Of a stretch of DNA of 11,932 nt, positions 1 to 11,932 are shown piece after piece (position 1 is the first letter of the stretch; every line of letters starts with the position of its first letter). The position numbers and the translations under genes were made by a program. Source of the DNA: an uncultured Lachnospiraceae bacterium (GTDB lineage: Bacteria > Bacillota > Clostridia > Lachnospirales > Lachnospiraceae). The notes beneath the pieces are model-generated. The model made no database searches. It had not been told where the DNA came from and worked only from the letters and a program-made list of their open reading frames with translations. Location of the stretch: NCBI GenBank assembly GCA_949743325.1, contig CATJTQ010000124.1:1-11932 (forward strand). The letters are read 5' to 3'.

Positions 1-410
1 GTCGTAATAACCGGGTTAGCGCCTATTTTTTCTGCAATATATGATGTCCATTCATTGGCACCGCCAAGATGCCCTGACAGCAGAGAAATAACATTTTTTC
101 CTGTGTCATCAATAACAATGACCGCAGGATCTGTTTTCTTATCTGCAATATACGGAGCAATCTTTCTAACTGCAATACCGCACGCTCCGATAAAAATTAT
201 TAAATCACAGCATGCAAACTTCATGCCAACCCATTCAGATAGAGGAACTTTTAATCTTGGCAGAATATCTTCCGCCCTCTCATTGGTCGTAACCGCCTCT
301 ATTTCCAGACTGCCATTAAATTTTTCATCTGAATCATTTAATAAAAAGCTTAAAATTTTTTTTCCTAAAGACGCCCCCGCCACGGAAAATGATACTATGG
401 CTGTCTTCAT
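1..410 (-). CDS. cbiG: cobalt-precorrin 5A hydrolase CbiG, N-terminal part (gene continues beyond left edge)
   Basis: Minus-strand ATG at 410..408 with GGAG about 8 nt upstream. Translation MKTAIVSFSVAGASLGKKILSFLLNDSDEKFNGSLEIE...IFIGACGIAVRKIAPYIADKK resembles the CbiG N-terminal domain. No stop codon before position 1. The listed + ORF 55..414 is its antisense shadow. Confidence 0.75.
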   Translation of the reverse strand, partial: MKTAIVSFSVAGASLGKKILSFLLNDSDEKFNGSLEIEAVTTNERAEDILPRLKVPLSEWVGMKFACCDLIIFIGACGIAVRKIAPYIADKKTDPAVIVIDDTGKNVISLLSGHLGGANEWTSYIAEKIGANPVIT

Positions 411-433
411 ATAATTTTCTCCATAAAACCTGT

Positions 434-1192
434 TTATCTAACCGCTTCTCTATACTCCGTTGTAAATGATGGATCATACAGCTTAGACCTCTCATAAACT
501 GACGCTCCAACAACATTTCCTACTATTATCAATGCAGTTTTTGTAATATTATGTTCTTTGGCTGTCTGTGCCAAAGTTGCTACTGTACAAACATACTTTT
601 CCTCATCAGGCCATGTAGCCTTATAAACAATTGCTGCAGGCGTATCTTCATAATAGCCTCCATCAATCAATCGTTTACTTAATTGTTCCAACATACCAGT
701 ACTCAAAAAAATTACCATTGTCGCCTGATGTGATGCAAAGCTCTCTATGCTCTCTTTCTCAGGCACAGATGTTCTCCCTGCCATTCTCGTAATAATTACA
801 CTCTGAGAAATATCCGGCAGCGTATATTCCATCTGCAGAGCTGCCGCTGCTCCGCAAAATGCACTTACTCCAGGACAGTTTTCGTACTGTATTCCCTCTC
901 TATCAAGTATATCCATCTGTTCTTTTATTGCACCATATATACTTGGATCTCCTGTATGCAGACGCACAATATTTTTATTGTTACCATCGGCAGATTTAAT
1001 AACACTGATAACCTCCTCCAATGTCATTTTTGCACTGTCATAAATCTCACACTTATCGCGGCACACATTTAAAAGCTCAGGGTTTACAAGCGAACCGGCA
1101 TAGATAACCACATCAGCATCTCTTAATAAATTCTGTCCGCGAACTGTGATTAAATCTACGGCCCCGCTTCCAGCTCCAACAAATGAAACCAT
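434..1192 (-). CDS. cbiF: cobalt-precorrin-4 C11-methyltransferase (CbiF/CobM)
   Basis: 252 aa. VGAGSGAVDLITVRG ... LHTGDPSIYGA ... PGVSAF motifs of the tetrapyrrole (class III) SAM methyltransferase family. ATG at 1192..1190 overlaps the upstream stop (TAATG), consistent with translational coupling. Confidence 0.9.
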   Translation of the reverse strand: MVSFVGAGSGAVDLITVRGQNLLRDADVVIYAGSLVNPELLNVCRDKCEIYDSAKMTLEEVISVIKSADGNNKNIVRLHTGDPSIYGAIKEQMDILDREGIQYENCPGVSAFCGAAAALQMEYTLPDISQSVIITRMAGRTSVPEKESIESFASHQATMVIFLSTGMLEQLSKRLIDGGYYEDTPAAIVYKATWPDEEKYVCTVATLAQTAKEHNITKTALIIVGNVVGASVYERSKLYDPSFTTEYREAVR

Positions 1193-1791
1193 TATCTGTT
1201 CATCCTTTCCAGCATATTTCCATTAAAATGGCATCTGTAACCCTCGCCATTTTTGCATTTATAGTCATAGTAAGCTTTTTTCTCACTGTCATACTCACTA
1301 AAAACAGCCATAATCGTACCGCCGTGTACAATATATGCAGTATGATTATATTTTTGCTCATAACATATTTTTACAGTTTCATCAAAAGCCGCTATTACTC
1401 TGCTCTTAAAATTATCCAACCCCTCGCCAGCAGGCATATCATAACTGCCGTTACTGTCGAGCCAATCCCGATACATTTTATTCTTCATTAAATCATCATG
1501 ATTTTTCCCTTCAAAATCACCAAAGTCATATTCACGGAAACCGTCAACTACTATAAAACCTCTCTTATCAATGTCTAACCCCAACTGCTCAAATATTAAC
1601 TCAGCTGTTTGAATACAGCGCCTCATCGGACTTACAAAAATCACATCTGTATCGTTTAAATATGAATAAGTTTCAATTCTATTTTTTATATCTCTTATTC
1701 CTTCATCTGATAACGGCTCATCAGATCTTCCAACATATCTGTGCTCTATATTTCCAAGAGTCTTGCCATGTCTAATAAAAGTCATCCGCAT
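1192..1791 (-). CDS. cobC: histidine-phosphatase (phosphoglycerate-mutase) superfamily protein, probable alpha-ribazole-5'-phosphate phosphatase
   Basis: 199 aa. N-terminal RHG catalytic motif (MRMTFIRHGKT). Size and position between cbiD and cbiF fit CobC. AAGGTGA RBS 7 nt upstream of ATG at 1791. Confidence 0.6.
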   Translation of the reverse strand: MRMTFIRHGKTLGNIEHRYVGRSDEPLSDEGIRDIKNRIETYSYLNDTDVIFVSPMRRCIQTAELIFEQLGLDIDKRGFIVVDGFREYDFGDFEGKNHDDLMKNKMYRDWLDSNGSYDMPAGEGLDNFKSRVIAAFDETVKICYEQKYNHTAYIVHGGTIMAVFSEYDSEKKAYYDYKCKNGEGYRCHFNGNMLERMNR

Positions 1792-1798
1792 ATTTTTA

Positions 1799-2923
1799 TC
1801 ACCTTATAAATTCTTTTAACAGTTCCATTGCTGAGTTCGTTGTTCCTAATACCCCATATATATTAGAAAACATTATTACTTCAACAGTCATCCCTTCATA
1901 AGCTCTTCTATTTAAATTAACATATATTTTCTGCATTATATATGACATAACGCTTTCTATAAGATCATTTCTCTTTAATATTTCTACTGCCTCGTCAGCA
2001 GTAACACACTGTAATATTTTTCTGCAAATATATATATCCGCTCCCGCCATAACAGCCGCCGAACATAAGACTTCCATCCTTGCATCAGCCCATTTAGAAT
2101 GAGTATTCATAATACCGGCTGCAATTTTTACAAGTTTACCGATATGTCCAATAAGCAGTATCCTTTCTATCTGAAATTCATATGCCATATCAATAGTCTC
2201 ACCTATGAAATTGCTGCACTTTATACCCGAATCTAAATCTAAACCCAAATAATCTCTGGCAAAATCTCTTCCATAATTGCCTGGTGTCACCAACAGATTT
2301 TTTGTACCGCCAAAAGCTCTAAGCTTCATTTCTGCATATATTGTCGCTACTAATGCCTGCTCACTCATAGGTTCCACAATACCGCTTGTACCAAGTATTG
2401 ATATACCACCCTCTATTCCAAGTCTTGGATTAAAAGTATTTTCTGCAATACTAACTCCCATTGGAACGTATATCTCAATTGACATACCACCGCTGTAGCT
2501 GCATGTCTCAAAAACATCCAACACAGCTTCCTCAATCATCCTTCTCGGCACACTGTTTATAGCCGCGGCTCCGACAGGCTGATCCAATCCGGGCTTAGTA
2601 ATACGCCCAACTCCAAATCCACCGTCAATATTGATTCCACTGTCGCAATAACCAACCTTAGCAAACACTAATACACCGTCTGTACAGTCTGCATCATCCC
2701 CGGCATCTTTTCTGACGGCACAGCAAACCTCAGTTTCTGAAATATTTATCTCTTCTATCTTCAAATTTAGAATTAAACCTTTTGGAGTTTTTAATGAAAT
2801 TACGTCTACTCTTCTTTTAGTCAGAAGCATTATTGCGGCAGCTTTAGACGCTGCAGCCGCACAGCTTCCGGTAGTATAACCGCACCTTAATTTTCTGTTT
2901 TCTTTATAAACATAATTTTCCAT
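1799..2923 (-). CDS. cbiD: cobalt-precorrin-5B C1-methyltransferase CbiD
   Basis: 374 aa. Hallmark N-terminal LRCGYTTGSCAAAASKAA and GVGRITKPGL segments of the CbiD family. Confidence 0.9.
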   Translation of the reverse strand: MENYVYKENRKLRCGYTTGSCAAAASKAAAIMLLTKRRVDVISLKTPKGLILNLKIEEINISETEVCCAVRKDAGDDADCTDGVLVFAKVGYCDSGINIDGGFGVGRITKPGLDQPVGAAAINSVPRRMIEEAVLDVFETCSYSGGMSIEIYVPMGVSIAENTFNPRLGIEGGISILGTSGIVEPMSEQALVATIYAEMKLRAFGGTKNLLVTPGNYGRDFARDYLGLDLDSGIKCSNFIGETIDMAYEFQIERILLIGHIGKLVKIAAGIMNTHSKWADARMEVLCSAAVMAGADIYICRKILQCVTADEAVEILKRNDLIESVMSYIMQKIYVNLNRRAYEGMTVEVIMFSNIYGVLGTTNSAMELLKEFIR

Positions 2924-2934
2924 ATGTGAAAATT

Positions 2935-4215
2935 CTAACCTTCACATTTAGCAAGCGCCTGATCAATATCTGCAATCAGATCCTCTTTATCCTCAATACC
3001 GCAGCTCATACGAATTAACTCTGCCGGAACTCCAGCCTCTTCAAGCTGTTTATCGGTCATCTGTCTGTGTGTACTTGTAGCAGGGTTAAGACAACATGTT
3101 CTTGCATCTGCAACATGAGTCTCAATCGCTGCAATTTTTAAATTCTTCATAAATATTTCTGCTGCATCCCTGCCGCCTTTTAGTCCAAACGACACGACAC
3201 CGCATCCCCCATCAGGGAAATATTTCTGCGCTAAATTATAATACTTATTCCCTGGAAGACTCGCATAATTTACATAAGAAACCTTAGGGTGCTTAGAAAG
3301 ATAATCAGCTACAGCTAACCCATTTTCACAATGTCTCTTCATCCTTACATGCAGACTTTCCAGTCCTAGATTTAACAAAAACGCATTTTGAGGGCTTTGA
3401 ACAGAACCCAAATCGCGCATAAGCTGGGCTGTACATTTTGTAATAAATGCCTTTTCATTGCCAAAATCCTTTACATAAGTAACACCATGATAACTCTCAT
3501 CTGGAGAACACAGTCCTGGATATTTATCTGCATACGCCATCCAGTCAAAATTACCGCTGTCAACAATCGCTCCGCCGACTCCGGCGCCGTGTCCATCCAT
3601 ATATTTTGTAGTTGAATGAGTTACAATATCAGCCCCCCACTCAATCGGACGGCAGTTTACCGGAGTTGCAAAAGTATTATCTATAATAAACACAACGCCA
3701 TGATCATGTGCCAGTTTAGCAAACTTCTCAATATCAAGCACCGTAAGGGCCGGATTCGCAATCGTCTCTCCAAATACCGCCTTTGTATTAGGTTTAAACG
3801 CTTTATTTAATTCCTCAACAGAAGCATCTGCATCAACAAATGTCACATCAATACCCATTCTCTTCATAGTCACTGATAACAAATTAAAAGTTCCGCCATA
3901 AATACTGCTTGAAGCAACAATATGGTCTCCTGCTCCGCAAATATTAAAAAGAGCGAAGAAATTTGCAGCCTGTCCGCTGCTTGTAAGCATTGCGGCAGTG
4001 CCGCCTTCCAATTGAGCTATTTTAGCCGCAACAAAGTCATTTGTCGGATTTTGAAGTCTTGTATAGAAATATCCTTCTGCCTCTAAATCAAACAGCTTTC
4101 CCATATCCTCGCTTGTATCATATTTAAATGTAGTACTCTGAATAATAGGAATCTGCCTTGGTTCACCATTTCCCGGCGTATAACCGCCCTGTACACAAAT
4201 TGTATTCGTTTTCAT
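2935..4215 (-). CDS. metY: O-acetylhomoserine sulfhydrylase (PLP-dependent Cys/Met metabolism enzyme family)
   Basis: 426 aa. Typical OAH-sulfhydrylase length. Motifs YTRLQNPT and THSTTKYMDGHG (PLP-binding lysine). GGAGG RBS 8 nt upstream of ATG 4215. Stop is only 11 nt before the cbiD start. Confidence 0.85.
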   Translation of the reverse strand: MKTNTICVQGGYTPGNGEPRQIPIIQSTTFKYDTSEDMGKLFDLEAEGYFYTRLQNPTNDFVAAKIAQLEGGTAAMLTSSGQAANFFALFNICGAGDHIVASSSIYGGTFNLLSVTMKRMGIDVTFVDADASVEELNKAFKPNTKAVFGETIANPALTVLDIEKFAKLAHDHGVVFIIDNTFATPVNCRPIEWGADIVTHSTTKYMDGHGAGVGGAIVDSGNFDWMAYADKYPGLCSPDESYHGVTYVKDFGNEKAFITKCTAQLMRDLGSVQSPQNAFLLNLGLESLHVRMKRHCENGLAVADYLSKHPKVSYVNYASLPGNKYYNLAQKYFPDGGCGVVSFGLKGGRDAAEIFMKNLKIAAIETHVADARTCCLNPATSTHRQMTDKQLEEAGVPAELIRMSCGIEDKEDLIADIDQALAKCEG

Positions 4216-4252
4216 CTTTTCTAACCTCCAAATAACTTATTTAATTATTTTA

Positions 4253-4281
4253 ATTATATTCGCAAAAAAAGCGTTAGTCAA
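4253..4281 (-). promoter_or_regulatory. sigma-A type promoter for the metY(-cbi) transcript
   Basis: Minus strand reads TTGACT (4281..4276) - 17 nt - TATAAT (4258..4253). Predicted TSS is about 30 nt upstream of the metY ATG. Confidence 0.5.
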
Positions 4282-4563
4282 GAGCATGAAATATATTAGT
4301 CAATACATTAGAATCCGCCTTCTTTATTCAAATAAACTTCAGCAAGCATAACCTTAAACTCTGATAAAAATTTAGGCTTTGACATAAAAATCCCCCTTAA
4401 ATAGAATTTGGTTATTTACCTTATCTATTCAAGGGGTATCATATCATTGTTTACTATACGCTCTTACGCTGTACAGCTATATCTTATTTACTGTGATATG
4501 TATATCTAATAGCATAGCATATCCTAATCGCACTGTTATTTTTATATGTTTTTGCAAATAAAA

Positions 4564-4950
4564 TTACTCCAGATAATATAAGAAAACCCTGCAGACGCCA
4601 TCAGCGGCCGGATAGCATACTACAAGTCTTTCCGGAATTCCTTTATTCCTATATTTTGCCGGAAAATACTTAATCGTTCTTTGCAGGCCTGAAAAACTTA
4701 TATATATTTTCTGTTTTTCATCATATGCAATCCCCGTTACTTTTTCAATATAAACTGCATCTTCTTCCTTAACTACCTCATACTCTTCTGCGTCGCCTTC
4801 CGCATACATCTCCCATTGTTTTTCTATTGGACGATATCCATCAGCTTCCAAACCCGTTACAAGTTCACTTATTTTCTCCTCGTTAATATCTATTAACGCA
4901 GTATAAACGCCTGAATATTCTAAATGTTCTAATGTGTTTTTAGCACTCAC
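4564..4950 (-). CDS. hypothetical acidic protein (128 aa), no recognisable domain
   Basis: ORF with apparent GTG start at 4950 immediately after an in-frame stop. RBS-like AAGGA is 15 nt upstream (poor spacing). Coding status uncertain. Confidence 0.4.
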   Translation of the reverse strand: MSAKNTLEHLEYSGVYTALIDINEEKISELVTGLEADGYRPIEKQWEMYAEGDAEEYEVVKEEDAVYIEKVTGIAYDEKQKIYISFSGLQRTIKYFPAKYRNKGIPERLVVCYPAADGVCRVFLYYLE

Positions 4951-5264
4951 TCATATTCATAGCTGTCCTTACTGATTCTAAATATCTTCTATATCAGTTC
5001 TTCATCCCTTATTTTCTGAAAATTAAAGATAGCCATACACAAATCAAAAGAAACAATTATTACTATTATATATAAGATAATTTTTTCTTCTAAAAACTCC
5101 ACTCAAAAATAAGAGCCTATATTGCAGGAGACAAATAAACAGTAAAAATTGCTGCAGAATGTAACATTGCTACAAGCACCTTGTCTGAATTGAAAAAAAA
5201 TTTGGTGAGTAATGCCAGTACAATTTTTATATCTTCTAACTTTTGTCATCTTGTTGTTACCAGA

Positions 5265-5310
5265 CAAGAGTTTATTTAACATTCGTTAGATGAACTCTTG
5301 CTCTTTTTCC
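5265..5310 (+). terminator. orphan intrinsic-terminator-like hairpin
   Basis: Perfect 8-bp stem CAAGAGTT (5265-5272) / AACTCTTG (5293-5300) with 20-nt loop. Followed on the + strand by CTCTTTTTCC. No + strand gene upstream. Confidence 0.3.
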
Positions 5311-5334
5311 TCTCCTCGAAAATTGCAATTTCGT

Positions 5335-5367
5335 ATAAGAAAAAAGCATTGATTTATATCAATGCTT
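5335..5367 (-). terminator. rho-independent terminator ending the tRNA operon
   Basis: Perfect 10-bp stem AAGCATTGAT (5344-5353) / ATCAATGCTT (5358-5367) with 4-nt loop. On the minus strand the hairpin is followed by TTTTTTCTT (A-run 5335-5343 on +). It starts 16 nt past the tRNA-Leu 3' end. Confidence 0.7.
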
Positions 5368-5382
5368 CTCTCTCATTAAAAA

Positions 5383-5469
5383 TGCCGCAGACCGGAATCG
5401 AACCGGTACGGGAGTATAAGTCCCGCAGGATTTTAAGTCCTGTGCGTCTGCCAGTTCCGCCACTGCGGC
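5383..5469 (-). tRNA. tRNA-Leu (anticodon TAA), 87 nt, long variable arm, CCA not encoded
   Basis: Reverse complement GCCGCAGTGGCGGAACTGGCAGACGCACAGGACTTAAAATCCTGCGGGACTTATACTCCCGTACCGGTTCGATTCCGGTCTGCGGCA folds as a cloverleaf. 7-bp acceptor stem, anticodon loop CTTAAAA, variable arm CGGGA..TCCCG, T-loop TTCGATT. Confidence 0.9.
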
Positions 5470-5487
5470 ATAAGTCTTTCGACCTAA

Positions 5488-5560
5488 TGGGACCTACAGG
5501 GCTCGAACCTGTGACCCTCTGCTTGTAAGGCAGATGCTCTCCCAGCTGAGCTAAGATCCC
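5488..5560 (-). tRNA. tRNA-Val (anticodon TAC), 73 nt, CCA not encoded
   Basis: Reverse complement GGGATCTTAGCTCAGCTGGGAGAGCATCTGCCTTACAAGCAGAGGGTCACAGGTTCGAGCCCTGTAGGTCCCA. Anticodon loop CTTACAA. Canonical D and T arms. Confidence 0.9.
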
Positions 5561-5581
5561 ACGACAACTATTCAGTTGTAA

Positions 5582-5655
5582 CGACCCGGATGGGGTTCGA
5601 ACCCACGACCTCCGCCGTGACAGGGCGGCGCTCTAACCAGCTGAGCCACCAGGCC
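5582..5655 (-). tRNA. tRNA-Asp (anticodon GTC), 74 nt, CCA not encoded
   Basis: Reverse complement GGCCTGGTGGCTCAGCTGGTTAGAGCGCCGCCCTGTCACGGCGGAGGTCGTGGGTTCGAACCCCATCCGGGTCG. Anticodon loop CTGTCAC. Acceptor stem pairs with two G-U wobbles. Confidence 0.88.
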
Positions 5656-5692
5656 AAAATATAGATATTAGATAATTTGATTTTTAAAACAA

Positions 5693-5766
5693 TGGACCTT
5701 CGGGGACTCGAACCCAGGACCGACCGGTTATGAGCCGGTTGCTCTAACCAACTGAGCTAAAGGTCC
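5693..5766 (-). tRNA. tRNA with CAT anticodon, 74 nt: elongator tRNA-Met or lysidine-type tRNA-Ile2 (not initiator)
   Basis: Reverse complement GGACCTTTAGCTCAGTTGGTTAGAGCAACCGGCTCATAACCGGTCGGTCCTGGGTTCGAGTCCCCGAAGGTCCA. Anticodon loop CTCATAA. No G29-G31/C39-C41 run and a paired 1:72, so not tRNA-fMet. Sequence resembles Firmicutes tRNA-Ile(CAU) as much as tRNA-Met. Confidence 0.85.
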
Positions 5767-5791
5767 AAATCTCTAAAAATTATTAGACAGA

Positions 5792-5864
5792 AGCCGATGA
5801 TCGGACTCGAACCGATAACCTGCTGATTACAAATCAGCTGCTCTGCCAATTGAGCCACATCGGC
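5792..5864 (-). tRNA. tRNA-Thr (anticodon TGT), 73 nt, CCA not encoded
   Basis: Reverse complement GCCGATGTGGCTCAATTGGCAGAGCAGCTGATTTGTAATCAGCAGGTTATCGGTTCGAGTCCGATCATCGGCT. Anticodon loop TTTGTAA. Confidence 0.9.
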
Positions 5865-5872
5865 AAACAATA

Positions 5873-5944
5873 TGACTCCAAGGGGATTTGAACCCCTGTT
5901 ACCGCCGTGAAAGGGCGGTGTCTTAACCGCTTGACCATGGAGCC
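5873..5944 (-). tRNA. tRNA-Glu (anticodon TTC), 72 nt, CCA not encoded
   Basis: Reverse complement GGCTCCATGGTCAAGCGGTTAAGACACCGCCCTTTCACGGCGGTAACAGGGGTTCAAATCCCCTTGGAGTCA. 3-bp D stem typical of tRNA-Glu. Anticodon loop CTTTCAC. Confidence 0.9.
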
Positions 5945-6002
5945 TTGCTTTTACAGGAATTAAATTCCTTGCTAATAATTAGTCGTTTCAACGACGATAT
6001 TT

Positions 6003-6031
6003 ATACTATCATATAAATTGAGTTAATGCAA
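6003..6031 (-). promoter_or_regulatory. candidate promoter of the tRNA operon
   Basis: Minus strand TTGCAT (6031..6026) - 17 nt - TAGTAT (6008..6003), about 50 nt upstream of the tRNA-Glu 5' end. Confidence 0.3.
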
Positions 6032-6089
6032 GTACTTTTTTCAAAAAATGTAAAAAAATTTCAAATATTTTAATTCATCTGTACTGTCC

Positions 6090-7184
6090 TCATCCAATCA
6101 TCTTGCTCAACTGTTCCATAATACCTATATTTCCATTAACAGAAATCTCTCCAACACGCTCACATATTCTCTCTAAATACTCAAGCTCTTTTAATTTATA
6201 TAAAGTTTTGTTCTCATCCATAAGCTTTGCGGTATTTAACAGTGAACGGGTAGACGCCACCTCTTCTCTTCTTGAAATAACGTTTGCCTGTGCAGTCTTC
6301 TCCGCAACCAACACAGAATTCATAATATTTTTTATCTCGCCAGGTAAAATAATATCTTTAATACCTGCCGTCAAAAAATTCACGCAAAACATTTCCTCCT
6401 TCTCCTTAATTAACTTATATATTTCTTTTGAAATCTGCTCCTTTAACTCCAATATTTCATCCAATTTATAATTGCTTGTAATTTCTCTTATTGACAACTG
6501 TACTGCTGAGTATAGCTGTCCCTTTAAATCATTTAATTTCTCGCCGAAATCTTTGGCGTCTCTAATCTTAAATATACAAACAACATTCATCCTAATACCG
6601 ATCTTATCTTTTGTTAAAATTTCCTGTCCTACAATATCAAGCTCTCTCTGTTTCATATCGACAACCTTATATGTAATGCTGTGATAGTAATTCCAAAATC
6701 TGTACAAACCTTTCGGCAGTTGTTCCTGCAATATATTATCATAATATAAAAGCCCCGTCTCTCCATCTCCGACAGATACTTCGGTATAATATTTACCAGG
6801 TACTAACGAGAGCATTTGTTTTGATACATCCGAACCAATAATTGTGTCAGCCATAGACACCACTTTTATTTCATAATTTTCAAAAACATTCCAAAAAATA
6901 TATTCCTTTCTGTTAGCAAATGAAGTTAACTTTCCATTTACATAAATGAAACCAACTGAACCATCTGGTATTTCCATATGTACTGTAGAGTCAAAAAACA
7001 CAGAATCTTTACAAAGAATCTGATAAGGTACATCTATGTAATCTACCTCTCCAGACATTTCCTCAATCTCAACCTTATATCCTGTCACTTTAGAAAAATG
7101 ATAAGTTCCAGCAGTAATCATTTTCTTAAAAATACCATTTTTTAATACAAAACCTGCCTGATTATCTTTAATAATATATTTCAT
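6090..7184 (-). CDS. SPFH/band-7 (stomatin/prohibitin/flotillin/HflKC) domain protein lacking a transmembrane segment
   Basis: 364 aa from the second ATG (7184). GGAGG lies 7 nt upstream of it but only 1 nt before the first ATG at 7190. The C-terminal half (LPKGLYRFW...ILTKDKIGIRMNVVCIFKIRDAKDF...LTAGIKDIILPGEIKNIMNSVLVAEKTAQANVISRREEVAS...) matches the SPFH core plus its following helical region. N-terminal residues 1-150 (QAGFVLKNGIFKKMITAGTYHF...VPYQILCKDSVFFDSTVHMEIPD) look like a second, partial SPFH-like repeat. No hydrophobic TM helix. Confidence 0.7.
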   Translation of the reverse strand: MKYIIKDNQAGFVLKNGIFKKMITAGTYHFSKVTGYKVEIEEMSGEVDYIDVPYQILCKDSVFFDSTVHMEIPDGSVGFIYVNGKLTSFANRKEYIFWNVFENYEIKVVSMADTIIGSDVSKQMLSLVPGKYYTEVSVGDGETGLLYYDNILQEQLPKGLYRFWNYYHSITYKVVDMKQRELDIVGQEILTKDKIGIRMNVVCIFKIRDAKDFGEKLNDLKGQLYSAVQLSIREITSNYKLDEILELKEQISKEIYKLIKEKEEMFCVNFLTAGIKDIILPGEIKNIMNSVLVAEKTAQANVISRREEVASTRSLLNTAKLMDENKTLYKLKELEYLERICERVGEISVNGNIGIMEQLSKMIG

Positions 7185-7550
7185 ATACATACCTCCTACA
7201 TAAAATCTCTTCTATATATTAATTATTTACTTAATAATAAAAAATACTTTTATCCCGCATTCATCAGTTAAATGCGGAAAGTTAGTTAAGCATATGGTCC
7301 AACAGAAGAACAATTATAATTTCCTCATTATGAACAATTATTTTGATTAGAAAATAATGTCTGATAATATAGTTTTTATAAATGTTGTTCAGTCTTTCTA
7401 TATACGGTATCCTTAAATTTCAAGCATATAACTGATTGACAATAGACTTGGATAAAATTTACGATATTACAAATTATATCAATGACCTTTTTTAAGCTTG
7501 ACTTGCAGTAAACCGAAAATAAAATGCACACTATGTCTGAACTTGGGATA

Positions 7551-7690
7551 AAAGCATTACATAGAGCGGATTCGAACCGCAGACTTGACATGTCTTACCA
7601 AAATTTTGTGTACTCTACCACTGAGCTACCGTTTTCACGGAAGGGAGTTGAACCCTTGACAACACAATCTTATAAAACTTAACCACTAAT
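7551..7690 (-). ncRNA. non-canonical tandem tRNA-like element (D-arm/T-arm modules without a foldable cloverleaf): possible Y-RNA-like/tRNA-mimic ncRNA or degenerate tRNA pseudogene
   Basis: The minus strand carries a series of tRNA-like modules. D-like arm CTTAA-TTAGTGG-TTAAG (7684..7668). T-arm AAGGG-TTCAACT-CCCTT (7647..7631). GNRA hairpin CCGT-GAAA-ACGG (7630..7619). Canonical D-arm TA-GCTC-AGTGGTA-GAGT (7618..7602). Palindromic CAAAATTTTG. Anticodon-like hairpin AGAC-ATGTCAA-GTCT (7585..7571). T-arm GCGG-TTCGAAT-CCGC (7570..7556). The flanks cannot form a 7-bp acceptor stem. There is no variable region between the anticodon-like stem and the T stem. Confidence 0.4.
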
Positions 7691-7795
7691 TAAGTTATGT
7701 GAAATATTATGATATACCTTACAGCACACTGCAGGCACCGCCGGGCAGAAAGTGACTTTCAATACCCGCGCATAATAAATTATTTCCATATTAAT

Positions 7796-9028
7796 TTAAC
7801 CCTTAACAACTCCGACCGTTTTCAATTTTCTTAACGGTGTGACTATATCTGACTGCTGAGCCATCACCAAATCAATATCTTTATATGCAAACCTGCACTC
7901 TTCAGCAACGTCATTTTTTTTGCGTTTACCAAGCACAACCCCTTGTTCCTTTAAATCTACCATAACCTCTTCAACAGAAAATGTCTTAACTGCTCCTGAG
8001 CGTGAATAATTTCTGCCTGCTCCATGTGAAGAAGAACAAAAAGATTCTCCATTGCCCTTTCCTTGTACAACATAACTGTATGAGCCCATTGCACCTGGTA
8101 TTACAGCAAGTTCGCCCTCTCGTACACGAGTAGCGCCTTTTCGATGTACCCAAACATTCTCATTATAATGACTTTCTAACGACGCATAGTTATGATGACA
8201 ATTGATCTCTTCACCAAATTCCACAATATAATCTGTATGCTTCTCTATTATCTCTTTAACAATACTGCAAGTTTTTTCCAACATGCGGGCACGATTCTCA
8301 AAAGCATATTCTAATGCTAAATTCATCCAATTGATATATTGCTGACCTTCTGTTGAATTAACAGAAAGAAATGCCAAGCGATACTCATCCTTTACCTCGC
8401 TGTACCATCTTTGATTTAAGACTCTTGCCTTCTCATGAAAATAATCGCATATCGCCTTTCCAAGATGACGGCTTCCTGAATGAAGCATTATACACAAAAA
8501 TCCATCCTGATCCTCCTGCAGCTCAATAAAGTGATTACCGCCTCCTAAACTTCCAACCTGATAATATCCATCATCAATTAATGGAAGTAATTCACTATCT
8601 ATTTCATACTTATCAAGTTCATATTTTGCTAAATCAAGCACTTTTGATTCCTGCGGCACTTTATATCTATCTGTATTTAACGGTATTGTTCTCATAATAT
8701 TACCAACTATCGCCTGAATCACAGAACCATTTCCCGTCTGAATCTCACGTATATCTTCCATGTGAACATTAGTTGGGATAAAATCCATACCACATCCAAT
8801 ATCAACTCCCACTGCATTGGGAATAATAACATCTTTTGCCGCGATAACACCGCCTATAGGCATACCCTTTCCCGCATGTGTATCAGGCATTAAACACACC
8901 CATTTATGGATAAACGGAAGCTGTGATAAGTGATAAGCCTGTTCAAGACAATTTTCCTCCAACTGACTTTCACTCTCCAACCATACTTTAACCGGAAATC
9001 TTGTTTTCTCATTATTTAATACAAACAT
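7796..9028 (-). CDS. rtcB: RNA-splicing ligase RtcB (3'-phosphate/2',3'-cyclic phosphate to 5'-OH RNA ligase)
   Basis: The ORF contains MPDTHAGKGMPIGGV, GVDIGCGM, GGGNHFIE, HRKGA, IPGAMGSYSYVV and SSSHGAGR, the conserved RtcB metal/GTP/His-GMP motifs. The start is taken as the internal ATG 9028..9026 (MFVLNNEKTRFPVKVWLE..., aligning with the E. coli RtcB N-terminus). It has an AGGGTGA RBS 7 nt upstream. The ORF-track start at 9106 would add 26 non-conserved hydrophobic residues. Confidence 0.9.
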   Translation of the reverse strand: MFVLNNEKTRFPVKVWLESESQLEENCLEQAYHLSQLPFIHKWVCLMPDTHAGKGMPIGGVIAAKDVIIPNAVGVDIGCGMDFIPTNVHMEDIREIQTGNGSVIQAIVGNIMRTIPLNTDRYKVPQESKVLDLAKYELDKYEIDSELLPLIDDGYYQVGSLGGGNHFIELQEDQDGFLCIMLHSGSRHLGKAICDYFHEKARVLNQRWYSEVKDEYRLAFLSVNSTEGQQYINWMNLALEYAFENRARMLEKTCSIVKEIIEKHTDYIVEFGEEINCHHNYASLESHYNENVWVHRKGATRVREGELAVIPGAMGSYSYVVQGKGNGESFCSSSHGAGRNYSRSGAVKTFSVEEVMVDLKEQGVVLGKRKKNDVAEECRFAYKDIDLVMAQQSDIVTPLRKLKTVGVVKG

Positions 9029-9142
9029 AGCGTTATCACCCTTTCTTATTTTTAAATTCTCTGTAGCTGATAAAAAGATTATATACAATAATTTCCAATA
9101 TATCATTTAAAAAAAGTTGCGAACTGTCTATCAATATAAATA

Positions 9143-9163
9143 TTAATTTAAGCTTTAAATTAA
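9143..9163. repeat. 21-bp interrupted palindrome TTAATTTAA-gct-TTAAATTAA (candidate operator)
   Basis: Perfect 9-bp inverted arms around a 3-nt centre. Lies immediately downstream of the predicted rtcB -10, i.e. over the predicted rtcB TSS, in the divergent rtcB/WYL intergenic region. Confidence 0.5.
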
Positions 9164-9168
9164 AAGTT

Positions 9169-9196
9169 GTTATATATTCAGTTAGTGCATTGTCAA
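9169..9196 (-). promoter_or_regulatory. candidate sigma-A promoter for rtcB
   Basis: Minus strand TTGACA (9196..9191) - 16 nt - TATAAC (9174..9169). Leader of about 130 nt to the rtcB ATG. No -24/-12 sigma-54 element seen. Confidence 0.3.
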
Positions 9197-9307
9197 AACC
9201 GCTCCCAAAGCGCCTTCAGCCGCTAAAACGGCTCTTTTACTCTGTTCCTTTGATAAGTCCACAATTTTATAAACAATTAATAAAAAATAACTTTTAGCAT
9301 ATTTTTC

Positions 9308-9336
9308 TTGCATCTGGTAACCAATTATTTTATGAT
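9308..9336 (+). promoter_or_regulatory. sigma-A type promoter for the WYL-regulator gene pair
   Basis: TTGCAT (9308-9313) - 17 nt - TATGAT (9331-9336). A short inverted repeat ATACT-gat-AGTAT (9335-9347) overlaps the -10/+1. About 70-nt leader to ATG 9413. Confidence 0.5.
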
Positions 9337-9412
9337 ACTGATAGTATTTACATAATTATAAGATTTAAAAAACTAATAATTAATAAACAACTTAGGAGAA
9401 ACCATCATACAC

Positions 9413-10660
9413 ATGTCTAATTTTCAAGAACTGATTAAAAATTTTTCTAAAACTAGAGATTATGTCAGAGATTTCTTTGTCTATGGATTCAAAACAAGAA
9501 ATGATTTTAATAACAAAAGCGCAAGAACTTACGACAATGAGCGCAGACGCCTTGAAAGCTGGTTAAGCCCATATATTCGAAGAGACTATACTTCTAATGG
9601 TGCAAACATCTCTCTTGCCATAGACAGTAATCTTCTTGATACAAACCCGCTTTTTCAAGTTTGGAAAACAAAATGCTTTACAGATAATGACATTGTACTG
9701 CATTTTCTAATAATAGATTTATTAAATAATAATAAGACACTAACTGCAGATGAAATAACAGACAATCTTTTAACAAAATATAATGCATTTTTTGATATAC
9801 AAACCGTTCGCCGAAAGTGCAATAAATATACGAATGATGGACTTCTTACTAAAGAGAAACTTGGAAAAAAAGTTTTATATTCTATAGATAACTCTCTTGC
9901 TTTATGGATTAAAACCAATGAAAATATACATAATGCACTTGCATTTTATCAGATGGCTGGAGATTTTGGAATTATTGCCAACGTATTATCAGAACAATTA
10001 GATATTGAAAACAATACCTTCCGTGTTAAGCACAATTTTTTTGTACATACGTTAGAAGATGAAATACTTATAGAACTCCTTAACTGTATTAATAAAAAGT
10101 TAAATGTACAGCTGCAAATTAAAAGCTCTAAAGCAGGTACACTAAACACATCAAATTGTACACCTCTGCAAATATTTACAAGCACACGGAGCGGTCGCCG
10201 TTTCCTTTGCGGCTATGTACACAAAAGCAGACGATTTACATGTTTCCGTCTTGATACAATTAAACAGGTCTTTCCTATGGAAAAATATAATGAATACGAT
10301 GAACTTTTAACTTTATTAAATAAAAACCGCAGCCATATCTGGGGAGTTTCTTTTCAAAGTGAAACAGGTAATCATCTTGAGAAATTAACAATGATTTTAC
10401 ATGTAAATGAACCATTCGAACACTTTATAATCGAGCGATTAAAACGAGAGGGCAGGGGAGGTATCATTTCTAAAACGGCACCAGACACATATAAATATGA
10501 AATTGAAGTGTTTGACTGCAATGAAATGCTTCCTTGGATTCGAACCTTTATAGGCAGGATTATATCGTTAGAATGTACATCAGAAATAGTCAAAAAAAGA
10601 TTTTATAACGATTTGAACACTATGTATAAAATGTATGGCATAAACACCAGGAGACAATAA
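9413..10660 (+). CDS. wHTH-WYL-WCX family transcriptional regulator with about 90-aa N-terminal extension (PafB/PafC-, BrxR/CapW-like)
   Basis: 415 aa. wHTH-like segment around residues 95-160 (...TLTADEITDNL...TVRRKCNKYTNDGLLTKEKLGKKVLYSI). WYL-like core (PLQIFTSTRSGRRFLCGYVHKSRRFTCFRLDTIKQV). C-terminal WCX-like segment (TYKYEIEVFDCNEMLPWIRTFIGRIISLE). RBS AGGAG is 14 nt upstream (long spacer). About 25-28% GC. Confidence 0.65.
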   Translation: MSNFQELIKNFSKTRDYVRDFFVYGFKTRNDFNNKSARTYDNERRRLESWLSPYIRRDYTSNGANISLAIDSNLLDTNPLFQVWKTKCFTDNDIVLHFLIIDLLNNNKTLTADEITDNLLTKYNAFFDIQTVRRKCNKYTNDGLLTKEKLGKKVLYSIDNSLALWIKTNENIHNALAFYQMAGDFGIIANVLSEQLDIENNTFRVKHNFFVHTLEDEILIELLNCINKKLNVQLQIKSSKAGTLNTSNCTPLQIFTSTRSGRRFLCGYVHKSRRFTCFRLDTIKQVFPMEKYNEYDELLTLLNKNRSHIWGVSFQSETGNHLEKLTMILHVNEPFEHFIIERLKREGRGGIISKTAPDTYKYEIEVFDCNEMLPWIRTFIGRIISLECTSEIVKKRFYNDLNTMYKMYGINTRRQ

Positions 10661-10662
10661 TT

Positions 10663-11649
10663 ATGGAAATATTTTCAGAAATATACAGCTGTTACTATAG
10701 AGTACTACGTCATTTATTATGCAGTCAAAATTCCATCAGCATTCAGCAAATATACGATCAAATCTATGATGAAGGATTTGAAGAAAGTCTATTGTCAATC
10801 ATTCCAAAACTAGAAAGCGGAACATGGAATTTATTTAATAAAAGTGGTGACCTATATATATCAAAAATTAACTCCGCATTTATAACTCCTCTGTCAAACC
10901 TTCAAAAATCCTATTTAAAGGCATTACTATCTGATGCACGGATTAGATTATTTCTAGGACAAGAACAATTGGAAACAATAAATAATATGCTCTCGTCAGT
11001 ATCTCCTCTTTGGAAACAGGAACAATTTTACTACTTCGATAAATTTACTGACGGAGACCCATTTGAAAATGAACACTACCAGCATTGCTTTCGAACTTTG
11101 CTTAATGCACAAAAAAATAATATATATGTAGATATTGAGTATAAATCACCAAAGGGAAGCCGCATTCATCACTACTATTACCCTGCGCGTCTCGAATATT
11201 CTGTAAAAAATGATAAATTTCGCATAATTGCAATGGAACAAATAAAGCATAACAAAACAAAATTGGAAATTTTAAATATTGATCGAATTCAAACAATAAA
11301 ACTTACAGATAAAATTTATACATTAACAAATGATTTAAATTCTGCAATCAAAAATTCTTATTATCAGGAACCAATTACGCTACAAATTATAAATAAACGC
11401 AATGCTTTGGAACGGGCAATGCTGCATTTTGCAAACTATGAAAAAAATACAACAAAAATAAATGAAAACACCTATGAGTGCCGCATATATTATAATAAAA
11501 ATATGGAAACTGAACTTCTAATTGAAGTAATGTCTTTTGGACCAATGCTTACAGTATTAGGAAACGACAGCTTCTTAAAAAGTTTAAAACAACGGCTAGA
11601 AAATCAATTGTCAATTTCAACCATACAAAATATTAATCCTAACATCTGA
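10663..11649 (+). CDS. wHTH-WYL-WCX family transcriptional regulator (paralogue of upstream gene)
   Basis: 328 aa. N-terminal wHTH-like segment (EIFSEIYSCYYRVLRHLLCSQNSISIQQIYDQI...). WYL-like core (YVDIEYKSPKGSRIHHYYYPARLEYSVKNDKFRIIAMEQIKHNKTKLEILNIDRIQTIKL). WCX-like C-terminus (TYECRIYYNKNMETELLIEVMSFGPMLTVLGNDSFLKSLKQRLE), clearly homologous to the end of the upstream protein. ATG is 2 nt after the upstream stop with AGGAG 10 nt upstream, so the pair is co-transcribed and coupled. Confidence 0.7.
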   Translation: MEIFSEIYSCYYRVLRHLLCSQNSISIQQIYDQIYDEGFEESLLSIIPKLESGTWNLFNKSGDLYISKINSAFITPLSNLQKSYLKALLSDARIRLFLGQEQLETINNMLSSVSPLWKQEQFYYFDKFTDGDPFENEHYQHCFRTLLNAQKNNIYVDIEYKSPKGSRIHHYYYPARLEYSVKNDKFRIIAMEQIKHNKTKLEILNIDRIQTIKLTDKIYTLTNDLNSAIKNSYYQEPITLQIINKRNALERAMLHFANYEKNTTKINENTYECRIYYNKNMETELLIEVMSFGPMLTVLGNDSFLKSLKQRLENQLSISTIQNINPNI

Positions 11650-11840
11650 AAAATTATGAATACTTTTGCTATTCACTTTAAAAATGCCAAAACAAAATGT
11701 ACCCTTTCCCTAGTTTTTGTCATTTTCCTGACCTTATCCAAGAACTTATCGGAACTGCTTTTTGCTTCCCTTGTTGCGTGTGCGTATCCATTTATTTTGA
11801 TACTCACATCATAATTACCTAACAACTTTTACAACAAAAA

Positions 11841-11868
11841 AGTCCATAAACATAAACGTCTACGGACT
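11841..11868 (-). terminator. possible terminator downstream of tRNA-Asn
   Basis: Minus strand AGTCC (11868..11864) ... GGACT (11845..11841) with an 18-nt loop, followed by TTTTTTGTTG. Weak 5-bp stem. Confidence 0.3.
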
Positions 11869-11876
11869 AATCAAGC

Positions 11877-11932
11877 TCCCCGAGTAGGGCTCGAACCTAC
11901 AACCCCACGGTTAACAGCCGTGTGCTCTACCA
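11877..11932 (-). tRNA. tRNA-Asn (anticodon GTT), 3' portion only (5' part beyond right edge), CCA not encoded
   Basis: Reverse complement ...TGGTAGAGCACACGGCTGTTAACCGTGGGGTTGTAGGTTCGAGCCCTACTCGGGGAG. Anticodon loop CTGTTAA. T-arm GTAGG-TTCGAGC-CCTAC. Acceptor 3' strand plus discriminator G ends at 11877. Confidence 0.85.

Follow-up and report, generated by a model that had tools for sequence, protein, structure and literature searches.

A stretch of 11,932 nucleotides (hereafter the window) on a contig from an uncultured Lachnospiraceae bacterium contains a self-contained RNA-repair cassette, in which genes for the RNA ligase RtcB and a Band-7 protein and a tRNA-mimicking RNA lie back to back with two genes for WYL regulators. 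This combination of RtcB, Band-7 and a tRNA-like RNA is already predicted in the literature; what appears to be new to it is the two-gene regulator, its candidate DNA site and how large the RNA is. In the explanation that we consider best, and on balance probable, the cassette is an RNA-repair operon under a heteromeric WYL activator that acts at a 21-nt site and is triggered by a nucleic-acid damage signal. Computation established what the genes encode, how the proteins fold, that linkage and motif are conserved, and how the RNA is structured; that the regulators bind DNA, form a heteromer and activate rather than repress, what their ligand is, and that the RNA is co-transcribed and processed, we infer.

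Gene content and conserved linkage of the cassette

The window holds one such cassette, consisting of four genes and one RNA (Table 1).

Table 1. Features of the RNA-repair cassette in the window
Feature	Position	Strand	Basis or remark
Band-7/SPFH gene, 366 aa, last of the rtcB operon	6090-7190	-	Pfam Band_7, E 1.8e-22
RNA, 3' domain	7243-7558	-	RNAalifold covariation
RNA, tRNA-like core	7562-7670	-	Rfam sub-threshold scores, covariance model R1, covariation
RNA, 5' domain	7678-7787	-	Covariation, alignment A3
rtcB (RNA 3'-phosphate/5'-OH ligase), 410 aa from M27	7796-9028	-	Pfam RtcB, E 2.2e-107; orthologue alignments
Predicted sigma-A type rtcB promoter	9078-9106	-	Promoter scan; consensus match
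Conserved asymmetric 21-nt motif, ATCATTTAAAAAAAGTTGCGA	9102-9122	+	Conservation over related loci
Palindrome (9+3+9), TTAATTTAA GCT TTAAATTAA	9143-9163		Probably chance in AT-rich DNA
WYL-A, 415 aa	9413-10660	+	PADLOC WYL, 3.6e-10; AF2 and Foldseek
WYL-B, 328 aa	10663-11649	+	PADLOC WYL, 3.7e-8; AF2 and Foldseek

An earlier note on this DNA had described an rtcB gene that is followed by a tRNA-like RNA and transcribed divergently from two tandem wHTH-WYL-WCX genes; this layout is borne out, and its coordinates for both WYL genes are exact. Its gene content was incomplete, since it overlooked the Band-7/SPFH gene (6090-7190) that defines the known system. As this gene completes the operon, the system is of the RtcB, Band-7 and tRNA-like RNA type predicted by Burroughs and Aravind (2016). 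The statement that a WYL sensor beside rtcB is not described as such was likewise too strong: going by the description of the 2016 prediction of RtcB, Band-7 and b7a-tRNA in bioRxiv 10.1101/312249, the module had been foreseen, and a link between WYL and RNA repair is drawn in PMC9503650. According to the latter source, cyclic-phosphate RNA ends may be sensed by transcription factors of the CARF and WYL kinds, some of which regulate RNA repair pathways; for WYL it cites the 2016 paper. That WYL factors control RNA repair had already been put forward, in broad outline, by the Aravind laboratory.

The gene families recurring over 81 loci are WYL-A (81), WYL-B (77), RtcB (73) and Band-7 (51), and the next genuine neighbour is found in at most 15. 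The Band-7 gene lies downstream of rtcB in 40 of the 52 species loci with full flanks. The structured RNA accompanies it in every Band-7-positive locus (54/54), and about 16 Band-7-negative loci with an intact region 3' of rtcB yielded no strong match to the RNA. In the 52 species genomes whose flanks reach 3 kb or more on each side, rtcB occurs beside the WYL pair in 51 and an RNA-repair marker in all 52, so that the neighbourhood survey proposed in the earlier note came out in its favour. More distant relatives of the pair (30-68% identity) have such a marker in 29 of 31 loci, and homologues with 30-45% identity adjoin four other cassettes: 1) Hen1-Pnkp-RlaP, in Enterococcus raffinosus; 2) KptA-Thg1-kinase/phosphatase/Rnl1 ligase-RlaP; 3) RtcB-RlaP; and 4) a DUF2828 protein with a tRNA-like RNA. 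A Band7-RtcB cassette with a different gene order is also seen beside the pair.

Could the adjacency merely reflect inherited synteny or co-mobility of the cassette, with the pair controlling itself or distant genes and the motif described below being a constrained promoter or UP element? The 80 closest loci all come from one family, Lachnospiraceae, and in some lineages the pair stands without any repair genes: none were found within 8 kb of it in loci L093 and L097, nor near it in the fused lineage L161-L163 and in Treponema, exceptions that also count against the explanation we prefer. We nevertheless regard this reading as very improbable, in that the four cassette genes are conserved while their flanks show no conservation at all, and, from Clostridia to Bacilli, the association persists when the genes are reordered, when one RtcB subtype stands in for another and when the repair enzymes are replaced altogether. 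Furthermore, by our estimate a single-copy gene like rtcB would fall in a 20-kb window by chance in well under 1% of cases.

A predicted two-gene WYL regulator

In WYL-A, a conserved extension of about 95 aa at the N-terminus precedes a wHTH, a WYL and a WCX-like domain; WYL-B has the same order without the extension. Profile searches for WYL, by which the earlier note had wished its assignment to be judged, gave a divided answer: Pfam was weak (0.005 for WYL-A, nothing for WYL-B), whereas the PADLOC WYL profiles match both proteins. Sequence searches for solved relatives of either protein found none. In Foldseek searches the AF2 model of WYL-A matched PafBC best (9fnd_X, 1.1e-9), followed by DriD, CapW and BrxR, and that of WYL-B matched PafBC (9fnd_Y, 2.2e-10) and DriD (2.6e-10); the best 30 matches of both models all belong to the PafBC/DriD/CapW/BrxR family. 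The models are of moderate to low confidence (pLDDT 61 for WYL-A and 68 for WYL-B), and the TM-scores are low (0.2-0.4), so that the domain arrangement is unreadable from them.

The WYL-A homologues form 313 clusters at 50% identity (E<1e-30), and WYL-B follows WYL-A in 77 of 81 loci. The WYL-A stop codon (10658-10660) is 2 nt from the WYL-B ATG (10663), whose RBS, AGGAGA, lies inside WYL-A; this gap is unconserved, the two genes of the closest relatives being about 10-150 nt apart by tblastn. WYL-A-WYL-B fusions of 728-799 aa occur in several lineages and recur over independent assemblies; in three samples they were verified to be one ORF. The PafBC-like two-gene wHTH-WYL-WCX architecture is thus upheld by the fold and by genuine fusions. 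The description of the two genes as paralogous is not borne out by their sequences (hhalign of the two families gives a probability of 0.3), and depends on the shared fold.

With the same anatomy, the pair might sense ssDNA, arising from DNA damage or phage replication, as do PafBC, DriD and CapW; in that case RtcB would be induced as part of the answer to DNA damage or phage, and not in response to damaged RNA. The ligand-bound WYL regulators among the top fold matches (DriD 8tp8 and 7tzv; CapW 9c5g) indeed carry ssDNA and not RNA. Against this, the specific partners of the pair are RNA-repair cassettes, in five different compositions, and not DNA-repair genes, and the fold matches include 6oaw, which we take to be WYL1 of the Cas13d system, a protein that binds ssRNA. 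The Salmonella rtc operon, according to the account available in PMC9879122, is expressed during the SOS response, which again favours ssDNA. All in all, we consider an ssDNA ligand unlikely.

The rtcB promoter and a conserved 21-nt motif

The rtcB open frame extends past M27 to 9106 (ORF 7796-9106, minus strand). We place its true start at M27 (9028), the point from which tblastn alignments run in about 70 loci; counted from this start, residues 1-410 are aligned in the orthologues. The divergent intergenic region therefore spans 9029-9412 (384 bp), a length agreeing with the earlier estimate. The predicted promoter combines a -35 element ATGATA (9106-9101), a 17-nt spacer containing a conserved TGGAAAT and a -10 element TATAAT (9083-9078), with transcription predicted to start at about 9071. 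The -10 and spacer are kept in 52 related intergenic regions, and the poor -35 beside a perfect, invariant -10 is typical of activator-dependent promoters.

The 21-nt motif lies at about -31 to -51 relative to the predicted rtcB start, and overlaps both the rtcB -35 and a TTGCGA readable as the -35 of a divergent WYL promoter. PafBC and DriD activate from similar positions. The window contains one match (0 expected); 75 of 80 loci have it once and once only, as do 41 of 80 distant loci, and it is retained where identity between the regulators is no higher than about 40%. Where insertions part the WYL genes from rtcB or the RNA, it remains with rtcB or the RNA. We take it as a candidate operator of the WYL pair, though it could instead be a very constrained promoter.

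A palindrome (9143-9163) had been suggested as the operator. It exists; however, it does not lie over the rtcB start site, being about 70-90 bp upstream of the predicted transcription start and so misplaced relative to the promoter. It is missing from the 52 related intergenic regions and is marginal against chance, 5% of intergenic dinucleotide shuffles yielding an equally good one. As an operator it finds no support, and it is probably a product of chance.

The position of the motif also bears on the sign of regulation. A protein bound over both putative -35 elements could block RNA polymerase, and the pair might silence both promoters until a ligand releases it, in the manner of BrxR and CapW, the repressors of defence islands. 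BrxR and CapW are likewise strong fold matches, and WYL transcription factors are treated as negative regulators in other systems (PMC9503650). On the other hand, the promoter has the poor -35 and invariant -10 noted above, and PafBC and DriD, which match best by fold, are transcription activators according to their PDB entries. Moreover, the site is asymmetric, while the operators of BrxR and CapW are inverted repeats. Hence repression seems to us a possible but doubtful alternative, and it is most likely that the WYL pair switches the cassette on.

A large structured RNA between rtcB and band7

Strong covariation marks the entire rtcB-band7 spacer (7243-7787, about 550 nt) as structured, and the RNA corresponds to no Rfam family. 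The tRNA-like RNA that the earlier note had recognized downstream of rtcB is present, and its resemblance to YrlA and Y RNAs holds; its supposed size of about 80 nt is refuted, some 85% of the RNA having been overlooked. In the 5' domain, helix P1 (GAAAUA/UAUUUC) surrounds two hairpins and is followed by a hairpin CUUAA..UUAAG. Within the core, T-arm 1, a short hairpin and a D-arm are bounded by a UUGUG/CACAA helix in a YrlA-like arrangement, beyond which come another hairpin and T-arm 2 (GCGGUUCGAAUCCGC). The 3' domain is closed by a helix of AAUGCUUUUAUCCC paired with GGGAUAAAAGUAUU, which encloses nested helices and one long hairpin whose length varies.

Alignment A3 (34 loci), which takes in the 5' domain and the core, supports 62 pairs in 11 helices with 98.5% pairing, falling to 39-46% in slid controls, and compensatory change in 22 pairs as against 7.1 +/- 1.5 in shuffles. 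For the 3' domain, RNAalifold on 21 loci gave 43 pairs, 92% canonical, of which 30 show compensatory change (shuffles: mean 16, maximum 22). The Rfam YrlA model scores 38.2 bits at 7589-7678 (gathering score 69) and the tRNA model 22.6 bits at 7557-7635 (threshold 29); neither ARAGORN nor Rfam at gathering thresholds makes a call on the tRNA-like region. A covariance model built here, R1, scores 121.9 bits on the core and detects its target in 55 of the 81 close loci and in 35 of the 80 distant ones, with every match on this strand. The central part of the RNA mimics tRNA in the way of YrlA or the "band-7-associated tRNA"; YrlA-type RNAs are sometimes found with Band-7, as related in bioRxiv 10.1101/312249.

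Alternatively, the 3' domain might act in cis on band7 translation or transcription, as a leader like a riboswitch or a protein-binding attenuator, and only the tRNA-like core would be a free RNA. Its closing helix ends about 45 nt ahead of the band7 start codon and it is restricted to loci with band7, but no terminator/anti-terminator pair or RBS sequestering is evident, and the Rfam riboswitch search gave no match. The domain begins 4 nt past T-arm 2, which suggests one continuous fold. We consider the leader possible but doubtful.

Proposed mechanism

In the activator explanation, the minus-strand operon would encode the RtcB ligase, the structured RNA and a cytoplasmic Band-7/SPFH protein, with the RNA and Band-7 possibly serving as a scaffold or cofactor for RtcB, following the model of Burroughs and Aravind as reported by its citing source. 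WYL-A and WYL-B would work as a heteromer, like PafB and PafC, and bind the asymmetric 21-nt site over the weak rtcB -35, a site that would at the same time cover the -35 of their own promoter. Binding of a nucleic-acid damage signal by the WYL domains would then turn the operon on, the likeliest signal being RNA fragments made by ribotoxins. In its role, the pair would be an analogue of the CARF activator RtcR.

Comparison with known systems

The regulator is closest to PafBC, with which it shares two adjacent wHTH-WYL-WCX genes, the best Foldseek match of both proteins (9fnd_X, 9fnd_Y), natural fusions in either family and an asymmetric DNA site near -35 (here a candidate site). It differs in having no detectable sequence similarity, in its occurrence in Bacillota outside a proteasome locus, in the extra conserved 95-aa N-terminal domain of WYL-A, and in its neighbours, which are RNA-repair rather than DNA-repair genes. 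DriD, CapW, BrxR and WYL1 have the same three-domain fold and a location beside the controlled system; unlike the pair, they are single-gene homodimers with symmetric operators, controlling an SOS-independent damage response, CBASS, BREX and Cas13d, respectively.

The RtcR-controlled rtc locus of P. aeruginosa similarly contains an SPFH gene (for PaFlo8) within an RtcB locus having a dedicated regulator (PMC13086221). There the regulator is RtcR and RtcA is present, and the paper mentions neither WYL genes nor a tRNA-like RNA. Salmonella rsr-yrlBA-rtcBA is under RtcR, a CARF-AAA+ sigma-54 activator sensing tRNA halves that end in a cyclic phosphate (PMC7790460), and likewise combines an RNA ligase operon, tRNA-mimicking RNAs and a regulator with a proposed nucleic-acid-ligand domain. 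In contrast to it, our cassette lacks Ro60/Rsr, RtcA, RtcR and a sigma-54 promoter; Band-7 would take the place of Ro60 as scaffold, and a predicted two-protein WYL factor at a sigma-A type promoter that of RtcR.

Finally, as in the system of Burroughs and Aravind, RtcB adjoins Band-7 with a tRNA-like ncRNA between them, the RNA and Band-7 occurring together here in 54 of 54 cases. Relative to that system as its citing description presents it, the tRNA-like part makes up only about 110 nt of the approximately 550-nt RNA, and the cassette possesses a dedicated WYL pair and a conserved 21-nt promoter motif.

Conservation and genomic linkage of the WYL pair

A scan restricted to one genome per species recovered 312 genomes with a relative of WYL-A, the first of the two regulators divergent from rtcB, and the best 80 of these 312 (61-70% identity, nearly all labelled Lachnospiraceae or relatives) were used as the close set. 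Loci of the genome set that carry a taxon name are all from Bacillota, except for two metagenome bins labelled Bacteroides. Carriers of the cassette include Petralouisia muris and Sporofaciens musculi, both isolated from mice (L026, L046). Clustering of the ORFs in the close loci (n=81) gave only four widely shared families, namely WYL-A (81), the second regulator WYL-B (77), RtcB (73) and Band-7 (51); the next real neighbour family reached at most 15 of the 81, and none of the window's non-cassette genes recurred. The WYL-A family extends well beyond this set: when cluster representatives were searched exhaustively, 313 clusters fell at E<1e-30 and full-length matches went down to 30% identity. 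A further 80 loci, 30-68% identical to the window protein, came from a metagenome scan for which distant members served as seeds. The A-then-B tandem was seen in 77/81 close loci and in nearly all 80 distant ones, where the two genes often overlap or abut, and the few loci without WYL-B end at contig edges. The earlier note had conjectured an association of rtcB with the WYL pair, and the neighbourhoods bear it out: rtcB is present in 51 of the 52 close loci with 3 kb or more of flank on each side, and an RNA-repair marker in 29 of the 31 distant loci with full flanks.

The repair genes themselves vary. The cassettes found with the WYL pair include: 1) the RNA and Band-7 without RtcB; 2) WYL-A, WYL-B, Band-7 and RtcB in one direction, with an RtcB 28-30% identical to that of the window; 3) RtcB with RlaP; 4) RlaP followed by the WYL pair and then by KptA/Tpt1, a Thg1-like protein and a kinase-phosphatase-Rnl1 ligase; 5) Hen1-Pnkp-RlaP, known as the classic Pnkp/Hen1 repair system of bacteria, with a WYL pair divergent from it, on the annotated Enterococcus raffinosus megaplasmid pCX012922 (locus L164); 6) a DUF2828/DUF7788 protein with a tRNA-like RNA. 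Distant loci in which the pair flanks other RNA-repair cassettes include L164, L146/L124/L126 and L117. Since one regulator family thus stands beside interchangeable repair enzymes, the pair appears to be dedicated to RNA repair, and this exchangeability is the strongest evidence for such dedication. A main alternative is that the pair has no regulatory link to the rtcB operon at all; it has on its side loci L093 and L097, where a repair gene is absent within 8 kb of the pair, and the fused lineage of L161-L163 and Treponema saccharophilum, with no recognisable repair gene nearby, and against it the persistence of the linkage across both sets of loci.

In place of RtcB/Band-7, a 504-aa DUF2828+DUF7788 protein is encoded beside the WYL pair in L096 (6117-7631) and L154 (5967-7481), accompanied in both by the 21-nt motif described below and a tRNA-like RNA. 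Such a protein also adjoins the pair in L080, L095, L123, L128, L148 and L156. Searches of it gave neither a PDB sequence match nor an NCBIfam match; the family may be TROVE/vWA (Ro60)-like.

Features of the locus and its surroundings, in window coordinates
Feature	Position	Strand	Remarks
Small ORF	4564-4950	-	128 aa, GTG start; between sulfhydrylase gene and tRNA array
tRNA gene array	5382-5944
band7	6090-7190	-	SPFH/Band-7 protein, 366 aa; downstream of rtcB, same strand; Pfam E 1.8e-22
Structured RNA	7243-7787	-	between rtcB and band7
RNA, 3' domain	7243-7558	-	~315 nt
RNA, 5' domain and core	7562-7787	-	tRNA-like core 7562-7670
rtcB	7796-9028	-	RNA ligase gene
Shared promoter block	9078-9124		common to related intergenic regions
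21-nt core of block	9102-9122		likely operator, from conservation and position
Palindrome	9143-9163		arms 9 bp, loop 3
Small terminator-like hairpin	9218-9233	+	conserved nowhere else
Possible second WYL-A promoter	~9308-9336	+	TTGCAT-N17-TATGAT; conserved nowhere else
WYL-A	9413-10660	+	415 aa
WYL-A N-terminal extension	9413-9700	+	residues 1-95
WYL-B	10663-11649	+	328 aa
Terminator-like hairpin	11841-11868	-	strong (12 pairs, then T-run); just downstream of right-edge partial tRNA, facing WYL-B 3' end
Partial tRNA gene	11876-11932		right edge of window

Fold and probable partnership of the two regulators

The assignment of both proteins to the WYL regulators, first made from the sequence alone, met with mixed results in profile searches: the PADLOC WYL profile PDLC01652 matches WYL-A (3.6e-10) as well as WYL-B (3.7e-8), whereas Pfam WYL (PF13280) scores WYL-A at 17.2 bits, below its 21.8 cut-off, and does not match WYL-B, and NCBIfam recognises neither. 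AlphaFold models of moderate confidence, built from shallow family alignments (pLDDT 61 for WYL-A and 68 for WYL-B) gave 30-32 Foldseek matches each at E <= 0.001, all of them full-length wHTH-WYL-WCX regulators over ~290-360 aligned columns, with TM-scores of 0.2-0.4. Both models matched the regulators PafBC, DriD, CapW, BrxR and WYL1, the best match being PafBC in its complex with RNA polymerase (9fnd; E 1e-9 for WYL-A, 2e-10 for WYL-B). On these models each protein is predicted to comprise an N-terminal winged helix, a WYL beta-barrel, which is a fold of the kind called Sm-like, and a C-terminal WCX domain.

At the sequence level, a PDB search with the family profiles found no solved relative and no PafBC match at E<1, and kinship of WYL-A with WYL-B, or of either with solved WYL regulators, was undetectable (hhalign probability 0.3 for A against B). 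As the two families lack detectable mutual resemblance, the term paralogous, which the earlier note had applied to the genes, draws its support from the shared fold and not from sequence likeness. The two genes are tightly spaced, with a stop-to-start gap of 2 nt and the ribosome-binding site of WYL-B inside WYL-A.

WYL-A further bears an N-terminal extension (YVRDFFVYGFK..R..F..KS.RTYDNERRRLESWL ... FTDNDI.LHF), which is the best conserved part across the whole WYL-A family and is missing from WYL-B. It was matched by no profile library and was modelled by AF2 at pLDDT < 50; possibly it represents a second winged helix in degenerate form.

WYL-A-WYL-B fusions of 728-855 aa account for about 9 of the 150 best cluster representatives; WYL-A is matched over its full length by their N-terminal halves, and WYL-B over its full length by their C-terminal halves (35-37% identity, E 1e-58 to 6e-67). 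Four fusion clusters each hold several distinct members of equal length from independent assemblies, and one fusion was verified in three samples to be a single ORF; an origin as gene-calling artefacts is thereby ruled out in at least four lineages, and the singletons P0247, P0253 and P0292 could be artefacts. Mycobacterial PafB and PafC are separate proteins, and the Arthrobacter PafBC chains in 6sj9 have ~640 residues, compatible with a fusion. By analogy with PafBC, the fusions support the formation of a complex by WYL-A and WYL-B, which they favour short of proof. Single-chain forms of 766-799 aa occur in several lineages (P0302/P0391, P0283, P0334, P0362; L161-L163). One inspected fusion adjoins small unknown ORFs of 221, 83, 64 and 30 aa, and neither an RNA-repair gene nor a tRNA-like RNA was found near it.

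The predicted rtcB-band7 operon and its structured RNA

The identification of rtcB was confirmed by Pfam (E 2e-107), the protein scoring 360 bits against PF01139 (cut-off 27) over profile positions 1-426, that is, over its full length. The ORF extends to 9106, but orthologues from ~70 loci align from M27, which places the start at 9028 and hence makes the divergent intergenic region 384 bp long; the length originally given for this region agrees once M27 is taken as the start. The interval 7551-11649, to which the earlier note had assigned the module, covers most of the cassette but not the Band-7 gene, which had been overlooked, nor most of the RNA.

The Band-7 protein scores 80.7 bits against PF01145 (cut-off 23.6). 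Burroughs and Aravind (2016) predicted, according to the discussion in bioRxiv 10.1101/312249, that some bacteria encode RtcB beside a Band-7 protein and a 'band-7-associated tRNA', and that discussion also has YrlA occasionally adjoining Band-7. With Band-7 adjoining rtcB as in that prediction, the rtcB-RNA-band7 half of the locus belongs to an RNA-repair system that had already been predicted; a tRNA-like RNA between or beside RtcB and Band-7, the mark of the band-7-associated tRNA, is likewise found here, and Rfam has no model of that RNA. The RtcB/Band-7/tRNA-like RNA system is known as a prediction and is not known to have been probed by experiment.

Comparison with related loci revealed conservation and structure over nearly the full length of the rtcB-band7 spacer. 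The tRNA-mimic RNA that had been recognised after rtcB is indeed present, but it is a minor part of the ~550 nt of structured RNA. In an alignment of 34 loci, the 5' domain and core display 11 helices with 62 supported pairs; 98.5% of cells are paired (39-46% in slid controls), and compensatory change affects 22 pairs against 7.1 +/- 1.5 in shuffles. The core places a T-arm, a short hairpin and a D-arm within a UUGUG/CACAA helix, the permuted tRNA-like layout of YrlA, followed by one more hairpin and then a second T-arm; the presence of this YrlA-type module is seen in the model alignment, and covariation backs helices 6-9. In the 3' domain a closing helix of ~13 bp, in which AAUGCUUUUAUCCC pairs with GGGAUAAAAGUAUU, is part of 43 predicted pairs, 92% of them canonical, with compensatory change in 30/43 (mean 16, maximum 22 in shuffles).

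R1, a covariance model of the core, finds the element in 55/81 close and 35/80 distant loci, always on the rtcB strand, and between rtcB and band7 wherever both exist. Within the close set, 54/54 Band-7-positive loci have the RNA, and a strong match is absent from ~16 Band-7-negative loci with an intact region downstream of rtcB. The ~550 nt may be read in two ways, as a single stable RNA or as a tRNA-like RNA with a separate leader of band7. That the 3' domain is cis-regulatory, one of the main alternatives, would go with the latter.

No Rfam family was found at its gathering threshold in the window and 7 related loci. Membership of YrlA (RF02553) was rejected: the score is 38.2 bits where the cut-off is 69, and the scanned proteins from window ORFs of at least 100 aa gave no TROVE/Ro60-type match. 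When the window RNA is aligned to the Rfam model, the model's helix-forming ends are for the most part deleted. A genuine tRNA gene was likewise rejected: neither ARAGORN nor Rfam calls one downstream of rtcB (22.6 bits against 29), and the acceptor stem is broken. Homologous elements are called as tRNA in L040 (ARAGORN) and L154 (Rfam, 31 bits). ROOL, GOLLD, raiA, OLE, riboswitches and ribozymes give no Rfam match in the spacer even at E<=10, and a CUGAUGA...GAAA string in it receives no hammerhead score. In one species (L012, ~8200-8360, - strand) the tRNA-like module downstream of rtcB is duplicated, with three T-arm motifs.

A conserved motif at the predicted rtcB promoter

The related intergenic regions share a block, ATTATA-N18-ATCATTTcAAAAAAGtTGCGA, which on the rtcB strand contains a predicted promoter with a poor -35 (ATGATA), a 17-nt spacer and a perfect -10 (TATAAT). 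The 21-nt core of the block occurs once in the window against 0 expected, and exactly once in 75/80 close and 41/80 distant loci. Where insertions separate rtcB from the WYL genes (~10 loci), the motif remains beside rtcB, with the exception of L080, and in loci without rtcB it lies directly upstream of the RNA. Being non-palindromic, it is consistent with a heteromeric binder. Its position relative to the predicted rtcB transcription start is ~ -31 to -51, and activators such as PafBC and DriD touch RNA polymerase from positions of this type. Conservation and position together mark the motif as the likely operator of the WYL pair. Autoregulation is plausible too, since in many loci its TTGCGA can also serve as a predicted -35 for rightward transcription. 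Repression by the pair instead of activation is a main alternative, which would have to accommodate the poor -35 beside a perfect -10.

The operator proposed in the earlier note was a different element, the palindrome near the predicted rtcB start; it exists, but is conserved in 0/52 related intergenic regions and dinucleotide-shuffling the intergenic region yields an equally good palindrome in 5% of cases; we reject it as an operator. The window's own intergenic region is longer than that of most relatives: motif and WYL-A start are 290 nt apart, a distance that is typically 55-165 nt in the others.

Genomic surroundings

The window is a chromosomal, low-GC (26-48%) stretch of a Lachnospiraceae-like bacterium, in which the cobalamin genes cbiF, cobC and cbiD are followed by an O-acetylhomoserine sulfhydrylase gene, the small ORF, 6 tRNA genes and the cassette. 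The small ORF has no NCBIfam match and no counterpart in any related locus, and may be no gene at all. The cassette is embedded within a tRNA gene array in the window and in at least 7 other species (L003, L006, L008, L031, L036, L051, L069), and tRNA genes are absent near it in most loci. In the embedded cassettes tRNA-Glu (often with Cys) follows band7, or rtcB where band7 is missing, and in L006, L008 and L031 tRNA-Asn also lies downstream of WYL-B. This setting may reflect an insertion hot spot or a functional tie to tRNA. The strong hairpin beyond WYL-B is probably the terminator of the right-edge tRNA operon. A phage or plasmid origin of the cassette was rejected, with no phage match and only 5 megaplasmid/chromid matches, at 31-36% identity.

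A proposed mechanism and its significance

In the mechanism we propose, RNA damage would generate fragments that bind the WYL domain(s) of a WYL-A/B heteromer at the 21-nt site; the heteromer would then recruit or reposition sigma-A RNA polymerase at an activator-dependent rtcB promoter, and the transcript would supply RtcB, the structured RNA and Band-7. The latter two may serve as scaffold or cofactor for RtcB-catalysed ligation, as in the relayed prediction of Burroughs and Aravind. A main alternative with respect to the ligand is that the pair senses single-stranded DNA: for it stand the ligand-bound fold matches found here, which carry ssDNA, and against it the neighbouring genes, which are those of RNA repair. 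If the pair does respond to RNA fragments, the ligand range of WYL regulators would widen.

More broadly, the WYL-A/WYL-B heteromer family may be a Bacillota-wide RNA-damage sensor, a counterpart of RtcR, and the ~550-nt spacer a new large RNA class, a joint reading that we offer tentatively and hold to be somewhat less probable than its negation. Under this joint reading the pair could activate the cassette of each lineage, be it RtcB-RNA-Band7, Hen1-Pnkp-RlaP, KptA-Thg1-ligase or DUF2828 with a tRNA-like RNA, and the ~550-nt RNA and the SPFH protein could assemble into a repair RNP. In general terms, PMC9503650 already proposes that transcription factors with WYL or CARF domains sense the ends of RNA and that RNA repair is under the control of some of them, with Burroughs and Aravind (2016) cited for WYL. 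In a literature comparison that lay outside Burroughs and Aravind (2016), no description was found of a two-gene PafBC-like WYL family tied to RNA repair with five cassette types, of the WYL-A N-terminal extension, of the 21-nt motif or of the ~550-nt extended structured RNA; the novelty of the paired regulator, extension, motif and extended RNA is uncertain.

The locus offers a concrete test system from common gut Lachnospiraceae, with its pair of regulator genes, its candidate operator of 21 nt and a defined target operon, and several problems become approachable: 1) The induction of RNA repair outside enterobacteria becomes directly testable. 2) As this regulator family accompanies five repair cassettes that are unrelated to one another, a study of its ligand and operator could explain the control of many systems. 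3) The proposed, never validated partnership of Band-7 and a tRNA-like RNA becomes testable, with the RNA now defined and strongly covarying. 4) The ~550-nt RNA would rank among the few large structured RNAs known from bacteria.

Comparison with known systems

To our knowledge RtcR is the sole characterised RNA-damage sensor. The window differs from the RtcR-rtcBA systems in that profile scans of its larger ORFs match neither RtcR (CARF-AAA+-HTH) nor RtcA, and in that its predicted rtcB promoter is of the -35/-10 and not the sigma-54 type, no TGGCAC-N5-TTGC being seen there by eye; control by sigma-54/RtcR was rejected on both grounds. The RtcR-controlled rtc locus of P. aeruginosa also contains an embedded SPFH gene (PMC13086221). 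In contrast to PafBC, the WYL pair has no detectable sequence orthology to PafB/PafC, belongs to Bacillota loci with RNA-repair neighbours, and lacks the actinobacterial pup-proteasome location; it resembles PafBC in its two adjacent genes and in the occurrence of fusions. The window RNA differs from YrlA in having no Ro60/Rsr (TROVE) neighbour among the scanned window ORFs and no Ro-binding stem of the YrlA kind, and yet it shares with YrlA the T-arm, short hairpin and D-arm set within an enclosing helix.

Follow-up and report, generated by a model that had tools for sequence, protein, structure and literature searches.

The window analysed here is an 11,932-nt stretch of DNA from an uncultured Lachnospiraceae bacterium (positions 1 to 11,932 of contig CATJTQ010000124.1, assembly GCA_949743325.1). 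Its minus strand carries rtcB (7796–9106; Pfam RtcB, 360 bits), encoding the RNA 3'-phosphate/2',3'-cyclic phosphate ligase RtcB, and a Band-7/SPFH ('slipin family') gene (6090–7190), the likely start of which is the ATG at 7184, preceded by GGAGG at 7192–7196. The order on this strand is rtcB, then the RNA that is the subject of this study, then Band-7, with the RNA filling the gap between the two genes and Band-7 lying directly downstream of it on the same strand. Transmembrane helix prediction found none in the Band-7 protein, whose predicted structure comprises N-terminal beta-repeats, an SPFH ('shoulder') domain and long C-terminal helices. This model has an SPFH cage fold, with the major vault protein giving the longest alignments (416–426 columns). 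Searches of the protein against phages returned no match.

Two further elements complete the locus. A divergent gene pair on the plus strand (9413–11649), outside the RNA, encodes proteins of 415 and 328 aa that, judging from sequence, are probably WYL-domain regulators of the locus. The WYL match of the pair is weak (17.2 bits). A Subdoligranulum protein scoring above the Pfam WYL cut-off shares 36% identity with the 415-aa protein (E=4e-93), and the partner proteins at the two loci are 35% identical. To place the locus in context, we surveyed 80 related rtcB loci with flanks of ±10 kb, in which the members of the pair were found 75 and 71 times, respectively. The only conserved neighbours in these flanks are RtcB, the WYL pair and Band-7; there is no conserved fifth gene. 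ARAGORN identifies a tRNA array 150 nt past the Band-7 gene.

A sequence-only reading of this DNA had drawn attention to tandem tRNA-like arms just downstream of rtcB, at 7551–7690. Every piece that it described is found on the minus strand, including a GNRA hairpin; the limits it set were far too narrow. Comparison with homologues confirmed that the tRNA-like hairpins (7566–7667) are the core of a conserved structured RNA of ~550 nt, spanning ~7787 to ~7240, and showed that the secondary structure of this RNA is backed by covariation and lies on the minus strand, to which all RNA features below belong.

The larger part of the core (7606–7667) is a circularly permuted, YrlA-like tRNA mimic, delineated by alignment to the Rfam YrlA model, minimum free energy (MFE) folding, RNAalifold and covariation. 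It opens with the 5' strand of helix P5 (UUGUG, 7663–7667), which pairs with CACAA (7606–7610) to form a 5-bp closing stem, and then runs through a variable-loop-like UUGUC (7658–7662), the first T-arm (AAGGG-UUCAACU-CCCUU, 7641–7657), an acceptor-like hairpin closed by a GNRA loop over 4 bp (CCGU-GAAA-ACGG, 7629–7640), a UA resembling U8-A9 (7627–7628) and a D-arm (GCUC-AGUGGUA-GAGU, 7612–7626). Beyond P5, a linker in which AUGG is conserved in relatives (7596–7605) leads to an anticodon-like hairpin, H6, with GUC centred in its loop (AGAC-AUGUCAA-GUCU, 7581–7595), and to a second T-arm (GCGG-UUCGAAU-CCGC, 7566–7580) that abuts H6 with no variable region between them. An extended Y-RNA-like stem (GUUUUAUAAGAUUGUG/CACAAAAUUUUGGUAAGAC) seen in the MFE fold of the window was rejected, being unconserved and with covariation confined to the 5-bp UUGUG/CACAA helix.

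In an alignment of 46 homologous sequences, helices 6–9 of the permuted unit are 97.8–100% paired and show compensatory changes, the H6 stem covaries in three of five pairs and the second T-arm is 100% paired. The strong conservation that had been claimed for the tRNA-like elements was borne out, the T-loops, D-arm and flanking residues being invariant or nearly so across the 46 sequences, as are the residues that make tertiary contacts in tRNA (U8, A14, G15/C48, G18, A21, U54-U55-C56, A58 and G53-C61). Two of the original claims stand in part. Of two units, each with a D-arm and a T-arm, both T-arms are present but there is a single canonical D-arm, the other 'D-like' element being helix P4 (see below), and the anticodon-like hairpin is real but its GUC is not conserved, the H6 loop being variable in sequence with CUGUAAA in most relatives. 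The 11-mer GGTTCRANTCC occurs seven times in the window, where 0.03 occurrences would be expected: four times in the tRNA array, twice in the RNA and once in coding sequence, the last of these (GGTTCGAATCC, 10536–10546) being a coincidence inside the gene for the 415-aa protein.

Upstream of the core, and beginning 9 nt past the rtcB stop codon, lies a 5' domain of three helices (7701–7787) predicted by RNAalifold and supported by pair counts on the 46 sequences. The closing helix P1 (7775–7786 with 7701–7710) is 91.6% paired with changes on both sides in 5 of 11 pairs; P2 (7740–7771) encloses an inner hairpin, P2c (7748–7760), with such changes in four of five; and P3 (7714–7738), a bulged hairpin with a CGUG-type loop, is 98.5% paired, one of its pairs swapping between G-C and U-A at 19:19. 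The junction of the domain, CUGCCCGGCGGUGCC, is invariant, and a P3-like element (GGUGC..hairpin..GUAUGCC) is seen again at distant Band-7 loci. Between this domain and the core stands P4 (CUUAAU-UAGUG-GUUAAG, 7678–7694), 91.3% paired with both-side changes in four of six pairs. Its loop is variable, with GG in 36 of the 46 homologues, and three loci (L052, L054 and L058) have a different hairpin in its place. A candidate long-range pairing of CCAUA at the end of the 5' domain with UAUGG in the linker before H6 was discarded (78% paired, one double change, equalled or bettered by 459 of 500 shuffles).

Downstream of the core is a long multi-helix hairpin domain (7240–7561), recognised from an MFE architecture shared by seven loci and from covariation. 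The tail that follows the second T-arm, GCUUUUAUCCC (7545–7555), pairs with GGGAUAAAAGUAU (7244–7256), and the 3' partner of the tail, GGGAUAAAAG, sits just upstream of the Band-7 ribosome-binding site. The nested helices include the equivalent of a GGAGGAA:UUCCUCC pairing, an internal loop carries the conserved motif GGAUACCG (7406–7413), and the domain stops ~50 nt short of the Band-7 start codon.

How strong is the evidence for these helices? For the core and 5' domain, pair counts on the 46-sequence alignment were compared with those for slid structures and 500 shuffles. The 66 pairs are 96% paired as against 39–46% in slid controls, and 30 of them show double changes as against 7–14, a result that none of the 500 shuffles reaches. 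For the 3' domain, we used a 35-sequence alignment of Lachnospiraceae relatives, in which 81.3% of cells across 72 pairs are paired (slid controls, 37–44%) and both-side changes affect 54 pairs and 239 cells (slid controls, 33–43 and 61–114); again no shuffle out of 500 attains the observed values, and the AT-rich 3' domain of the window itself keeps 61 of the 72 pairs. The strand is set by invariant G-U pairs in P3 and frequent G-U pairs in the D-arm, compatible with the minus strand only. Single-sequence folding energies do not differ significantly from those of shuffles (z –0.9 to –1.6), so that the structure is supported by covariation and not by thermodynamics. Compensatory covariation at homologous loci, which the sequence-only reading had proposed to look for, was found in every helix.

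Database searches place the RNA close to, but below the thresholds of, known families. Over the element, every Rfam family stays below its gathering score, with sub-threshold matches to the tRNA and YrlA models only. The one specific match is to YrlA (RF02553; 38.2 bits, E=9e-7 in a 701-nt search, gathering score 69), covering the T-arm, short hairpin and D-arm in YrlA order, and a relative, L072, scores 35.7 bits against the same model. Outside the tRNA-like core, no family was found at E≤10 in positions 7200–7900 of the window or 11240–11850 of L072, and in these same regions none of the Clostridiales and Lachnospiraceae motifs or ornate RNA families of Rfam appeared at that cut-off. Our searches of the window and L072 found no Rfam model for a Band-7-associated tRNA-like RNA class. 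The RNA resembles ROOL, GOLLD, OLE and raiA RNAs in being several hundred nucleotides long, with many covarying helices, in Clostridia and with occasional proximity to tRNA genes, but differs from them in having no covariance-model match and in its specific rtcB/Band-7 context.

The distribution of the RNA is informative. Its presence tracks Band-7, not rtcB, and the linkage is strict: among the 80 rtcB loci the full-length RNA is found in 48, in one copy each and always directly after rtcB, with 47 of these loci having Band-7 and one lacking it, as against two loci with Band-7 but no RNA and 30 with neither (Fisher p=1.7e-18). Cultivable carriers among the gut Lachnospiraceae include Roseburia sp. 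1XD42-69 (L011), Petralouisia muris (L042) and Eubacterium sp. 14-2. Remnants of the RNA are seen at loci that have lost Band-7, and the decay products at L039, L057, L062 and L080 are unlike the RNA of the window. At L069 the permuted tRNA unit is missing with the Band-7 gene intact, and at L035 it has been deleted through recombination between the two T-arms; unless these are assembly errors, the tRNA mimic may be dispensable. In metagenomes, tRNA-like or T-arm elements lie 250–600 nt upstream of Band-7 genes (homologues 36–78% identical), and tRNA-like elements stand in the same position relative to Band-7 in Burkholderia and Subdoligranulum loci. At the rtcR/Band-7/rtcB locus of Burkholderia cenocepacia, the tRNA-like RNA occupies the equivalent place but is a cloverleaf with a 7-bp acceptor stem, a GAAA-capped anticodon stem and an extra T-arm ahead, so that the architecture of the RNA is variable across the sampled family. 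At the DNA level, the RNA has no match in phage or plasmid collections. On viral contigs, at least 120 stretches show a T-arm...D-arm pattern, which fits tandem-tRNA junctions too and was judged non-specific.

An RNA of this kind has been anticipated. In 2016, in Nucleic Acids Res, Burroughs and Aravind reportedly predicted a Band-7-associated tRNA-like RNA by comparative genomics. As summarised in a 2018 preprint, this class ('b7a-tRNA') is said to 'strongly resemble an authentic tRNA', was at that time a computational prediction only and unvalidated, and has been proposed, together with Band-7, as a scaffold or cofactor for RtcB; the same summary has YrlA-like RNAs occasionally adjoining Band-7 (bioRxiv 10.1101/312249). 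Translational stress in Anabaena brings about the coordinated regulation of rtcB with a slipin gene and a tRNA operon (PMC10272220). The window RNA fits the Band-7-associated class, as summarised in the preprint, as a permuted, YrlA-like form that carries further domains. Like b7a-tRNA it adjoins Band-7 and RtcB on the same strand and has D- and T-arms; compared with the summary description of that class, it has no cloverleaf, acceptor stem or normal anticodon arm, its topology is permuted with the second T-arm abutting the anticodon-like hairpin, and it gains the 5' three-helix and ~320-nt 3' hairpin domains.

We are therefore inclined, by a modest preference, to see here a structured non-coding RNA that is co-transcribed with rtcB and Band-7 and belongs to the Band-7-associated tRNA-like RNA class of RNA-repair operons. 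Such an RNA, whether processed or retained within the operon transcript, would serve both RtcB and a soluble Band-7 protein of the cage type as their RNA partner. It may also be a decoy, sensor or substrate for RtcB, as the sequence-only reading had suggested. Its tRNA-shaped elbow would offer a tRNA-like handle to RtcB or to other tRNA-recognising factors, and its non-tRNA domains (the 5' domain and the GGAUACCG hairpin) would bind the Band-7 assembly. The arrangement might parallel the way in which a Y RNA links Ro60 with an effector, or that in which vault RNA lies inside the vault. Vaults (major vault protein plus vault RNA) and Ro60/Y RNA RNPs likewise combine a small or medium-sized structured RNA with a ring- or cage-forming protein, the analogy being functional only.

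The element might instead be a cis-acting 5' leader that controls Band-7 translation or mRNA stability, with no free RNA made, its modules and hairpin sensing RNA damage or tRNA-targeting nucleases or being resealed by RtcB after cleavage. We think this rather unlikely. In its favour, Band-7 always follows the element immediately and in the same orientation, wherever rtcB sits, and in proteobacteria the RNA is found between an RtcR-dependent promoter region and Band-7. The closing helix of the 3' domain ends ~50 nt before the start codon with no intervening terminator, and consensus scans for promoters and terminators around the RNA found nothing above shuffles; with neither between RNA and Band-7, the RNA may remain a 5' UTR. 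In addition, a conserved Shine–Dalgarno-like GGAGGAA is paired with an anti-Shine–Dalgarno-like UUCCUCC in the 3' hairpin. The true ribosome-binding site, however, is unpaired in predicted folds and no obvious switch was seen, whilst ~550 nt of RNA with a faithful tRNA mimic far exceeds the needs of known translational leaders. Nor does position within a transcript preclude a separate function, as the Y RNAs of Salmonella and M. smegmatis lie within operon transcripts yet function as processed RNAs (PMC4201824). The leader and free-RNA roles are in any case compatible and not mutually exclusive.

The resemblance to YrlA raises the question of whether this is simply a canonical Ro60-associated YrlA, with the gene for its Rsr partner at another place in the genome. 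YrlA is the best Rfam match of both the window RNA and L072, adjacency to rtcB is typical of rsr-yrlBA-rtcBA operons, and the two RNAs have in common the permuted domain (variable-like linker, T-arm, closed acceptor-like hairpin, D-arm and closing stem), the same tertiary-contact residues and a place on the coding strand of an rtcB operon. The proposal of a YrlA-type tRNA mimic thus holds for the permuted fold and the order of its parts, but not for membership of the family. The score is only about half the gathering threshold (38 versus 69 bits), the closing stem has 5 bp in place of the long Ro-binding stem, and the window RNA is present in dependence on Band-7, is much larger and has extra domains. 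The Ro-binding motif GNCGAAN0-1G, found near the 5' end of YrlA (PMC4201824), is absent from the window and present in one of the 46 homologues, and no TROVE/Ro60 protein is encoded by the ten largest ORFs of the window or by the conserved neighbours in the 80 loci; the YrlAs described in the literature are encoded no more than 4 kb from rsr and share its strand (PMC4201824). With no Ro60 gene among these ORFs and neighbours and no Ro-binding motif in the window, this is not a canonical Y RNA, and we regard a Ro60-associated YrlA with a distant Rsr partner as very improbable.

A decaying remnant of tandem tRNAs, or an att scar, with no present function, is more doubtful still. The order of T-arm, spacer, D-arm, anticodon-like arm and T-arm is that of a tandem tRNA junction, in which the 3' end of one tRNA is followed by the next; a covariance model of the element cross-matches the real tandem tRNAs of the window (37 and 26 bits); and the tRNA array stands only 150 nt past Band-7, with some distant Band-7 loci coming after tRNA arrays. 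An evolutionary origin of the RNA from tandem tRNAs is plausible. Present decay, like the att scar that the sequence-only reading had listed as a third option, is contradicted by the compensatory substitutions that maintain every helix, the non-tRNA ones included. Moreover, T- and D-loop residues are near-invariant across an RtcB divergence of 77–85% identity, position and Band-7 linkage are fixed, and the true decay products mentioned above look different. Canonical tRNAs (RF00005) share the T- and D-arm motifs with this RNA, but the RNA has no acceptor stem, no conserved anticodon loop and no variable region before its second T-arm, and it has covarying extra helices (P5, P1–P4 and the long hairpin).

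An unusual but functional aminoacylatable tRNA or tmRNA-like molecule can be set aside as exceedingly improbable, despite the textbook T- and D-arms, the 7-bp acceptor stem of the Burkholderia relative and the cleavage of M. smegmatis YrlA by RNase P followed by CCA addition (PMC4201824), given that ARAGORN calls neither tRNA nor tmRNA at 7240–7787, that the Rfam tRNA model (RF00005) reaches 22.6 bits from D-arm to second T-arm against a gathering score of 29, with acceptor positions mismatched and, as first noted from the sequence, no 7-bp acceptor stem, that what resembles an acceptor stem is a 4-bp hairpin closed by a GNRA loop, and that the H6 loop is unconserved with no variable region before the second T-arm.

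Returning to the preferred reading, of a Band-7-associated RNA acting with RtcB, a more specific version can be put forward tentatively: that this uncurated large RNA belongs, as a dedicated subunit, to a vault-like cage of soluble Band-7/SPFH protein to which RtcB is recruited. The RNA in question would be ~550 nt here and 500–1000 nt in relatives, and would consist of the 5' three-helix domain, at least one permuted tRNA unit, a second T-arm and the long GGAUACCG-bearing hairpin. The modelled structure of the soluble bacterial SPFH protein hints at a parallel with the vault shell. If the vault-like cage exists, bacteria would have an RNA-repair RNP comparable to Ro/Y RNA particles and to the vaults of eukaryotes.

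The boundaries of the RNA prove to be about four times larger than its visible tRNA-like part, and different lineages have made pieces of tRNA into a scaffold in different ways, by permuting them, duplicating them or paring them down to bare T-arms. The finding bears on what bacterial RtcB repairs, and on the role of Ro/Y-RNA and Band-7/tRNA-like cofactors, and the locus makes the question testable by providing both a covariation-backed secondary structure and a Band-7-linked genetic signature.

The sequence-only reading described tRNA-like hairpins at 7551-7690, and the arms can indeed be located on the minus strand, downstream of the RtcB ORF (7796-9106, minus) and upstream of the Band-7/SPFH protein ORF (6090-7190, minus). 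On that strand, hairpin P4 (7678-7694) is followed by the 5-nt strand UUGUG (7663-7667), a first T-arm (T1, AAGGG-UUCAACU-CCCUU, 7641-7657), a GNRA hairpin (CCGU-GAAA-ACGG, 7629-7640), a textbook D-arm directly preceded by UA (GCUC-AGUGGUA-GAGU, 7612-7626) and CACAA (7606-7610), which pairs with UUGUG and leads into a linker. Beyond this lie an anticodon-like hairpin (H6, AGAC-AUGUCAA-GUCU, 7581-7595) and, abutting it without a gap, a second T-arm (T2, GCGG-UUCGAAU-CCGC, 7566-7580). Where a D-arm had been claimed for each of two units, a single canonical one is found; the hairpin presenting GTC is present, but its GUC loop is not conserved. The 7606-7667 module is a circular permutation of a tRNA, opening in the anticodon loop, and is a faithful mimic of the tRNA elbow: U8, A14, G15/C48, G18, A21, U54-U55-C56, A58 and G53-C61 are all retained.

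That no ordinary tRNA is encoded here is borne out by two programs. ARAGORN calls none in 7551-7690, while finding the six array tRNAs at 5382-5944, and all that Rfam reports at gathering thresholds is tRNAs located elsewhere in the window. Only after relaxing thresholds did Rfam give sub-threshold matches, one to tRNA (22.6 bits, cut-off 29), in which the acceptor stem is mismatched, and one to YrlA at 7589-7678 (38.2 bits, cut-off 69, E=9e-7). The T-loop 11-mer occurs seven times in the window against 0.03 expected. The seventh GGTTCGAATCC, at 10536-10546 (minus), has no flanking stem and runs antisense to the 3'-terminal part of a gene for a 415-aa protein; since that part encodes a conserved PWIRTFI motif, this copy is most likely a coding coincidence. 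A further tRNA gene at 11876-11932 (minus) is cut by the window end (Rfam 38.7 bits, model positions 16-71).

An RtcB scan using one genome per species yielded 80 loci, almost all from Lachnospiraceae, with RtcB proteins 77-85% identical. With nhmmer the element was located, downstream of rtcB, in about 50 loci. Using a core covariance model, full-length RNA (at least 94 bits) is present in exactly one copy in 48 loci, always just after rtcB. RNA and Band-7 occur together in 47 of the 80 and are both missing from 30; those of the latter inspected (e.g. L015) contained the full 10 kb downstream of rtcB. The exceptions are one locus, cut by the contig end, with the RNA but not Band-7, and two with Band-7 but not the full-length RNA, both of which have rearranged RNAs. 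The RNA therefore tracks Band-7 (Fisher p=1.7e-18), and the linkage is obligatory. Remnants of the RNA lie beside truncated or missing Band-7 genes in four loci (L039, L057, L062 and L080). Beside intact Band-7 genes, the permuted unit is duplicated in L011 (11560-11730) and missing from L069 (11480-11560), whilst in L035 (11470-11510) the segment between two identical T-loop repeats is deleted, apparently by recombination between the T-loops; as these three sequences are MAGs or draft assemblies, the rearrangements could be assembly artefacts.

Unlike the RNA, a divergent gene pair encoding proteins of 415 aa and 328 aa (9413-10660 and 10663-11649, plus strand; no Pfam match at threshold) stays with rtcB regardless of Band-7, in 75 and 71 of the 80 loci respectively. 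The 415-aa protein matches WYL weakly, and a Subdoligranulum protein with which it shares 36% identity scores above the WYL cut-off; the 328-aa protein in turn matches the partner of the Subdoligranulum protein. The pair is probably the regulator standing in for RtcR in Clostridia. In three contigs carrying an identical RtcB protein, rtcB is closely preceded on its own strand by a 43-aa ORF (L001 2148-2279, L003 90-221, L004 675-806; window equivalent roughly 9180-9315, minus), which may encode a leader peptide or else be an annotation artefact.

Compensatory change in homologues, proposed as a check on the sequence-only reading, is abundant. For the 5' half, RNAalifold recovers H6, T2, two hairpins further upstream and the three-way module of T-arm, acceptor-like hairpin and D-arm together with the stem that closes it; P1 and P4 were added by hand, giving 66 pairs on a 46-sequence alignment. 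Of the cells, 96.0% are paired, a figure that falls to 39-46% on sliding the partners by 1-3 columns, and both sides have changed in 30 of the 66 pairs (7-14 in the slid controls). On no measure does any of 500 shuffles equal the real alignment. Several compensatory pairs occur in each helix but T2, in which three of four pairs are invariant: in P2c, GGAAG/CUUCC becomes GGGAG/CUCCC and GAAAG/CUUUC, and one P3 pair is split 19 G-C to 19 U-A. Invariant G-U pairs place the RNA on the rtcB/Band-7 strand.

Conservation in the relatives' loci reaches well past 7551-7690 on both sides. A conserved tail after T2 (CUUUUAUCCC) pairs with GGGAUAAAAG, just upstream of the Band-7 ribosome-binding site, in the MFE folds of all seven loci folded, enclosing a long irregular hairpin, with the remaining conserved blocks as its arms. 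Across 72 pairs on a 35-sequence alignment, 81% of cells are paired (37-44% in slid controls), a figure inflated by derivation of the structure from the single member L072; this does not explain the double changes, seen in 54 pairs and 239 cells against 33-43 pairs and 61-114 cells. The covariation score is 0.32 versus 0.08-0.12, and none of 500 shuffles attains these values. Because the window's AT-rich copy retains 61 of the 72 pairs, its RNA extends from about 7787 to 7240, essentially the entire rtcB/Band-7 spacer. Conserved and covarying, the RNA consists of several domains and lies on the operon strand; its domains outside the tRNA-like core match no Rfam family in the window or L072. 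An internal loop of the long hairpin (7406-7413, minus) carries the motif GG(G/A)AUACCG, a candidate protein-binding site that is kept from Lachnospiraceae to Oscillospiraceae-type loci (L085 at about 4877, L105, L112 and L143). One subgroup (L072 11263-11330 and L063-type loci) has a near-perfect palindrome of ~68 nt between rtcB and the RNA, matched spuriously on both strands by Rfam microRNA models; this may represent a terminator, processing site or small mobile element.

The suggested kinship with YrlA holds in part. YrlA has the same permuted topology, opened in the anticodon loop, and is further defined by features including proximity to rsr and a GNCGAAN0-1G motif (PMC4201824). Only the tRNA-like domain is shared: no TROVE/Ro60 protein was found among the window's ten largest ORFs or the conserved neighbours of the 80 loci, the Ro-binding motif occurs in one of 46 homologues, and the Rfam score is 38 against 69. 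Ro and its binding site are therefore absent from the locus and its conserved neighbours. The Discussion of bioRxiv 10.1101/312249 credits Burroughs and Aravind (2016) with predicting a 'band 7-associated tRNA' that adjoins RtcB and a Band-7 protein, with YrlA occasionally adjoining Band-7, and reports no experimental validation. By context the window RNA fits this class; it departs from the cloverleaf form described there, and it has large additional domains. It is best classed as a new architectural type among the Band-7-associated/YrlA-like tRNA-mimic RNAs of RNA-repair operons.

Searching with Band-7 by tblastn gave three informative distant loci. The gene order is WYL protein, partner protein, RNA, Band-7, RtcB and RlaP nucleotidyltransferase in Subdoligranulum; rtcR divergent from leader, slipin and RlaP in Citrobacter; and rtcR divergent from RNA, Band-7 and RtcB in Burkholderia cenocepacia. 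The Subdoligranulum RNA has a GNRA hairpin and two T-arms, lacks a D-arm and shares the downstream GGAUACCG motif of the window-type RNA. The Burkholderia sequence 260 nt upstream of Band-7 is called by ARAGORN as an odd 'tRNA-???'; it folds into a cloverleaf whose acceptor stem has 7 bp and whose anticodon stem ends in a GAAA cap, and an extra T-arm precedes it. RlaP-family genes, with the annotation 'RNA repair pathway DNA polymerase beta family', lie after Band-7/RtcB in Subdoligranulum (L085 7753-8505) and Citrobacter (L086 6134-6919); the window locus has none. Scanning metagenomes with a Band-7 alignment added 80 loci at 36-78% identity, most with T-arm motifs 250-600 nt upstream of Band-7 and many with the permuted unit (T, acceptor-like hairpin, D) twice in tandem and then an anticodon hairpin. 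The core model matches at that position in 31 of 63 loci searched (E from 1e-4 to 1e-31); since real tandem tRNAs also reach 37 and 26 bits with it, weak matches reflect tRNA-likeness and not homology. Family membership of the distant RNAs is argued instead from their fixed position, at which ARAGORN calls no tRNA in the distant Band-7 loci. Genuine tRNA genes are also found nearby: the window's six-gene array follows Band-7 on the same strand (5382-5944, minus), tRNA-Glu and/or tRNA-Cys genes follow it in 4 of 40 relatives, and several distant Band-7 genes (L149, L151, L155, L161, L165) lie directly after long tRNA arrays. These arrays, together with the tandem-tRNA-like order of modules, suggest that the RNA descended from tandem tRNA genes.

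Homologues of the Band-7 protein carry the annotation 'slipin family protein'. The protein itself lacks a hydrophobic segment, its 19-residue hydropathy peaking at 1.17. Its AF2 model (pLDDT 65.5 overall, 70-91 over most of residues 70-280) has three beta-rich modules at the N-terminus, then an SPFH domain, and long helices at the C-terminus. Together these features support, without proving, a soluble ring or cage as the partner of the RNA. A repressor responding to translational stress controls rtcB, a slipin gene and a tRNA operon alike in Anabaena (PMC10272220). We propose that the RNA would serve as cofactor or scaffold of a Band-7/RtcB RNP, in which the tRNA-like part would address tRNA-recognising enzymes and the remaining domains would bind Band-7. 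The chief alternative is that the RNA acts purely in cis, as a leader of Band-7. A true tRNA, a canonical Y RNA and the tRNA-remnant scar are each contradicted, by ARAGORN and Rfam, by the Ro-feature tests on these loci and by tests including covariation. The tRNA-mimic feature is real and larger than first noted; it belongs to an uncurated, predicted class, and at its full length it may represent a novel large structured RNA.
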